In this document: positions 1-64,000 of the stretch, piece after piece
How positions within the stretch are numbered: the first letter of the stretch is position 1
Layout: every line of letters begins with the position of its first letter
Origin: a virus
Reading direction: 5' to 3' (one strand)
Length of the DNA: 64,000 nucleotides
IMG/VR virus record: IMGVR_UViG_3300042090_002370
Coordinates: 1-64,000 of that record
Made by a program: the position numbers and the translations under genes
The notes under the pieces: model-generated
Database searches by the model: none
Seen by the model: the letters and a program-made list of their open reading frames with translations, nothing else
What the model was told of the DNA's origin: nothing

Positions 1-108
1 AGTGCGGCGAGTGCGGCGGAGAGTGCGGCGGAGAGTGCGGCGTATATTTTGATGGCTGATAAACTCCTTCAACTTCTCAAAGCCGCGCCGCACATACCCT
101 CTACGTGA
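1..108 (+). CDS. 3' end of an Ala-rich repeat phage protein (SAAESAA...YILMADKLLQLLKAA), truncated by the window edge
   Basis: Frame 1 is open to TGA at 106-108; tandem AGT GCG GCG GAG repeats; the stop overlaps a GTG at 105. Confidence 0.7.
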   Translation, partial: SAASAAESAAESAAYILMADKLLQLLKAAPHIPST

Positions 109-266
109 ACTACCACCACTACTGCAACAACTCTCTCCGCTGCCCTGAGTGCGTTCATCGCTTTTGGAAATGGGCAGAGAATTACTCGCGACGGTTCGAG
201 CGGCCTAGGAAAGAACGAAGAGCAAAACGAGAATCGTTTTCCGTCAAGAAAGGAATACTTCGATGA
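105..266 (+). CDS. Small Cys/His-containing hypothetical protein (53 aa)
   Basis: Manual translation MNYHHYCNNSLRCPECVHRFWKW...; GTGA and ATGA overlaps with both neighbours. Confidence 0.55.
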   Translation: MNYHHYCNNSLRCPECVHRFWKWAENYSRRFERPRKERRAKRESFSVKKGILR

Positions 267-1246
267 AGAGCAAGTCTACGTACGTGGTCGGAGTACTGTT
301 TCTATTCACGACAACAGCAGCGCACGCCCAAACTTGGGTGCCGCTACCAGGTACAGTGTGTCGAGACGGGTCGAGTCTTGGGTATACCGTCAACGAAACA
401 GAAGGGTCCACCGACCTGCTCGTGTTCTTGCAGGGCGGCGGTCTCTGTTACGACGAAGTCTCGTGCGCGGCGAATCGCGCCACGGTTCAGCAGCGAGACT
501 TCACGGGAGGGGTCTTCGACCGGGCGGATCCGGCGAATCCGTTCGCGACGTGGACCACGGTCTTCGTGCCTTACTGCTCGGGGGACTTTTGGGTTGGAGA
601 CGCGAGCGACATCACGATCGCGGGCGTGGCTGGCTTACAGCAGTTTCATGGGCGGTCGAACGTTGCCGCGCTCATTGCTTCGCTTACTGCGAGCTTCGCT
701 CCGAAGCACATCGTCGTCGCCGGCTCGTCGGCCGGAGGGTATGGCGCCGCACTGAACTACTCGCGCTTCGCGGCAGCTTTCCCGTCAGCCACCATGCAGG
801 CCATCGACGACTCGGGTCCTTTTGTCGGGGCCCCCGCGCTTGCGCCATGCCTGATTTCAGCATGGTCGCAAGCGTGGGGACTAGGTAGCACTGTCTTCGC
901 GAATGGCGCGACGGATTTCCCATCGGTATTCGCAGAAGAGCGAACATCGGCTCCGAACGTGAGTTTCGGGATCATCGAATCGTGGGACGACTACATCATC
1001 CGTGAGATCCTCGGTCGAGGGCAGAACGGGTGTACGGGGACTGCGCCACTAGACGGTACAACCTTCGACGAAGGGCTTAGCGCGCTCGTTACGCAGTTTT
1101 CTGGAGGCGGGCATTTCTTCCGGTTCTATTACCCAGGCGTACAACATCAAACGCTCTGGTACAGCGCATTCGATACGACCACGCGCCCATGGGGTGACGG
1201 CGGCGTCGAGTTTCTCTCGCAGTGGGTAGGAGCGCTTTCACAATGA
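263..1246 (+). CDS. Secreted pectin acetylesterase/Notum-family alpha/beta hydrolase
   Basis: Signal peptide ending AHA; CRDGS, FLQGGGLC, VPYCSGD, GSSAGG nucleophile elbow, DDSGP. Confidence 0.85.
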   Translation: MKSKSTYVVGVLFLFTTTAAHAQTWVPLPGTVCRDGSSLGYTVNETEGSTDLLVFLQGGGLCYDEVSCAANRATVQQRDFTGGVFDRADPANPFATWTTVFVPYCSGDFWVGDASDITIAGVAGLQQFHGRSNVAALIASLTASFAPKHIVVAGSSAGGYGAALNYSRFAAAFPSATMQAIDDSGPFVGAPALAPCLISAWSQAWGLGSTVFANGATDFPSVFAEERTSAPNVSFGIIESWDDYIIREILGRGQNGCTGTAPLDGTTFDEGLSALVTQFSGGGHFFRFYYPGVQHQTLWYSAFDTTTRPWGDGGVEFLSQWVGALSQ

Positions 1247-1389
1247 AGCAATACAACGACTACGAGACGTCAACACGGGTGTGTAGCTGTGGCGCCCGCT
1301 TCACTTGGTCTGGGCTCGATCCGGCACTCGACGTATGGCTGGCCGAGCATGAAGCGCACGACAACCAATTTTAGAAAGGTTGGTACACC

Positions 1390-2076
<687 letters not shown>

Positions 2077-2078
2077 CC

Positions 2079-2819
2079 ATGACCACGATGAATTTTAGCG
2101 ATCGAATCGACAGACTCCAGACACTGCGCCGCGAGCACCGACTTATCCGAAATAAGTGGGTCGACAAGGACGCCGACGGACAAGAGCTCGCATGCCTCCT
2201 CGCCGCACTCTCCCCGGAGGTTGGGGAGGCAGAGGCTGCCGACGCTTGCCCGGCGGACGTGGTCACGGACTGGTTTGCGCACCTCACACCTTGGATCGAC
2301 GACGCGGGATCGAAAGGGGCCTGGGAGGCGATGGTGTCGCGATACGTGGCGATCGTGTCAGCGTGGCAGACGCTGACACCGGAGCGTGACCGGTGCCTCA
2401 AGTACGCCGTTCGTGCTCTCTGCGTACGTGAGGCGATGCGGCACACGAGTGATGCGTCGGTTCTGGCGGTGTGTCAGCGCGTGGCCCTCTTGTGCGAGGG
2501 GGTGGCGGCCGGCGGGGCTATCGATTCCGAGGCGTTCGTGGAGGCGGAGGAGGCGTCGGCGGCGGCGGAGGCGGCGGCGGCGTCGTCGGCGGCGTCGAGG
2601 GCGGCGACGTCGGCGGCGACGGCGTCGTCGTGGGCGGCGGCGTCGAGGGAGGCGGCGTCGTGGGCGACGTCGTCGGCGGCGGCGTCGGCGTCGTGGGCGA
2701 CGTCGTCGAGGGCGGCCGCGGAGTGGGCGACGGCGGAGGCGGCGGCGGATCGGCTCATCGACGCGATCCTAGGTGCCTGCGAGCGTGAGCTCGGAATCGC
2801 AAAGGAGGGCAGATGTTGA
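2079..2819 (+). CDS. Ala-rich repeat protein, tandem paralog 2
   Basis: Paralog of 1390..2076; GGAGG upstream. Confidence 0.85.
   Translation: MTTMNFSDRIDRLQTLRREHRLIRNKWVDKDADGQELACLLAALSPEVGEAEAADACPADVVTDWFAHLTPWIDDAGSKGAWEAMVSRYVAIVSAWQTLTPERDRCLKYAVRALCVREAMRHTSDASVLAVCQRVALLCEGVAAGGAIDSEAFVEAEEASAAAEAAAASSAASRAATSAATASSWAAASREAASWATSSAAASASWATSSRAAAEWATAEAAADRLIDAILGACERELGIAKEGRC
2538..2747 (+). repeat. GCG-based tract of 70 codons, 69 of them NNG
   Basis: Read directly from the sequence; one GCC exception. Confidence 0.9.
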
Positions 2820-2884
2820 GAAACAAAAGGAGGCGTACGATGCGGCGCAACTAACTGCCTTTCACTTGATGACCGGTGTGTATC

Positions 2885-2933
2885 AAAGGGCCCATGACGC
2901 AAACCACGCGTTCTCTGGGCCCTTTTCTTTAGC
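2885..2933 (+). terminator. Intrinsic terminator
   Basis: AAAGGGCCCA...TGGGCCCTTT stem followed by TCTTTAGC. Confidence 0.7.
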
Positions 2934-2969
2934 CGCGTGATTCGCACGCTGATAGACTCGGAGGACATC

Positions 2970-3599
2970 ATGACGCAACCTCTTCAGCCAGAATGGCGGA
3001 ACTCAGATCCGCTATGCGACCTCGTAAACCGTAAGAGCGCGGACATCGTCATTCTGCGCCCATCCATCAAGATCAAGGGATCGGCCAACAGGAGGAAGGC
3101 CGTAGCACGAGTCGCCAGAGTTCATCGTCGAGTAGCCAACATTCGAAAAGACGCGATCCACAAGATGACGACTGTGATCACCAAGCAAGCGTCCGTCATT
3201 GTGGTTGAAGACCTCAACGTCTCTGGGATGCTGAAGAACCACCGCCTTGCGCGAGCACTGTCCGATGCATCTCTTGCAGAGATTCACCGACAGTTAGCGT
3301 ACAAGTCCAAGTGGAACGGCGTCGAGTTTATCAAGGCGGATCGGTTCTATCCGTCGACCAAGCGATGCTCCGGATGTGGGGCGAAGAAAGAGATACTGTC
3401 GCTCTCAGAGCGAACGTACCGCTGCGAGTGTTGCGGTCTTGTTATTGACCGAGACCTGAATGCGGCGATCAACTTGAAGATGTGGCCGACAGTTGCGTCG
3501 GCGTCAGCCTGTTGTCCTGGAAGCTCTGGCCGGACTCTTCAGAGCCCGACGAAACTTCTGGTTGGGCAGGAACGAGCCGGTGAGGTTCAGGATGTCTGA
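2970..3599 (+). pseudogene. tnpB: 5'-truncated TnpB (IS200/IS605/IS607 OrfB) fused to an unrelated ~35-aa N-terminus
   Basis: VIVVEDLNV (RuvC-II), FYPSTKRCSGCG...CECCG zinc ribbon, DRDLNAAINL (RuvC-III); RuvC-I, WED and REC regions absent. Confidence 0.85.
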
Positions 3600-3621
3600 T
3601 CCTTACCACTTCGGAGAACGG
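3070..3621 (+). mobile_element. Right-hand remnant of a TnpB-carrying IS element, probably IS607-like; putative right end GGAGAACGG
   Basis: TnpB C-terminal tail (SACCPGSSG...GQE) followed by GGAGAACGG at 3613-3621; left boundary approximate; no transposase in the window. Confidence 0.55.
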
Positions 3622-3627
3622 TTAACG

Positions 3628-4065
3628 ATGCTGCTCAAACCCGAACAACTCACGCGCGAACAAACAGAGAAAGACCGAGCCTTCCAAAACGAGATCGTCG
3701 AGATCGCCACGCAACGAGACAAGTTGCGTCAACAGCTCGAAAGGGTCGATGAACGGCTCATGCACGCCATCAACCTCCGGGACCTGAAACACTGCGAATG
3801 GGCCGGTGACCCTAGCTTCGCTATCATCGCACCCACCTTTGAATTGCCGCAAGCGGACAAGATGACCGTGGACGAGTACCGCTCGACCTTGGTCTTGATG
3901 AAGGCCCGGGCTGCACGGCTCAAGGAGCTAACACAGAGGTACCCGGTCTACTTGGTGATGGCTGGCCGCGGTTACCGCTTTCAGTCTCCGCAGGAGATCG
4001 TCCAGTTCGTTTCGATGCTTGAAGCTGAGATTGCTCGCTACGATGCCGCCGCCGCCGCTGCCTAG
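3628..4065 (+). CDS. Hypothetical coiled-coil protein; possibly the 3' part of a gene split by the IS remnant
   Basis: ORF track 3493..4065; ATG at 3628 just after the putative IS end (alternative start 3592). Confidence 0.6.
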   Translation: MLLKPEQLTREQTEKDRAFQNEIVEIATQRDKLRQQLERVDERLMHAINLRDLKHCEWAGDPSFAIIAPTFELPQADKMTVDEYRSTLVLMKARAARLKELTQRYPVYLVMAGRGYRFQSPQEIVQFVSMLEAEIARYDAAAAAA

Positions 4066-4159
4066 CAACACCGGGAAGCTGTTGTTCGATTCAGCGTGTA
4101 AGCTCGACTTGAAGTACGACCCGCTGTCGATTGACGAAAGCTTCTGCTGTGGAGGTCGT

Positions 4160-4432
4160 ATGGCGTTGGAGCCTGGTGTGGCCACAGAACGACGCGAGAT
4201 CAAGCCGTTCCGCTTGAACTTCATCCGAGCCAACGACTTCCACCGTGTCGAACTCCGAGGTCGTACCGCCCAGACGCTTTTTCTAGCAGGTCCCCGAACG
4301 CAGGACTGGGGCTTTCTCGATCCAAAGACGGGGGAGTACTTGCCCTGGAAGGTGCACATGCAGCTTCGAGGTCAGACGACCGAGAGCGAACGTGCACCGC
4401 AAGAACTGCGAAGGGAGGCGAAGCATGTTTGA
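4160..4432 (+). CDS. Cupin-like phage protein, apparently the C-terminal half only
   Basis: DFHRVEL...TLFLAGPR...WGF motif; GGAGG before ATG 4160. Confidence 0.5.
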   Translation: MALEPGVATERREIKPFRLNFIRANDFHRVELRGRTAQTLFLAGPRTQDWGFLDPKTGEYLPWKVHMQLRGQTTESERAPQELRREAKHV

Positions 4433-4997
4433 CTACAGGGTGCAGGTGCTCGATCTCCTGAAGCTTCACTCGGTGAAGGTCGCGAAGCCGGGGGCAGAAC
4501 TTTTCAAGCTGACGTCCGGGGAGATGAGCCGGTTCTACATTGATGTGAAGAAGACTGCGCTCTCCTCGAAGGCTCACCTCCCCCTAGCGTACCTGCTCTA
4601 CGATGAGCTGGCCCACGGGGAGTTCGGTCCCGTCGAGGCTGTGGCAGGGGTTGCCCTCGGGGGTTGCCATCTAGCCAGCATTGTGGGCCTCTACGCTGTC
4701 CTCCAAGGGCAGACGCAGCTTGACGTCGTCTACGTCCGCAAGGAAGCCAAAGACCACGGGGCGATGAATCTGGTTGAGCACCCAGCGATGACCAAAGGTG
4801 CGCGCGTGGTTCTGCTCGAAGACGTCGTCACGACGGGAGGATCATCCGTGAAGGCCTCGGGGCATCTCACCGAGGTAGGCTACGATGTTCGTGGTGTCTT
4901 GGCTGTGATAGACCGGAGGGAGCATCGAGCTCCCGTTCTGTCGAACGGCTTGCCGATTCGCTCGATCTTCACGCTAGACGATTTTCACTCGGAGTAG
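4425..4997 (+). CDS. pyrE: Orotate phosphoribosyltransferase
   Basis: FKLTSG..S.FYID, VRKEAKDHG loop, VLLEDVVTTGGS PRPP-binding motif. Confidence 0.88.
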   Translation: MFDYRVQVLDLLKLHSVKVAKPGAELFKLTSGEMSRFYIDVKKTALSSKAHLPLAYLLYDELAHGEFGPVEAVAGVALGGCHLASIVGLYAVLQGQTQLDVVYVRKEAKDHGAMNLVEHPAMTKGARVVLLEDVVTTGGSSVKASGHLTEVGYDVRGVLAVIDRREHRAPVLSNGLPIRSIFTLDDFHSE

Positions 4998-4999
4998 CC

Positions 5000-7900
5000 A
5001 TGTCCTTCGTCCCTGCAGCCGCCCCCTACACATCCGCCGAGATACAAGCTGTTGTGATGCAGCTCGTGCAGAGCTCTATCAATTACCCCGTCGACACGCT
5101 GGGGGTGAGAAGAACCGACTTGACCTTCGGAGACTTCCAACAAGCGGCGGCCGGAATCTTCATATTGTTTACGGATGCGCCATTCTATGTGTTGTGGTTG
5201 GGAACACAACGACTGAATGATGCGATTACAGCGGAGGCTAGTATCTGCGCTCAGCTGCTGTCTGCAATACAAGCGCTGGGTACGCCTGTCTCGCCCATCA
5301 CTGATGTAACGCCGCTCTTCAACGCTCAAGCCGCTCTGGCCAATCTCGGTGCGGCCGCAGCTCAGCGCGGAGGTACATTTACGAACATCCAGGCTACGCC
5401 AGGCTTCCAGCAGCTGATGAAGAGCACGCAGGCTTTCTTGAAGGGGCCTGGGCAGAACGTGGTGTCGCAGGGGCAGATCGTGCAGACGCCTCAAGCCGCC
5501 CGACAGTCTATCCCCGGTCTTGTTACGCAGCTTCAACAGGCGCACGCCGCGCTCATTCAGAGCGTGCAGAAGCTGGTGGACGGCATCGAGAACTACAACA
5601 GCGTCAATCTGCCTGCTGTGGTCTCTTCGAGCGTGCTCGCGAATGCCTCGAGTCTTGTGGGCAACGATGCGAACGTGATGAATAGTTTGACGCCGTCCGC
5701 GCGGCTACAGCAGGTGCGCCAGGTTGTACTCAACCTCATCGCGACACAGACCGTGGTGCAGACCTATTGTTCCTTCAGCGGACCAAGCCAGTTCATCCCG
5801 CTTACGGGAGTAGGTATGCCCTACTCCGATGCGCTGCATCTGGCTACGCCGGCGACTGCGGTGGCGACCCTTGGTGGAGGGGCCGCCATCGTGGCGGGGG
5901 TGAGCGATCAGCTCGAGCTCACGATGGACGGCGGAACGCCGTTCACTCTTACTCTTAGCCCCTCATTGGTAGCGACTCTACAAGGGCAGCTCGCTGAGCC
6001 TTTCCTTATTGGAGATGGCGTGAACCCACCAGAGCCGTACGGCCCTCCAACGAACCCGCCTACGCCGACCAACAACATCTTCCAGCTGCATGTTGGTGTT
6101 GTGACTTACACGGCTACGCTTACGACTGGTTTGCAGACGGCAGACCAGGTCGTTGCGGACATCCAGGCCGCGATGCCCTCGAATGTTACTGCGTCGCCCT
6201 ACTACTCCCCGCTCTACTACTCAGGTGGAATCAACATCGCAGCGGGCACGAATACAACCTGGACGCTGCCCGTTTTGGGCATCAGCGACTTCATCGCGCT
6301 CGGCATTACGGCCACGAACTCCACGGTTACCGTGCCGTCAGGCCCCAACGCAGGCACCTTCCCCCTTATCGCCGTAACGAGCAATACCGTTACGGTGACC
6401 GGTACGTTCGTGGCTCAATCGAACGTTCAGGTCGAGATCGGTGCGATCAACCGCAAGGTACAGATCGTCGTTGCAGATACTACGGCCGACATTCTGCTCG
6501 AGACAACGATGACGATACTCGGCACAACTACTACGACCGCGGCTTGTGCTCAGGCTCTTGGCTTCATCCCAGGCATCAGTGCTTCGTGCAAGAGAACAAC
6601 GCCAGACCAAACAGCGGCCTACATCAATACGGTCACTAGCCAAGTAGAAGCAGGTACGCAGAACCAGTATTCGCTCATCGGCGTACCGGCGCATAGCGTT
6701 GTGCTCTCTACAAGCGAGCTCGTCTTTGCTGAGGCGGAGACCATGGGCTCACAGGCTTTCACCGGCACGACACTCACGTATACAGTAGTTAGCCTTACCG
6801 TGGCCGGCTCCGTCAGTACGGGGGACACCATTGCGCTTCGAAGCGGGGACGCAGCTACGAACGGCTACACCATTACGACGGTCAATGGAGAAGCAGCGTT
6901 AGACCACGCACTAGCCGTGGGTGATGTTATCGTGGCTACGGGCTCGTACTCTGGCACCGCGGCAAGCAGTATCGATGCTGAGTACGGGCCCACCATTACC
7001 GCCAACGAGTACGACGTGGTGGACATACCCAGCGGGCAGAATCTGGGGACGTACTTCGTGCAAGGCAATGGTGCTACCGCCATCGACATTATTCTGCAAC
7101 GTCCGCTGCCCTATCCCATGACCGCCGCACAAGGCTCGGTCGATGTAACAGCCAACTACGGGGAGATGTACCTCACGCTCTCAAGCCTCAATACGACAAC
7201 ATTGAGCGCAGTTGAGGTAAAAGGAACTGGTGGCGCGCTATTTTTCGCTTCTGTTCCCTTCACGCAGCTTGGAACCACGCCCTGGTTTCAGCTCCCGAGC
7301 CTGCCACAGCAGCTGCAGCCAGGTGATCTCCTCTACACCTACGCCACGGACTACAACGAGCCTAGCGCTATCTACCTCATCACCGGCGTTGAGACCGGTG
7401 TGGGCACAGGCGTCATTCAGCTGCAGCCAGAGATACCCGATGGAGTGAGCTGGAGCTTCAATGCGCAGCCGCCGCCCTTCGCCCAACTCGCGTATGGGGT
7501 GCAGAACGATTACACCATCGTGCAGATGCAGTGGCAGGCTTGGCTCGAGGCCGCGCCTCAGCAGCCCAACTACTTCACCAACTTCAACGCGGTCTTGAAC
7601 CCCGTGCTGGTGAACACAGCGCCAAGAGCCGTCGACATCGGCAACGCGGTCAACTTCCTCAATGAGCTCTATGGCCTACTTACCACAGCGCAGGCCACGC
7701 TCCTCGAGGAAGACCCGACTGCCACCATCCAAGGCATCAGCGCGACCTTCACTGTTGAGCCCGTGCCCGCCGTCGATACGATGGTCACCACCTATACAGG
7801 TAAGGGCGCTGACCTCGCCGTCGATACTCTCCTGTCGGGCGACTTCGCTTCATTCTTTGGCCTGACGTCGCAGACCTCTAGCTATGCAGGAGCAATGCAG

Positions 7901-8173
7901 GCGGCAATACAAGCGGTCGCAATGAACGACCTGCCTATCAGGAAGATCAACCGCAGCATCGTGCAGACCAGCCAGATCATCGGCACTACGGCTTCGCCTG
8001 ACCTCGAGTACACAGCGAACAGTGTGACCGAGCAGCTCCAAGGCGATCAGCCCAACCCGCCTGCAGCGCTTGGAAGTGGGGTACCAAGTTCATACGGCAC
8101 AACCATTGGCATGCCCGCTACAGCAGGCGCCCAGACTAGTAATCAACCTACGCCAGGGAGCGGAAATACATGA
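5000..8173 (+). CDS. Large putative virion structural protein (1057 aa)
   Basis: Thr/Val/Ala/Gly-rich and Lys-poor, like the baseplate cluster proteins. Confidence 0.65.
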   Translation: MSFVPAAAPYTSAEIQAVVMQLVQSSINYPVDTLGVRRTDLTFGDFQQAAAGIFILFTDAPFYVLWLGTQRLNDAITAEASICAQLLSAIQALGTPVSPITDVTPLFNAQAALANLGAAAAQRGGTFTNIQATPGFQQLMKSTQAFLKGPGQNVVSQGQIVQTPQAARQSIPGLVTQLQQAHAALIQSVQKLVDGIENYNSVNLPAVVSSSVLANASSLVGNDANVMNSLTPSARLQQVRQVVLNLIATQTVVQTYCSFSGPSQFIPLTGVGMPYSDALHLATPATAVATLGGGAAIVAGVSDQLELTMDGGTPFTLTLSPSLVATLQGQLAEPFLIGDGVNPPEPYGPPTNPPTPTNNIFQLHVGVVTYTATLTTGLQTADQVVADIQAAMPSNVTASPYYSPLYYSGGINIAAGTNTTWTLPVLGISDFIALGITATNSTVTVPSGPNAGTFPLIAVTSNTVTVTGTFVAQSNVQVEIGAINRKVQIVVADTTADILLETTMTILGTTTTTAACAQALGFIPGISASCKRTTPDQTAAYINTVTSQVEAGTQNQYSLIGVPAHSVVLSTSELVFAEAETMGSQAFTGTTLTYTVVSLTVAGSVSTGDTIALRSGDAATNGYTITTVNGEAALDHALAVGDVIVATGSYSGTAASSIDAEYGPTITANEYDVVDIPSGQNLGTYFVQGNGATAIDIILQRPLPYPMTAAQGSVDVTANYGEMYLTLSSLNTTTLSAVEVKGTGGALFFASVPFTQLGTTPWFQLPSLPQQLQPGDLLYTYATDYNEPSAIYLITGVETGVGTGVIQLQPEIPDGVSWSFNAQPPPFAQLAYGVQNDYTIVQMQWQAWLEAAPQQPNYFTNFNAVLNPVLVNTAPRAVDIGNAVNFLNELYGLLTTAQATLLEEDPTATIQGISATFTVEPVPAVDTMVTTYTGKGADLAVDTLLSGDFASFFGLTSQTSSYAGAMQAAIQAVAMNDLPIRKINRSIVQTSQIIGTTASPDLEYTANSVTEQLQGDQPNPPAALGSGVPSSYGTTIGMPATAGAQTSNQPTPGSGNT

Positions 8174-8294
8174 AGCGATTATACGTCGCAGGAGGTGCTG
8201 TGTTACAGCTTCTACCAACAGACTTCGTCCTCAATCTACCCATCAACCACGGCATTGCTCTTGGTATTGAGATGGGACACAGGGAGATGGGCTG

Positions 8295-8639
8295 ATGCTC
8301 GACTCTTCTTACTACCAGTGGACGATGGGGGATGCGACGATGTTCGTGCGCAAGCTCTCTGAGATCGTGGTTCCATTCGGTTACGAGGTTGCCATCGCTG
8401 GCTCCGTGCTCAAGACAGGGCGCAGTATGAAGAACCTCGACGTTGTTCTCTTCCCCACCTGCATCGGCAAGGAGGATGAGAAGAGCCTAACAAATGCGCT
8501 GCAGGCATTCGGCATGAGGATGACGCACGGTGCCGAACGTGTGCGCAAAGGCTGGGGTGAGAAGGGCGCGAGGGACACCAAGCATATAGAGGTGTGGGAT
8601 TACAACGGGAAGAGGGTTCACCTCTTCTTCTTGAAGTAG
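8295..8639 (+). CDS. Minimal nucleotidyltransferase-like protein
   Basis: VAIAGSV...KNLDVV resembles the Pol-beta GS...DxD motif with the first Asp replaced by Asn. Confidence 0.5.
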   Translation: MLDSSYYQWTMGDATMFVRKLSEIVVPFGYEVAIAGSVLKTGRSMKNLDVVLFPTCIGKEDEKSLTNALQAFGMRMTHGAERVRKGWGEKGARDTKHIEVWDYNGKRVHLFFLK

Positions 8640-8648
8640 GAGGCAATC

Positions 8649-8888
8649 GTGAGTGAAGATACAAGACGCGCGCTGTCTAAGCCTGGTGCTGCGTCAGCTA
8701 CAGAGGTCGAGTTGGGTAGAACAGAGCGAACACGCGCTGGCTACTGGGTACGGTTAGGGCGTGTGGAGTTCGAGGGTGAGGGCCTACGTGTACGCATCTC
8801 GTTGAACCGCGGCGATACGTTCGTACGGCACCTTGATCTCACACAGGAGCTCGCGCATGGCCTCTGCGGCCTGCTGAAGAAGCTGTAG
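8649..8888 (+). CDS. Hypothetical protein
   Basis: ORF with GGAGG RBS. Confidence 0.55.
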   Translation: MSEDTRRALSKPGAASATEVELGRTERTRAGYWVRLGRVEFEGEGLRVRISLNRGDTFVRHLDLTQELAHGLCGLLKKL

Positions 8889-8968
8889 TGCCGAAGAGAG
8901 CCTGCGGTCATCCATATGGCCTGCGGCGCGTTGACGCCGCCACAAGGTTCTGGTTTGAAGGAGATACA

Positions 8969-9295
8969 ATGAAAGAGTTTAGAACGAAGTTCCTCGTCTC
9001 CAAGAATGCCGCGAAGGCTACGACGACGGCGCCGGTGAATAGCGGCCCGCAACAACCCCAGCTCACGCGCAAGCAACGTCGAGCCAACGCCACATCACAC
9101 CGCCTGCTCACGCAGAAGATCAACAAGGCAACCGAGCTCGGTCGCCCAGTCTCCATTCAGCAGGGCAGGGGCGGTAGGCTCGAAGTCGTAGTGGGTAAGG
9201 CGAAGAAGCCAGACCCTGGCCCTCAGCCTGGTGAGGTCATTACCGAGGTCTCTGGTAACACGCTGCCCGAGCTACCAACACCAGAGGTAGAATGA
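8969..9295 (+). CDS. Hypothetical basic protein
   Basis: AAGGAG RBS before ATG 8969. Confidence 0.6.
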   Translation: MKEFRTKFLVSKNAAKATTTAPVNSGPQQPQLTRKQRRANATSHRLLTQKINKATELGRPVSIQQGRGGRLEVVVGKAKKPDPGPQPGEVITEVSGNTLPELPTPEVE

Positions 9296-9415
9296 GCGCC
9301 GATCTTGTTCGCCGGCTCGACGCTGCTATGAAGAAAGCTGGAATACCCGTGGCGCTTGGTGCGCGTTACGACAGTGCGCTCCAGATCGTCGCCTACGAGT
9401 TGGAGGGTACCGCTA
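9292..9415 (+). pseudogene. 5' fragment of a small gene interrupted by the M14 cassette
   Basis: ATGA-coupled to the upstream gene; joins in frame with 10158..10307 if the insert is removed. Confidence 0.65.
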
Positions 9416-10159
9416 CTAATGGCCGAAGGTCCCGGCCTTTGGCGCACCGACGCTATCCACTCAATCGTCATGTACGACCACCTCTCATTCCAAGAGTTTC
9501 ACGACCGCGTCAACATAGCTGCGAGCAGACACGCTGGCTCCGTGCAGTGGCTTGACAACGGCGGCGCCCAAGTTCGAATCGGAGATCAGCACCTCCCGGC
9601 CATTTGCATCGTAAGCGGGCTTCACGGCGACGAGCGAAGCGGCCCAATCGCGATCCTCCGACTCCTCGAGCGAGCAAATCTACTGCTGCCTGTGGGCTAC
9701 TCGCTACTGGTGTTTCCACTGGTCAACGACGTGGGATGGAACGCGCGGACACGAGAATGGAGCACCCTCGATCTGAATCGCAGCTTCGGTTTACCCCACG
9801 CTCCGAAGTTCCTCCAGCAGATCGCTGACGAGATCGCGCGTAGCCGACCGCCTGGGTTCCTCGATCTGCACGAGGACTCCGATACGGATTTTCCCTACAT
9901 CTTTCGATACCTGAGGGACGATCCTGAATTCGCTCTCGAGCTGCAGGCGGAGTTGAGCGCAAGAGACGAGTGGTGGGACGACAATCCCGGCTGGGCGGGT
10001 GCGAGCGAGTGCCACGCCCGCGCGCATGGGTCGCGTGTCGCCGCTACGCTGGAGGCTCCGCCCGTCTGGGCGCTCGAGCGACGGGTCGAGTGGAATATGA
10101 AAGCTGTCGAGGTCGGAATCGCATGCATGCCGCGCCATCTCGCGCGGGTTGCCCGCTAA
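9416..10159 (+). mobile_element. Transposase-free gene cassette carrying the M14 peptidase
   Basis: Direct repeats CCGCTA (9410-9415, 10153-10158) and CTAA (9416-9419, 10156-10159); hairpins with CTAA loops at both junctions. Confidence 0.6.
9470..10159 (+). CDS. M14 metallocarboxypeptidase / succinylglutamate desuccinylase-like protein (alternative start 9419)
   Basis: GLHGDE zinc motif, DLNRSF, FLDLHED. Confidence 0.85.
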   Translation: MYDHLSFQEFHDRVNIAASRHAGSVQWLDNGGAQVRIGDQHLPAICIVSGLHGDERSGPIAILRLLERANLLLPVGYSLLVFPLVNDVGWNARTREWSTLDLNRSFGLPHAPKFLQQIADEIARSRPPGFLDLHEDSDTDFPYIFRYLRDDPEFALELQAELSARDEWWDDNPGWAGASECHARAHGSRVAATLEAPPVWALERRVEWNMKAVEVGIACMPRHLARVAR

Positions 10160-10307
10160 CGGGCAAGAGCTACAGCTCGGACCTTGGCAGGAGGTGCTGT
10201 GGGATTATGAGGCTGAACATGCGGACTCAAATAACTTTTACGGGCCTAGCATGCTTGGGCTAGAAATCCAGAAGCTCAAGTTCGTGTTCAGACCGGACAG
10301 AGTTTGA
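10158..10307 (+). pseudogene. 3' fragment of the interrupted gene (NGQELQLGPWQEVLWDYE...FVFRPDRV)
   Basis: 49 sense codons without an upstream start; TGATG-coupled to the next ORF at 10307. Confidence 0.65.
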
Positions 10308-10498
10308 TGGAACGGTTCAACGTGTGGGAGAGCTTGGTGTATACAGGGTTCATCGCCTTGCGGTATGCCAGCGTTGAGCTCGCGACGGAGTACTGGCAGA
10401 TCGTTCACACCTTTGAGGCCGAGAACAAGAAGGCGGCCGAAAAGGTCTTCAGGGAGATGGGAGGGGAGCCGTGATTCAGAAGAAGGAGAATGAGGAGA

Positions 10499-10762
10499 AT
10501 GAGCGGCCAACTACGTAGTACACGCGACATCGAGGAAGCGCTACAATTCGTGCTCAGGGAGATGGTTCAGGATCCTGTGGGCATGACGAAGGATGGCGTT
10601 CCGAGGACCATCTACTACGTCGTCATCAAAGATGCCATGAGGGAGCTCCTCGAACGACGGAGCGACGCGCAGCACAAGGCCCAGACAACCTACCCTAAGG
10701 ACGCTCCGACCAACCCCGGTGGCAAGACCATACCTGCTGTGTCGGACAATGAGGAGAAATAG
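10499..10762 (+). CDS. Hypothetical protein
   Basis: GAGGAG RBS. Confidence 0.6.
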   Translation: MSGQLRSTRDIEEALQFVLREMVQDPVGMTKDGVPRTIYYVVIKDAMRELLERRSDAQHKAQTTYPKDAPTNPGGKTIPAVSDNEEK

Positions 10763-10764
10763 CC

Positions 10765-11292
10765 ATGAGCAGTGACAACATGATTGTGATGTACGGCGCG
10801 CCGCCTGATCGCAGGTCCGAGCGGGTCCTCGAGGCAATCAAGAAGCACATGCAGCCACAATCTACTGTTGCGTCAGCACCAGTAACTGGGATGACGCTTA
10901 TCATCCACAATCCCTTTACCGGGGAGCCGATCAACCTTCTCGAGGTCCTAGCGCAGAACGCGAAGCTCACAGATGAGCGGGCGAAGCTAGAACTGGAGAT
11001 GCGTGACCTCAAGTCCGAAAATGAGACTCTGCTTGAGAACCACAGGATTGACCGTAGCTACATCGCCGAGCAGAAGAAGTCGTTGGCAGAAACGAACAGG
11101 CAGCTCGCGGCGGCCGCCAGTATACGAGAGGCAGACTGCACTGACTATATCAATGCCATCAAGATGCATGCGGCACAGGCCGCCGCTGATGGCGCTACCA
11201 TCAGCGCGCTGCAGCAGAGGATCAGTGTGCTCGAGGCGGAACTGAAGTACGCAGTAGGCGCGCTCAGAGGTAAGAAGCGGGAGATTAGGTAG
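10765..11292 (+). CDS. Coiled-coil hypothetical protein
   Basis: Heptad-like composition; RBS present. Confidence 0.65.
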   Translation: MSSDNMIVMYGAPPDRRSERVLEAIKKHMQPQSTVASAPVTGMTLIIHNPFTGEPINLLEVLAQNAKLTDERAKLELEMRDLKSENETLLENHRIDRSYIAEQKKSLAETNRQLAAAASIREADCTDYINAIKMHAAQAAADGATISALQQRISVLEAELKYAVGALRGKKREIR

Positions 11293-11550
11293 ATGCCCTC
11301 CATCGAGCTGCGCCTAGAAGGCGATGGCGCCATCCCCGAGATGGCCGAAGCGATCAAGAAGAAGCGCGTTCACAAGGTAGAGAGCATCGTGCTCTCAGCT
11401 CTTGAGGGCGGCATGCAGAGCGGCAGGCCAAGCGTAGTTATCGCCATTCCGCTCAAAGACGGCTCGTGGGTCTACGCGCAATCGAGCATGCGTCTCTTCC
11501 TGGCTTGTGCAGAGGCGCTTAGGATTAGGTACGGTGACCAAGCAGGCTGA
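11293..11550 (+). CDS. Hypothetical phage protein
   Basis: Abutting ORF; GGMQSGRPSV motif. Confidence 0.65.
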   Translation: MPSIELRLEGDGAIPEMAEAIKKKRVHKVESIVLSALEGGMQSGRPSVVIAIPLKDGSWVYAQSSMRLFLACAEALRIRYGDQAG

Positions 11551-11597
11551 TGCTCTCGTACAGCGTTCTCAATAGTGGGCAGACCGGGAGTGAAGAG

Positions 11598-11936
11598 ATG
11601 AGCGAGATCAAAGATCCCTACAAGAAGCTACGAGAAACGCAGGACCTTGTAGACAAGGCCGAGTCGGACATCTGCGGCCAGCCTCCACCGGATCCCTACC
11701 TCGAACTAGCAGAGCAGTACCCACACTGCGACGCGTACATTCTTCACCCGCGCGGTTCCTGCGAATTCTGTGACCTGCCCACCAGTGAGCCGCTACATGC
11801 GTGGCGTAAGGAGCACGGTATCAATCACACAGGCGAGTACGACCCAACAAAGAAGCCGTGCCCTGCAGAGCTCCGTCGTCCTAAGGGCGTCATCGACAAG
11901 TGGGGCGGCAACGTAGCAATGCCGCCCAAGATCTAG
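11598..11936 (+). CDS. Cys/His-containing hypothetical protein
   Basis: HCD...HP...CEFCD. Confidence 0.6.
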   Translation: MSEIKDPYKKLRETQDLVDKAESDICGQPPPDPYLELAEQYPHCDAYILHPRGSCEFCDLPTSEPLHAWRKEHGINHTGEYDPTKKPCPAELRRPKGVIDKWGGNVAMPPKI

Positions 11937-11947
11937 GAGAAGACGTA

Positions 11948-12202
11948 ATGCACGAACTTTCCTTGAGAGAGCGCAACGTACGTGCTGTGACGCACGATGG
12001 GATATGTGATGTCTGGGCTTGTACTTGCGATAGGCTGTACGAAGGTGAGCCTGGCGGCCCTCCACCTGACCTCGGACGCGAGCACGTTTTCAGCGAGCTG
12101 CGCTTGCACAAGACCTGCGTAACGGACGAGCATACCTGCGATACTCTTGCGGACGAGTGCAAAGCGTGTGAGGCCACCGAACTTTTGAAGAGCTTGCCGT
12201 GA
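11948..12202 (+). CDS. Cys-rich hypothetical protein
   Basis: GGAG RBS; several Cys pairs. Confidence 0.55.
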   Translation: MHELSLRERNVRAVTHDGICDVWACTCDRLYEGEPGGPPPDLGREHVFSELRLHKTCVTDEHTCDTLADECKACEATELLKSLP

Positions 12203-12408
12203 CGCTCTTCATCGGCTTTCTGTACTTCTACGCCGCTGTCTCTGTTGCTACAGCATTGTGGCTAACCGCATTACCACATGCTGTCATCGCCATAGAAGAT
12301 GACGATGTCTATGCTGTCATCGCGATCTCAGTCTTTTGGCTCCCCATAGCCCTGACGCTTTCTCTGCTGTTCCTCGTCCTCTATGTGCACGCTCTGCTGA
12401 AGGACTAG
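12199..12408 (+). CDS. Small membrane protein with two TM helices
   Basis: Two hydrophobic segments. Confidence 0.6.
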   Translation: MTLFIGFLYFYAAVSVATALWLTALPHAVIAIEDDDVYAVIAISVFWLPIALTLSLLFLVLYVHALLKD

Positions 12409-12427
12409 CAAGGAACGCGCAGCGAGC

Positions 12428-12437
12428 GGGATAAGAG
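12428..12437 (+). promoter_or_regulatory. GGGATAAG motif (putative phage promoter, class 1)
   Basis: Repeated intergenic motif upstream of SD-led genes; followed here by the hairpin CTCGAGGGA/TCCCTCGAG. Confidence 0.6.
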
Positions 12438-12468
12438 ACTCGAGGGAAAGAGCTCCCTCGAGGAGGAT

Positions 12469-12744
12469 GTGCACGTGGCAGATGAGAAGAAGGGCTTCTG
12501 GACTCAAGTGCTAGAAGGCGTTGCCGAGGACCTGAGGAGAGGGAGGATCACCGGAGCAGAACAAGCGCAAAGGGAACTGGACAGCTCACGCAAGCGGTCA
12601 GAGTGGGTTGCTGCCCGCATCGCCGTCGCGTTCGAGAACATGGCTGCCCACAGTCCAGGGATTACGCCTGCTACTGGTGCTCAGCTTTGGGATTGGGCCG
12701 AGGCCATCTACGACGAAGGAAAGAAGAGAGGGCATCTACCGTGA
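12469..12744 (+). CDS. Hypothetical protein
   Basis: GAGGAGG RBS. Confidence 0.6.
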   Translation: MHVADEKKGFWTQVLEGVAEDLRRGRITGAEQAQRELDSSRKRSEWVAARIAVAFENMAAHSPGITPATGAQLWDWAEAIYDEGKKRGHLP

Positions 12745-12981
12745 TCACCCGACCACCGAAAGTGACTGGTTGGCTCTGCTTGGCCTGCGGGGCGCAAGTG
12801 AGATGAACTCGAAGCTGCTCGATGAGCTTGCTTGGCTTTTCAAGGTAGAGTCCGTTCGCGAGAACAGTCATGGACGACAGGCTGAATCATTCCGCCTCTT
12901 CCTCATCGCTCGTGACATCGAGGAGCGCGCTCAGAACAAAAGACGCGAGGAATTCGAAGCATCTTACATAGGAGACCTGAC

Positions 12982-13350
12982 ATGATGGATATCGACGACA
13001 TCAATGCGTTGTTGAAGAAGGCGTGCGATCACGCCGAGAAGAAGCTCGGGCTCACGATCAAGCCAGGCAGCTTCGGTGTGGAGAGCAGCCATAGCAAAAT
13101 AGAACCGAGCGGCAGTGGGCGCTGTTGTCCCATCGGAGCTCTCGAGCTCTATTTGAAGCAGAGTCGTAGCGTGTTCGAGTTCAACTACGACTCGTTCGTA
13201 GATGGGTTCGACGCGGACATCGACGAGCTAGTGGCTGTGTCACATTGTACAGGGTGGCAGGTGGGTTTGACCCGCGAGCTCTTTTGGCTCGGGCGTGAGT
13301 TCAGGAAACAGTATGTGAAGGAGGCGCCACACGCCAGCGCGAGTGCATGA
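12982..13350 (+). CDS. Hypothetical protein
   Basis: Coupled ORF with RBS. Confidence 0.6.
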   Translation: MMDIDDINALLKKACDHAEKKLGLTIKPGSFGVESSHSKIEPSGSGRCCPIGALELYLKQSRSVFEFNYDSFVDGFDADIDELVAVSHCTGWQVGLTRELFWLGREFRKQYVKEAPHASASA

Positions 13351-13574
13351 TGGCCGAGTCGCGTTCACGCGAAGAGTACCTACAGCTCGAGGTCAATCGG
13401 CTGAGGAGTGAGCTCGCCGAGGCCAAGAAGGAGATTGCGCACTGGAAGGTAAACCACGACAGCCAGGTACGCTCAAAGCGACGAGGGCACGAGATTCAGG
13501 CGGACATCATTGCCGACCTACGAGATGAGCTCGACGCTCTTCGAGCTCAGCTCACCCCTGAGCGTGAGGGCTAG
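13347..13574 (+). CDS. Small coiled-coil protein
   Basis: ATGA coupling. Confidence 0.6.
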   Translation: MMAESRSREEYLQLEVNRLRSELAEAKKEIAHWKVNHDSQVRSKRRGHEIQADIIADLRDELDALRAQLTPEREG

Positions 13575-13936
13575 TGATGGATGCAGCTGGCGATGCCCGC
13601 GCCTGTGGTGATGATGCCAATGACGGAAAGTACGATGCCGGCCAGCGCACCGCCAGTAGCTGCACCGGCGAAGACTGTGCCAAAGCGCTCCAGGCGCGAT
13701 AGAGGCTCTCGACTCTGCAGCGCCTTCAGGGAACGGTCTGCTGCGTTCACGGCCGCTATCTTGGCGTCGATAGCGGCCGTCTTGGCGTTCTCTGAGGCTA
13801 GCGTGGCGCGGTTGCAGAGCCGTTCGACGATGAGAACGTGTGTGATGATGTAATTGAGCTTCGTATCAATGTTCTCTGGCGTTGGCGGGAGGCTCATAAC
13901 TTCGTCGGCCTCTACGCGCATCTGCCCGCTGTCCAT
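13571..13936 (-). CDS. Coiled-coil protein with C-terminal TM helix (holin- or hemolysin-like candidate)
   Basis: TATGCT 7 nt before ATG 13936; GxxxG-rich TM segment. Confidence 0.55.
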   Translation of the reverse strand: MDSGQMRVEADEVMSLPPTPENIDTKLNYIITHVLIVERLCNRATLASENAKTAAIDAKIAAVNAADRSLKALQSREPLSRLERFGTVFAGAATGGALAGIVLSVIGIITTGAGIASCIHH

Positions 13937-13980
13937 ACCGCCCAGCATACCCGGTGGCCTACAGAAAACGGAAGCACGAG

Positions 13981-13999
13981 GGGATAAGAGAAGTGGAGG
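13981..13999 (+). promoter_or_regulatory. GGGATAAGAGAAGTGGAGG promoter motif plus RBS
   Basis: Close matches at 15768, 16651 and 45593 (-). Confidence 0.7.
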
Positions 14000-14008
14000 A
14001 TATATGGC

Positions 14009-14203
14009 ATGAGCCGTCTCGACGAACTCAAACGGCAGGGTTTCGACCGAAGCTACGCCGTACCGTTCAAGGGCGTGTGGAAGGCGCTCTGCTCTCAGTG
14101 CGAAGCGGTCTGTCTCAATGGCATCCCGTGCCACGAGACTGGCTGCCTGAACGCGGCGAAGGCACGCAGGCAACGACAGCAGGAAGAGAGGGAACTCGAA
14201 TGA
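14009..14203 (+). CDS. Small Cys-rich protein
   Basis: CSQCEA..NG.PCHETGC. Confidence 0.65.
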   Translation: MSRLDELKRQGFDRSYAVPFKGVWKALCSQCEAVCLNGIPCHETGCLNAAKARRQRQQEERELE

Positions 14204-14439
14204 CCAAGCTAGAAGAAGCAGTAGCAAAGTTCAGCATGCTAGATGCTCAGCACTTACATCCGAGATTGAGTGAAATCATCCAGCTGGCTCGGGAAGAAGA
14301 ACAAGCCAAGTTCACCAAGCTCGTAGAGCTCGCGAAGAGCATCGCGCAGGTCTCAATGAAGGAGCCCGAGCACTGCAAGAAGGGGCCGTGTTCTGATTCG
14401 TCAGGGTGCATCTGCGGGTGCAAGGGGTGTCGGCCATGA
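14200..14439 (+). CDS. Hypothetical protein with Cys-rich tail
   Basis: ATGA coupling on both sides. Confidence 0.55.
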   Translation: MTKLEEAVAKFSMLDAQHLHPRLSEIIQLAREEEQAKFTKLVELAKSIAQVSMKEPEHCKKGPCSDSSGCICGCKGCRP

Positions 14440-14684
14440 ACAAAAATAATCCGACGGTTGATGTGGTGCTGGATACTGTCATTGATCTAGCCGCCGACCT
14501 TTTCTACTACGACCGCAAAGAAGATGAGGACCTGCCTCTCGGTGTGATCCAGAAGATGGTGGATGCAGGTGAGATTACTGTCGACGAGATCGTGGCTGCT
14601 TTCGCAGAGGCGGTGAAGGAGCACGTGGGCTCCGGGCAAGTGGGCGAAGAAGACAAGGAGGATGGTGATGGAAACGCAGCTTAG
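14436..14684 (+). CDS. Acidic hypothetical phage protein
   Basis: YYDRKEDEDLP...GEITVDEI. Confidence 0.65.
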   Translation: MNKNNPTVDVVLDTVIDLAADLFYYDRKEDEDLPLGVIQKMVDAGEITVDEIVAAFAEAVKEHVGSGQVGEEDKEDGDGNAA

Positions 14685-15411
14685 GGCAGAGGATCTGGAA
14701 CGACTTGCACCCTGCGCCACGAGGATAGCTTGGGCGTGGCCGATGAAGAACTCGGGGCTCACCGTGTTTTGGAACACGGGGTTCCCTCACCTAGGGAAAA
14801 CACTCCCTCAGCTCAAGGAGGAGCCTGCTACCAGCGTTCTCGCTCCTGACGCAGCCTCGCTCATCCATCCATCGAAGCCTGCCGTTGTAGTCCCGAAGTG
14901 CGAACTCGCTTTACCTAAGTGTGCAGACGCATGGGTTGCGGATTCACTGCTCGTACTGAAGCCGCGTATAGAGAGCAGCGAAGATTGGCGCATCCGGCAG
15001 TTTGAGGATCACGTACTCGGCGTCAACGAGGATAAGTCCGTTGACGCGAATAGAAGAAGGCGCGGTGCAGCACTGGCCTTGAACCCAGCCGTACGCCATG
15101 TCGGCATGGGCATCTGGTCGGCGCCGTCGACAACGTCAGTCAAAGATAAGCGTCTGGACAAGAACAAGAAGCTGACAAGTAGCTACATGGTTGACATGAC
15201 TCTCGGTACTTGTTCCTGCCCTGACTACGACCGTCACAAGAAGAAGTGCAAGCACATCTATGCTGTTGAGCACGTCAAGAATGGGAACATGTATATGGGC
15301 GGAGAGTTTACAGCCGGGGTCTTGATGAAGGCTCTCAACGACACACTGAATATAAGTGTGGCGCCACCACGTGTGCCTGACTTCATCCAGTTCGAATGGC
15401 GTGAGCTATGA
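14662..15411 (+). CDS. SWIM zinc finger protein
   Basis: CSCPD...CKHIYAV. Confidence 0.75.
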   Translation: MVMETQLRAEDLERLAPCATRIAWAWPMKNSGLTVFWNTGFPHLGKTLPQLKEEPATSVLAPDAASLIHPSKPAVVVPKCELALPKCADAWVADSLLVLKPRIESSEDWRIRQFEDHVLGVNEDKSVDANRRRRGAALALNPAVRHVGMGIWSAPSTTSVKDKRLDKNKKLTSSYMVDMTLGTCSCPDYDRHKKKCKHIYAVEHVKNGNMYMGGEFTAGVLMKALNDTLNISVAPPRVPDFIQFEWREL

Positions 15412-15764
15412 GTATCGACATCTACGGTAAGAAGCCAGACAGCACGCCCATCGTACTGCGGTACACACATCCGAGTAGCCTCAACCTGGCGAACGTGAAT
15501 GCATGCGCGTTACTTCGTTTGCTCGGTCTACCATTCGAACAAGGTTATGGAGAGGCGTCGGTTGTAGACGTACGCCGAGCAGTGATAAAAGCCAAGGCCC
15601 TCTTCGAGAAGAAGGCAGATGCTTTTACGCAGGAGCCAGTCGACGAAGGCAACTACCACTTCGGCGGTATACGCAAAGACTACTTGCGCATGCGCCTTGA
15701 CGACCTCTCCAGCACCGTTGAGACACTGGCAGGGATGGGCGCCACAATCGTCTACTGGTGCTAG
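15408..15764 (+). CDS. Hypothetical protein
   Basis: Coupled ORF. Confidence 0.65.
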   Translation: MSIDIYGKKPDSTPIVLRYTHPSSLNLANVNACALLRLLGLPFEQGYGEASVVDVRRAVIKAKALFEKKADAFTQEPVDEGNYHFGGIRKDYLRMRLDDLSSTVETLAGMGATIVYWC

Positions 15765-15767
15765 CGC

Positions 15768-15786
15768 GGGATAAGAAGAATGGAGG
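15768..15786 (+). promoter_or_regulatory. GGGATAAGAAGAATGGAGG promoter motif plus RBS
   Basis: Repeated motif. Confidence 0.7.
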
Positions 15787-16253
15787 ACAGCCATGCCTGA
15801 CAGAATCGACAAGTACAACGCCGAGGTGGATAGGTACAACGCCGAGGTCGACGCCTACAACGCTGAACTAGAGATCGGAGGATCATCATGCAAGAAGACA
15901 AGAAGAAACAAGAGTTCGACCCTGACTTCAGTCCACAAGCCGAAGTCAACAAAGAAGCGGCGAAAGACCACGGGTTGAAGTACGACCGCAGGTCCGGGTT
16001 CTACAAGGACGAGGACGGTTGCCTGCGAAGAGACAAGTTCGGCCAGCCACTGTAGAGAAGCTCAGGGAGCTAGATAAGGCGGCGCCATGACAAACACTGA
16101 ACAGAATAACGTGATTGAGATCGCGAAGGAGCATACTGCCGACGACGACATCGTCGCAGTCGACGACGCGGGAGACGCTGGTGGAGAAGATCATGAAGAC
16201 GGACCTGCTGAAGAAGCCTGCATGGGCGCTTCCGCAGACGCCATGAGGAAGAG

Positions 16254-16550
16254 ATGGGCTGGGCGACAGAGTACGTAGAGCGCCTCGCCAGGGGTGAGAC
16301 GGTGCAGTTCAGGCCGCATGGAAACTCGATGGTTCCGAGAATCCGATCTGGTCAGCTCTGCACCGTCGAGCCTGCGGTCGTGGACCAAGTAGAGAAGGGC
16401 GACATTGTTCTCTGCAAGGTCGGAGGCTCGGTGTACCTGCACCTCGTGAAGGCATGCACTGTCGGTCGGGTGCTGATTGGGAACAACAAGGGGCACGACA
16501 ACGGCTGGACCCATCAGGTGTTCGGCAAGTTGATCAGAGTGGAGGACTGA
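16254..16550 (+). CDS. Peptidase S24/S26-like beta-domain protein
   Basis: GNSM.P.I.SG, GDIVLCKV...YLHLV, IGNN.G..NGW. Confidence 0.65.
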   Translation: MGWATEYVERLARGETVQFRPHGNSMVPRIRSGQLCTVEPAVVDQVEKGDIVLCKVGGSVYLHLVKACTVGRVLIGNNKGHDNGWTHQVFGKLIRVED

Positions 16551-16650
16551 AGTGGGCTGGAGGGTCCAGGAACACGTGCCTTGGGCGAACCGAGCAGAGA
16601 CGTGATGATCACTCGAGCTCGAAAGAATGAGCAAAAGCCGTCAGCTTTCA

Positions 16651-16669
16651 GGCATAAGAAGAATGGAGG
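16651..16669 (+). promoter_or_regulatory. GGCATAAGAAGAATGGAGG promoter motif plus RBS
   Basis: 18/19 identical to the copy at 15768. Confidence 0.65.
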
Positions 16670-16986
16670 GAGATCATGCACAATACAAAACAGTACGGGA
16701 GAAGTGAGCTATTTTCATCAGGAGGACGAGATAGCGATTGGGATGACCCGGTGGTCAACCCACGGGAGCTAGTAGACCCGAGCGAGAAGATTGAGGGGCC
16801 TAAGCGTAGGCGCGTCAATGCGAGAAGGGTGGTAGAACGCAGCGGGTCCACGGCAATCGTACGTCCGTACAACGCGCCGAACTTGAGTGGCTACGACCCG
16901 TTCCTCAAACCGCCGGCACAAGGCCTTGCTATCGATACGATGCCACGGCCGCTAAAGCCGCCTAGTGCGCTGGTTAGGGGCTCTGA

Positions 16987-17226
16987 ATGAGCATCGCCAA
17001 GTTCAAAGTGTACGCCACTCTTGATGGCGCAGGCGGCATGAAGAAGGGGACGTTCGAGATAGACCGTGAGACAGGCGTTGTTACAGTGCGCCCATACAGG
17101 TCACGGTTGGTCTACGAGGTTCTGCTCAACAACTTGGCCACGACTGTATGCAAGCAGAACCTTGGCGTCGTGCGTGAAGAGAAGAAGGCTAAGAAGGCGA
17201 AGAGGGCAGCTCATGACGACGCGTAG
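16987..17226 (+). CDS. Hypothetical protein
   Basis: Coupled ORF. Confidence 0.6.
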   Translation: MSIAKFKVYATLDGAGGMKKGTFEIDRETGVVTVRPYRSRLVYEVLLNNLATTVCKQNLGVVREEKKAKKAKRAAHDDA

Positions 17227-17477
17227 TATCTCCAGCAGAGAAGCACACCCAGAGTTAGTTGCTGCCGGTAAGAAGCTCACACAGCTGCTAGCGACGCTGC
17301 CTCATAATATCGGCATAGCCTTCGTCCTAGTCCGTGAAGAAGGGCGCGACGTGCTCATGGGCGGCAACCTGACCGTCGATTCCATGCTCGAGTCGTTCAC
17401 CGCGGCGGTCGATCTTTTGCAGCATGATGGTAGTGCAATCGAAGCGATCGAAAATAAAACCAAGCACTGAGGGAGCC

Positions 17478-17924
17478 ATGCGAACACAAGATGAGATCGT
17501 AGTCAGGATGAGAAACAGTAGGTCGTTCCTCGGGTTCGAGATGGAGGTCTTGATCACGGCGCTGGACTTCGAGCACGCCAAGGAGTTCCTGAGGCCCGAG
17601 GTAAAAGCGGAGGATTGGAAGTGCAGCGATGAGCAGACGCTGCTCAGTGAAGCGCAGATCTACGCAGCGTTCGCGTGGGGCAAGGCAGCAGATCATCGCG
17701 GCATCAGCGCAGGGCGCGGCGTTGAGAAACTGAGCGCGGTTGCATGGCTACTCGGTCGAGACGACGTAGTATCGGCCATGGCGGCAGTGGACTATGCCTA
17801 CTACGGATGCCCGAAACTCAAGGCCTTCTGTGAGGGCATGTGTTTCCCTATCGGCACCGGCGCCGCGTTAGAGCGGATGATGAAAGGGGAGCCGTGCAGC
17901 GATGGGTGCGACAGTTGCTGCTAA
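17478..17924 (+). CDS. Hypothetical phage protein
   Basis: GGGAG RBS; FAWGKA..HRGISA. Confidence 0.65.
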   Translation: MRTQDEIVVRMRNSRSFLGFEMEVLITALDFEHAKEFLRPEVKAEDWKCSDEQTLLSEAQIYAAFAWGKAADHRGISAGRGVEKLSAVAWLLGRDDVVSAMAAVDYAYYGCPKLKAFCEGMCFPIGTGAALERMMKGEPCSDGCDSCC

Positions 17925-17931
17925 GGCTGAC

Positions 17932-18564
17932 ATGCTGCATTACTACACGCTGCCTAACATCAAAGGCGAAGGCTGGGCGCACATCGCTATCAATACCGAG
18001 ACCGGCTTCTTCGCCGCGGTCTCCGACTGGGGGAACTTCTCGTACCTCTGGACCCACCCGGGGATGGAGTTCCGCAAGTTCCTCACGGAGCTTCAGCCTG
18101 ATTACCTTCACAGTAAGCTCATGATGGGGAGGCCGGACCGCGCAGTCTTCAGTGGGAGCAAGACGGTGGAGAACATCCGTCAGGCTATTGAGGACAAGAA
18201 CAAGGAGGAGGGGCGTTGGGCGTTCTACCACGAGGAGATGGACACGCTCAAAGCGCTCGGGCCAGACCCAGAGAAGTACGCGCTTGACGTTTGGGAGAGC
18301 GAGACGCATCTCACGGATGTTTGGGAGTACGTCGTCTACTTACCCGAGCCGCAGTGCCGCAGCTTCTGCGAAAAGGTCTGGCCGCGTTTCAAGAAGCTGC
18401 TCTTGGACGAGCTTGAGGAAGAGAAAGTGACGGTCATTTACGGGACAAGAGGGAAGAACAAGAGCGTCGACACGCCTAACGCCACGGTGCTCACTATGCT
18501 CATGACAGAGGAAGACAAGGCAGGGCTTCCTCTGAAGATGACGGGACCGGACCGCAATGGTTGA
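17932..18564 (+). CDS. Hypothetical phage protein
   Basis: SDWGNFSY.W motif; strong codon bias. Confidence 0.65.
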   Translation: MLHYYTLPNIKGEGWAHIAINTETGFFAAVSDWGNFSYLWTHPGMEFRKFLTELQPDYLHSKLMMGRPDRAVFSGSKTVENIRQAIEDKNKEEGRWAFYHEEMDTLKALGPDPEKYALDVWESETHLTDVWEYVVYLPEPQCRSFCEKVWPRFKKLLLDELEEEKVTVIYGTRGKNKSVDTPNATVLTMLMTEEDKAGLPLKMTGPDRNG

Positions 18565-18842
18565 GCCGCTCAAGACAAATGCCTAGGAGGTCTCGAGGAT
18601 GAGGCTGCCAGGCGGTCGCGTTATCGAACGACCTTGGCAGAGGAGCGAGCTCTTCCAGCTCTACATGCGTGGTTGGAGAGATGGCGCTGGCAGTAAGCCA
18701 ATGCGCAAGGACCACATGGACTGCCCGGAGTACGACAAGGCTTACGCAGCAGGTTGCAAGGCTAGGGAAGCTGTTTCTCGTCGTGTTGCTAACCGGCTGC
18801 GTCACACACCCAATATCCTGCGTCTCGCAGAGAAAGAGAAAA

Positions 18843-19334
18843 ATGGAGCACGACAGCGATAGCGATGAGGTCTGCCTAGGGACAGTGGCTAGGCCACTAG
18901 CTGAAATAACCGCGCTCAATACGGTCTCGCGTATGATGAAGCGACTGGAGCTCGCGGAGAAGGTGTGCGATAGGTTAGTGGCGTGCATAGCTTACGGCAG
19001 CGCCGACTTCATGGATGCTGAGGCGCTAGAGCATACGCTCGTGGCGTGGGAGGAGGCCCGTGGCTCGCGCTTCATCTACACTGACGGCAACGACCACGTC
19101 ATCGCGACAGGTCGTGGTGGTCTCAGTCGGTGGCTCGATGAGCAGGGCTACGATCCCGATCAACGGCTATGGGATCTCGTACAGCCTGAGGCCACCATCG
19201 CCATCTGCTGTGACAAGGACGGGAATATATGCAGCACAGAGGACGACGCGCGAGTAGAGCAGCCGCGCACAAGAACAGCCCAGGAATGGCTAGCGCAGGT
19301 GAAGGAGAACGGTTTACTTTGCACCGAGGACTGA
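18843..19334 (+). CDS. Hypothetical protein
   Basis: ORF track; start adjusted. Confidence 0.5.
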   Translation: MEHDSDSDEVCLGTVARPLAEITALNTVSRMMKRLELAEKVCDRLVACIAYGSADFMDAEALEHTLVAWEEARGSRFIYTDGNDHVIATGRGGLSRWLDEQGYDPDQRLWDLVQPEATIAICCDKDGNICSTEDDARVEQPRTRTAQEWLAQVKENGLLCTED

Positions 19335-19818
19335 GGAGTAGGTGTAGCGCATTGTCGCGGATTCGTAGTAGGGCTGTGATGGGCTGGACCATGTTCAAAA
19401 TCATGGTGAAGCTCTACTACGATCTTCGCGGCTATAACGGCGACGACTTCTTCGTAGGCCTAGCCGACGACGAGCTGGAGAGGATCAACAAGAAGCCGAG
19501 TCCGTTCCACAGATACAGGAGAAGGTGAGATGCTTGAACGAACTGTAGAGCAGTGGCTCGAGCTCGCTGAGCAGGGCCCAGATGATATGGAGCATACGTG
19601 CCGCGGTTGCCTTTGCTCAATGACGATAGACGACACGTGTGAGCCTTCAGCGTTCTGTCACAAGTGCGCTCAGATCTTCTTGCCGCTGCTCATCGAGAAG
19701 TACAACATCGTGTTGAAGTCAGCGAAGGCCGGCTGGCGGTCGGCTAAGCTACTTGCGAGCGCACTCGGGCGTCCTATCTCTTTGGTGGCAGCCGACAACG
19801 CACTGAAGGAGTTGGGCG

Positions 19819-20058
19819 ATGCCTAGAGGAGACGACGAGAAAGAGTTCACCATCGACAATGCCAAGTGCATTCGCGAGAGTGAGAAGGCCATTTTTGTGA
19901 AGGCTCAGTTCTTCGAAGACCTGGGCCTACAGGACGGCCAGGTCTGGATTCCGAAGAGTCAGGTGACAGACAACAGCGAAGTCTTCGAGACGGATGGTGA
20001 GGGCAAGCTCATCGTGACAATGTGGTTCGCCAGAAAATCTGAGTGGGTAGATGACTGA
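19819..20058 (+). CDS. Small phage protein (ESEKAI...WIPKSQ type)
   Basis: Motif plus AGGAG RBS. Confidence 0.7.
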   Translation: MPRGDDEKEFTIDNAKCIRESEKAIFVKAQFFEDLGLQDGQVWIPKSQVTDNSEVFETDGEGKLIVTMWFARKSEWVDD

Positions 20059-20158
20059 GGATAAATTCTGGCTACATGTAGACAAGTCAGGTGGATCCGA
20101 CCACTCGGGCTGCCAGTCATCCTGCGTAAGACGCGGCGGAAAGACCTGTAGTTGGTGA
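20051..20158 (+). pseudogene. Remnant of an HNH homing endonuclease N-terminus
   Basis: MTEDKFWLHVDKSGGSD resembles the FW.KVDKSGG..CW start of phage HNH endonucleases; stop after 35 aa. Confidence 0.45.
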
Positions 20159-20745
20159 GCGAAAGAAGTACAATGGGTGGTGTGGAACAACCAGCGCCGC
20201 CCTTCGTCCCCTCCTTACGTTGTACGCTTACGCACTTCTGCGAGTTGAGGCCGCGTGGCGAGAAGCTCGGTTCGGTGAACAATCGTCGCCTTGTTTCGAT
20301 CACGAGCCAGTATCGGTTTGCGAGCAGTCGCGGTTTAGACTCGCTGCGCGGTGCTGTCTTGTCTAGCGTCAGTGGGGAGAGGGCCTTCGAACCGGCCCTT
20401 CTTCCCATCGGCGCCGCGCTTTTACAAGACGTGATGCCTATTGAGTTTATCTTCCGTCATCTACGCGGCGGGCAGCAAGAACTACGAGCAGCGGCGGTCT
20501 TCGCATCAGTTTACTACTCCTCTACTGACCTAAGTGTCGAGATCGCCGAGGAGCTCATCTCGGACAAGGGCGACAAGCTAATACTACAAGCGATGCATGA
20601 AGTTCTTGACTTGCGTATTAGAACTAGTACAGGTGGAACCTGCCATCGATGTGGCGCTAGAGGAACCCGTCAACTACAGCAGCTCGACTGGCTTCCTTAC
20701 AGAATGTAGCCCGCAGAACTCTTTTTTTAGCTACGCGAGGCCAAC

Positions 20746-21345
20746 ATGTGGTCTAGCTCGTTCGTTGCGATAGACACGGAAACTTCTGGGTTCGGGCCAG
20801 ACGCCCGCATTCTAGAAGTTGCTGTTGTAGTGTTCGAGAACGGGCTACCTGTTCATTCGTTCTCGCGACTCATCTGCCCGCCGGATCTCGATTGGGAGAA
20901 GTCGGCCGAGGCCTTGTCCGTGAACAATCTCACAAAAGAGGCGCTAGTCGGCAAGCCTACATTCGAGGAGACGCTCCCTGATCTCATGGTCGAGCTCGCA
21001 CATCCAGTATGGGTTGCGCACAACATGCCCTTCGACTTTCAGATGCTCGCGCAGGAATGGGCTAGGCTAGGAAGAACGCTCGAACCGCCACCGCTCTTAC
21101 TTTGCACATGCCGGCTTGCCGCGTTTCTTAGCCCTATGGCTCAGGGTAACAAGCTTCACCAAGTCGCCGCCCGTTACGGTGTAGTTCAAGACGGCGCTCA
21201 CCGCGCCGTTGTTGACGCTGAGGTCTGCGGCGGGATCGCTACTAGTATGGTAAAACAGGGTAAGCTGCCCACAGACAATGACACGATGCGCATGATGATG
21301 CGGCAAGCCGACGTTGCCTGGAAGAGAAAGGGGCGACGTGGCTGA
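20746..21345 (+). CDS. DEDDh 3'-5' exonuclease (DnaQ/epsilon-like)
   Basis: AIDTETSG, VAHNMPFD, AHRAVVDA. Confidence 0.9.
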   Translation: MWSSSFVAIDTETSGFGPDARILEVAVVVFENGLPVHSFSRLICPPDLDWEKSAEALSVNNLTKEALVGKPTFEETLPDLMVELAHPVWVAHNMPFDFQMLAQEWARLGRTLEPPPLLLCTCRLAAFLSPMAQGNKLHQVAARYGVVQDGAHRAVVDAEVCGGIATSMVKQGKLPTDNDTMRMMMRQADVAWKRKGRRG

Positions 21346-21563
21346 TGGGTACGCACAAACGTCCGTGCTGCAAATGCGACGCAGTACTAATTATGGAAGG
21401 CGCAGTTCAGCTTCAAGACGAAACTGGAGACGCCGACTTCGCGATGCGCGACTACGCCCTGCGAAATGGGTGGGACGCACGCATGATCATTAGCGGAGCC
21501 TTACTATTCACCTGTCCAAGTTGCCTATTGAAGGCGGCCTAAAAAGGCGCTACGACAGCGCTC

Positions 21564-22067
21564 ATGGAGAACAACATGAAAAAGAATCTTTCGATCATCC
21601 TCGCTCTCACGTCTCTTCTTGCCATCACCCCGGGCTGCGCGGCCGCCAATACGTGGTGGCAGCAATTCCAGAGTAACCCTGTTGCTCAGGTGCAGACATT
21701 CGAACAGGGCGTTCAGATCGCACTCTCCAGCGCGTCGGTAGCGTGGGGTGTCGTCCTCCCGCTTCTGCCGTTGGCCTCTCAGGCGAAAGCCCAGGCCGAC
21801 TACAACAACGCCGTCGTTTCTGTGAACCATGGATTGCAGGCGCTGAACGACGCCGTTCAGGCGGCCGTGGATGCGAAGACATCGAACCCCGACTTCTCCG
21901 CCGCTATCGCGCAGATTCAGGCGGCTGTTACGCAGGTTCTCGACATCGTCAATCAGTACACGGCGCTCGCTCCGCCTTCCGTGAGTGCACTATCACACCC
22001 CGTTCCTGGCATCGTCGAAGCGAAGGCAGCAGTGCAATCTCTTACGCGCTTCTCAGGAAAGTTCTAG
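21564..22067 (+). CDS. Putative lipoprotein of the lysis cassette (spanin-like candidate)
   Basis: Signal peptide ending TPGC; helical Ala/Gln-rich body; directly upstream of the endolysin. Confidence 0.55.
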   Translation: MENNMKKNLSIILALTSLLAITPGCAAANTWWQQFQSNPVAQVQTFEQGVQIALSSASVAWGVVLPLLPLASQAKAQADYNNAVVSVNHGLQALNDAVQAAVDAKTSNPDFSAAIAQIQAAVTQVLDIVNQYTALAPPSVSALSHPVPGIVEAKAAVQSLTRFSGKF

Positions 22068-22069
22068 TC

Positions 22070-22780
22070 GTGACGCGTCTCATTACCGATGTGTCCGCAG
22101 CGAACGCTCTAGGGCGTGCGCCTGGTCGTGCCCTATCACAAGATGATCTCGACTGGGCTTGGGCGAAGAGCCAGGGCGTAGTCGGCAGCTACGTGGAGGG
22201 CTACATCGGTAATGACGGGCCGAACACTGACTTCGACCTGCAGATGCAGGACATCGTAGACGCCGGTCTTCTTGCCGGCGTCTACGACTACGTCTACCCG
22301 CTGCCAACGGTAGCTGGGCACGCGAACCGCGACCCCGTCGCACAAGCGCAGCTTCATGGCGCTAAGTCGGGCCCATGGAAGCCTGGCATGCTTCGCTTCA
22401 TGGGCGATCTCGAGTGGCCTTCGCCAGCCCAGTGGGCGCAGTGGGGGTGCTCGGCACAGCAGATCATAGACTGGATTTGCGCTTACCTCCTTACACGTGA
22501 CGGCCTCGCCGGTTGTATGGTCGGCCTATACACCTACGAAGACTTCTGGATGGAGCTCACCGCCGGTGGCACGAATGTGCCCTCCGAGCTTGCCGACCGC
22601 CCGCTATGGGTGGCCGGCTCATCTGCCTGGGTGAAGCCTCCCTGGTCGGCCGCTACGCTCTGGCAGATGACTGGCCAAGAGCTCAAGGTGCAGACGACTT
22701 CCGGGCGTCCGCCGGTAACCACAGACTGCTCGCAGTTTCTCGGAGACGATGCCGCTTGGTCGGCTTTTATTGGCCAGTAA
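22070..22780 (+). CDS. GH25 muramidase (endolysin)
   Basis: TDVS, G.Y.Y, GDLE (DxE), LWVA, PPW...LWQ; GTG start at 22070. Confidence 0.8.
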   Translation: MTRLITDVSAANALGRAPGRALSQDDLDWAWAKSQGVVGSYVEGYIGNDGPNTDFDLQMQDIVDAGLLAGVYDYVYPLPTVAGHANRDPVAQAQLHGAKSGPWKPGMLRFMGDLEWPSPAQWAQWGCSAQQIIDWICAYLLTRDGLAGCMVGLYTYEDFWMELTAGGTNVPSELADRPLWVAGSSAWVKPPWSAATLWQMTGQELKVQTTSGRPPVTTDCSQFLGDDAAWSAFIGQ

Positions 22781-23051
22781 GGAGGACGTTATGACGGTCG
22801 TCAACAAAGACATCGACGCGCTTTTGGAGTTGGAGTCCAAGCTCACTGAGGCTTTTACTTGTGAGGAGGCCTACCCCATCTACATGGCCAAGTTGCGGTT
22901 CGAGGAGAAGCTCCGCACTATGGAGGCGGAGGTCAACCGAGCCGCTCGAGGTTGGGCGTACATGAGCCCGCAGCCAATGCCTCTCAAGAGAAGCCCGGTT
23001 ACATCGTTGCGCCTCTACGCAACGCAGTAAGGCAAGCATCCGTCATCCGCA

Positions 23052-23060
23052 GGGATAAGG
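23052..23060 (+). promoter_or_regulatory. GGGATAAGG promoter motif
   Basis: Intergenic copy upstream of the 23097 gene. Confidence 0.5.
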
Positions 23061-23096
23061 GGTCCGACTGGGCGCTTGCGCCTGGAGGTAAGGACC

Positions 23097-23399
23097 ATGG
23101 GTGACTGGTCGGATGTGGAAGATGATGTGATCTTACGCAGAGCGCTACGCTGCGCTCGTGGTGACTATCAGCGGGCGCTCATCTACGGAGATGAAGCCAC
23201 CTCAGGCAGCACATTGAAGGGCAAGGCGAGAGAGTACTCTGGTCGTTATAAGGCATCTGTTGTGGGGCTGATGTCTAGATTAGAGCGCCTTGACGGGATC
23301 CTGTGCTACGTCGAGAAGCGTGGCCAGCGACATGTACTGATCCTACGCTGGCAAACTGAACAGGATCTCGTCGACCTCGCAGAAAGACGGATGGCATGA
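23097..23399 (+). CDS. Hypothetical protein ending in LVDLAERRMA
   Basis: GGAGG RBS. Confidence 0.65.
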   Translation: MGDWSDVEDDVILRRALRCARGDYQRALIYGDEATSGSTLKGKAREYSGRYKASVVGLMSRLERLDGILCYVEKRGQRHVLILRWQTEQDLVDLAERRMA

Positions 23400-24047
23400 C
23401 ACACGAGCGCCGGCAGCTCGAGTATGCTATCGAGGTCATGCGGCAGAAATACGTAATGGTGGCAGCGATAGGACCCGCAACAGATCGTCCTGTAGAAGGC
23501 CGTATACGCTTAGACGCCATAGCCTTTGCTGCCCATCGTTTACAGCGGCCCTACTTCCCCGTGAGCCCGTTTATCTAGGAGAGGTATGGACAAGGTTGAA
23601 CTGCTGAAGCTTTCAAAGGAAGAACTGGTCCGGCTTCTGGAGCTCGCTGTCGAGGGGCAGAAGCTGGCCACCAAGAACATGTCCAGCATCAATGAAATGA
23701 GCAAACAGCTCTACGAAGAGAATCGTCAGCTAAAGGACGAGAAGGCTACGCTCGAGGCGGAGCTCATCGTGCTGAAGAACAAGCCAGCGAAGGATTAGAA
23801 TCATGCTCAGTATTGCGTTTGATAGAAGCTGGGATACCAGCATGCCGGTATTGCTTGTAGATGGGCAGGCCGCGGCCTTCATCGCCGAGATGGAGCTCGC
23901 AGAGTCGTGTTCTTTGTCCGACAACGCGGGTTTGATCGTCACCAAGCTGCGCGTATATCTCGGGCAATATATGGGCAGACCAATGGTGGAACTGCCGAAG
24001 GATGCCCTCATCGAGGTCATTCCGAGAGAAGGAGCACCGCTCCCACT

Positions 24048-25391
24048 ATGAATGCATACAGGCAACAGATGCAGGTTGCTTTCTGCACAACCTGTAAGGG
24101 ACGAACACAGCACATCGAGGAGACGCTTCCAGCGAACCTGCGAGACAGCACAAAGGCTCGCATGGTTCTCGTGAACTACAACAGCCCAGACCACCTCGAC
24201 GCATTCATTCAGAAGAACCATATGGTTGACATCGAGAGCGGCAAGCTCTCTGTCTACCGCTTCACGGAGCCTGGGCCGTTCCGTATGGCCCACGCGAAGA
24301 ATCTGTCTCATAGGCTGGCACTGCTGGGCGGGGCCGACCTACTCGTGAATATGGACGCGGACAACTTCGCAGCCCCGGACTTCGATCAGTACATCGCAGA
24401 GGAGCTCTCTGACGAGAACGTGTTCTTGTGGGCGAACATGCGAAAGGGCGATCTTGAGTACACGAAGAGGCGCGGGATCTCCGGGCGCATCGCGGTCACC
24501 AAGCACGCGTTCCTTGCAGCCGGTGGCTACGACGAAGCTTTTGCTGAGTGGGGTCCTGACGATAAGGACTTCAACACTAGACTCCGGCGGCTTGGGTTCT
24601 TGGCCAGGGAGATCGACCTGCGCTTTCTCAATGCGGTAAGCCACAACGACAAGATGCGCTTCCGCGAATACCCACATCTCAGGCATGCTGCCGTGCCCTA
24701 CACCTTCGACTTGCCGGGGCGCGAGCACATTCGCATTGCCAATGCAGGGAACTTCGGCTGCGGCGTCGTCTACAAGAATTTTGGATGTGAGCCCATCGAG
24801 CTCCTGCCGTTGCCCACACGTATCTTCGGTATCGGCATGCAGAAGACAGCGACTACCAGCCTGCACCGCGCCTTGATCATGCTGGGGTACGACAGCGCGC
24901 ACTGGAAGACCGCGCACTGGGCGAAGGCTATCTGGGAGGAGATGAAGCGTTACGGAACGTCTACAACACTGGAGCGCAGCTACGCGCTGTGCGACCTGCC
25001 CATCCCATTACTGTTTCGTGAACTGGACGCTGCGTACCCAGGCTCCAAGTTCATTCTCACACTCCGTGACGAAGACGCGTGGGTTGAAAGCGTCCGTGCT
25101 CACTGGAGTGACGAGAACCCCTTCCGCGTACAGTGGGACACGGATCCATTCACACACAGAATACATACGGAGCTCTACGGACGCAGGAAGTTCGATGAGC
25201 AAGTCATGCGCGAGCGCTATCGCCGTCACAATACCGAGGTCCTGGAGTACTTCAAGGCGCGGCCGCGCGACTTACTCGTCATGAATATGAGCACCGGTGC
25301 AGGCTGGTACGAGCTCTGTGGATTCCTCCGCAAGCCACTACAGACCGCGTCGTACCCACGAGAATCCATACGACTACATCCACGAGGATGA
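24048..25391 (+). CDS. Glycosyltransferase (GT-A, GT2/GT7C-like) fused to a PAPS-dependent sulfotransferase domain
   Basis: NMDAD (DxD), GGYDE.F..WG.DD.D; IFGIGMQKTATTSL (5'-PSB loop), KFILTLRD..AW..S. Confidence 0.85.
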   Translation: MNAYRQQMQVAFCTTCKGRTQHIEETLPANLRDSTKARMVLVNYNSPDHLDAFIQKNHMVDIESGKLSVYRFTEPGPFRMAHAKNLSHRLALLGGADLLVNMDADNFAAPDFDQYIAEELSDENVFLWANMRKGDLEYTKRRGISGRIAVTKHAFLAAGGYDEAFAEWGPDDKDFNTRLRRLGFLAREIDLRFLNAVSHNDKMRFREYPHLRHAAVPYTFDLPGREHIRIANAGNFGCGVVYKNFGCEPIELLPLPTRIFGIGMQKTATTSLHRALIMLGYDSAHWKTAHWAKAIWEEMKRYGTSTTLERSYALCDLPIPLLFRELDAAYPGSKFILTLRDEDAWVESVRAHWSDENPFRVQWDTDPFTHRIHTELYGRRKFDEQVMRERYRRHNTEVLEYFKARPRDLLVMNMSTGAGWYELCGFLRKPLQTASYPRESIRLHPRG

Positions 25392-26038
25392 CCATGCACG
25401 AACGAACGATTGCTTCACTGTGCCAGCGCTCACACGAACTCTCCCGCTCCAAGGGGTGGTACAACGGCGAGGAGAAAGACCCGCGTTCCATCCAGCTCAT
25501 CACACTGCTGATGCAGTCCGAGCTCATCGAGGCCCTCGAGGAGTGGCGGGACAACAAGAAGCCCGACGAGATCTACTTCACCATGGCCGGGCACACGTTC
25601 TCAGCTGCAGAGCGCGCCCGGTCTGTTGAGCCGCCTGGAAACGATGATGCCTTCTGGAAACCAGAGGGTATCCTCATCGAGCTAGCTGACTGTATTATCA
25701 GAATAGCTCAGCGCTGCGGCTCCGACGAAACGCCACTCGAGGACATCATCAACATTGCCGTACTACCGCAGCACGTGACGTTCACAAACGACTTCGAGAC
25801 CATGCTCGCTACGGCGATGGCGGACCTATCGGTGTCCTATTTGGCTACTACGCCTGGCGGCAAGCAGATGCTGGAGGCACACTGCATGCCCGATAAGCCA
25901 GAACTGTTCTGGGCGGTGGTGTGTGCCGGTATTTTCTCCTGGGCCGATCAGAACAGGCTCGACCTCTGGAGTGCTATCGAGTTGAAGGAAGCCTTCAACG
26001 CAACGCGGCCTATGAGACATGGTGGGAAGAAAGCCTGA
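25388..26038 (+). CDS. MazG-like NTP pyrophosphohydrolase
   Basis: SELIEALEEWR, ELADCIIR, N.TRP.RHGGK. Confidence 0.8.
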   Translation: MTMHERTIASLCQRSHELSRSKGWYNGEEKDPRSIQLITLLMQSELIEALEEWRDNKKPDEIYFTMAGHTFSAAERARSVEPPGNDDAFWKPEGILIELADCIIRIAQRCGSDETPLEDIINIAVLPQHVTFTNDFETMLATAMADLSVSYLATTPGGKQMLEAHCMPDKPELFWAVVCAGIFSWADQNRLDLWSAIELKEAFNATRPMRHGGKKA

Positions 26039-26039
26039 C

Positions 26040-26651
26040 ATGAAGCCTGTTCTTCTCCTCGACGCTGACGGCGTGATCTGTGATTTCATAGGAGCGGCGC
26101 TTCTTGCGTTACGCGCTGAGTCTGGCGTCCTCGTACCACGAGAGTCAATTACTACTTGGGAGATATTTGACTCTGTCCCAGAAGATCTTCAGAAGCACAA
26201 GGCCAACGTATACGGCTTGCTCAAAGCGCGGCTGGGCTGCTTTTCCATGCGTCCGTACGACGGCGCAAAAGACGGCGTTCGGCGTTTGAAAGAGCTAGCT
26301 GAGGTGGTAGTAGTTACAAGCCCATTCCCGGACAGCGATACGTGGATGTCAGAACGCGAGAAGTGGCTCCACAGTCACTTCGGCATCATCAGTCACAACG
26401 TTATCCATGCACGAGCTAAGCATCACGTGAAGGGTGACATCTTCGTCGATGATAAGACGTCGCATGTTGTGACATGGGCCGACGCTCATCCTCAAGGTAC
26501 CGCGCTGCTATGGAACATGAAGTACAACGAGCAAGACGAGCTCCCAGACAACGTCAGCCGCGTTGTGGGCTGGGGCCAGTTGCATGCGCGCGTTCAGCTC
26601 TGGATAGCCAATCATGAAGCTGTATCTGCCCGTCACGTACGCACGGGCTGA
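26040..26651 (+). CDS. HAD-family 5'(3')-deoxyribonucleotidase (NT5C-like)
   Basis: LLDADGVICDF, VVTSP, IFVDDK. Confidence 0.85.
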   Translation: MKPVLLLDADGVICDFIGAALLALRAESGVLVPRESITTWEIFDSVPEDLQKHKANVYGLLKARLGCFSMRPYDGAKDGVRRLKELAEVVVVTSPFPDSDTWMSEREKWLHSHFGIISHNVIHARAKHHVKGDIFVDDKTSHVVTWADAHPQGTALLWNMKYNEQDELPDNVSRVVGWGQLHARVQLWIANHEAVSARHVRTG

Positions 26652-27063
26652 GGCGCTGAGGTATACCGTCAGTGTTTTAGAGGGCGTTGTTCCTGCAGGG
26701 TCTATCGTACTGAACCACGAACGCACAGCGATGCTGACGATGGACCGATTGGGCGCGTGCCTTGTACTTGACCCTGCACCAGATTGTTACGAAAGAACAT
26801 CGCTAGCTAACTGGTGCAGGCTGCTGGAGGAAGTGCCCGTAGTAGAGCTGCGGATCAAGGACCTTGATCAGCATCTGGTTGATGTGGCTGAGCAGCGCAT
26901 TCTTGGCCTGCCGGAACCGAAAGAGCCGAACGTTCAGTTTGTGAAACCGCTGGTACGTCCGACATTCAAGCCAGCAGATGAGGCGCTCAGGAAGTTCCGC
27001 GTACAGAACGGACGTTCGCCGAACGACAGCGAGTTGCGTAAGATGTCAGGGTGGCGCAGGTGA
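26614..27063 (+). CDS. Hypothetical protein with LVDVAEQRILG motif
   Basis: ORF track. Confidence 0.6.
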   Translation: MKLYLPVTYARAEALRYTVSVLEGVVPAGSIVLNHERTAMLTMDRLGACLVLDPAPDCYERTSLANWCRLLEEVPVVELRIKDLDQHLVDVAEQRILGLPEPKEPNVQFVKPLVRPTFKPADEALRKFRVQNGRSPNDSELRKMSGWRR

Positions 27064-27395
27064 AATCGGAAACCTCCATGCAGCGGCGCATAAGAGAGGC
27101 CAGCGATAAGGCCCTCGAGCAGATTGGCTTCAGCCGCTACGATAGCGGCGAGCTCCGACCTCCGCCGGCGACCGATGCCGAAGTCGCGGAGCTAGCGCTG
27201 GTCAATATCGCAGAACAACGTATCTGCGGTAGTGAAGAGGAGAAGAAGAGTGACCTGCAGCAGCCTTTCGATCTCTATGCGACTGGTATGGTCAGTATGA
27301 AGGCCTTGCTGCAGCACTTCGGGCTTGAGGTGGATGATGGTCCAGAGAAAGAGGCAGCGTCGGAAGAGGTACCGGAGCAAGCAGCGGCTCTATAA
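27051..27395 (+). CDS. Hypothetical protein with LVNIAEQRICG motif
   Basis: ORF track. Confidence 0.6.
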   Translation: MAQVKSETSMQRRIREASDKALEQIGFSRYDSGELRPPPATDAEVAELALVNIAEQRICGSEEEKKSDLQQPFDLYATGMVSMKALLQHFGLEVDDGPEKEAASEEVPEQAAAL

Positions 27396-27522
27396 GCGGA
27401 TGGAGCAGGCCTTGATTGATGTTGCTGAGCAGCGCATCTGCGGTAGTACTTTGTCAAAGCGTCAGCTACGGTTCATCCAGATGCTTGTGGCGGATGGCTT
27501 GAAGCAGTTACATCGCAACTAG
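27334..27522 (+). CDS. Small basic protein with LIDVAEQRICG motif
   Basis: GAGG before ATG; shared motif. Confidence 0.55.
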   Translation: MMVQRKRQRRKRYRSKQRLYKRMEQALIDVAEQRICGSTLSKRQLRFIQMLVADGLKQLHRN

Positions 27523-27543
27523 TTCAGGGGGAGAAGGCGTAGA

Positions 27544-28083
27544 ATGAGTCACAGGTCGAACACACGTAATGGGCTAAGGCCGCTACGAATCGAATGGCGT
27601 ACGGTTGCTGTCTCTGCGACGGACACGGTCGAGTACGCGGCGCAGCTTCAGTCGTCGTTGCAGGAGCTCTCAGATGCCGGCTTCAATATCTTGTCGCAGC
27701 AGCAACGGGGTACGGCACTCATCATTCTCGCGCAGCGTGTAGTCGTCGATCAGTCTCACCAGCCTGGTCCCATTTCTGGCCCAGAGCCGCCGCTTCCACC
27801 ACCACCCCCGCTGTCGAAGTTACGTATGCAGGCGAATCTCAACGCGCACGCAGATCAGTTCGTCTATCACTTCATCTCTCCTGACGGTCCACAAGCCAGG
27901 CGCTTTACTACGATGGTGGATGCTCTACGGATGGTGAGAGAGCATGTCGACGGTGATGGGCGATTCGTACCTGGTTGCCTTTTGACCATGACGGTCTCGA
28001 CGTATGAGGGGCATGCACTAGGCGGGCTCCTAAAGGCGTACGCCAGTGACATCGCAGCACAACCACCGAAGCAGGTAGACTGA
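27544..28083 (+). CDS. Hypothetical protein with poly-Pro linker
   Basis: ORF with RBS. Confidence 0.6.
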   Translation: MSHRSNTRNGLRPLRIEWRTVAVSATDTVEYAAQLQSSLQELSDAGFNILSQQQRGTALIILAQRVVVDQSHQPGPISGPEPPLPPPPPLSKLRMQANLNAHADQFVYHFISPDGPQARRFTTMVDALRMVREHVDGDGRFVPGCLLTMTVSTYEGHALGGLLKAYASDIAAQPPKQVD

Positions 28084-28397
28084 TGCCCGGAAACAGCCAG
28101 GATAGCCCGTCTCTTCAGCAGCAGAACCAGAACATTCGTGTTGCGCTTAGCGACGCCTACGCGGCGGTGCAGGGCAATACAACGAACCAGTCGTTCAACT
28201 CCGTCACCTTTGAGGAGCTCGCTAATCAGCAGATCCTCGCCATCAGTGGGCCTGATACACAGTCGCGTCCTAATGAATTGGACGCCATACAGAATGTGCT
28301 CAACAACCTGACTCAGGCCGTCACCCAGATCATGAACGCGCCACCAGAGCAGTTCTTGGAACCGGATAGCTCGCGTGACGTCAACACTTCTCCTTGA
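28083..28397 (+). CDS. Gln/Asn-rich, Lys-free small protein (possibly structural)
   Basis: Composition; TGATG coupling. Confidence 0.55.
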   Translation: MPGNSQDSPSLQQQNQNIRVALSDAYAAVQGNTTNQSFNSVTFEELANQQILAISGPDTQSRPNELDAIQNVLNNLTQAVTQIMNAPPEQFLEPDSSRDVNTSP

Positions 28398-28706
28398 GGC
28401 AAAAATGGAAGACCAGGGCAAAGAGACGCTCCATCAGACGGCTAGCATTCCGCGTGCACAATTAGACGCCGAGTACGCTCTAGTACTTGGCCCAAACGTA
28501 CCATCCGGATCCGGCGTCCGATCAGTAGGGCGCTATGCACTAGTTTCTACCAGGCGGCGCGATAAACTTGAGCAGATCGCAGAGCTCGCCAATGTGCTCC
28601 ATCTAGGAGGTTGTACACACAAAAGTACGATCTTCTGTCTCAAGCACGGAGACCTTCTCAGGGCGCTACGCGAAGCGCTGCGGGACTTAGAGCGCATGGA
28701 CCCAGT

Positions 28707-29291
28707 GTGAGCAAGCTCATAATAGGCGCAGATGAGGTTGGGTATGGGTCTTTAGCCGGACCTCTTGTGACCTGTGCCGTCGCGGTGCCAGAAGATTGGC
28801 CGGCACCACTAGGGCTCAGAGACTCGAAGAAGATGACACGAGAGTCGCGTGAGGTTGTGTACGGAGCTCTCTACGGGCTGCCGATGTACATCTCTGCGTC
28901 GAGCCCCGAGCTCATTGACTCGATGGGCGCTGGCGTAGTTCTACGAGCTGCACACACGCAGACCATCAAAGAGATGTTGCACCAATTCCCAGATGCCGAA
29001 GTCATCCTTGATGGCAGCATGCGCCTACCTGACCTGCCACGCGTACGTTGCATACCAAAAGCTGATGGCAAGTTCCCTGCTGTCATGGCAGCGAGCATCA
29101 TTGCAAAGGTGAGTCATGACAGGCTCATGTTGGAGTACGCCAAGCAGTATCCCGGCTATGACTTCGAACGCAATATGGGGTACAGCTCTAAGAAGCACCT
29201 CGACGGAATACGCAAGCTAGGGCGCTGTCACATACACCGTACCTCCTATCGAGTTCGCGCCCTCGGCGAGAAAGAGTTCAGCGTCCGATGA
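28707..29291 (+). CDS. rnhB: Ribonuclease HII
   Basis: GADEVGYG.LAGP, DSKK, KAD, AASIIAKV, N.GY, HR.S. Confidence 0.9.
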   Translation: MSKLIIGADEVGYGSLAGPLVTCAVAVPEDWPAPLGLRDSKKMTRESREVVYGALYGLPMYISASSPELIDSMGAGVVLRAAHTQTIKEMLHQFPDAEVILDGSMRLPDLPRVRCIPKADGKFPAVMAASIIAKVSHDRLMLEYAKQYPGYDFERNMGYSSKKHLDGIRKLGRCHIHRTSYRVRALGEKEFSVR

Positions 29292-29466
29292 TTGATCGTA
29301 TCTATGCCATCGTGGAACCTGGAGCAGACCGCGTGTATTACAGCCACGCGCCGCCCAAGGAATACCAGAAGCCACCCGGTGCGAAGGTCTACGTCGTTGA
29401 CGTGGCTCTTCCAGACTTCTTCAGCTTTGACGGCCATATTCACGCCGCTGTAACCACTGAGGAGAC

Positions 29467-30144
29467 ATGATGAACTGTCGAGGAAGAGAGCTGCCGGACC
29501 CGCTTGAGCTTGTTGTAAAAGGGTGCGAAGACACACCTATCGGCTACGCCTGTCCGAAGTGCGGAGCGTCGTACCTCATTCATAGGAGGAAAGACCCGAA
29601 GCTCTACGAGGCTGACCGCCAGCATCAACAAGAAGAAGCGGCGGCGCACTGTGTGAAGGAGTGCGTTTGTGGCGAGCTCATCGAGCAGTCTTACCGCCTT
29701 CGATGTCAGGCATGCCTGGCGCAGATGGAGGCGGACAAGGAGCAGAAACTGTTCGAGAAGGCGCAGAAGCTCCGCATTGAAGAGTACGACGGGCCGATCT
29801 ACTGGGAAGGGCATACCGGCGATATGGGCGATGGCTACTTCTCCGATGTGGACGCTCTGCTCGACTACTGCGAGCAAAACGGCGTAGAGGTCCCCGAGTA
29901 CACGTGGGCTTGTGAGAAGAATGAGCTGAAGCTACACGCCGAGCATATCGTCGAGAACGCCGTCTCGGACATGTATGAGGATGCGTATGACAGCATCCCG
30001 GAGAAGGCTATCGACTCGCTTCAAGCTTATCTCGATGCTTGGTGTAAGGAGGTAAGCATCGTTAGCTGGTCCGACGACCGCAGCCGCGTCATCATTCTGA
30101 GGGAGCAGGACGTCCCTCTGGAAGCGCCGGCGCTTGCGGGTTGA
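29467..30144 (+). CDS. Zn-finger-containing acidic hypothetical protein
   Basis: CPKCG, CVC, CQAC. Confidence 0.65.
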   Translation: MMNCRGRELPDPLELVVKGCEDTPIGYACPKCGASYLIHRRKDPKLYEADRQHQQEEAAAHCVKECVCGELIEQSYRLRCQACLAQMEADKEQKLFEKAQKLRIEEYDGPIYWEGHTGDMGDGYFSDVDALLDYCEQNGVEVPEYTWACEKNELKLHAEHIVENAVSDMYEDAYDSIPEKAIDSLQAYLDAWCKEVSIVSWSDDRSRVIILREQDVPLEAPALAG

Positions 30145-30153
30145 TGAAATTGG

Positions 30154-30191
30154 GGGCGGCTCGGGCAATCCGAGCTGCCCTTTTTTCTAGC
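30154..30191 (+). terminator. Intrinsic terminator
   Basis: GGGCGGCTCGG/CCGAGCTGCCC stem, T6, then CTAGC. Confidence 0.85.
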
Positions 30192-30214
30192 CTCTGGTAC
30201 GCTGGGTCAAGCGC

Positions 30215-30871
30215 ATGGCGACCGACTTCCAAGTTTGTTACCCTCAGTCGGTCATCCCGCTGAGCAGCGTGATGCAAGTTCCGGGCATGCAGCCTCGTAC
30301 GCTTCAGCTCGTGGGCAAGGACTTCTCTTCGGTCGACCAGGTTCTTATCAATGACCTGCCGTCGCCAAGCGTTGTTATCACCTCTAAGACTAGGCTCTTG
30401 GCCCAGGTTCCCTCGCAGCTGACCTATACGCTTCTGACTTCAGTCACGGTCACCTCATACAACCTTACCGTCTCGAAGCGCAGTCTCATCAAGTTTCAGA
30501 TCGGCAGTCCGGCCAGCAAAGTCTCCGGCATTCTTCGCCTACTGCAGATCTTCCTGAAGCTCCTGTTTACCACACCAGGGCGTGACATCTTCGCTCCACG
30601 TCTAGGTGGCAGCGGCTTGAAGAATGTGGGGGTCACCTTCGATTCAGATGAGGGCGGAAACATCGTCAGCGACTTTGTGCTTGCGGTGAGCCTAACTCAG
30701 AGACAGCTTCTTGCCATCCAGTCGAAGAACCCCACGCTGGCTAGCAGTGAGCGCCTCATGTCGGCTACTGTCTTGTCTGCGACCTATAGCCCTACCGAGA
30801 CAGCGCTCATTGTTTCCGTACAAGTTACTTCTCAAGCCGGGCAGTCCGCTACGGCAAACGTAATGGTGTAG
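30215..30871 (+). CDS. Baseplate protein (IPT/TIG-like N-terminus, gp25-like C-terminus)
   Basis: LLFTTPG.DIF.P..GG; position before the baseplate J-like gene. Confidence 0.65.
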   Translation: MATDFQVCYPQSVIPLSSVMQVPGMQPRTLQLVGKDFSSVDQVLINDLPSPSVVITSKTRLLAQVPSQLTYTLLTSVTVTSYNLTVSKRSLIKFQIGSPASKVSGILRLLQIFLKLLFTTPGRDIFAPRLGGSGLKNVGVTFDSDEGGNIVSDFVLAVSLTQRQLLAIQSKNPTLASSERLMSATVLSATYSPTETALIVSVQVTSQAGQSATANVMV

Positions 30872-30880
30872 GATACATAC

Positions 30881-33800
30881 ATGGCCCTCGTAGACCTTCA
30901 GGCGTTTATCGACCAGTGCCTCTCGAACGTCGACCCGACGCTCGATCTGTCTCCTGGCTCGCCCTACGACACAGGGGTGGTGCAGCCGATCCTTCAGCGT
31001 CTTGGCACAGATCCCTTCACCGTCGATATCGGGCTCTTCATCCAGACGACTCTGAATCAGCAGTTCCCCGACATGCCTACGAGTGAGGGGGACGCGTTCA
31101 CCGACCTCTTCATCAAAGCTGCGGTCATCCTCTGGAACCCCATCGTTCGTGAGGTCACGCGCGTCGCCAACAGCCTCTCCTTCCAGAACCCGCAGATTCT
31201 GACGGTGGCTGAGGCACAGGCACTCGGCGCCAATCTCTTCGCCACCCTCGACCAGGGCAATAAGGCCACTGGCGTCGTCCGCATCTACTTCGCCCAGCCG
31301 CAGAACATTTCCATCAGCCCGGCCAACTTCATCACCGACAATCAAGGGCTGCACTTCTACCCTACGGAGATTCAGAGTATCGGCGTCACTGAGATGCTCC
31401 TGAATGTCGAAGGCACGCTCTACTACTTCGACATCAACGTCATCGCCGAGGCCGCGGGAAGTCAGTACAACGATATCCCCAACTCAGTCGTTACTATCGC
31501 CAACGTCTCCAGCGCCGTCCGCATTACGAACAAGGCGAAGTTCAGTGATGGTACGCCGTCACAAACGGCCGTGCAGTTCATCGATGCCACGCAGCAGTCG
31601 CTCACTGAGCGCTCTCTAGTTACACAGCGCGGCATCGTTGCGCAGCTCACAACGGCCTTCTCCGAGCTCACTCAGATCAATGTCCGAGGCTTCAATGACC
31701 CGGAGATGAACCGGGACGTCCTTACTGGTGGCGGGTTGGGGCCCGTCTTGGGTTCGGGCGTGAACGTTGAGTCGATCTCGGATGGTTCCGGCGCTCCTCT
31801 TACACGTCGCATAGAGATCGCCCCTGGTCAAGGTGTGGATTTTACTGCGCTCATAGGCCCTCCCGGTCCGGCGCCAGCCGGGTTCATCTTTACTGCCTTC
31901 GGGATGTTCCCTGTTGGTGTGCTGCCCACAGTGCAGGACCTCGAAGTGCTGACCGTCGTAGACGCCCTCACGCTCGATATGACGGAGCAGGTCTTCCAGG
32001 TCGACGCGATCGGCGTCGGCTTCACGCTGCGCCAGAATGTTCTTACCCTGTCGGGAATCCCTGGCGGTATCCTCTTCCCCAACCAGCCCGACGGGACGCT
32101 GCAGATACCGAATGGAACTGTTCATATCGGTGGTTGTACGGATGTCTACGTTCTCGACCCATCGACCATCACGCAGCAACTCATCATTACCGACATCTTC
32201 GACGACCAGCCGGTCCTTGCTGGGGTGGCGCTCACCATCCTCAGTGCGACGTCGGTCGGGCTCAATGACCTAGTTCTCGGTACGAACTATGCGCTCAACG
32301 ATTCGACATATACGGCGCTCGCCAACGCGCCCACGAACAACCTCTCCATCCAGGTTCTCGACCCCCCAGACGCCGGTGGCTATCGCATAACGGGCGTGAC
32401 GCAGACGCTGGGGTCCTCACCAGTCCTTACCATCGCACCGGCCTTGTCTGTGGTCGTAGGCGGTAACTTCCGCTGGACCGTCAGCGACCAGATCTACATC
32501 GATCTACTGGCTCCGAAAGAAACGCGTGTCTCTGGCCCTGACCTCACGACGGTTCTGGGTTCGGCGGTCGTCAGCACCATCAGCGGCACTGATTTCGAGA
32601 ACTACGGCGTGTCGCAGAACGACGTACTGGTTATCAGTACTGGCCATCTCATCAAAGGGACGTACACGGTTGAGTCCGTCAATGTTCCATTCTTCGACCA
32701 GCTCACGCTCGACCGCCCTCTGGCGGCTACGGTGAGTGGAGCCACGTACGCCATCTACCGTCCGAACGTGACGGGCGGGCTTGTGCCACCCTTCTTGCGC
32801 ATCGATAGCATAGAGCTGCTCGATACTTCGAGTCAGCCTATCGGGACGACTATCCCCTACGCCAAGCCGGTCAATGTGGAATCGAACGGCTTCGCGAACT
32901 CGGCCAACGGCATTAAGACGGACGTTACGGACGGCGTTATGGGCATCGTTTTCGGCCTACAACCTGGGCCGCTGAACGTTGTCGGTCTCTCAATGACCAT
33001 ACAGCTAGGGTCACCGCCGGTCTACGCGCCGTTCTCTGTCACTTTTACTGGAACGAATCCGCTTACATCGGTCCAGATCAGCGCGCAGATCAATGCTGCT
33101 TGTGCCGGGGCCACCGGCGGTGCCCTCAGCTTCATCGCTACCGCGCTAAACGGAACCACGACCGTTGGCGGAATCATTCCAGCCATCCCCGACACGCGCA
33201 TCACGGGCGGCTCGGCGTGCGCCGTCCTCTTCGGTTTCACCCCCACCTCCTCGAACCCCATCTCGACGCGGGACATCACCTCGAAGACTGTAGACGGTCT
33301 GGGTGGCTGGGCCGAGCTGCGTCCTGTCCTCGACTCCGACTTCGACGTCGCTCAGACGCTCGACGGGAACCAGCTCGGGTTCTTCTGGCTGGGCAATGGC
33401 CAGCCTGTACCGAACTCTCCGTTCAACCACGCCTTGTGGGACCCGCTGGTTACGCGTACGGATTTCGTTCCGCAGTACGATATCCATGTGCAGGTGGGCT
33501 CACGAGCGCTAGGCACAGCCACCATCTTCTTCATTGATCCGACGAGCTTCCAGATCGATGCATTCCCGTCGGTGCAGCAAGTCACGCCGCCCTCTTACAC
33601 TGTTTTCACGCTGACCAACCCCGATGGCTCGGTGCTGAACTTCTTCGCCGATCCTACGAACAGCTATCAGGCCATCCCCGCCTTGCCGAGCGGCGCTAAG
33701 CCCTTGGACGGTACGACAGGGGCACCGTTGGCGGCCAATGTCTTCCAGTCCCTTTCTTCAGACTTCCTCGCCTCTGGTATTCAGGCCGGTGACCAGCTCG

Positions 33801-34963
33801 TCATCGACTTCGTGCCGGTAACCGGGACTGCGGTGCTGGCAGACCCGGTACTGAGTATGAACGGCGCCGTGCTCCTCATCTCGTTAGCAGGCGGCATCAC
33901 CAAGACCATTACCTTCATCACCGATAGCGCCTTCATCCCTACGGGCGCTGTGACGCGAGCTGGTGTCATCACACAGATCAACCAGCAGGCAGGACAAACC
34001 ATCTGCGCACTCAATGGCGCCAACCAGATTGTCTTCAACCCCACAGTCTCTCTTGCAATCCTTGGCAGCGCGGCAGCGAATAGTGCCAACATTCAATTGG
34101 GCTTCCCACTCACGAGCGGCAACGATGTCTACAACACAGCGCTGAATGCCGGGACGTACACAGTTATGCAGGTAGCCCCAGGCGGCAACGTCGAGGAGCT
34201 CGTGGTCAGCCCGAATTTCCCAACGGGTGAGAGCAACGAACAGTTCAGCGTCTCACACACTGGCGTTCAGCGCATTGTATCCACGACGATGGCTACGCAG
34301 CAGGGCATCGCTAGCCTCTATTACTTCCAGGTAACACTGGTCTCTGAGGGCACTGGGAGCCAGTACAGTATCGGGGCAGGCTTGCAGATGACGGTCACGG
34401 GTTACAAGTCGGATGGCTACTACGTCACGACAGCCAATCCGAACCTGACCTTCTCTTCGGTAGAGGAGCCGGCGCTCATCATGTCGCTCTCTATCTTGCC
34501 GGTGGGTGTGAGCGACGACCCAAGCAACGCTGTGCAGCTGTCCGGCCAGAACATACAGGTGAACTACGACCAGTCCAGCCTCGTGCAGAACGTATCGAAC
34601 TTCATCACGTCGGACACTGAACGCGTTGTCTGCTCGAGCCCACTAGGCCGGCATCTTCTGCCCTACTACGTACGATTCGATATGACCTACTATGGCGGGT
34701 CGAATACGAACGTTGTGGTCCCGGCCATCAATACGTACATAGAGGGGCTCGACCCGACTGAGCGCCTAGAGGTTTCTAGCCTCAATAACATCGCGCTCTC
34801 CAACGGCGCCACGGCCGTTCAGAACCCGATTACTTTGGTGGCACTCATCCACAACTTCGACCGGTCCATCACAGTTGAGCAGTCGAGTGACTCTTTGAAC
34901 ACAGGTGTTCTGGCAGCGTTCATTCCTGATGTTCTCAACGTTGTGCGGAACGTGTCGACGTAG
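30881..34963 (+). CDS. Baseplate wedge (J/gp6-like) protein with large insertions
   Basis: ATGVVRIYF, VIAEAAGSQYN, SLTERSLVT.RGI N-terminal pattern; 1360 aa. Confidence 0.7.
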   Translation: MALVDLQAFIDQCLSNVDPTLDLSPGSPYDTGVVQPILQRLGTDPFTVDIGLFIQTTLNQQFPDMPTSEGDAFTDLFIKAAVILWNPIVREVTRVANSLSFQNPQILTVAEAQALGANLFATLDQGNKATGVVRIYFAQPQNISISPANFITDNQGLHFYPTEIQSIGVTEMLLNVEGTLYYFDINVIAEAAGSQYNDIPNSVVTIANVSSAVRITNKAKFSDGTPSQTAVQFIDATQQSLTERSLVTQRGIVAQLTTAFSELTQINVRGFNDPEMNRDVLTGGGLGPVLGSGVNVESISDGSGAPLTRRIEIAPGQGVDFTALIGPPGPAPAGFIFTAFGMFPVGVLPTVQDLEVLTVVDALTLDMTEQVFQVDAIGVGFTLRQNVLTLSGIPGGILFPNQPDGTLQIPNGTVHIGGCTDVYVLDPSTITQQLIITDIFDDQPVLAGVALTILSATSVGLNDLVLGTNYALNDSTYTALANAPTNNLSIQVLDPPDAGGYRITGVTQTLGSSPVLTIAPALSVVVGGNFRWTVSDQIYIDLLAPKETRVSGPDLTTVLGSAVVSTISGTDFENYGVSQNDVLVISTGHLIKGTYTVESVNVPFFDQLTLDRPLAATVSGATYAIYRPNVTGGLVPPFLRIDSIELLDTSSQPIGTTIPYAKPVNVESNGFANSANGIKTDVTDGVMGIVFGLQPGPLNVVGLSMTIQLGSPPVYAPFSVTFTGTNPLTSVQISAQINAACAGATGGALSFIATALNGTTTVGGIIPAIPDTRITGGSACAVLFGFTPTSSNPISTRDITSKTVDGLGGWAELRPVLDSDFDVAQTLDGNQLGFFWLGNGQPVPNSPFNHALWDPLVTRTDFVPQYDIHVQVGSRALGTATIFFIDPTSFQIDAFPSVQQVTPPSYTVFTLTNPDGSVLNFFADPTNSYQAIPALPSGAKPLDGTTGAPLAANVFQSLSSDFLASGIQAGDQLVIDFVPVTGTAVLADPVLSMNGAVLLISLAGGITKTITFITDSAFIPTGAVTRAGVITQINQQAGQTICALNGANQIVFNPTVSLAILGSAAANSANIQLGFPLTSGNDVYNTALNAGTYTVMQVAPGGNVEELVVSPNFPTGESNEQFSVSHTGVQRIVSTTMATQQGIASLYYFQVTLVSEGTGSQYSIGAGLQMTVTGYKSDGYYVTTANPNLTFSSVEEPALIMSLSILPVGVSDDPSNAVQLSGQNIQVNYDQSSLVQNVSNFITSDTERVVCSSPLGRHLLPYYVRFDMTYYGGSNTNVVVPAINTYIEGLDPTERLEVSSLNNIALSNGATAVQNPITLVALIHNFDRSITVEQSSDSLNTGVLAAFIPDVLNVVRNVST

Positions 34964-35225
34964 TTCCTCGCTCTAGGAGCAGACCAGAATGCGGATCGAA
35001 GAGTGCGCGGCAAGCTACGCAACGAAGACAAGAACGAGGCACCAGGGTGTCTTGGTCACCGAAGACGTGCCCTCTGACGTGTTCCTTCTGGCAGGCGCCT
35101 CCGCACTGTTTGCACTTGAACTGCCTGTAGAAGGCGGCGAGCGCTTTTTGCGCGGGCGCCAGCTCGTCTGTGTACCCTTCGATGGCCTTCCTGGCGAGCT
35201 CGGGGTCCATTTCGATCAGCTTCAT
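34935..35225 (-). CDS. Small zinc-ribbon protein
   Basis: CKQCG...CVAC...FDPHSGL; TATGCT 6 nt upstream. Confidence 0.7.
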   Translation of the reverse strand: MKLIEMDPELARKAIEGYTDELAPAQKALAAFYRQFKCKQCGGACQKEHVRGHVFGDQDTLVPRSCLRCVACRALFDPHSGLLLERGTTSTRSAQR

Positions 35226-35261
35226 GCGCTGAGCATAATGCTGTCAGCATAGGAGAGCAAC

Positions 35262-36521
35262 ATGGAACGGTTTAACAACTATGCGTTGATTGTGCTCACC
35301 GCGCCGTGCGGCGCTTTGGACACGTTCATCACCATCAGCAACCCCGGAGCGCTAGTCAGCGAGGGCAACTTCCGTCTCACCGTGGACGGCGAGATTATGT
35401 TGGCGACGGCAGGTCCTACTGGCGACACTGTTCCTGTAGCACGCGCTCAAGAGGGAACCGCCGCTACGGCGCACGACCTGGGCGCTCAGGTCATTCCAGG
35501 ACTCACCGCTGGTGCATTGGAGCAGCTCGAGGCTGACATCGAGGGGCTGATTCCGCCTGCTACTGCGAAGAGTCCGGCGTTTCAGAGCACGGTTGGCCCT
35601 ATTACTTCTTTCTACACGCTCGTCCAAGAGACTATGACTGAGGTAGACACGACTGGTGGGCCAGTCACCAATCTCTTGCCAACCTATTCTGATGTGGTTG
35701 ATGGCGATGTCATCGCCGTGGTCGATGTAGGCGGGGCGTTCGCAACGAACAACTACACGCTTGAACCACAGATCTCTGAGGGCGTGAGCATACAGGACCC
35801 TGTGAGCAAGATTGTAACGGGCGGTAGCATTGTGCTGGCCCGTTCAGGTATGAGCGCCAGTTGGGTATACGATTCCAATTCGGCGACTTGGTGGTGCTAT
35901 TCGGTTACTGTCACCGGGTCGCTTGTGCAGTCGACATTGCTCACCTCGAGTTCTGGAACATTTACCACACAGCCGCAGACAAGATTCGTGCGAATCCGAG
36001 GCGTGGGCGGTGGTGGTGCGAGTGGTGGGACGCCGTCAACTAGCGGCACTCAGAGCGCAGCGTCACCTGGCGCAAGTAGCGGTGGGTACCTTGAGGCACT
36101 GGTTCCAGTGGCCGGTAGCACTGGCTACGCCTACACCTGCGGCGCAGGCGGGACTCCTGTGTCAGGTGCTGCCGGCAATAACGGTGGGAACGCTACGTTC
36201 GTGATTGGTGCCACGACATACACAGCCGGTCACGGCCTCGGTTCAGCGGCGGGCACAGTTACGTCTACCGTCGCGGCCGTCGCCGGTCCTGCAGGTGGGA
36301 CCTCTACGAATGGCGAGTTCAACACTGCCGGACAACACGGCGGCGCCGGCTTGGTACTCCTAGGTACAAGCGCCGTGGTCGCCCCCGGCTTAGGTGGTGT
36401 CAGCGCGCTCGGTTCTACATACGGAAACGGCGCTAATGGTGTCTCGGCTGGTAACTCGGCCTCTGCACAAGCAGGTAACGCTGGGCTGCCAAGCTGTTGG
36501 ATAGTGGACGAGTACATATAG
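35262..36521 (+). CDS. Tail-fibre-associated protein with glycine-rich domain
   Basis: VARAQEGTAATAH N-terminal motif; GVGGGGASGG and GAGG repeats. Confidence 0.7.
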   Translation: MERFNNYALIVLTAPCGALDTFITISNPGALVSEGNFRLTVDGEIMLATAGPTGDTVPVARAQEGTAATAHDLGAQVIPGLTAGALEQLEADIEGLIPPATAKSPAFQSTVGPITSFYTLVQETMTEVDTTGGPVTNLLPTYSDVVDGDVIAVVDVGGAFATNNYTLEPQISEGVSIQDPVSKIVTGGSIVLARSGMSASWVYDSNSATWWCYSVTVTGSLVQSTLLTSSSGTFTTQPQTRFVRIRGVGGGGASGGTPSTSGTQSAASPGASSGGYLEALVPVAGSTGYAYTCGAGGTPVSGAAGNNGGNATFVIGATTYTAGHGLGSAAGTVTSTVAAVAGPAGGTSTNGEFNTAGQHGGAGLVLLGTSAVVAPGLGGVSALGSTYGNGANGVSAGNSASAQAGNAGLPSCWIVDEYI

Positions 36522-36525
36522 TCCG

Positions 36526-39500
36526 ATGCCGCTTACCTCCTCCATAGGCCTGCTCAGCGGCGGGCTGGGGTTCCAGCAGATACTAGGCCCCATCACGTCT
36601 TCTGGCCTGCCCTCAGAGCCGCCGTTCGATATCTACTGTGTTGCGCTCTGCGAGTCGCTTATCTCGTACACGCAGGTCAGTACAATCGGCAACGGCCTGC
36701 AGTTCTTTGTAGGGCCGAGTCCGAACTTTGATCAGGAAATAGCCTCTGGTGGGGTGTACCCAGTAGGAGACGCTGCTGTCATTATCGACGTCGATGTCAC
36801 TGCGGAATTTACGTTCCAGTTCACCGCGCTCTGGAACAACCTCCCAAACAACTTCTCCGACCTCGTCAATGAGCATTCGTACTTCGGGACCTTCTCCGCA
36901 TCCGCTGGCTGCGTTGGGCTCTTCTTCTCTAAGGTAGGCATCGCGTATACGGGCTCGGTTCACTTCGACGGCAGCAATAACCTCGTTCTCGACACACCTG
37001 TACAAGAGCTCCCAGGTAGCCAGTTCTTCGTCAGTGAGAACGAGTACTGGACTGTTCGTGTTGCGTTGAGTTTCACAACAGGCGTGGTTTACATCTACGT
37101 CACGCTGGCATCCGAGTTGCCGAGTATTGGCCACCAGCTTCGTTACATCATGCCTGTGATCCCGTCCTCGAGCGCAGCAGTGAACCCGCCAGACGAGACG
37201 CTGGTCTCAGTGCGCGGTACTCCTGGGGCACCGACGTGGGTTAGCCTCAACGAGATCTGCCTCTCTTCCTCGCTGCTCATTCCCACCATCCCACCGGTAG
37301 CCAGTGCTGGCAATGATTCTTCGTTGCTCATCTGCTCCATCCTGCAGTTGAGTGGGTCAGCAAGCTTTGACCCGCAAGGTGGTGCGCTCACATACAAGTG
37401 GCAGCTTATCGATGCGCCGCCTGGAAGTCAGTACATTGTCAATTGCGTCGACGGTCTGACTTACCCTGGCAGTCCTCCTACAGGGTTCACTGACAAGCTC
37501 TACTCAGTGACATTGCAAAACATCAATGCGCTGTCCCCCATACCGATAGGCAATGTCGTGGTTGTGGACGGCGTTTCATACACGGTCACCGGTACGGGCT
37601 CTGACGGCCACGGTTTCTTTGTTGTGGTTACGCCATTCGAGTTACCTGACAGTTTGTCGGCACCGACGACCTTCACGTACATGCTCCAGAACGGTCTGAA
37701 CACGTCGACGAGCGAGAACCCAACGTTCTATCCGGACGTCCTCGGCATCTTCAAGTTCAGCCTCGTGGTTTACAACGGAGCGCTCTTCTCACTTCCAGCG
37801 GAGGTCATCGCGAATGTCGTAGAGAACGACATTGCGCGTGGTTGTGTGCCAGACCTCACCTTCCTCTGGAACTACCTCTCGGACTTCTGGAATCTTGTTG
37901 AAGGGACGGACCGCGTTGCTGTCCTCTGGCAGGGCCTGGCGCAGGTTGCAGGCGCCGAGCTCTTGAACCTCTGGCAGGTTGATTACTCAAAGAGTCTGCG
38001 CGATATCCAACGCACCTTCCAGCGTCGTTGGATGCACTATGACTTTCTTATGCAAGAAAACCCGGCGCTCGTCGCGCTCTCGACTGTCTCAGCGGTCTAC
38101 GGCGGTGTGGAGTCAAGCAATATCGCTGACAGCGGAATCACAGGCATCTACGGAACGCACCTCGATCTGCAGGTCTCTTTACAGTCCAGTCCGGTCATTG
38201 TCAGCTTTACGCTACCTGGCACGTACCTCCCGGCGCAGATTCAGGCGGTACTCCAAGCGGCGCTGTCACAAATCAACCACGGCTTCGTTGTGGAAGCCAT
38301 CCCGAATCACGCGGGTACCATCACGCGTATTCGCATCGACGCGCCATTCCCATTCATGGTTATGGGAACCTCCACTGTTCCCATCTTCACTGCGGGGCAG
38401 GCGAACGGATCTCCTACTGGGACCGCTGGCGCGGCGGTAGGTTTGCAGACCTACCTACTTGACCGTAGTGCGCAGTATCTCGACATCGCGATGAATGACT
38501 TCTTGTGCATCGACGGCGTTGCGTACCGTATCTCGGGTGTTGTTGACGTAGCCTCAGATGAATGGCCTTTCCAACGAGTAACACTCCTAGATACGCTGCC
38601 TGCTCCTGTAGACGCTAACTGGACTATTTCTGGTACCGCGACGTCGGAGGACCTCGACTTCTGGAGCGGCCTTTGTGAGCAGAGTGACATTGTCACCTTC
38701 GAGGTTCTGAATCGCGTCTCGAATCAGATCACCCTGGTGACCAGCTCGGTGCTTGGGGCGAACGAGACCCTCACCGGTAGCCTGCCCGTAGACGCCACAC
38801 CGGTTGGGGCGTACTTGTCGCAGCCCAACCTGTACTCGGTGTATCTCTATAGTGTACTCAGGCGGAAGTACATCCAGCTCGAGCCGCTCATCGTGAGCGT
38901 CCCCTACCTGCAGCAGTACATCATCAACACGGACGATACACAGGTCCTTCGACAGAACGTCGACTACTTCCTTACGACCTTCCGTGGTCAGCCTGTCTTC
39001 AGCTTCGTGACCCCGGTACCAGCAAGCGCAGGCGGACCGGATGTCTGGGAAGGGCAGCCGCCGCCGAACTCGTTGTGGGCAGAGACGTCCTATCTCGACA
39101 ACCGTCCGCGCATCGAGGCGAACTTTGGCATACCTGCGGATTTCACGTTAGACGATCTTGCACAGCTGCCAAGTAGCGTTGACTACCTCTCAACGGTAAC
39201 CGGGCTCTGGTACGCGTACTGGAACGGACCGACGATGTTCAATCTACGTGTAGGCACGCAGATTCTCATTGGTCTGCCCTTCGCTGATGAGACCGGTATC
39301 ATCGTTGAGATTCGCAGCGATTTCAGTGTTTCGACTGGGCTCATCTTGGTGCAGGACGCTGCGAATACTGCGGTTGTTCGATCGTACTCTTACCCAGTTT
39401 CGCTCGCCCTCGAGACCAATCCTGCGACCAACTTGCCTTACGCTGTCGGTGATACGGTTCAGCAGTTCGCTCCGCTTGTCACGGGGGCCACTGTGGAGGA

Positions 39501-40443
39501 CTACGTCAACAACCCGACCTGGTTTCAGGGCTACCTCGAACAGGGTGACTTTTTCGAGGTGGAGAAGTTCTTCAAGTTCCTTGTGCAAGTGGACAGCGCG
39601 GCCTTCAGCTTACCGGCTCTCACCTTCGTTCAGCAGTTCATCTTGCGTATCAAGCCGACCTACACGTACCCGCTCTTCGTGGTCAGCGCAGATGTAGCGA
39701 GCGCGACGGTTTCGGTCAGCGACGAGATCGGGCTTTCTGGCACCTTATCGCTTTACGACGATACGTGCTTCCCTGGCACCTGGGGCGTGGCGACGATGTT
39801 CGACCAGCCTAGCCCAAATGGTGGGTGGCGCAGTCAGTTTGACCACAACCAGGACCCCACCAACCTGCCGACGTTCCCCAATCCGAACTACCCCATCATC
39901 TGGGGCTTCGACAAGAACTACTTGTGCCCAGAGGACTTCATCCAGGGAACGCTTTGCACGACGTTTTCGGTACCGACGCTGCCGACTTTCGATTCGCTTT
40001 TCGCCTTCGACAAGCCGCTCTACACGGCAGACCAGGCTTCGTTCTTCACCGGGCCGACGATCTCGATTCCTGCTGGTCCGTCAGGGCTACCTATTGGCGG
40101 GCCCTATACAATACCGAACAACGGAACGATCAACTCCATCTCGTTGGAGCTCGTCTGCGGGAGCCCAGGATCGCCGGCAAACTACCTGCTAAACCTCTAC
40201 AAGAACGGGACGTTACAATCCTCGACGGCGTTCACCTGCGGCGCTTCTGGGATCACGCTTATGGCCACCATCTCCGTCGCCGTCGTCGCCAGCGATATTC
40301 TGACGGTTGCGATTCTGCCTGCGAGCGGTGGCCCCATTACCGTCGCATGGGATAGCGCTCTTGTAGAAACTGGGCAGTCGATTCCCTGGTTCTTCGACAC
40401 GGACGTCGCAGCTGGAACTTATTGCGCATTCAAGGCGTTATGA
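36526..40443 (+). CDS. Large baseplate/tail protein with PKD-like domain
   Basis: PPVASAGND...LSGSASFDP.G..LTYKWQL; RIKPTYT motif. Confidence 0.7.
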   Translation: MPLTSSIGLLSGGLGFQQILGPITSSGLPSEPPFDIYCVALCESLISYTQVSTIGNGLQFFVGPSPNFDQEIASGGVYPVGDAAVIIDVDVTAEFTFQFTALWNNLPNNFSDLVNEHSYFGTFSASAGCVGLFFSKVGIAYTGSVHFDGSNNLVLDTPVQELPGSQFFVSENEYWTVRVALSFTTGVVYIYVTLASELPSIGHQLRYIMPVIPSSSAAVNPPDETLVSVRGTPGAPTWVSLNEICLSSSLLIPTIPPVASAGNDSSLLICSILQLSGSASFDPQGGALTYKWQLIDAPPGSQYIVNCVDGLTYPGSPPTGFTDKLYSVTLQNINALSPIPIGNVVVVDGVSYTVTGTGSDGHGFFVVVTPFELPDSLSAPTTFTYMLQNGLNTSTSENPTFYPDVLGIFKFSLVVYNGALFSLPAEVIANVVENDIARGCVPDLTFLWNYLSDFWNLVEGTDRVAVLWQGLAQVAGAELLNLWQVDYSKSLRDIQRTFQRRWMHYDFLMQENPALVALSTVSAVYGGVESSNIADSGITGIYGTHLDLQVSLQSSPVIVSFTLPGTYLPAQIQAVLQAALSQINHGFVVEAIPNHAGTITRIRIDAPFPFMVMGTSTVPIFTAGQANGSPTGTAGAAVGLQTYLLDRSAQYLDIAMNDFLCIDGVAYRISGVVDVASDEWPFQRVTLLDTLPAPVDANWTISGTATSEDLDFWSGLCEQSDIVTFEVLNRVSNQITLVTSSVLGANETLTGSLPVDATPVGAYLSQPNLYSVYLYSVLRRKYIQLEPLIVSVPYLQQYIINTDDTQVLRQNVDYFLTTFRGQPVFSFVTPVPASAGGPDVWEGQPPPNSLWAETSYLDNRPRIEANFGIPADFTLDDLAQLPSSVDYLSTVTGLWYAYWNGPTMFNLRVGTQILIGLPFADETGIIVEIRSDFSVSTGLILVQDAANTAVVRSYSYPVSLALETNPATNLPYAVGDTVQQFAPLVTGATVEDYVNNPTWFQGYLEQGDFFEVEKFFKFLVQVDSAAFSLPALTFVQQFILRIKPTYTYPLFVVSADVASATVSVSDEIGLSGTLSLYDDTCFPGTWGVATMFDQPSPNGGWRSQFDHNQDPTNLPTFPNPNYPIIWGFDKNYLCPEDFIQGTLCTTFSVPTLPTFDSLFAFDKPLYTADQASFFTGPTISIPAGPSGLPIGGPYTIPNNGTINSISLELVCGSPGSPANYLLNLYKNGTLQSSTAFTCGASGITLMATISVAVVASDILTVAILPASGGPITVAWDSALVETGQSIPWFFDTDVAAGTYCAFKAL

Positions 40444-40907
40444 AGACACACAAACTCAAAGGGCATCTGACGTACCAAGGGCTCAATATCGCCATTGAGC
40501 AATTCAAAGGCGACACAAGAAGCGGCGTCAGTGCCACAGGCAAGCCCTGGTCTACTACGATGAAGAACCCCTACGGATACGTAGTCGGTTCGGAGGGGGC
40601 AGACGGCGACGGCGTTGACGTGTTCGTTGGCGACGATAAGAAGGCCCCGAATGTCTACGTCGTGCAGCAGAAAAAGGACGACGGCAGCTATGACGAGGAC
40701 AAGTGTATCCTAGGTGTGAACAGCGTCGAAGAAGCAAAGAAGCTCTACCTTTCGAACTATGATACGGCCAAGTACCTCGGGCCTATCAAGACGGTTCCCA
40801 TCGAGCGCTTCAAGGCTCTCGTGACCTCCGGCAAGAAGCTCACCAAGATCTCGAGCGTCGTGCTAGCCTTCTTCGACGAGCTCACCAAGATAGAGGGCGC
40901 GACATGA
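40440..40907 (+). CDS. Phage inorganic-pyrophosphatase-like (InPase) domain protein
   Basis: IAIE..KG..RSG...W...M..PYGY....GADGD.VDVFVG...YDEDK..LG. Confidence 0.8.
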   Translation: MKTHKLKGHLTYQGLNIAIEQFKGDTRSGVSATGKPWSTTMKNPYGYVVGSEGADGDGVDVFVGDDKKAPNVYVVQQKKDDGSYDEDKCILGVNSVEEAKKLYLSNYDTAKYLGPIKTVPIERFKALVTSGKKLTKISSVVLAFFDELTKIEGAT

Positions 40908-41578
40908 TTCGACGCAGCAATGTGGGTACCAGCAACAAGAAGAGGGCTGGCGGCAGCTGGGGCCTCAAGGCGACGGTCGAGACGAAGAATAACGTCCGTA
41001 TGGTCATGCGCGAGCGCGGCAAGATCATCGGGCGCTACGAGAACCATAATATCTGGCTGAATCTCGGGCGGGAGTACTTGGCCTCGCTACTCGACTACAT
41101 ATCCTTCGTGGGGCCTACACCGGAGAATAACAACCGCATCGCGTACATGGGCGTTGGGATCGGCGGCAACCAGCAGATCGCGCTGACCGTTGCAAACGCG
41201 GTGCCGCTGGTTACAGCCTACCCGGGTACGAACGCGCAGACGAATACTGACCCGACGGTTACAAAGCTCGAGCGCCCTGTTCGTATCTCCGGTGGGTCGC
41301 TCCCATACCCCGGGGCGTTCAGCGACTTGTGGCTCGGACAAGTTCAGGCCCCTGCTATGCATCTTACGGCAACGCAGGTAACCTTCAACCACCTCTTCGC
41401 TGACACGGACATCAGTTACTCACCATTCCTTGTGGTGCCGCTGAGCGAGATCATGCTTTTCACGTACGCCGCGAATCCGAATGTGTACAACAACACCGGC
41501 GTGGCGTACGACACATTCCCTACCATCTCCAAGACAAACGCCTTCTCGTTGGAAGTCGCGTGGACCGTTTTGTTCTAG
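40904..41578 (+). CDS. Tail/baseplate structural protein
   Basis: HNIWLN.GREYLA, YMGVG.G, FPTISKT...LEV.W; gene context. Confidence 0.65.
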   Translation: MIRRSNVGTSNKKRAGGSWGLKATVETKNNVRMVMRERGKIIGRYENHNIWLNLGREYLASLLDYISFVGPTPENNNRIAYMGVGIGGNQQIALTVANAVPLVTAYPGTNAQTNTDPTVTKLERPVRISGGSLPYPGAFSDLWLGQVQAPAMHLTATQVTFNHLFADTDISYSPFLVVPLSEIMLFTYAANPNVYNNTGVAYDTFPTISKTNAFSLEVAWTVLF

Positions 41579-41593
41579 GCACACGAGGTACAC

Positions 41594-44500
41594 ATGGCAC
41601 TCTTTCACAGGCTCAGCGTTCCATCATACTTTGGTGGCCTCCCTGCAGGTTACGACTATGTGAACAACGCCATCTCCGGTACGCCTGCGCCTGCTTCCGG
41701 TCAGCAAGGTGCAGGGCCGAATGCTGGTTCCTACTTCATTACATTCGGTGAGGATGCGACGGCTAATGATGCCAACCGTCCGGCGCAGGCGTTGGCAACG
41801 AACACGGATTACCTCGACGACATCCTGCGCACAGATCTCGTTCAGATCATCCGCTCGAGCGACAGTACTGTATCGGGCTCTCCGCTGACGAGCGTCACTA
41901 TTACAGGCAGTAACAACATTTGGCTCGGCAGCGGCGGGTACGCTTTGCAGGACCTCTTCCACGTCGTTGACTCAACCGAGCGCGAGATTGAGGTCAGTGG
42001 TACCAGGGTGGTTGTCTCGGCGATTGCTTCTGGGGGCACGCTAGGTGGTGGCTTCGCGACCGGCAACGTCACGCTCACACTGAATGTCGGCATTCCGGTT
42101 GGCGTCACCTGGCACATCTACTACTGCCAGAGAACGAACCTTGCCTCGATTCCGATTGACGCGCTCACGCTCCCCTTCCTGCGAAACCAAGATAGCGTCG
42201 ACGGCAGTGTCGTAGATTTCGTGGCGCAGATCTCTGCACCAGGCGTGCTGGGCAGCCCCGTTACTGCGCTCGAGGCCTATACCTACTCCACGCCTTACAG
42301 CCGTCTCGCAGCCACTGGCACGATGACGTTCAGCTGCGACCCGACAGACTCTGGCGCGACAGTTCGGCATTTCTACTTCGTCACGCGTGGGCAGACGGTC
42401 AACAGAGACATCTTCGATATCTGGGATGACCCTACGTCTAGCGCTGTTGGCGCTGGTCTGACTGGGCGCATACGCGGCGATGTTGGTGTTGCCTACTCTA
42501 GCTTGGGCACGTTGCCGCTACAGGATGCGAACATTGTCTCTGGGCTCGGTGCCGGGATGAATGCGTTCTGGCCGCTTACAAGTTCGACAACGGTCAGCGG
42601 CGATCAGTACCCGCGTCTTTTTGAAAAGGTGGTCACGGACGCTGCGTTTGGTAATGCGACGCCGCCCTCCATTCTGCGTTACGTGAATGGTCGCTGGTGC
42701 TGCACCGTGGGTGACGGTACGAACTCGTTCGGTGACTTCAGCGGTGCTGCCTCTTTGGAAGCAGCGCTGGCCTACGCTGCGGCAGCCGGCGTGACGAATC
42801 TGCACATCCAGATGAAGCTCGGTACCTTTACGGTGAGCTCATCGCACACGTTCGCTGGCGAGGTCGTTCTAGAGGGGCACTCCTCCGGGCAGACGGTCAT
42901 TCAGACACACGTAACTGCGTCCAGCCCCGTCTTCACAACGACGTTTGGGCTGATCCTGAAACACCTGAGCATCGTGTACGCAACAGGTGCTGGCTGCGCG
43001 GTGGTTGTTACTGGTGCTACTGCGTTCCTAGAGGATGTGGGCCTGTACGGCATTCCGCTGCAGCTCGTCAACGGTGTTTCGACCTACGGTCAGACCCTTC
43101 TCTGCAGAGACTGTTACTTCCAGCCGTCTGTGGCTAACTCCCCGACGAGTACCTACAGCGTTCTGATTACAGTCAACGATGGCGTCACGCACGCTGGGTA
43201 CCAGTTCTATGGATGCACGTGGCTCTGTGCGGATGAGACTGGGCCTGTTCAGATCACGGCCTTTGGCGCAACGCTAGCAACCACCGTAGAAGGGGTTCTC
43301 TTCAGAGACTGCTACTACACGTTGGGTGGTACGGCGACGACGAGCTCGCACCTGACTACGAACACTGGCGTCCTTTACGTCAATCCGGCTGGTACTAACC
43401 TCCTGCTGAACATCACGGATGTCACGTGGGAAGACTGCTATCCGTCTGGGAACAATACGTCCTCTACGAACGGTGTACTGGCTAGGATTCATCCCATTGG
43501 CACCGGCGATAACAGTACCAGTCACAAGGCCGTCGTGGGCGCGGTTGTTATCAGGGGTGGTATCTGGACTGCTAATGCCTGCTCAGGCGCCGGCAGCATC
43601 ATCTCGCAGTTACTCATTGCCGCGCAGACCATCACCGTCGCCGACGTTATATTCAACGCGAACAGCCAGCCGTATGGTGGCGGACCGAGCAGCGAAGACC
43701 AGTACATCATTGACGGTGTCTCGCACTCTGTGCAGGACTGGCATCAGTTCATCTTCGCGCCGGGTGGGCAGTCCGTCCTTTCGCCTTTGAACGGGACGAC
43801 TGTGCTTGCGATGCGTAACGTGCAGTTCCAGAACTTCGTTGCAGGATCGAGCTCCGGTGACATCTGGTTCTATTTAGGCGGTAGGGTAGACATCGACGGC
43901 GTGTTCTTGTCAGGGTACCAGTCCTCTACGGGCACGTTGCCCAACGCGCGCGTACGAGTGACGCCCAATGCAACGTCAGGTAGCTTCAAGGGGCTTTCAC
44001 TGCACGGCGCCTCTGCTGGTACTGGGACATTCACGAACTACAGTAACCGCGGCCTGGCTGCGTTCGTTCTACTTGAGCCCAGCCCGGTGTCTGTTACGCA
44101 GGCATTGCTGCTCTCCGGTTTGATCTTGGAGAACTTCACCTACTCCGGGTCGAACTATGACGACGGTATCGTTATGGTCAATCCAGCAACCGGAACGTTC
44201 TCGTGGCGGTACTGGATTGACCAAGCGAAGGTATCTGGCGTCTGGAACGGCTTTGCGATGTACGGACAAGATGTCGGCAGCCAGGGCGGGAACAACACGC
44301 CGCTCGCCAACTTTCGGATTACCGACAGCGAGTTCAGCGAGAATTTCAACTACGGCATCCTGCTGAACCCCGATGAGCTGACGTCTGTACAGCTTGAGGG
44401 GAACAGCATGGCCATCAATGGCCTGTATGGGCTGTACTTCATTCCGCACACCTGGACTAACGGCGTAGTGACCTTTACGGACAACTACATGTTGGAGAAC

Positions 44501-44788
44501 AACGCCAATAACGCGCAGGCGTTCTTTGCGTCTACTCAGGCTGGCGCATCCCCTCACATGACCATACGCGATAACGTTGCGCTAGGTAACTTGGGCGCGC
44601 TTGCATCGATCAAGGTGCAGTTCCAGAGTTCTGGCGCATTGCCGAGTACCGGTGTGCCAGGCAACCTAAGCAACTTCTTCATCTTCGGGGTGCACACCGG
44701 CATCTCTAGTCTTGGCGTGCCCACGCCGCTGTCCTATACGAGTACGTCTGCGATGATGGAGAACATGGCGCTGCTTCTGACGCCATGA
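41594..44788 (+). CDS. Tail fibre/tailspike with probable parallel beta-helix
   Basis: NRPAQALATNTDYL head, TVGDG..SFGDF motif, Asn-ladder C-terminus. Confidence 0.7.
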   Translation: MALFHRLSVPSYFGGLPAGYDYVNNAISGTPAPASGQQGAGPNAGSYFITFGEDATANDANRPAQALATNTDYLDDILRTDLVQIIRSSDSTVSGSPLTSVTITGSNNIWLGSGGYALQDLFHVVDSTEREIEVSGTRVVVSAIASGGTLGGGFATGNVTLTLNVGIPVGVTWHIYYCQRTNLASIPIDALTLPFLRNQDSVDGSVVDFVAQISAPGVLGSPVTALEAYTYSTPYSRLAATGTMTFSCDPTDSGATVRHFYFVTRGQTVNRDIFDIWDDPTSSAVGAGLTGRIRGDVGVAYSSLGTLPLQDANIVSGLGAGMNAFWPLTSSTTVSGDQYPRLFEKVVTDAAFGNATPPSILRYVNGRWCCTVGDGTNSFGDFSGAASLEAALAYAAAAGVTNLHIQMKLGTFTVSSSHTFAGEVVLEGHSSGQTVIQTHVTASSPVFTTTFGLILKHLSIVYATGAGCAVVVTGATAFLEDVGLYGIPLQLVNGVSTYGQTLLCRDCYFQPSVANSPTSTYSVLITVNDGVTHAGYQFYGCTWLCADETGPVQITAFGATLATTVEGVLFRDCYYTLGGTATTSSHLTTNTGVLYVNPAGTNLLLNITDVTWEDCYPSGNNTSSTNGVLARIHPIGTGDNSTSHKAVVGAVVIRGGIWTANACSGAGSIISQLLIAAQTITVADVIFNANSQPYGGGPSSEDQYIIDGVSHSVQDWHQFIFAPGGQSVLSPLNGTTVLAMRNVQFQNFVAGSSSGDIWFYLGGRVDIDGVFLSGYQSSTGTLPNARVRVTPNATSGSFKGLSLHGASAGTGTFTNYSNRGLAAFVLLEPSPVSVTQALLLSGLILENFTYSGSNYDDGIVMVNPATGTFSWRYWIDQAKVSGVWNGFAMYGQDVGSQGGNNTPLANFRITDSEFSENFNYGILLNPDELTSVQLEGNSMAINGLYGLYFIPHTWTNGVVTFTDNYMLENNANNAQAFFASTQAGASPHMTIRDNVALGNLGALASIKVQFQSSGALPSTGVPGNLSNFFIFGVHTGISSLGVPTPLSYTSTSAMMENMALLLTP

Positions 44789-44791
44789 GTA

Positions 44792-44831
44792 GCTAGGAAA
44801 AAGAGCGCCGGGGTTGCCTGCCCCTACGCTC
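44792..44831 (-). terminator. Probable terminator of the minus-strand lipoprotein gene
   Basis: On the minus strand a GAGCG...CGCTC stem, then TTTTTCCTAGC. Confidence 0.55.
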
Positions 44832-44843
44832 GATTACCTAAGA

Positions 44844-45584
44844 CTACGGAACGGTCGTAGTCCATGTGCCACCCCAAGCGCCTTCGCAGTTCGACTGGTC
44901 TTGGTCGAGCGTGAGCTGCCCACTTGCCGCAGTGCTCGGAAAGCATGCCTCCGTCGTCTCTCCGCCAAATGGGATCTTGCAGCATCCGCCGAGGTCTAGC
45001 CCCTGACAAGATGGCGCTGGAGCCGCGCAGCCTACCGTGCCGCCAGACACTCCATTGCATCCACAATCGGCCGCGTTCAAACCTACTGCGTAGTCACACG
45101 CGTCGACCTGATTCACCGTACCTGTCCCGGCAACATAGCTTCCTGAGAAAGCCGGCCCAGGTCCGTTAGGCGCTGCGGTAGGGGGCCACGTAGGCGTTTC
45201 GGCAAGAACAAAGTCGGTGGGGTCTAGTACTGTGACAACGTATCGACCGTTCGCTGCAGGTACACCTTGTACGCCGTTTACAGTAATGCTCTGACCGGTG
45301 ACCGCCCCTGATGCCGTGGCCGTTTTGATCTGAATAAGCCCACCAGTGTAGCTCTGCACATTGACCACACTTGTTAGCGGGTTCCCCCAGTAGACACATG
45401 CCTGCCCTACTGGTGGGGTGTTTCCATTCAATGCCTGCTCAGGCGGTAATGGTGGAAGCGGGGCATACGGCGGCACGACGACGTCGTCCCTGCCCTCAGC
45501 CACAGGCGGCAGTTCGGCCGTGCAGTTGGGCAGAAGAAGAAGAAGTGCGACAAGCGACGAATACAGCGAGAGTGCTCTTTTCAT
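44844..45584 (-). CDS. Secreted protein or lipoprotein with FCCH-like beta domain and Cys-rich C-terminus
   Basis: GGGATAAG motif and GGAGG before ATG 45584; signal peptide ending in Cys; ITV.GV.G...ANG.Y.VTV....F.L. Confidence 0.7.
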   Translation of the reverse strand: MKRALSLYSSLVALLLLLPNCTAELPPVAEGRDDVVVPPYAPLPPLPPEQALNGNTPPVGQACVYWGNPLTSVVNVQSYTGGLIQIKTATASGAVTGQSITVNGVQGVPAANGRYVVTVLDPTDFVLAETPTWPPTAAPNGPGPAFSGSYVAGTGTVNQVDACDYAVGLNAADCGCNGVSGGTVGCAAPAPSCQGLDLGGCCKIPFGGETTEACFPSTAASGQLTLDQDQSNCEGAWGGTWTTTVP

Positions 45585-45592
45585 GATGGGTT

Positions 45593-45611
45593 CCTCCACT
45601 ACTCTTATCCC
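45593..45611 (-). promoter_or_regulatory. GGGATAAGAGTAGTGGAGG promoter motif plus RBS
   Basis: Repeated motif on the minus strand. Confidence 0.7.
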
Positions 45612-45692
45612 CGAAATGTGCAAAAACTTGCCTGGATGTAGGTCGCTAGGCTCCTTCGTTTCTTCTAGCGTCACGTGGTAACCTTCCAGGCT

Positions 45693-46103
45693 ATGCCGCT
45701 GAACTCGCTGGACCAGATTCTAACCGTTCCAACGCTGTGCCTCATCATCGTTTTGGCCGTGATGACGCTGCTCCTGCGGAGATTGGCAGAGGCTGTCTGG
45801 CCAGTCCTTTCTTCTACGACGCCGCTGACGACCGCTCAGCGTGTCTGGGAAGAGTTCGTACTGCCGACCATCCCGGCGGCTATGGGTACGCTGTTCTGCT
45901 CGTTCGTGCCGATGAGCATGTACCCCTATCCAGCTGTAGCATCCGTAACGACGCTCTCCAGGATTCTCTACGGTTTCTCTCTTGGTTGGTTTTCTTCAGG
46001 CGGGTACCGTGGTATCTCCGCTGTCCTCAAGAAGAAGTGGAATATTAGCCTGCCTGGTGATACGGACCCGCCGCCGCGCTTGAACGGCACCGGCGGCCAC
46101 TAG
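45693..46103 (+). CDS. Holin-like membrane protein (about 3 TM helices)
   Basis: Hydrophobic segments, basic C-terminus. Confidence 0.55.
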   Translation: MPLNSLDQILTVPTLCLIIVLAVMTLLLRRLAEAVWPVLSSTTPLTTAQRVWEEFVLPTIPAAMGTLFCSFVPMSMYPYPAVASVTTLSRILYGFSLGWFSSGGYRGISAVLKKKWNISLPGDTDPPPRLNGTGGH

Positions 46104-46164
46104 AAACTTTCGTCGTAGGTTGGGAATAAGACCTGCGCACTCTCTAGTGCGAGGAGGCTTTCTC

Positions 46165-47076
46165 ATGCGCAAAGACGTCACCATTCTCACAGGCGACCCC
46201 ACCATCGAGCTCATCGCCGCGATGAAGCTATTGCCTATCGGCATCGAGGCCATGATGGACTGGGTTCGCGTCCACCGGCCAGAGTGTCTGCCGGACGACC
46301 CCGAGGATCAGAGCTGGCGTTCGCTCTTCCCGCACGACCTCGAGGAGGCCACGGCGAATGCGAACGACTCCATGGTCGTGCAGAAGCGGCCGCTCACCGA
46401 CAACGAGCTCCTCGTCGAGCTCGCCGGCAGGAAGTGTTACGACTCCTTCGGGAAGAAGGCCGGCAAGAAGTCCAACAGCGAGTACATCAAAAACACGCAG
46501 CAGGGCGACATCCCGCACGCCAGCATCCTCTACCACGCCAAGCTCAGCTTCTTCTTCGCCGGCATCTCCCGCCGGGTTAGCCACGAGCTCATCAGAAACT
46601 ATGTGGGCGCCGACCGTGATGAGGAGGGAGCTCCGTCGCAGGAATCCACGCGCTTCACGCACCACTACGGGTTCTTTATCTGCCCACCGCGTTATCTCGG
46701 CTCTGACGCCTTCTGGGATGCTGCCGCTGCCTCTGGCGTACGCCAGCACTTCGAGCAGTCCATGCAGTTGGCGTACGACAACTACCTCAAGGCCGTGGAG
46801 CTCGAGGTGAAGGAGTTTGAGTTACGGTATGGCAAGCCACCCACCAGCATCGACAAGAAGCGCATCTACGAGGCCGCCTCGAGCTTCCTGCCGCACCAGG
46901 CCGAGACCAGCTTCATCTGGACCACGAACCCAGCAGCCATCGCGAAGCTGGTACGTGAACGGGCGAACAACGCCGCCGACCTAGAAATACAGCGTTTCGC
47001 TCGGAAGCTTCGGCGCGTTGCAGTCGACTACTGCCCCAATTTATTTCCGCAAGTTTGGATGCAATCAACGGATTAG
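46165..47076 (+). CDS. thyX: FAD-dependent thymidylate synthase, divergent
   Basis: ELAGR.CY.S, H.S.L.H, GISR..SHELIR...SQESTR, LP...ET...WT.N, A..EI. Confidence 0.85.
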   Translation: MRKDVTILTGDPTIELIAAMKLLPIGIEAMMDWVRVHRPECLPDDPEDQSWRSLFPHDLEEATANANDSMVVQKRPLTDNELLVELAGRKCYDSFGKKAGKKSNSEYIKNTQQGDIPHASILYHAKLSFFFAGISRRVSHELIRNYVGADRDEEGAPSQESTRFTHHYGFFICPPRYLGSDAFWDAAAASGVRQHFEQSMQLAYDNYLKAVELEVKEFELRYGKPPTSIDKKRIYEAASSFLPHQAETSFIWTTNPAAIAKLVRERANNAADLEIQRFARKLRRVAVDYCPNLFPQVWMQSTD

Positions 47077-47117
47077 CTGATTGGATAGACCTTGTAACAA
47101 AGAAAGAGGAGTAGAAC

Positions 47118-47423
47118 ATGGCGGCGGAACCCTCTAAGGCGGAACAACCGGTTATTGGAGTACGTCCTGTAGTGCAGGACAAGGCCCTCAACGGGGCTGC
47201 AGCAGCCAAGCCGGACGCCTTCGCCCCTCTGCGGGAGTTTGTCGAGCAGATGGTGAAGGACGCACGTGAGGAGGGGCGCAAAGCTGGCGTGGTTGAAGGT
47301 CGTGTGTTGGGCTTGCGACGGGCCTGTACGCTACTAGGCATTGCGATGAGCAAGCTCTCAGTGGATGACAGGAACAAGCTCGCCGGCGCACTCGAGGACG
47401 TTGAGCACGAGCTCGTAAAGTAG
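47118..47423 (+). CDS. Hypothetical protein
   Basis: GAGGAG RBS. Confidence 0.6.
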   Translation: MAAEPSKAEQPVIGVRPVVQDKALNGAAAAKPDAFAPLREFVEQMVKDAREEGRKAGVVEGRVLGLRRACTLLGIAMSKLSVDDRNKLAGALEDVEHELVK

Positions 47424-47463
47424 AAGAGGTGGGCCCGCGAGGGCCGGGCCCCCTTCTTTTAGC
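47422..47463 (+). terminator. Intrinsic terminator
   Basis: GGGCCCG/CGGGCCC stem followed by TTCTTTTAGC. Confidence 0.75.
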
Positions 47464-47489
47464 TACGTGTTGGATGCATACTGTTCTTC

Positions 47490-47876
47490 ATGCTGGCCGT
47501 CAGCACCAACACGCGCAACGTCGAGGTTATGGCCACGACGGCCAGTATGAATGGCGGGTATCTGCGCGTGTACGGAGCCCCACGGCCGCCTGCACCGGAG
47601 GTTGCCGTAACCTCTCAAGTGCTGTTCGTGGAGTTGCGTTTCGCCACTTCCGCATTCGCGCCTCCGGTAAATGGTGTAGCTCAGGTGACTACAATCCCAG
47701 CTGGGGCCATCCTCGCAAGCGGCATGCCTACATGGTTTCGGGCATTTGCCGAAGACGGGGTTACAGCTATCCTAGACGGTGACATTGGTGAGGACCTCGA
47801 TCTAAGTCAGTCTCGCATCATCTCCGGCGGCACCTTTTCCGTGGTCTCTCTCGTGTACTACATCCCCAACCCCTAA
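47490..47876 (+). CDS. Small virion structural protein
   Basis: LRVYG..RP...V...AF....G...A..G..TWFR pattern typical of phage tail-associated proteins. Confidence 0.6.
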   Translation: MLAVSTNTRNVEVMATTASMNGGYLRVYGAPRPPAPEVAVTSQVLFVELRFATSAFAPPVNGVAQVTTIPAGAILASGMPTWFRAFAEDGVTAILDGDIGEDLDLSQSRIISGGTFSVVSLVYYIPNP

Positions 47877-47925
47877 GCCACGTTCGGCGTTCCCAGACGC
47901 TGCCGCAACCTGATAGGCTAAGCGC

Positions 47926-48231
47926 ATGCACCAGCTCCCTCTGACGTTAACGGTTCGTTCGGTGAGGGTCACTGACCAGGGCGTCGACTTTGCGTGCGTC
48001 GTAGAAGACGCCAAGGGCGAAAGCGTTCGCTTCGTTCCGATGACTACCGGCCCTGTTTCTGCTGCCGAGGCGTTCGCTATTCTGCAGGGGCATGCAGACA
48101 CGCTGGCAAAAGATCTTCTACGTCAAGGTAAGGCGCAGTTGGTTGAAGTCAGCCAGAGTGAAGAAGAGAGGGTCAAAGCTCTCGAGGCCATGGTTGGGCT
48201 TCATTTCGAAGGAAGCACGGTGCGCGTATGA
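47926..48231 (+). CDS. Hypothetical protein
   Basis: TAGGCT 6 nt before ATG. Confidence 0.6.
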   Translation: MHQLPLTLTVRSVRVTDQGVDFACVVEDAKGESVRFVPMTTGPVSAAEAFAILQGHADTLAKDLLRQGKAQLVEVSQSEEERVKALEAMVGLHFEGSTVRV

Positions 48232-49289
48232 GCAATCAGCTTTTCGGTATCGCGAAGCAGCGCCTTGTCGACGCAGGCATGCCGCGGATCTACATCTCAC
48301 GCCGCGTTCTCGCTGAGCTCAACGACTTCGAGGAGTCCAGGGCGCGCAAGAAGTCGTTCGTGCGTAGGGAGCGTGAGTTTCGGGCCTGCGGCATGTCCGC
48401 TAGGTTGTTCGATACTGGGCGCAACGCTTTCAATACGAAGGCTATCTCGTGGACAGGTGATACGCAGAAGGCGCTCTTGCTCGACATGAGCGCTACTGGC
48501 ACCTACGTGAAGGTCATCTCAACGGTCTCCAACGCGAGCCCAGCGGTGTACACCACGACAGTGGCACACGGGTTCTCTACTGGCGACGTCGTTGTGGTAA
48601 CCGGCGTGCTGGGTAACCTGTCAACGAACCAGACTGGGCTTGTGACGAGCCCGAGCGGCTCCACGTTCTCCATGACGACCCTCGAGGGTCAGACCATCGC
48701 TGGGTCAGCTGCGTACACCTCTGGTGGGTACTGCATCGACCTGACGCAGGCACAGTTCGTTTCCGGTATTCTCGGCAACCGTGTCGGCACAGATCAGACT
48801 CTTGCGGGTACGACGAGCTCCAAGGGCGTCGCAAACGCAACCACGCCCATCACCTGGCCCACAGTTCCTTCTGGCAACCCTGCGCAGGCGGTTGTCTTCT
48901 ACGACGCAGCTGGCGGCTCAGACGCCACCAACCAGATCATCGGCTGGCAGGATGGGAAGATCCGCGTCATCACGGTCGGGGATACGCCGCTTTCATCGAC
49001 GTCCATGAAGGTACAGCCGCTTCGAGCTCAGCTCTGGGACGGGTCGACAGGCTCCGCGCCTGTGCTCTGGTTCTCCAACGGGTTCTCTGCCACGCTCAAC
49101 GCCGCTGCTGCACAGGGCGCAGACTCCCTCACCGTGACGTCAACCGGACACGACATCCCTGACCTTCAGACGGCAGACGTCATCGCATTTGGAGCGGGTC
49201 TACCCGTTACCCCGTCCGGCGGTAACATCGCGTTCAACATCGGTTCTATCTACGCTCCGCTCACGCCGACTGGAATCTACGAGTTGTAG
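48228..49289 (+). CDS. Virion protein with FCCH-like domain
   Basis: SNASPAV.TT...HGFSTGD.V...GV.G; GLPVTP.GG.I C-terminus. Confidence 0.65.
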   Translation: MSNQLFGIAKQRLVDAGMPRIYISRRVLAELNDFEESRARKKSFVRREREFRACGMSARLFDTGRNAFNTKAISWTGDTQKALLLDMSATGTYVKVISTVSNASPAVYTTTVAHGFSTGDVVVVTGVLGNLSTNQTGLVTSPSGSTFSMTTLEGQTIAGSAAYTSGGYCIDLTQAQFVSGILGNRVGTDQTLAGTTSSKGVANATTPITWPTVPSGNPAQAVVFYDAAGGSDATNQIIGWQDGKIRVITVGDTPLSSTSMKVQPLRAQLWDGSTGSAPVLWFSNGFSATLNAAAAQGADSLTVTSTGHDIPDLQTADVIAFGAGLPVTPSGGNIAFNIGSIYAPLTPTGIYEL

Positions 49290-49334
49290 AAGCGTGGCGC
49301 GTCGCTGGCGGCGTGCCAGGCTTAGTGACCGCCT

Positions 49335-51833
49335 ATGATCTTACTCGACAACACCTCGAGCGTACTCCAGATCGTCTCTGGCGGTCAGGCAGCACTGCAT
49401 GTGCAAGCCGACTGGGTAGACCTTCTCAGTAGTACGGTCACGCCTAGCGTTCCCCCGCAAAATACGCTCATCGCAGCTACGCCCGGAACGACGACAGTCG
49501 TCGGTTCTCCCGCCGCGACCTACTCGCGTTCGGTCGTGGGGCTGTCGATTACGAATACAAGCGCGTCGCTTGGTTGCACCGTTCAAGTGCAACACAACGA
49601 CGGGACGAATGTTGCGGACGTCACTCCGTCTGCAACGCTCCCAGCAAATTCAACACTGATCTACAACGGTCAGAGCTGGGATCTCGTCACGAGCAACTTT
49701 TTTCGCGGCGCGGTTGTAGAAGTCACGGATGGGCTCAACGGAAACGTTGGCGTAGCGCCGGCCAACACGGCGGGTGCGGTGGCTCAACCCGCGCTCGTCA
49801 CGACGCTCTCACCGAACTCCGCCCCCCAGCCCAACACGTCCCTATCGGGGACGCTGTCCTCGGTCACGGCGGGGCCAGCGATGTCCACGGCGGGGATGTC
49901 GTCGTTTTCGGTCGTCTTCGAGGCGGTCACGGCGGTCGCAACGATCACGATGCAGGAGTCGAGGGACGGTGGGACCACGTGGCAGACGGTCAAGCTGCAA
50001 CTGATTCCAAGCGGGCTGCCGGTCTCCGGAGTGGTTACGTGGTCCGGCGCAACGGTGATCCTGTTCTACGGGATCGCCGTCAACTCTGGCGTGGGTCTTC
50101 TGCGCGCGAATATGACCTCGTACACGAGCGGCGGTCCGGTCGTCTACACGATAGAGGGCTCGACCGTCGCCCCTCCGTTCCTCGCGAACACCGTAGGAGC
50201 GCCGGGGGCCGCGATTCCCCCCTCGGCGCTGCAAGTTGGGGGGAATGACGGGACGGACATTCGAGCGCTGTCGACGGACTCGTCCGGGCGCGTGAATGTT
50301 GTCGGCCCAGCCGCCGCCGGAGCCGTACCGGTTGGTAACCCGGTTCTTGCCGCAGGGTATGACGGCACGGATGTTCGGACGATCCTGACCGACACTTCCG
50401 GTCGCGTGATCGGGGAGATCACAGACGGAACCAACGGGATCGTAGGGGTAGCTCCTGCCAGCACGGCCCCAGTCGCGACTCAACCCGCGCTCGTGGTGGC
50501 TCTCTCACCGAACTCGCAGCCGTACACCGACTCGAGTCCTGCCACGCAAAACATCACTGCGCAGGACACCAACACAACTTCCACAACCGTCGCCAACGGA
50601 CAGACGTTTTTCACCGGTACGCCTACGGCTGGCTCTGCTGCGACGTTCACTCTTGCATCGCAAGAGACAGTCACTGTTCAGGTGACCGGAACTTGGACAG
50701 GCACCCTGCAAGCCGAGTCGTCGATGGACGGTGGGACCACGTACACGGTCCTGCCGATCCAGCAGGGTACCTACCAGAGCGCCTGGACTCAGAATTTCAA
50801 AGGCACGGGTAACGTCGGAGGCACGACGCAGTTCCGTATTCGAGCTACTGCGGCGTGGACGGGCACTGCGACTGTCAAGGTCGTCACCTCGAGTAATCCA
50901 TATGTCACGACAAACGTCGTAACTGATACGACCAACTCTGCGTCTCTCGCCGCGTTGAACGCGGCGGTGCAGGTTGCGACATCGGGTCAGAACAGCGTTG
51001 CGCTGGAGATCACCAACTCGACGTTCACTGGCACATTGATCGCGGAGGTCAGTGCAGACGGAACGACGTGGAACGCGGCGAAGACGTTCAGCATCGTCGG
51101 CACGCCGTTTCCGAACGGTGTCGCCTACGCGGCGAGCAGCGGGGCCGGGTTCCTGTCTATCCTCCTGTTGCCCGGTGTTGGGTTCGCCCGCATTCGATGC
51201 TCGGCGTACACGAGCGGGTCGTCCCTGGTCTCGATGCGCGCGTCCACGGCGGGCAAAGACCTTGTGCAGCTTGCACTAGGTACCATCGCTGCCGGAGCGC
51301 TCCCGACCAACGCGCTGATGGCGGGTCTCACGGACGGGACGGCGCTGCGCGGGATGCTGGGGGATACGAGCGGCCGCCCGAACGTCGTCGGCGCGGCGGC
51401 GGACGGTGCTGCGGTAGCGGGTAACCCCGTTCTCGTCGCTGGTCAGTTTCAGACCACGGCCGCTAACACGGTGAACACGCTAGTTACGGATCAGTACGGA
51501 GATCTGTTCGTCAGCCCGGGACTCAGTGAGGATATGACTGGGCTCAATAGACAGAGCCCTGACGTTCCCTCGCTTAGTAACACCAATGTCCCGAATTACG
51601 AGATCGCGCGCACAAAAGTCGCTGTTGGCCGCTTCCAGCAAGACCAAGGTGACGCGTCTTTCGACTACCCGCTTCCGGCCGAGTCGAGGAACGAGCGTCA
51701 GCGCTTGGAGCTGGCCTCGCTTGCGAATCAGGACCATGGGATTCTGTCCATAGCGTTCGGGGGACGCACAAGCTCACGGTTTCCGTCGTTGACATTCGGC
51801 CAACGCGGCTTTGGTGATAGAGGAGGAAGGTAA
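49335..51833 (+). CDS. Modular tail-fibre-like protein with internal repeats
   Basis: Duplicated TDG.NG.VGVAPA.TA..A.QPALV..LSPNS and GNPVL.AG/TD.SGR blocks. Confidence 0.7.
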   Translation: MILLDNTSSVLQIVSGGQAALHVQADWVDLLSSTVTPSVPPQNTLIAATPGTTTVVGSPAATYSRSVVGLSITNTSASLGCTVQVQHNDGTNVADVTPSATLPANSTLIYNGQSWDLVTSNFFRGAVVEVTDGLNGNVGVAPANTAGAVAQPALVTTLSPNSAPQPNTSLSGTLSSVTAGPAMSTAGMSSFSVVFEAVTAVATITMQESRDGGTTWQTVKLQLIPSGLPVSGVVTWSGATVILFYGIAVNSGVGLLRANMTSYTSGGPVVYTIEGSTVAPPFLANTVGAPGAAIPPSALQVGGNDGTDIRALSTDSSGRVNVVGPAAAGAVPVGNPVLAAGYDGTDVRTILTDTSGRVIGEITDGTNGIVGVAPASTAPVATQPALVVALSPNSQPYTDSSPATQNITAQDTNTTSTTVANGQTFFTGTPTAGSAATFTLASQETVTVQVTGTWTGTLQAESSMDGGTTYTVLPIQQGTYQSAWTQNFKGTGNVGGTTQFRIRATAAWTGTATVKVVTSSNPYVTTNVVTDTTNSASLAALNAAVQVATSGQNSVALEITNSTFTGTLIAEVSADGTTWNAAKTFSIVGTPFPNGVAYAASSGAGFLSILLLPGVGFARIRCSAYTSGSSLVSMRASTAGKDLVQLALGTIAAGALPTNALMAGLTDGTALRGMLGDTSGRPNVVGAAADGAAVAGNPVLVAGQFQTTAANTVNTLVTDQYGDLFVSPGLSEDMTGLNRQSPDVPSLSNTNVPNYEIARTKVAVGRFQQDQGDASFDYPLPAESRNERQRLELASLANQDHGILSIAFGGRTSSRFPSLTFGQRGFGDRGGR

Positions 51834-52489
51834 TGATCACAGAAGGCGTAGCAGGTAGGCGTGCACGACGGCAGCAGGGGAACGTGGTTTCCGCCTATAC
51901 GCAGTTGGGGAGCGTTCCCATCGCGTACATGGAGGGAGAGGGCGACGAAGGCACGCGTACAGGAATGCGGATGCAGTTGTCTGCCCTTGGCGCTACCGGG
52001 ATCGCGCCAGTGCAGGCGGTCCCGACAACCGCCGCACAGTGGCTGATCGTCAATCCAGCGGCGAATACGAAGTCCGCGTACATCGACGAGCTGGGGATGA
52101 TACTGGTGAGCGGTACGGGCGGCGCTAACGCAACCGTGCTCTGTGCTGTCCTGCCACCGGCGAATATGCCGGCTACGGTTCCGTCAGCCTCGGCTGCCAA
52201 TATCGTGATCACGAACAGGTCGACGTCCAGTGGAAACACCTCGAGGCTGATCGTGGCTTCCGCTCAAACGCTGGTCGGCGTGACGGCAGGTTGGTGGTAT
52301 CCGCTCGCGTGGGAAGACATCGCCAACACCCTGCTAGGGCAGACGCAGCTCGTTGACCGAGACATTCGCGGCAAGATCGAGATTGCACCTGGTGGGGGAG
52401 TCGCGTTGGCGGTCATCAGCCCAACAGGGACCACGCCTCTTTGGGGCCCTGTAGGAACCTGGCGCGAGTACGAGTCCGACAACGAGTAA
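51833..52489 (+). CDS. Putative virion protein
   Basis: Beta-rich; coupled to the upstream gene. Confidence 0.55.
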   Translation: MITEGVAGRRARRQQGNVVSAYTQLGSVPIAYMEGEGDEGTRTGMRMQLSALGATGIAPVQAVPTTAAQWLIVNPAANTKSAYIDELGMILVSGTGGANATVLCAVLPPANMPATVPSASAANIVITNRSTSSGNTSRLIVASAQTLVGVTAGWWYPLAWEDIANTLLGQTQLVDRDIRGKIEIAPGGGVALAVISPTGTTPLWGPVGTWREYESDNE

Positions 52490-52513
52490 CCGCTTCCCCG
52501 GAGAGGGTGGGAC

Positions 52514-55366
52514 ATGAGCCACGCATGGGTCGGCCAATGGGGTGCGCTGGCCGTCCCTGCGGGGTGGTGGGGCGGTGCGGTAGGCGTCGCCACGCCTTCG
52601 GCTACCGGTTGGTTCGATCCCGAGCTTCTACGTCTGCCGTCGACTACGGCGTCACTGACTGGATCTATCCCAACATCAGAGGCGCTAGGCGCCTTCATTA
52701 TGACGGTTGTGCTCACGTTGCCTGGCATACCGAGCGGAGAGGGATGGTCTAAGGCTTCGCTGACGTATGGGGTTAGCGCATCAGGTATTGCTAGCGCAGA
52801 GGTTTTGGGGGCACCGAATGTAGGGGGGGCACTGTCACCGTCCGGCGTTTCTAGCGCCGAGGCCGTGGGTGCAGAGAAGACAACGTACGGGCTCACACCA
52901 GTTGGAATACCGTCATCAGAAGCGCTGGGTGCTGAAACTACGACGAGCGTGCTCGCGCCCTACGGCGTTTCTTCCGAAGAGAGGCTCGGCGCCGAAACTG
53001 TAACAGTTGGTATATCACCGCCAGGTGTGGCGACTGCGGAGTCCTTGTCGAAGGCCGGTACGACTTTGGGCGTGTCTACGTCTGGCATCGACAGCGCCGA
53101 GCGTGTTAGCGCTCCGACTACCTCGACGGTACTAGCACCAACCGGAATAAGCTCAGCTGAGTCTCTACCAGGCACCAGCACTACTTCTGGTCTTTCACCA
53201 TTCGGTATTGCGACATCTGAGGTTGTTGGCCAACCGAACGTAGGATGGGCTGTAGACGCCAACGGTATTCCGACCGCTGAAGGGCTAGGTGCAGGTACGC
53301 TTTCTGCTGCGCTCACTCCATCAGGTATCGATACTGCTGAGTCGTTACCGACAGCAAGTACTACAACTGCAGTATCTGTCGCTGGTATCTCGTCGGCTGA
53401 GACCGTTGGTGCTGGCGGTGTGGCGTCGCCACTGAACCCACCAGGAATCCCTAGTGCTGAAGCGCTGGGTGCGGAAACAGTCGCTTTCACAGGTACTGTT
53501 ACAGGTATTGACTCTGCCGAGTCGCTGCCCGGTGCGCGTACTACATTGGGTATCGCTACGTCGGGCGTAGCCTCCGCTGAGGTTGTCGGTGCGCCAAACA
53601 CTGGCTGGGCGGTAAACGCTACAGGCGTACCTACTGCTGAGGCCATCGGCGCAGAGACGGCAGTACTCTCTGGGTCTGTGCCTGGTATCGCAACAAGTGA
53701 GGTGCTGGGCGCACCAGCTACTGCATTGCAGGTCTCCGTGGCTGGAATTGCATCTGCAGAGGCCGTTGGAGCAGAGGATGTCTCGCCAGCGCTCTCACCA
53801 CCGGGTATTTCTACAACCGAGGCACTCAGCGCGGAGAAAGCCACAGTCACACTTTCGCCTTACGGGATATCTAGCTCGGAGGCTGTTGGTGCGGAGACGC
53901 TGTCGAGCTCGCTCGCGCTTTCAGGGATTGCTACGACGGAGATTATAGGAGCGCCGAATACAGGCCCTGCGCCAGCACCGGCAGGCATACCTACCGCAGA
54001 GGTTTTGGGCGCCACAACATCCAAGACCGTTTTGTCGGTGTCTGGGATCAGCAGCGCGGAAGCCCTCTCACCTTCGCCCATTTCTTTCGTGCTAGCGCCC
54101 AGTGGAATACCAACAGCGGAAGCGCTTGGTGCTGAGAACGTACTCATTGCGTATACGTTGTGGGGCATTGCTTCTGAGGAAAAGCTTGGCGCTACGACGT
54201 CGTCTAGCACCCTCAAAGGTTTTGGTATCGACTCCGCTGAGGTGCTGGGCCAGTCAACCACTGCGCGTACAGCGTTCATCTCAGGGATTATCGGTAGTGA
54301 TGAGGCATGGGGGTATGGAAAGACAACACAGGGTGTCAGCGTTGCCGGCATTTCTTCTACAGAAGCGCTTTCGGCTGCGAGCACTACTCAGTGCGTTTCC
54401 ACAAGCGGTATTGCCAGTAGCGAAGCTCTTGGCGCACCCGATGTCGGGTGGGCTCTACAGCCGGCTGGCATTTCGACCGTTGAGTCATTGGGCGCAGAGA
54501 AGATAACGCTGACGCTCGCACCGTCCGGCATTTCCAGCAATGAGGCCGTAGGCGCATCCGATGTGGGCCATGCGATATCGCCAGGCGGTATTCCTAGTGC
54601 CGAAGCGGTATCCAAGAGCGCTGTCTCTATTACGCTGTCCCCGTACGGCATCGGTTCCAATGAGGCGCTGTCAGGCGCGTCGGTTGCGCAGTCGTTCACC
54701 TTCTTTGGTATTGATAGCGTCGAGCGTGTGGGAGCGCCGAATGTTGGTTGGGCGCTGTCGCCGTCAGGGGTCGCATCAGCAGAGTCCGTCAATGTACAGA
54801 GAACAACCGCAACTTTCACGCTTGTTGGGATAGGAAGCGCTGAGGCTGTGGGTAGTATGAGTACCGGTCCAGCCATACGCATTGCTGGAATACCGGCAGC
54901 TGAGTCGGTTGGCTATTCCACGGTTTCAATTGTGTTGACTCTGCAAGGTATCTCCTCTCAAGAGGTGCTTTCGGAGCCGTCTGCTACGCAAGCGTCGGCT
55001 GTCGCCGGCATCGCAAGCGATTCAGTAATCGGTGCGGGCACCGTTCAGATTATTCTCGCGAACGTTACCGCTACAGGTGAGTGGATACAGTACACGTACC
55101 TCTCTGGCACTGGGGCTTCGATCGGGTACAGACAACCCAGCTTTATCTCCCTCGTGAGTGGTGCAAAAGGCATCGGTGTTCGGCCTACGTCGCGACCGGT
55201 TCAAGTTCCTGTGGCGGCACCCACATCGCCGGCTCCCCCTCAAGGCCCCGCACCGGTGTCTGGCAAGGATATGCTCCCCCCGACGATTAGCGTACCGCGC
55301 GTACAACTTCCAGAGCCGGCACCAGAGGGTCCGCCACAAGGGCCGGCACCGACCCGCCGACGATGA
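52514..55366 (+). CDS. Repeat-rich virion protein (about 19-aa GI.S.EA.G repeats) with Pro-rich C-terminus
   Basis: Roughly 40 tandem GIxSxEAxG units in the translation. Confidence 0.75.
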   Translation: MSHAWVGQWGALAVPAGWWGGAVGVATPSATGWFDPELLRLPSTTASLTGSIPTSEALGAFIMTVVLTLPGIPSGEGWSKASLTYGVSASGIASAEVLGAPNVGGALSPSGVSSAEAVGAEKTTYGLTPVGIPSSEALGAETTTSVLAPYGVSSEERLGAETVTVGISPPGVATAESLSKAGTTLGVSTSGIDSAERVSAPTTSTVLAPTGISSAESLPGTSTTSGLSPFGIATSEVVGQPNVGWAVDANGIPTAEGLGAGTLSAALTPSGIDTAESLPTASTTTAVSVAGISSAETVGAGGVASPLNPPGIPSAEALGAETVAFTGTVTGIDSAESLPGARTTLGIATSGVASAEVVGAPNTGWAVNATGVPTAEAIGAETAVLSGSVPGIATSEVLGAPATALQVSVAGIASAEAVGAEDVSPALSPPGISTTEALSAEKATVTLSPYGISSSEAVGAETLSSSLALSGIATTEIIGAPNTGPAPAPAGIPTAEVLGATTSKTVLSVSGISSAEALSPSPISFVLAPSGIPTAEALGAENVLIAYTLWGIASEEKLGATTSSSTLKGFGIDSAEVLGQSTTARTAFISGIIGSDEAWGYGKTTQGVSVAGISSTEALSAASTTQCVSTSGIASSEALGAPDVGWALQPAGISTVESLGAEKITLTLAPSGISSNEAVGASDVGHAISPGGIPSAEAVSKSAVSITLSPYGIGSNEALSGASVAQSFTFFGIDSVERVGAPNVGWALSPSGVASAESVNVQRTTATFTLVGIGSAEAVGSMSTGPAIRIAGIPAAESVGYSTVSIVLTLQGISSQEVLSEPSATQASAVAGIASDSVIGAGTVQIILANVTATGEWIQYTYLSGTGASIGYRQPSFISLVSGAKGIGVRPTSRPVQVPVAAPTSPAPPQGPAPVSGKDMLPPTISVPRVQLPEPAPEGPPQGPAPTRRR

Positions 55367-55375
55367 AAAAAGGTC

Positions 55376-55404
55376 TTGCGCTTTTTCGTCGCGTTGTGCA
55401 TGAT
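55376..55404 (+). promoter_or_regulatory. Sigma70-type promoter TTGCGC-17-(TG)CATGAT
   Basis: 17-bp spacer; TG just upstream of the -10 box; overlapped by an inverted repeat. Confidence 0.55.
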
Positions 55405-55409
55405 AGGGC

Positions 55410-55605
55410 GTGATGCAAAGGCAACGCAGACCCTGAATCCGCTTATGGGCTACGCGATGCCTGATATCGCCAGTCTTCGCGTTCACGGCCATCACCGGCC
55501 CGTCCACGGGGGGAAGATGAAGCACGACGTGGAATTGACGCCGGGTGCCGGGTGCCGGTGGTCGCGTGGCTCCAGGCGTAGACGCGAGTCCCGCTCTCTG
55601 CACTA
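55410..55605 (+). ncRNA. Candidate structured small RNA (about 190 nt)
   Basis: Downstream of the sigma70-type promoter; nested stems; no convincing ORF. Confidence 0.3.
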
Positions 55606-55617
55606 AGAACCCGGGTA

Positions 55618-55646
55618 GCTAAAAAAGAGGGCCCGTTGGGGCCCCC
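55618..55646 (-). terminator. Intrinsic terminator of the minus-strand replication operon
   Basis: GGGGCCC-CAAC-GGGCCCT followed by CTTTTTTAGC on the minus strand. Confidence 0.8.
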
Positions 55647-55649
55647 TGT

Positions 55650-55817
55650 TTACTGGCTGCGCCCCGCGTCCTCGAGCGCTGTGGTTTGTGGGCATGGCGA
55701 CGCGCCTACATCTATGGGCTTGTCGAAGTCATTACAGCGCGTTGTGATGAGCGCGAAGGCCAACCAGAATAGCAGGATTCCGACTGTGATGATGGCCTCC
55801 TTCGTGCGTCTCTTCAT
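55650..55817 (-). CDS. Small membrane/secreted protein (55 aa)
   Basis: Manual translation MKRRTKEAIITVGILLFWLAFALITTRC...; GGAG RBS. Confidence 0.65.
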   Translation of the reverse strand: MKRRTKEAIITVGILLFWLAFALITTRCNDFDKPIDVGASPCPQTTALEDAGRSQ

Positions 55818-55821
55818 GGTG

Positions 55822-56028
55822 TTACTCCGCTTGGTTTCTTTTGAGCCGTACTCTCACGAGGTCTGGAAAGCGTTCTTCCTCTACAAGCAATACGCCAGCC
55901 CGGCGAGCGAGTTCGATAATCGATCCGTGGCTCACGGTATCCAGCAGCGCCTCATCGACTTCGATGAAGTCCAGTTTCTGCGGGCGCGTGGTACCCGGCC
56001 ACGGATCGTCGAGTACAGCTCTTACGCT
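55822..56028 (-). CDS. -1 frame extension (68 aa) of the 56022..56951 gene, reached by a putative programmed frameshift
   Basis: Open frame without a 5' start, beginning at G GGA AAA and ending 4 nt before the next ATG. Confidence 0.65.
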   Translation of the reverse strand, partial: SVRAVLDDPWPGTTRPQKLDFIEVDEALLDTVSHGSIIELARRAGVLLVEEERFPDLVRVRLKRNQAE

Positions 56029-56951
56029 TTTCCCGTTGCCTGGTTGACGATGGACTGGAAGTTGTTCCCGTCCTCTATCGCACTGCGCAGAACGTCGATG
56101 GGGCTGACCCCGTTCACGGCTGACTGTGACTGCAGAAGCATCATCATGGTCCAGATCTGGACCTTCCAGGTGCTCTCTACGAGATTGGTGAGCGTGGTCA
56201 TCTGCGCCGTGAGCGCCTTGTATTGAACCTCCAGTTCGGTAATACGACTGGCCTTCATGCTGGCGGCCTCCTCGAGAATCGAGGAGACGTTCTTCTGCAT
56301 AGCGTCGTAACGTTCACGGTCCTTGTCTTGACCGTCGATAAGACGCTGTAGGAAGTTGATGACGTCGGCGCCGAGGTCGACTGCGGCACCTGCGCCGGCG
56401 TTTGTTTTAGGTGCGCGCTTCGGTTTCTCGCCGGCAGCGACGGCACCAGCCGCAGCGATGGCACCAGGGCTCACGTTGGGGATGAAGCCCGGTCCTGCAG
56501 TCACAGCGCCGGCAGCGGCGACACCGACGACCCCGACGCCGCTGGTCAACGGCGTGGTCATCGTGGTGGGAGGTGGCACAAACCCGGTTGTAGGCGCGCC
56601 TATGGGGGCAACGGGCTGCATCTGCTGCACACCCGGCTGCAGTGAGCTTGCCATCGAGTTTACAACGGGGGTGCGTTCGACGACTGGTGCCGGCATTGCG
56701 TGGCCGGAGACACCGTTGGTTGGCGCTGCAGCGCCTGGGTTCTGCTGGTCCCAGCGTTTCAGTAGTTCGAGGATGTATGTGACGCGGGCATCGGTAGTTT
56801 TGAGCTGGTACCAAGCTTGCTTCTCGGCTTCAGTGCGCATACTGCCGAGGTGACGCTCTGCGAGTAGGCGCAGCTGGAACGGGCTCTTCTCTGCCAGTGC
56901 GACAGCGTCACGCGGTGCGTTCTGCGGGGTCAATTCATTCGGGTCAGCCAT
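56022..56951 (-). CDS. Hypothetical protein with Pro/Ala/Gly linker and coiled-coil C-terminus
   Basis: GGAG RBS; ends ACG GGA AAA GCG TAA. Confidence 0.75.
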   Translation of the reverse strand: MADPNELTPQNAPRDAVALAEKSPFQLRLLAERHLGSMRTEAEKQAWYQLKTTDARVTYILELLKRWDQQNPGAAAPTNGVSGHAMPAPVVERTPVVNSMASSLQPGVQQMQPVAPIGAPTTGFVPPPTTMTTPLTSGVGVVGVAAAGAVTAGPGFIPNVSPGAIAAAGAVAAGEKPKRAPKTNAGAGAAVDLGADVINFLQRLIDGQDKDRERYDAMQKNVSSILEEAASMKASRITELEVQYKALTAQMTTLTNLVESTWKVQIWTMMMLLQSQSAVNGVSPIDVLRSAIEDGNNFQSIVNQATGKA

Positions 56952-56960
56952 TGTAGTCTC

Positions 56961-57341
56961 CTAACTTTTCTTGTGCAGCAGGATGAGCCGTTGGTTCTCG
57001 GCTCCGTTTGAGGTGAGGCAGCTGTACACCTGAGCGTCGACGCAGGCGAAGCAGGCGTCGGGCTTGAAAGAGCGTGCGGGACACGTGAGCTGTGTCTCGA
57101 GTTTCTTTCTATGATCGATGATGAATTTCATGAGAGCAATGCGTGTCTCATCCACGTCGTGGAACGGCAGCGGCGGGGGTGGTACTTCACCGATGATGAT
57201 TCGTATGAGGGCGTCGCGACTTAGGCTGGGTAATACAACGTGTCCGGCACCGCGCGCAATCTGGTAGATCTCTGTATGGTTGCAGCGCTCGAAGAGAGCG
57301 TACTCTGCAGCGAACTCAGGTGAGACGGTCGAAGACGTCAT
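56961..57341 (-). CDS. Cys-motif hypothetical protein
   Basis: CPA......CFAC.D....C. Confidence 0.6.
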   Translation of the reverse strand: MTSSTVSPEFAAEYALFERCNHTEIYQIARGAGHVVLPSLSRDALIRIIIGEVPPPPLPFHDVDETRIALMKFIIDHRKKLETQLTCPARSFKPDACFACVDAQVYSCLTSNGAENQRLILLHKKS

Positions 57342-57762
57342 TGAACGGGCAGCTTTCTTCTTCCAGACTCCAGACCCAGAGCGTGCTGCGCTCCGGCGTA
57401 CCCTGAACCTTCTGCGGGTGCATGGACAAGAATTGCGAGTCGTCGATTCCACCAGCCTCTTTGAGCGCGTCAATGAGCAGCTTGAGACGGTTATCGACGT
57501 CGATATGCTTATACCGCGATGCGGCCTTTCCTGTCGTGAATCCGGAGTTCTCTATCTGCTCGAGATGGAAGCGCAGTGCAATTACATATGGTTTGTTCGG
57601 TTTGAAGATGCGCATCTCCTTTGGGTAGTTCTGGGAGAAGTGAGCGGTGGTCGTCGTGAGGAACTCCCTGCCGACTTTGGTGAGGATGCGTCCACGACCA
57701 CGCATGTTGAGGTAGGCATGATTCGAGCTAGGCGGTATCCAGGGAACGTCCAGGCGAATCAT
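57316..57762 (-). CDS. RusA-like Holliday junction resolvase
   Basis: PPS.N..Y, DVDNRLKLLIDAL...GIDDSQ. Confidence 0.8.
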   Translation of the reverse strand: MIRLDVPWIPPSSNHAYLNMRGRGRILTKVGREFLTTTTAHFSQNYPKEMRIFKPNKPYVIALRFHLEQIENSGFTTGKAASRYKHIDVDNRLKLLIDALKEAGGIDDSQFLSMHPQKVQGTPERSTLWVWSLEEESCPFNDVFDRLT

Positions 57763-58379
57763 CGAGAGTCTTCCCATCGGCCGCGTGACTGGCCCGGCAT
57801 GTTTGCTGACCTGTTGCCGGCATCACTCTCCATCCTTCGTGTCTCAATCTGTCTCGAGATAACCTTGACGTTAGTCTCGACCTCCTTGCACCAGGCGTTT
57901 GCTTTGAGCTCGAGTTGCTGAAGCTCCTGCTGACGAATCGCCAGCGTGTGGTAAGCGGGGTCGCTCTCGATGACGTCTGACATCGTTTGTACGGTCATAC
58001 GCTCGCTCTTCTTCTTGCCAGATTCCAGGTTGCGGAAGTGTTCGCGTTTCGTGCGTGAGATATCAGCCATCTCGTTTTCGACCTGCAGTAGCTCAGCACG
58101 AATGTCGGCGAGGATCCGTACGATGTGGTTGTACCATCGGACGTGCGCCGTGTGTGTCACGGTGTACGACTTGGCGTCAGGTACCAAAAGCTGTTCGGCA
58201 GTGATGGGGAGGTACGCGACGTTTGGCTCCTGGCTGATTTGCATGCCAGACATCCTCAGTCGCGCGTCGACGTATGGCAGCGTGTCTCGTTCGCCGGCGA
58301 TGTAATCTGCGTCTTGCTGGCCGATGCCGATGTCACCCGGCAGACGCAGGCCACCTGTCTGAGGCGCTCGTGTGGTCAT
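57759..58379 (-). CDS. Helical protein, possibly a UvsY-like recombination mediator
   Basis: Coiled coil ending K.ISRQI..R; located in the recombination cluster. Confidence 0.4.
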   Translation of the reverse strand: MTTRAPQTGGLRLPGDIGIGQQDADYIAGERDTLPYVDARLRMSGMQISQEPNVAYLPITAEQLLVPDAKSYTVTHTAHVRWYNHIVRILADIRAELLQVENEMADISRTKREHFRNLESGKKKSERMTVQTMSDVIESDPAYHTLAIRQQELQQLELKANAWCKEVETNVKVISRQIETRRMESDAGNRSANMPGQSRGRWEDSR

Positions 58380-59248
58380 AGCGCTGGTCCTCTCAGTCCC
58401 CTGCGTAGTTGGCGTGGTGAGTCATCTCGTACACTTGCTGGCTCGCATGTGTAGGCCCAGGGGCAGAACTGGCAGATGACGGTTTCGGTTCGTGGTGGTA
58501 GCTGGTTTCTCGCTGCATGCGCCGTAGCGTCAATGCAGCGATTCTCTACCTCCACCCAGATTTTTGGCTGCCACACCATCAGCCATGGTGCCTGTGAGTT
58601 GGTGTTGTTTTGATTGGACTTGTTCATGTAGAAGAACCAGATGAGCGGAACGTCAAGGCAGGCCATGTAGATGTGCCCCTGACGTATGTGCTGTTCCTCG
58701 GGGACCTTGAGCTTCTCGTACTCGGGAGCGGACTTGCTCTTGATCTCGAGACCAATGCGCAGCACGAGCTCATCTGTGTCTAGGTCGAAGAAGCTGAAAA
58801 TGCCATCGCAGCTGGAGTGGATGTTGTAGTGCGCGGCGATGGCCTGGAATTTCGGGCTCACTGGCGCCTCAGACTCGAACGCCATACGGCAGTTCATCTT
58901 CTCTGCGATGTGCTCCGCGAAGGTTTTGGCCTGCCCGATGACCTGCTGCTTGGCCATCTTGTGGAAGTCCCGCTGCAGCATGTCGTGTATGGCTGAGCCA
59001 ACCTTGAAGCGCTGTTTCCAGAACTTCGAGACGTTGTTCTTCTTGGGCACGTTCATCAGTGAGTAGACGACCTTGCGCAGGCACGGGTAGAGCTCCGAGG
59101 CGTGGATGCCAGGGGCCCTCTCGTGACTGTCCGCTTGGTCGAATGCGATGAACTCGTCGTACATGTCTGAGAGCTGCAGCGCCTGACCTACGCGAAAGGC
59201 TACTTCTTCAGGTGGGCCGTTCAGATCTGCGATTCTGGCTAGCGGCAT
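58376..59248 (-). CDS. Cas4-like / PD-(D/E)xK exonuclease
   Basis: HASEL..C.R, CDG, EIKS, Q...YM, CQFCPW...C (Fe-S cysteines). Confidence 0.8.
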   Translation of the reverse strand: MPLARIADLNGPPEEVAFRVGQALQLSDMYDEFIAFDQADSHERAPGIHASELYPCLRKVVYSLMNVPKKNNVSKFWKQRFKVGSAIHDMLQRDFHKMAKQQVIGQAKTFAEHIAEKMNCRMAFESEAPVSPKFQAIAAHYNIHSSCDGIFSFFDLDTDELVLRIGLEIKSKSAPEYEKLKVPEEQHIRQGHIYMACLDVPLIWFFYMNKSNQNNTNSQAPWLMVWQPKIWVEVENRCIDATAHAARNQLPPRTETVICQFCPWAYTCEPASVRDDSPRQLRRGLRGPAL

Positions 59249-59774
59249 AGAGCTCCTTGAGGTCGTTGGAATGGAGGACAGCGAAGCGGTCTTTCAGCTT
59301 CCCAGTACCCTGGGTGAGGAAGTCTATAAACAGTACGGCTAGCTCTCCGTGGGTTGCTTCGCCGGCGATCTTGTAGAGCTCATCGAGCTTGAGGCTGAAG
59401 GACTCGGCTTGTGTGAACTTGGCCTCGATGCGGAGCTCCCCCTTCTTGCGATTGTCCCCCTTCGTCCCGGCTTGGTTGCCGGAGCCAGGCTGCCGGCGGG
59501 CGCCCCACTCCTCTTGGATGTCGAGCTCCTGGCGTAGGGAGGACCGCTGGTTGGACCTGAGGGCCTTCTTGCGCGGTGCCGGGCCTGGGGCGAGTTCGTG
59601 CATCGGCACGTTGGTCTTCTGGCCGTCGCAGTTCATCAGGCAGGTGGAACACAGCGGCTCGGCGTCACCGTAGTGGCCGTCCACGAGCAGCATGAAGCCG
59701 AGGACCCAGACGCCCTCGGCCTTACACTTCGAGCAGATGCCGATTTTCGCTACGGTGTTCAGCGATACGCGCAC
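59208..59774 (-). CDS. PD-(D/E)xK nuclease (Hjc-like) with N-terminal zinc finger
   Basis: PGSG....KGD....RIEAK. Confidence 0.7.
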   Translation of the reverse strand: MRVSLNTVAKIGICSKCKAEGVWVLGFMLLVDGHYGDAEPLCSTCLMNCDGQKTNVPMHELAPGPAPRKKALRSNQRSSLRQELDIQEEWGARRQPGSGNQAGTKGDNRKKGELRIEAKFTQAESFSLKLDELYKIAGEATHGELAVLFIDFLTQGTGKLKDRFAVLHSNDLKELYAASQNRRSERPT

Positions 59775-61018
59775 TGAACCCCCGCGGCGGTGAGCAGCAT
59801 GCGTCTCAGTAACAGCTCAAGCTCGAAGTCCGCCTTCATCATGTCGACAAGGCGGTCGACACCAGCGAGCTTCTTGAGCCCCTCGAGCGGTTCCATCGTG
59901 GTCGGATTGTAGACGGTGATGTATCCGTCGTCGGCTGCGGCGATGCCCTGTTGCACCAAGGCTTCGACGATCATCTTCTGGTCCTCGGTAAGCTTCTCGA
60001 AGTGGAAGTCGAACTCGCCGGTGACGCCGTCGTGCACGCCAGCCTTCCCCTTCATGATCTCGTAGTTGACAGTCTTGCTGACGGCGACCTTCTTCTGCTT
60101 CTGTTTCTCCTTCTCTTCTGCCTCTGCGGCTGGACCAACGCCCTTCACGACCTCGCGCTCCTTGCTGCCCGGTTTCACTAGGATGTCGATGAGCTTGCCG
60201 TGCTTGGCTGCCCACGCTCCCATCGCGGCGTAGTCGGGCAGGAACTTCTGGATGTGTGCCATGGCCTCTGCCTTCTTGTTGTTGGCGCGCACCTGTGCGG
60301 TGAAGATGACCGTTGTCGGGTTGGGGCCGTAGTAGCCCGTGGTCCCGTTCAGGTAGTGTTGGAAGAAGCGTGTGAGCATGCCAGCGGCCGCGGCCCTCTT
60401 CGCCGGCTCGTCCAGGTCCTTCATGGCGTCGGCCTCAGGGAGGCAGGCGGACACGGAGTCCAGGCAGATGAGGTCGAAGCACTTGGCCTCGAAGCACTTG
60501 AGCATTGACTCCAAGAGCTCTTCACCTGTCGCCCCTCGGAGGATCTTGAGCTCGCCTACTGTATCCGTGCGGAGGCTCTTGAGATCCTCCTTGGTGAAGG
60601 AGGGGAGCCCGCGTCTCTTGAGCTCATCTACGCGCTCTGCGATCATCTCTTCAGGGATGGCGAGCTGTACACCGCAGCGCCGCATCCAGAAGTGGTCAGG
60701 AGCGGCTTCGCTGACCGCGAGCACCTGCGCGGACTGCTTCCCGTATAAGCGCTGGTTCATTGCGAGGTACTTGTAGAGCAAGAAGGTCTTGCCAGTACCG
60801 TCAGGTCCGGACAGGTACGTGAGGCCGCCGGCGGGCAAGCCGCCCCCCGTATCAATGTCTAAGCCGATGATGCCGGAGGGCCGCCTTAGGAAGTACGTGT
60901 TGGGCGCCGTGTCGATGTCAGCCATGACACGAGCGCCCTTCACCTTCGGCTTCTTATTGAGCCGAGCCTCGAGGCCGGCGATCTTTCTTGTAAGTTCGTT
61001 CACCGGCATCCGAGGCAT
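59759..61018 (-). CDS. RecA/UvsX-like recombinase
   Basis: GGGLPAG, GPDGTGKT Walker A, ICLDSV Walker B, IFTAQVR. Confidence 0.85.
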   Translation of the reverse strand: MPRMPVNELTRKIAGLEARLNKKPKVKGARVMADIDTAPNTYFLRRPSGIIGLDIDTGGGLPAGGLTYLSGPDGTGKTFLLYKYLAMNQRLYGKQSAQVLAVSEAAPDHFWMRRCGVQLAIPEEMIAERVDELKRRGLPSFTKEDLKSLRTDTVGELKILRGATGEELLESMLKCFEAKCFDLICLDSVSACLPEADAMKDLDEPAKRAAAAGMLTRFFQHYLNGTTGYYGPNPTTVIFTAQVRANNKKAEAMAHIQKFLPDYAAMGAWAAKHGKLIDILVKPGSKEREVVKGVGPAAEAEEKEKQKQKKVAVSKTVNYEIMKGKAGVHDGVTGEFDFHFEKLTEDQKMIVEALVQQGIAAADDGYITVYNPTTMEPLEGLKKLAGVDRLVDMMKADFELELLLRRMLLTAAGVQCAYR

Positions 61019-61177
61019 CTACTTCTTCTCCGTCTCGAATGGCTCGGTTCCACAGTTGTTGCACGTGAGCGTGGCGCCGTGTCTTGCGACGCGACCACCG
61101 CACTTTGGGCACCCCTGCATGGCCTGCTTCTCGAGTTCTTCTTGATTCGCGCCTTCTTCCACGCCGAATTTTTCCAT
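61019..61177 (-). CDS. Small zinc-ribbon protein
   Basis: GGAGG RBS; CPKCG...CNNCG. Confidence 0.65.
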   Translation of the reverse strand: MEKFGVEEGANQEELEKQAMQGCPKCGGRVARHGATLTCNNCGTEPFETEKK

Positions 61178-61314
61178 GGTGTCCTCCGTTCTGAATGTAA
61201 TCCTACGCGGTGTCGCCGTCGGTTCGATATCGTTCGAGCAAGCACCATCGTGATTTGGGTTGAGAATGCAGTACTGCGCCCCTATGTGCGTAGAGAAAGC
61301 CTTGCCGCACAGTT

Positions 61315-63378
61315 CTACTTTGCGTTCGCCCATGACGGGCCCTTTCCGATGGAGATGGTGAGGGGGACAGCGAGGTCTGTGGGTAGTGGGTGCTGCATCA
61401 GTTCGCTGATCTCTGTCATGCACTCGTCTGCTGTCTCCTCCGGGCACTCGAACATGAGCTCGTCGTGAATCTGGAGGAGCATCTTGCAGCCGTACTTGTA
61501 CTCGAGGTTTGCCTTCGAGACCTTGATCATCGCCATGCGTACGACGTCGGCTGCGGAGCCCTGGATGTTGTTGTTCACTGCCTTCCGCTCTTCGCCCCAC
61601 CGGTCCATCGTGTTGCGTGAGTTGATGCTGGGGTGGAAGCGCCGGCGGCCGAGGACCGTGGACGAGAACCCGGTCTGACGGGCCTCTGTCTTGGCGGATT
61701 CGTAGAAGTCCTCGATGGCCGGGTAGGTCTTGAAGTACCGGTCGATGATGTCGAGCGCTTCGTCCTCGGAGATGCCCAGATCGCGCGCAAGCTTCTTCTC
61801 CTTCATGCCGTAGTTCAGTCCGAAGGAGACGGTCTTGATGGCGTTCCTGGCGAAGACTGCGAGTCGAATCTCCTCGGTGCGGTCGGAGTCGTGGAGCTTG
61901 CCCTCCTTGATGAGCCCGTCGATCTTCTTCGCGTTCTTCAGGAAGTCGTACGTGAGGCGGAAGCCGTACTTCTTGGCGTAGATGTCCCCGTACACTAGCT
62001 CGGCGGAGCCCATATGGATGTCCTTGCCGTCGAGGAAGATCTGAATCATGTCTCGAGCGCCCATGGGATTCTCGGGCGTGACGGTGGCGCAGGCCAGGAG
62101 CCGCATCTCGAGTGCCGCGTAGTCGGCAACGATGAGTGTGTTGCCGCTGTTAGGCTGTGGCTGGAACGCGCCGCGTAGTCTGAACCTGTCCTTGTCGGGC
62201 GTTGGGACGTTCTGCAGGTTAGGATTAGATGAGCTTAGCCGTCCAGTGCGCGCGATGTCTTGGTTGAACCGCGTGTGCATACGGCCGAAGCTGTCGCGGT
62301 GTTGGTCGACGTTGTTGATGTACGTACTGAGGAGCTTCTCCAGCTTTGAATACTCCTCGAGCGCGTCTGCCATAGGGCTCTCCTCGGCGTAGTGCTCGAG
62401 GAACTTTTTGTCGATACTGGCCTTCTTGACGCCGCTCTTGCCGCCCTTGGTCATCATGAGCGGCCGCAACCCCTCCATGTTCAGGAAGTAGTCGCGTTTC
62501 TGCTCGACCGAGTTCGGGTTGAAGTTGACGTTACCTGATAGCTGAACCATCTTCATCTTCAGCTCGTCGAGCGTCCGCTGCATACCGGTACCAAGGTTGG
62601 TCAGGTAGTCCTTGTTGACGTAGACGCCGTTGCGCTCGCAGCCGAAGAGCACCTTGGTGAACGGTACCTCGGTCAGGAAGAACAGGTCGGCCATGGTCGG
62701 CAGCCACTCTGGGTAGAGTGTGTTGAGCCGCTCGTGCTCGAGTTCCTTCCTCAGTTTCTCGTAGATGCATAAGGTGCCGTACGCGTCGTTGGAGGCGTAG
62801 TCGACGAGTTTCTCGAGGTTGTCCTTCTCGAAGCGCTTGAGGAGCTCGTGAATCTCTTCTCGTCGATTGGGGTAAACGAGCTTGCCGGCATTGGTTTTGG
62901 TGGCGCCGACCAGCTTGGGCGGTTTGCTGGTGTCGGGAACCATCTCACGCGGGAACGTGTCGAAGAAGTCGGTCCAGCGCCAGCCGAGGACGCTCTTAGC
63001 CATGTCCTTCAGCTTGTGGGACTCCTCTTCGTAGAGGAGCGCGTGCATAACTTGCGTGTCGGCGCAGTCGCCGGCGAACTGAACACCGACATTGCTCAGC
63101 ATGTGCATGTCGAACTTCGCGTTGGCGAAGACCCAGCGTACTGTCTCGTCCACGAAGGAATCGTGGAAGTATCGCAGCGTTTCAATGGGCATGCAGACAC
63201 GGCGCTGTCCCCAAGACAGCGACCAGAAGAGCGGCATGTCCTTCCACACCACGAGGCCTGTCGTCTCGGTGTCTATAGCGAGGACGTCTTGGTCACGTAC
63301 TTCTCGTACTAAGCCGTCTAGCCGCTCGTCCCCCATGGGGTACCACTCGGCATCCGGCATGTCGATGTTCCAACCCAT
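61315..63378 (-). CDS. polA: Family A DNA polymerase with 3'-5' exonuclease and no 5'-3' exonuclease domain
   Basis: DTETTG, NAKFD, TGRLSS..PNLQN, ADYAALEMR, K.V.FG.NYG, IQGSAAD, QIHDEL. Confidence 0.95.
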   Translation of the reverse strand: MGWNIDMPDAEWYPMGDERLDGLVREVRDQDVLAIDTETTGLVVWKDMPLFWSLSWGQRRVCMPIETLRYFHDSFVDETVRWVFANAKFDMHMLSNVGVQFAGDCADTQVMHALLYEEESHKLKDMAKSVLGWRWTDFFDTFPREMVPDTSKPPKLVGATKTNAGKLVYPNRREEIHELLKRFEKDNLEKLVDYASNDAYGTLCIYEKLRKELEHERLNTLYPEWLPTMADLFFLTEVPFTKVLFGCERNGVYVNKDYLTNLGTGMQRTLDELKMKMVQLSGNVNFNPNSVEQKRDYFLNMEGLRPLMMTKGGKSGVKKASIDKKFLEHYAEESPMADALEEYSKLEKLLSTYINNVDQHRDSFGRMHTRFNQDIARTGRLSSSNPNLQNVPTPDKDRFRLRGAFQPQPNSGNTLIVADYAALEMRLLACATVTPENPMGARDMIQIFLDGKDIHMGSAELVYGDIYAKKYGFRLTYDFLKNAKKIDGLIKEGKLHDSDRTEEIRLAVFARNAIKTVSFGLNYGMKEKKLARDLGISEDEALDIIDRYFKTYPAIEDFYESAKTEARQTGFSSTVLGRRRFHPSINSRNTMDRWGEERKAVNNNIQGSAADVVRMAMIKVSKANLEYKYGCKMLLQIHDELMFECPEETADECMTEISELMQHPLPTDLAVPLTISIGKGPSWANAK

Positions 63379-63397
63379 AGCTCTCCTAGTGTGCATG

Positions 63398-63421
63398 GAA
63401 CCCCGCCCGAAGGCGGGGCTC
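63398..63421 (-). promoter_or_regulatory. C(UUCG)G tetraloop hairpin just upstream of the polymerase RBS
   Basis: Minus strand CCCCGCC-TTCG-GGCGGGG; no long U tract. Confidence 0.55.
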
Positions 63422-63435
63422 CGCGCACGGTGGCC

Positions 63436-64000
63436 TCAGCTTGTCTTGGGGCCGTAGTTGGTGAACGGCTGTGTTCCTGGTGCGCCAGTTACTGGCGTAC
63501 GCCCGGTGGTTGGCGGTGCGGCACCAAATCGAGAGATCTGATACTCCATCGAGTCTGGGGCGTAGCGGGCGACGAGGTCTACGGGTACAGCCATCTCTGC
63601 AAAGTCAGGTGCGACAGGTCGCGGCGGTGACCAACCCATGACTTGTAGCATTTTGGCCTTCTGGCCTGGTACCTCGGTGAGTTGTACGCGAATGTCGACG
63701 TCGAACAGCCCGGCGCGCTTACCAACCTGACCGAGCTTTTCGCATTCTACGCAGATGATCTCTTCGCGAAGTAGGCTCTTCTCGCCGCAGGCCGGGCATT
63801 CGTATGGCCGGTCCGTAAGCTTGTAGATCTCGTCCCATTTCAGTGAGGTGTTGCTCATGTCGATGGCAGGTTCGCCGCAGTGGCGGCAAGCCCAGACGAG
63901 GCTTCGGATAGGCGACTCGGTGCGGCCGTCTGGCTTGAGGTCCATTGTGCGGCAGACGGCGCACGACTGCCCGATGTTGACCTCAGAAGCGATGAGCACT
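63436..64000 (-). CDS. Multi-CxxC replication-module protein; 5' end lies outside the window
   Basis: CAVC, CRHC, CPAC, CVEC. Confidence 0.65.
   Translation of the reverse strand, partial: VLIASEVNIGQSCAVCRTMDLKPDGRTESPIRSLVWACRHCGEPAIDMSNTSLKWDEIYKLTDRPYECPACGEKSLLREEIICVECEKLGQVGKRAGLFDVDIRVQLTEVPGQKAKMLQVMGWSPPRPVAPDFAEMAVPVDLVARYAPDSMEYQISRFGAAPPTTGRTPVTGAPGTQPFTNYGPKTS

Follow-up and report, generated by a model that had tools for sequence, protein, structure and literature searches.

An AstE/AspA-type M14-like gene between two coding-like fragments in a variable slot of a large phage genome

The locus belongs to an uncultured phage of ~164 kb that is represented by an IMG/VR virus record of 163,859 bp (88% complete, 58.8% GC). 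The window, that is, the whole stretch of DNA analysed here, comprises the first 64 kb of this record. An independent ENA assembly, a contig of 161,908 bp (L005), is 100% identical to the window from 6419 to 13159, and therefore the reading frames of the locus are no assembly artefact. The features are compiled in Table 1. At its core, a complete gene for an M14-like zinc deacylase is flanked by two short coding-like stretches, here called the N-fragment and the C-fragment. The external gene caller left gaps of 123 nt and 147 nt at this locus, whereas the rest of the operon is tightly packed.

Table 1. Features in and around the slot between the two conserved anchor genes (positions in the window).
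Feature	Positions	Strand	Remarks
g8969, upstream gene, 108 aa	8969..9295	+	left conserved anchor of the slot; also called by the external gene caller (L005)
N-fragment, 41 codons	9292..9414	+	ATGA-coupled, coding-like; stop absent at the end of the coding signal
GGAGGG Shine-Dalgarno-like motif	9402..9407	+	11 nt 5' of the M14 ATG, inside the N-fragment; read from the sequence
Direct repeat CCGCTA, left copy	9410..9415	+	microhomology
Arg/Pro-rich read-through tail of the N-fragment ORF	9415..9555	+	out of frame; overlaps the M14 gene by 137 nt
AstE/AspA-type M14-like zinc deacylase gene, 246 aa	9419..10159	+	intact; alternative start ATG 9470
RNA hairpin, 9 pairs, some of them G-U	9422..9443	+	just 3' of the M14 ATG; in minimum-energy and centroid folds
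Hairpin TTGCCCG-CTAA-CGGGCAA	10149..10166	.	perfect 7-bp stem; includes the candidate start TTG; the loop contains the M14 TAA
Direct repeat CCGCTA, right copy	10153..10158	.	inside the right hairpin
C-fragment, 49 coding-like codons	10158..10307	+	without ATG or Shine-Dalgarno-led start; TGA overlaps the next ATG
Downstream gene, 55 aa	10307..10474	+	TGATG-coupled to the C-fragment; slot cargo; no homolog in L071
Small gene, 87 aa	10499..10762	+	final cargo gene of the variable slot; no homolog in L071
g10765, 175 aa	10765..11292	+	right conserved anchor of the slot

On both outer sides the fragments are linked to their neighbours by overlapping codons. The ATG at 9292-9294 overlaps the TGA of the upstream gene at 9293-9295 (ATGA), and frame 0, which is open from 10101, ends with the TGA at 10305-10307, overlapping the ATG of the next gene at 10307 (TGATG). 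Both configurations had been proposed in a first-pass annotation of this DNA, together with the lack of a start in the frame at 10158-10307, and the sequence bears this out in that the frame has no ATG or Shine-Dalgarno-led start. The only canonical start in frame 0 is a TTG at 10149, which is not preceded by a Shine-Dalgarno motif.

The coding potential of the fragments was assessed with a codon log-odds model that was trained on the long ORFs of the phage genome, with true coding windows and open off-frame windows as the null. The frame-1 ORF that starts at 9292 extends to a first stop at 9553-9555 and encodes 87 aa. Its initial part, the N-fragment, has a log-odds score of +0.49, a value reached by 6% of the open off-frame windows. 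The tail from 9415 to 9552 scores -0.46, below all 1184 true coding windows, and the coding frame in this stretch is that of the M14 gene, which takes over from about 9419 (+0.3). Frame 0 at the other end is coding-like only from about 10158 onwards (+0.35, attained by 14% of the open off-frame windows), compared with -0.60 upstream in the same frame. The coding potential changes frame exactly at both ends of the intact M14 gene, although the scores of such short fragments discriminate only moderately. A gene split by insertion is expected to have a 5' piece without a stop and a 3' piece without a start, with a coding signal that is switched off and on again at the borders of the insert, and these features were found here. 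Because of the coding-potential results, we consider that the basic arrangement holds, in which a whole enzyme gene separates a stop-less 5' piece from a 3' piece lacking a canonical start.

Removal of 743 nt, or of the 740 nt between the CTAA copies, fuses the frames of the two fragments, as the first-pass annotation had stated, whereas one of its coordinates, 9420, was off by one, the M14 ATG being at 9419. The predicted empty-site sequence, with about 9415 joined to about 10159, is GGTACCGCTAACGGGCAAG. A complex prediction for the N-fragment and the C-fragment had a score of 0.01, and the predicted fold of the fragments themselves is uncertain.

The gene between the fragments starts with the ATG at 9419 and ends with the TAA at 10157-10159, in the right junction. 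It had been described as an M14 peptidase gene and can be assigned to the AstE/AspA type of M14-like zinc hydrolases: Pfam PF24827 (AstE_AspA_cat) matches the protein with an E-value of 3.8e-9 (36.8 bits, compared with a cut-off of 25). Its profile is also matched over nearly the full length, with E-values of 1e-10 to 1e-12, by PDB entries 3b2y (6.7e-12), 2qvp and 3ieh, which are uncharacterised metallopeptidases of Shewanella. Twelve homologs with 38-59% identity share a common natural C-terminus. The HxxE...H zinc ligands and the catalytic Glu that characterize AstE/AspA zinc hydrolases are present: HGDER, H69, E72, H151 and E212 are invariant in the 13 sequences (the M14-like protein and its 12 homologs), and in terms of the family motifs, HGDE(R), the His of HED and the Glu of TxE are conserved in 13/13. 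Compared with characterized branches of the family such as succinylglutamate desuccinylase and aspartoacylase, the protein scores far below every NCBIfam equivalog cut-off and is short (about 230-246 aa), consisting of the catalytic domain alone. The nearest homologs begin where its second ATG (9470) is located, and their ends fall in the same alignment column. As both termini match those of free-standing homologs, the gene is complete and free-standing, not a part of a fusion. A fusion created by a frameshift or a sequencing error was ruled out by the two identical assemblies together with these natural termini. The GC content and the codon score of the gene lie inside the range of the phage genome, and a recent foreign origin as judged by composition was thus rejected.

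The genomic surroundings were compared with those of related contigs. A JGI contig, L071, which was found via the neighbouring gene g11550, is collinear with the window. The C-terminal 47 aa of g8969 are 57% identical to the first ORF of L071, with the homology ending exactly at the last codon of g8969, and the N-terminal 75 aa of g10765 are 47% identical to L071 3346-3549. The shared order is g8969 (C-terminus), g10765, g11550, g12199, g12608, g12982, g14662 and g15408. Between the homologs of g8969 and g10765, L071 carries 11 unrelated small genes in 3.1 kb, whereas the window carries the N-fragment, the M14 gene, the C-fragment and two small genes. Five further relatives, found via PolA (60-67% identity), lack the M14 gene, both fragments and all neighbouring small genes. 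A 1057-aa protein of the phage has 47-56% identity to its counterparts in the three closest of these relatives and 38-49% in G005; it was not found in G004, which is 65% complete. Searches for closer relatives with the 1057-aa protein, g8969 and g15408 yielded no matches in viral_contigs, and there was no match in the phages DNA collection. Because the content of the slot differs in L071 and because the relatives lack the M14 gene and the small genes, the region from 9292 to 10765 is a hypervariable slot with the M14 gene as lineage-specific cargo.

Homologs of the fragments were sought at several levels. For the N-fragment ORF (87 aa), no homolog was present among 5.8 billion proteins, and for the C-fragment, none among 1.84 billion representatives or in viral or metagenome contigs. 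Neither fragment had a match in the ESM Atlas or a paralog in the phage's own genome, and neither was found in the records of the five relatives. In the syntenic contig L071 there was no match to either fragment or to the joined sequence. A 17-aa match of the C-fragment in L074 was dismissed as spurious, being off-frame of another gene. A contiguous homolog of the joined protein, which the first-pass annotation had suggested looking for in related phages, was not encountered in L071, and the separate fragments had no counterpart in the large databases and the relatives. These searches yielded neither an uninterrupted homolog nor an empty site nor a related allele, and we infer an insertion from this one sequence.

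The junctions contain short repeats and a hairpin. The direct repeats CCGCTA and CTAA, which had been taken to bound the insert, are indeed present, but a 6-nt repeat is not more frequent than expected by chance. Repeats of at least 6 nt between the start and stop windows were observed for 13% of 211 ORFs of the genome and for 12% of shuffles, and CCGCTA occurs 70 times in the genome. The microhomology at the junctions is statistically non-significant. The perfect hairpin with a CTAA loop at the right junction had been described accurately; it is only moderately unusual (folding z -2.0), and no other CTAA-loop hairpin with a stem of at least 5 was found in 163.9 kb. Perfect hairpins of at least 7 bp are frequent in the genome (137, compared with 72-100 in Markov shuffles). 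Of the two arms of the right hairpin, one is part of the flanking fragment and not of the insert, which does not fit an element-borne site. The counterpart proposed for the left junction, GCTA-CTAA-TGGC, could not be substantiated: the minimum-energy structure does not contain it, and the folding of the region is no more stable than that of shuffled sequence (z -0.56). A different RNA hairpin is predicted just downstream of the M14 ATG (Table 1); it has no CTAA loop, and the region around it folds no better than shuffles.

The first-pass annotation had gone further and proposed a cassette system that is moved in trans by site-specific or folded-ssDNA recombination. The insert would then be a non-autonomous single-gene unit of 740-743 nt that is mobilized by a recombinase reading CTAA-core hairpins, and its excision would restore a 90-aa gene. 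The occurrence of CTAA both in the left flank and at the right end, reminiscent of IS200/IS605 cleavage sites, the perfect hairpin at the right end and boundaries that coincide exactly with the ATG and the stop are compatible with this proposal, which is nevertheless very improbable in the light of the whole record. The locus is single copy: neither a second CTAA-loop palindrome nor another copy of either junction sequence occurs in 163.9 kb, and no gene-flanking repeat family exists in the region 8000-16500. No Y1 HUH transposase (PF01797) or serine recombinase (PF00239) was matched in the whole record, although control genomes did match, and no tyrosine recombinase (PF00589) was matched at E <= 1 in 163,859 bp, compared with 14/14 control genomes; the record being 88% complete, this absence is not absolute. 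Homologs of the M14 gene are located in phage-like (L002, L068) and bacterial (L003/L004, L070) contigs in unrelated contexts, and these four distinct loci, each with its own intergenic flanks, share no end sequence, CTAA or hairpin, contrary to the expectation of common boundaries. This result and the failure to find a contiguous homolog of the joined protein are both outcomes that the first-pass annotation had itself listed as refuting its proposal. The unsupported left hairpin and the arm of the right hairpin that belongs to the flanking gene also speak against a cassette, as does the size of the hairpin, which at 18 nt is far shorter than an attC site and has no GTTRRRY core. A recombinase encoded by the host or a helper might still read a short CTAA-core hairpin that is in part target DNA, and restoration of the 90-aa gene by excision might then act as a reversible switch, but we regard this as highly unlikely, and the proposal of a mobile cassette is close to refuted. 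Restoration of the interrupted gene at the level of RNA or translation, by an intron, long-range ribosomal bypassing or frameshifting that fuses the pieces, is barely conceivable. Superficially, the repeated codons at the in-frame join (GCT A.. / CTAA) look like take-off and landing sites. However, no intron or ribozyme of Rfam was matched at E <= 1 in 8800-10800, and neither a switch by splicing nor one by excision gained support. Within the repeats, no boundary has the nucleotides of a group I intron, with U preceding the 5' splice site and G as the last intron nucleotide, or the GUGYG start of a group II intron. The ORF occupies the entire insert and leaves no space for a ribozyme, and the M14 termini are of the free-standing and not of the fusion type. 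In addition, known ribosomal bypasses span tens of nucleotides, and not 740.

The remaining possibilities concern the status of the two fragments. That a peptidase gene lies inside or between remnants of an older coding sequence is partly supported: it fits the internal evidence, as the coding potential switches, a stop and a start are missing, and each fragment is coupled to its outer neighbour, whereas a homolog of the joined protein was not found. The explanation that we favour, and to which we would give an even chance, is that a whole deacylase gene was placed in the slot by a single illegitimate recombination event that left truncated remnants. A complete AstE/AspA-type M14-like gene would have entered the slot at 9292-10765, possibly assisted by microhomology, and the event would have cut into a pre-existing small coding sequence. 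The 5' remnant would now read through into an out-of-frame tail, and the 3' remnant would have lost its start. The source of the remnants may have been one gene of ~90 aa (simple insertion) or two different genes (replacement). The M14 gene would be translated from its own ATG via the Shine-Dalgarno motif that happens to sit in the 5' remnant. The 3' remnant, if it is translated at all, would depend on termination-reinitiation at the TTG 10149. This TTG is located within the same hairpin as the M14 stop, and ribosomes that terminate at the loop TAA would open the hairpin and thereby permit reinitiation. Two observations are in tension with each other here. Both remnants are still coding-like, stop-free and undecayed, which argues against an old insertion and speaks for either a recent event that involved a similar donor or a retained function of the fragments, whereas the composition of the M14 gene is typical of the genome, which argues against a recent foreign insertion.

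It is because of this tension that a rival stays alive according to which nothing was interrupted. In this case the small gene at 9292, the M14 gene and a 52-aa gene starting at TTG 10149 would be three intact, independent and translationally coupled genes, which we consider unlikely but worth keeping in mind. The gene at 9292 would consist of a functional part of 41 aa and a tolerated tail that overlaps the M14 gene. The TTG, masked by the hairpin, would be unmasked when ribosomes terminate at the M14 TAA, in a classical case of coupling by structure unmasking, and the in-frame join and the CCGCTA repeat would be coincidental. Such coincidences are not far-fetched: a repeat is found by chance at 13% of the ORFs, and an in-frame join is expected in one case out of three. 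The stop-free and coding-like nature of both small ORFs, the position of the TTG 8 nt 5' of the M14 stop within a stable hairpin, the native-like composition of the M14 gene and the lack of a joined homolog also agree with three genes. Against them stands, above all, the 137-nt overlap (86 nt if M14 starts at 9470), as the called junctions of the operon have overlaps of at most 4 nt or gaps. Furthermore, the tail scores below every true coding window, the TTG is without a Shine-Dalgarno motif, and the gene caller called neither of the small ORFs. Altogether, the locus is best read as the scar of an ordinary, single recombination in a variable slot, and not as a new mobile-cassette system.

If the favoured explanation of a single illegitimate recombination holds, the locus neatly illustrates the way in which a variable slot of a large phage acquires an accessory enzyme, in an event that cuts small ORFs and borrows their translation signals, although the concept is not new. 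It is useful for annotation because two coding remnants escape gene callers. The M14-like deacylase recurs in unrelated phage contigs and may therefore be an auxiliary function worth assaying. The locus would gain in importance only upon discovery of an empty site, a circle or further cassettes bounded by the same ends, which would point to an undescribed hairpin-guided cassette system, and for such a system the present analysis yielded no support; a true cassette would be a cargo element of a new kind, lacking a transposase, in large phages of high GC content.

The locus was also compared with known systems, and the defining features that were checked for integron cassettes, IS200/IS605 elements, introns and morons are lacking. 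Integron cassettes are mobilized by the integrase IntI and are arrayed, and their attC sites are imperfect palindromes of about 57-141 nt with an RYYYAAC...GTTRRRY core at the 3' end of the cassette. The M14 gene resembles them in being a lone gene that has no promoter and carries a hairpin at the 3' end. However, this is one perfect hairpin of 18 nt, half of which is flanking DNA, and it belongs neither to a family of sites of 50-130 nt nor to an array; its GTTGCCC does not fit GTTRRRY, an AAC/GTT core pairing is absent, and no tyrosine recombinase, IntI or Xer-like, was detected. In the IS200/IS605 family, including the non-autonomous derivatives known as PATEs, insertion takes place 3' of a fixed tetranucleotide and uses subterminal hairpins inside both ends. 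CTAA at the left flank and the right end, a hairpin near the right end and the dispensability of a target-site duplication are in line with this family. In contrast, no TnpA (Y1) was detected, the left end has no hairpin, the locus is single copy, and the right hairpin straddles the junction, whereas it should lie within the element. A moron is an autonomous promoter-gene-terminator unit between phage genes, but a consensus scan retrieved neither a sigma-70-like promoter nor an intrinsic terminator near 9292-10307 on the + strand.

Two phage systems are more similar. In the Aeromonas phage Aeh1, nrdA is split by the homing endonuclease gene mobE into 'genes in pieces' (PMC3045599). As in Aeh1, the 5' and 3' parts of what may once have been one gene are separated by a complete ORF that has a translation start of its own, and the outer parts are still operon-coupled. 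However, the insert in the window encodes a metallo-deacylase and not a homing endonuclease, and thus no mechanism of self-mobility is apparent; moreover, an unsplit homolog is known for nrdA, whereas none was found for the fragments. The second system is that of the hyperplastic regions of large phages, described for T4-type phages, in which accessory genes are inserted, deleted and replaced (PMC2839356, PMC4122927). The junctions in the window differ from them in that no repeated promoter-terminator (PeSL-like) motifs were found and in that they lie inside coding sequence. The likeness consists in a slot between conserved anchors, the small-gene content of which is wholly different between the window and L071, and in a cargo of orphan ORFs plus one enzyme gene. 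In these respects, the locus behaves like the turnover of accessory genes in such regions.

Comparison of the window with the syntenic JGI contig L071, which is collinear with it, revealed a hypervariable slot between two conserved anchor genes, g8969 on the left and g10765 on the right. The slot holds five coding units in 1.5 kb in the window and 11 small genes in 3.1 kb in L071, the latter unrelated to the former. The homology between the two ends exactly at the stop codon of g8969, and the L071 homolog of this gene is longer, continuing for 29 further residues past that point.

Coordinates of the features compared
Feature	Window	Other contigs
Hypervariable slot between g8969 and g10765	9292-10765	L071 143-3345
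Perfect 15-nt direct repeat GCAGGAGGTGCTGTG	8188-8202 and 10187-10201	
Bacterial M14-like deacylase loci		L003 5001-7286; L004; L070 4001-6322; contig of P0006
g11550 and its relatives	11550-11936	L071 4174-4668; L073-L081

In bacteria, the M14-like deacylase has two conserved neighbors, a gene of 388 aa in convergent orientation and one for an EamA transporter, and in one contig the deacylase is preceded by a fragmented Transposase_mut gene. Within the phage genome, residues 56-164 of the deacylase are weakly similar to window positions 59427-59768 (+) (31% over 120 aa, E 0.13), which could represent a highly diverged second domain of the M14-like type or mere noise.

One copy of the 15-nt repeat lies in the small ORF that follows the 1057-aa gene, the other within the C-fragment, in different reading frames. 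A span of 8.5 kb should contain only about 0.03 pairs of this kind, but the genome as a whole about 12, so that the repeat is probably due to chance. Across the whole 163,859-bp record, there are 137 perfect hairpins (stems of at least 7 bp, loops of 3-8 nt) compared with 72-100 in Markov shuffles, an approximately 1.6-fold excess. Several hairpins of 9-13 bp are located close to gene ends (for example, 13749-13780 and 22254-22287), with no common sequence among them.

The C-terminal domain of g11550 is conserved and Cys/His-rich (QYPHCD..GxCE(Y/F)CD..INHTGE..CPAE..WxGN), and was found again in at least 10 phage-like contigs, one of 463 kb, in proteins with differing N-termini. Nothing in Pfam, PHROG or NCBIfam matched this domain, which is probably an undescribed phage domain, predicted to bind zinc.

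Follow-up and report, generated by a model that had tools for sequence, protein, structure and literature searches.

The stretch of DNA analysed here, which we refer to as the window, comprises the first 64 kb (64,000 nucleotides) of a 163.9-kb metagenome-assembled viral contig in IMG/VR, and its minus strand carries a replication/recombination operon. In operon order, the genes encode a family-A DNA polymerase (PolA), a UvsX/RecA-like recombinase, a Holliday-junction resolvase, a Cas4-like exonuclease, a weak UvsY-like protein and RusA; past RusA, the operon continues with a 126-aa protein, the gene under study, which we predict to be frameshifted, a 55-aa hydrophobic protein and a terminator. 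The gene under study is thus the last large gene of the operon. Its upstream neighbour, a protein of ~126 aa when read from the ATG at 57341 (57341..56961, minus strand), holds a conserved position between RusA and the gene under study, and the order Cas4-like exonuclease, RusA, ~120-aa neighbour and gene under study is kept in every relative with enough flanking DNA. On the other side, the ORF for the small hydrophobic protein (55817..55650, minus strand) is the last gene of the operon, the end of which carries an intrinsic-terminator-like hairpin with a T-run (55647..55626, minus strand). A preliminary description of this DNA, made from its letters alone, had named RusA, Cas4-like and RecA genes as neighbours and had noted that no tape measure gene lies nearby, and both statements are confirmed in the window. 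The window contains no tRNA genes.

The gene under study is read as an ORF of 309 aa encoding P0001, the predicted short isoform (56951..56022, minus strand). Its 3' end reads ACG GGA AAA GCG TAA, which places a candidate slippery heptamer, G_GGA_AAA (56034-56028, minus strand), in the X_XXY_YYZ register, followed by a conserved G and standing one codon before the 0-frame stop, TAA (56024-56022, minus strand), that ends the short isoform. In the window as in the relatives described below, this is the register in which both tRNAs can re-pair in the -1 frame. The -1 frame itself continues for 68 new codons and a TAA stop at 55824-55822 (56028..55822, minus strand), an extension recognized from the sequence, from homologs and from its coding signature, which reads G K S V R A V L D D P W P G ... 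R L K R N Q A E. Joined to residues 1-308 of P0001, it would yield a long isoform of 376 aa. Upstream of the junction the -1 frame is open for 95 codons, yet it offers no ATG, GTG or TTG before codon 31 of the extension, and four bases (CACC) separate the stop of the extension from the next ATG, at 55817. The preliminary description had reported the ORF end and the heptamer in its register, 68 open -1 codons that lack a start at their 5' end and stop 4 nt before the next ATG, and predicted isoforms of 309 and about 376 aa; the sequence features are present exactly as described and the sizes are correct. The heptamer alone is not above chance, with three occurrences of GGGAAAA in the window against 3.76 expected, and the case for recoding therefore rests on context and conservation.

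Seven relatives of P0001 are present in the protein database, at 42-73% identity, and in all seven the gene callers leave a gap after the gene (~200 nt in six of them and 282 nt in L004). Further, more distant loci were found by using the 68-aa extension as a query against IMG/VR, JGI metagenomes, Logan and ENA assemblies, which brought the comparison to 17 distinct junctions drawn from ~19 independent assemblies, in which identity of the main protein falls as low as ~31%. G_GGA_AAA stands in register at 16 of the 17 distinct junctions, in the pattern N-N-G GGA AAA G-N-N, and a lack of the heptamer in homologs, which the preliminary description had named as grounds for abandoning the proposal, is therefore not what we find. 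The extension lies in the -1 frame at every junction compared. The 0-frame stop follows one codon past the heptamer in 15 of 17 cases, two codons past it in L022, and directly after AAA in L007. The codon that precedes GGA is ACG, ATG, AGG, CTG, CCG or GCG, representing six amino acids but always ending in G, while synonymous sites flanking the junction vary freely; the Gly-Lys pair is the sole invariant feature of the C-terminus of the main protein. In this genome, GGA makes up 12.2% of Gly codons, AAA 16.5% of Lys codons and G-ending codons 32.6% of all codons, and the chance that amino-acid constraint alone would produce the G-GGA-AAA triplet pattern is <1% per independent lineage. The register, position and conservation of the heptamer among relatives are far beyond chance, and its nucleotides are conserved beyond what the encoded amino acids need. 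These alignments indicate that the junction is conserved as nucleotides and not as amino acids.

Two loci are exceptions to this pattern, L007 and a short contig, L021, described below. In L007 (1051-1062), AGG GGG AAA TAG replaces the heptamer, with the extension intact and still in the -1 frame, such that only re-pairing in the P site would be possible; this locus either has a slip site of a non-canonical kind, working through the P site only, or reflects an error in its 1.5-kb contig. As a separate observation, the 16 junctions with the heptamer all have a G directly behind it (GGGAAAAG), and their 0-frame stop is TAA or TAG, never TGA, features that may belong to the signal as its 3' context.

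Given that the window derives from a metagenome-assembled viral contig, an indel introduced by sequencing or assembly into what is truly a single ORF of 376 aa, or the decay of a gene into a dead tail, could in principle produce the same picture. A break in frame at this very heptamer is seen again, however, in ~19 independent assemblies from different projects and assemblers, which also answers the concern, raised in the preliminary description, that reads might reveal an indel fusing the frames. In addition, no uninterrupted form occurs among 1.84 billion representative proteins, and the extension is under purifying selection, as set out below. We consider an artefact or a decaying gene extremely unlikely.

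Several lines of evidence argue that the extension is coding and is reached from the main gene. Pairwise differences in the extension frame are distributed over the three codon positions as 0.244, 0.165 and 0.463, and synonymous codon differences number 915 in this frame versus 231 and 160 in the other two, a pattern which indicates that the extension is under purifying selection. Identity of the extension among relatives ranges from 42 to 85%, and in the closer clade it is 72-85%, compared with 42-73% for the main protein of the same relatives. The motif AVLDDPWP, which opens the extension immediately past the junction, is nearly invariant. Across the loci, 14 of 19 have no ATG, GTG or TTG upstream of the invariant WP in the -1 frame; in the remaining loci the canonical -1 start sits 42-257 codons inside the main gene, with the exception of L022, where an ATG lies just before the WP motif. 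In L005, a canonical start is absent throughout the extension frame, from the upstream stop to the stop of the extension. The -1 frame of L023 is closed until 4 codons ahead of the junction, and the shift is therefore confined to 16 nt that contain the heptamer. The downstream frame thus overlaps the end of the 0-frame, is startless and is conserved as protein, more so than the main protein itself, where the preliminary description had allowed that it might prove unconserved or have a start of its own.

These observations bear directly on the idea that the 68 codons are a small gene in their own right, whose translation begins at a non-canonical start or through termination and reinitiation after the TAA. 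In some relatives, gene callers do annotate ORFs of 37-80 aa here, L022 carries its ATG just before WP, and an AGGAG-like string follows the stop directly in some relatives. The called starts are nevertheless internal and differ in position, and they remove AVLDDPWP, the most conserved part of the extension; no near-cognate start is conserved, 14 of 19 loci lack a canonical one upstream of WP, and L005 has none in the whole extension frame. A separate gene would also leave unexplained the invariant rare codons GGA AAA and the G that precedes them. A profile search of 1.84 billion representative proteins for the extension recovered neither a protein in which the two parts are joined in frame nor a free-standing one that has its own start; its matches were limited to ORFs of 37-80 aa with varying internal starts and three longer proteins, which matched solely in short repeated stretches and of which none carries a C-terminal in-frame fusion. 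Taken with the start-site evidence, we regard a separate gene as improbable, at roughly the level that we give below to slippage by RNA polymerase. Since the split is never fused, the shift from the main gene into the extension is apparently obligatory, which argues that both products are needed.

Downstream of the heptamer we identified a candidate stimulatory RNA, a long-range irregular helix (56021..55905, minus strand) with its base 6-8 nt 3' of the heptamer, recognized by folding and by conserved pairing in 15 homologs. The core of the helix is a perfect 11-bp inverted repeat, CGATCCGTGGC (56008-55998) and GCCACGGATCG (55931-55921), which begins 19 nt past the heptamer and encloses an inner hairpin, TCATCG-AAGT-CGATGA, at 55967-55952. 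The repeat and the hairpin are exactly as first described, but both form part of a larger helix, so that the distance from the heptamer is 6-8 nt and not the 19 nt originally given. When the 133 nt past the heptamer in the window were folded, the minimum free energy was -57.4 kcal/mol (z -3.05), with the base of the helix, GAGC, 6 nt from the heptamer. RNAalifold applied to 15 closer-clade sequences returned an interrupted helix of 16 pairs beginning 8 nt past the heptamer. In this consensus helix, 94.6% of cells are paired versus 19-39% when the partner arm is slid, as measured on the same sequences that defined the structure. Three pairs of the helix display compensatory double changes, a number reached in 0 of 500 shuffles; for example, GATCCG/CGGATC in the window corresponds to GACCCG/CGGGTC elsewhere, with both changes synonymous. 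Covariation of the stem among homologs, which had been suggested as a check, is thus seen at three pairs within the closer clade, whereas the helix is not conserved in the distant clade. Folded singly, 8 of 13 sequences gave z <= -1.69, over a range of -0.06 to -4.83, with values near 0 in L004, L017 and L022. Of the three distant loci folded, L023 and L025 have different local hairpins that start 6-7 nt downstream, and the third is L022, with its z near 0; the closer-clade helix is not conserved there. Because both arms encode conserved peptides, conservation of the helix is partly explained by protein constraint. Searching Rfam at E up to 1 gave zero matches in 55600-56300. Overall, folding and covariation point to a probable stimulatory RNA structure downstream of the heptamer.

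The sequence at the junction could also be the substrate of slippage at the level of RNA. If RNA polymerase were to drop one base or add two in the GGGGAAAA (G4A4) run, some mRNAs would have the two frames fused; the conserved element does consist of two short homopolymer runs, G3-4 and A4, and slippage by the polymerase and by the ribosome are inseparable by sequence data alone. Known transcriptional slippage in bacteria and phages, however, needs ~7 or more A or T, where here there are 3-4 (PMC5009743), and a slipping polymerase would need neither the conserved X_XXY_YYZ register, which includes the third base of the preceding codon, nor a structure at ribosomal spacing. For these reasons we think it improbable that the shift arises during transcription.

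We conclude that a programmed -1 ribosomal frameshift on G_GGA_AAA, giving predicted proteins of 309 and 376 aa, is the best explanation for this locus, with a probability of about 0.85. That the ribosome is what slips, how efficiently it does so, what the stem contributes and what the added domain does are inferences. According to the proposed mechanism, a ribosome at G_GGA_AAA would have its P site occupied by tRNA-Gly paired to GGA and its A site by tRNA-Lys paired to AAA. Some of these ribosomes would slip one base back, with the tRNAs re-pairing with GGG and AAA, and would then read S-V-R-A-V-L-D-D-P-W-P and onwards through the 68 codons to complete the 376-aa protein. Ribosomes that do not slip would read one more codon and stop at the TAA, giving the 309-aa protein. 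The structured RNA, whose base is found 6-8 nt further downstream, is probably hard to unwind, and this would promote the slip. The long isoform would thereby gain a small helical module, probably one that binds nucleic acid, in a fixed ratio to the short isoform. A point against the proposal is that the heptamer ends in A, unlike the A_AAG ending, with its final G, that is optimal in E. coli.

What the two isoforms might do was approached through models of the proteins. P0001 comprises an N-terminal helical domain (~16-70), a disordered linker rich in Ala, Pro and Gly (~76-194) and a C-terminal long helical hairpin (193-305). Its AF2 model is weak (pLDDT 53.6), and comparison of the model by VIA-align recovered generic helical hairpins only, at Z 8-10, values that are uninformative for helical proteins. 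The AF2 model of the extension has a pLDDT of 76.8, with helices at 26-29, 34-44, 49-53 and 55-67. The top VIA-align match to residues ~24-68 of the extension is the N-terminal domain of Rho (1a62_A; Z 4.6, rmsd 1.9 A over 43 aa), and the next matches are the LEM domain of emerin (Z 3.9), the SAP domain of Ku70 (Z 3.8) and the SAP domain of Hcc-1 (Z 3.6, rmsd 1.6 A). The SAP domain of FAN1, SLX4 and the SAP domain of PIAS1 are also in the list, throughout which the helix-extended-helix class occurs at Z 3.0-4.6, the best rows having an rmsd of 1.6-2.1 A over 39-45 aa; the scores are low because the motif is tiny. In BFVD, phage entries annotated as Rho_N, SAP or HeH/LEM appear repeatedly among the leading named matches, with Foldseek E-values that are not significant. 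Pfam Rho_N (PF07498), HeH (PF12949) and SAP (PF02037) had zero matches in the genome at E up to 10, and Pfam scans of each family member likewise gave no Rho_N, HeH or SAP match. The last ~45 residues of the extension may therefore be said to bear a weak resemblance to SAP/LEM/Rho-N helix-extended-helix motifs, at the level of fold only and short of demonstrated family membership, and on the models the extension is probably a nucleic-acid-binding module. Pfam and PHROGs searches with P0001, the extension and their neighbours assigned no family, and PDB sequence profile searches gave matches of low complexity or noise only. Matches to ADIP and to a 'hol-like' protein were rejected as sub-threshold coiled-coil noise.

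The preliminary description had also raised the idea of a displaced tail assembly chaperone, which would here be a counterpart of lambda G/GT. The type of slippery motif is indeed the same, the shift likewise lies close to the gene's 3' end, and the L025 protein has a sub-threshold Pfam match to Phage_TAC_7 (E 0.0067; 16.9 bits against a cut-off of 25). That match, however, is confined to 1 of 12 family members, and PHROGs gave none, so that no family match lies above its cut-off. Every long contig places the gene after PolA, the UvsX/RecA-like recombinase, the resolvase, the Cas4-like exonuclease and RusA, rather than upstream of a tape measure, and in no fetched locus was a tape-measure gene identified beside it. 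The architecture is also unlike that of a chaperone, at 240-390 aa with a disordered linker, and the extension is SAP/Rho-N-like, whereas lambda gpGT is known to use its T domain to bind the major tail protein. Neither position nor sequence supports the suggestion, and we rate a displaced chaperone as very improbable, less so only than an assembly artefact or a decaying gene.

Elsewhere in the window, a canonical G/GT-type pair was sought before a 1360-aa ORF (30881), where the ORF at 29467-30144 is without an in-frame X_XXY_YYZ heptamer and PHROGs identified no chaperone or tape measure. This ORF (plus-strand region 29467-30230) precedes ORFs of 218 and 1360 aa, and after it comes a strong hairpin that, with its T-run, looks like a terminator.

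The proposed programmed frameshift nonetheless has much in common with that of lambda. G_GGA_AAG is highly shift-prone in E. coli, and lambda sets its G:GT ratio by low-level -1 frameshifting (PMC5009743). As in lambda gpG/gpGT and many tailed phages, the predicted -1 slip takes place on G_GGA_AAR a few codons before the 0-frame stop and would give a short and a C-terminally extended product with a common N-terminal part, and, as in lambda, conservation of the split, with no fused version, implies that the ratio of the products needs to be set. Unlike lambda, the heptamer ends in A rather than in the G of G_GGA_AAG; the gene lies beside RusA in a replication/recombination operon and not before a tape measure; no chaperone family membership is found; and the added part, of 68 aa, is SAP/Rho-N-like, with a large downstream helix in the closer clade. 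In the dnaX gene of E. coli (tau/gamma), slippage occurs on A_AAA_AAG with a downstream stem-loop, and the shifted ribosomes terminate early to give the short form. The present gene resembles dnaX in its predicted -1 heptamer slip in a gene of DNA metabolism, a candidate hairpin at short spacing and predicted isoforms that differ by a C-terminal domain. It differs from dnaX in that shifted ribosomes would make the long form, and in that an upstream Shine-Dalgarno-like stimulator is not conserved. A further parallel is the major head protein of Lactobacillus phage A2, for which a -1 frameshift giving a C-terminal extension is cited in PMC10885494; there, too, a -1 slip near the end of the ORF extends a fraction of the molecules, but, unlike virion proteins of the A2 type, the protein described here belongs to a recombination module and has no detectable structural-protein similarity. 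At the level of the protein, the model of the extension superposes on SAP, LEM, HeH and Rho N-terminal motifs and differs from them in its lack of a Pfam match and its low Z.

Annotated phage frameshifts fall almost entirely in tail assembly chaperones, which one survey found to make up 2397 of the 2476 joined genes in SEA-PHAGES genomes (PMC10885494). Because joined genes there are nearly all tail chaperones, a conserved frameshift in a recombination module is unusual, and the present case, in which the type of mechanism is already known, is a previously unannotated one of recoding outside the tail-chaperone setting. It points to a -1 frameshift, deeply conserved and apparently obligatory, that uncultured phages of a large family share in a non-structural gene. 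It also corrects annotation, given that the 200-nt 'gap' represents coding sequence while the present gene calls there are absent or truncated. For recoding research, the heptamer together with a long-range helix and its natural compensatory variants provides a natural test case. In addition, what distinguishes the two predicted isoforms of this protein is probably a nucleic-acid-binding module, which opens its function to experiment. As a tentative suggestion based on the models, which we hold to be possible but well short of an even chance, the frameshift could fix the ratio between DNA-tethering (SAP/Rho-N-like) and non-tethering isoforms of a co-assembling, coiled-coil accessory protein of recombination or replication. 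If this were true, the 'many short, few long' logic of lambda G/GT would extend into phage DNA metabolism, with a large conserved mRNA helix tuning the ratio of isoforms.

DNA and protein searches of INPHARED phages with the region, P0001 or the extension gave zero matches, and the protein family is known from metagenomes only. The other exception at the junction, L021, a 524-nt ENA contig of 0.8x coverage, has A_GGA_AAA before a distant copy of the extension, and its upstream ORF resembles the end of a PLP-dependent acyltransferase (…DDAHATGFLGKTGRG…), such that the contig may be chimeric. Two other candidates were set aside: the one match from a scan of genome contigs, in Streptomyces spirodelae, is a 25-residue chance match inside a sulfotransferase-like ORF, and L020, which came up when metagenomes were scanned, resembles the 'LDDPWPG' motif by chance. 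P0025, an unrelated metagenomic protein of 260 aa, contains a tandem array of four repeats (…SEILDRITHANVVEQARQAGVST.G…), and these match the ELARxxG part of the extension profile, which suggests that this motif is also found as a repeat module elsewhere.

The two small neighbours of the gene under study have features of their own. The upstream neighbour, which is 116-129 aa long (L002 1481-1870) and has no Pfam or PHROG match, contains an N-terminal stretch (…HTEIYQIARGAGHVVLPSLSRDALIRII…) that, judged by eye, is helix-extended-helix-like, and a C-terminal cluster of four Cys, C-x10-C-x2-C-x8-C. Downstream, a small hydrophobic gene lies within a few bases of the extension in L005, L007, L008, L010 and L011 as well as in the window. 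The 55-aa protein has a conserved C-D-P-(D/E)-x-P-(V/I)-D-(V/M)-G motif, and, because this motif follows the hydrophobic segment, the protein may be a lipoprotein or a membrane protein.
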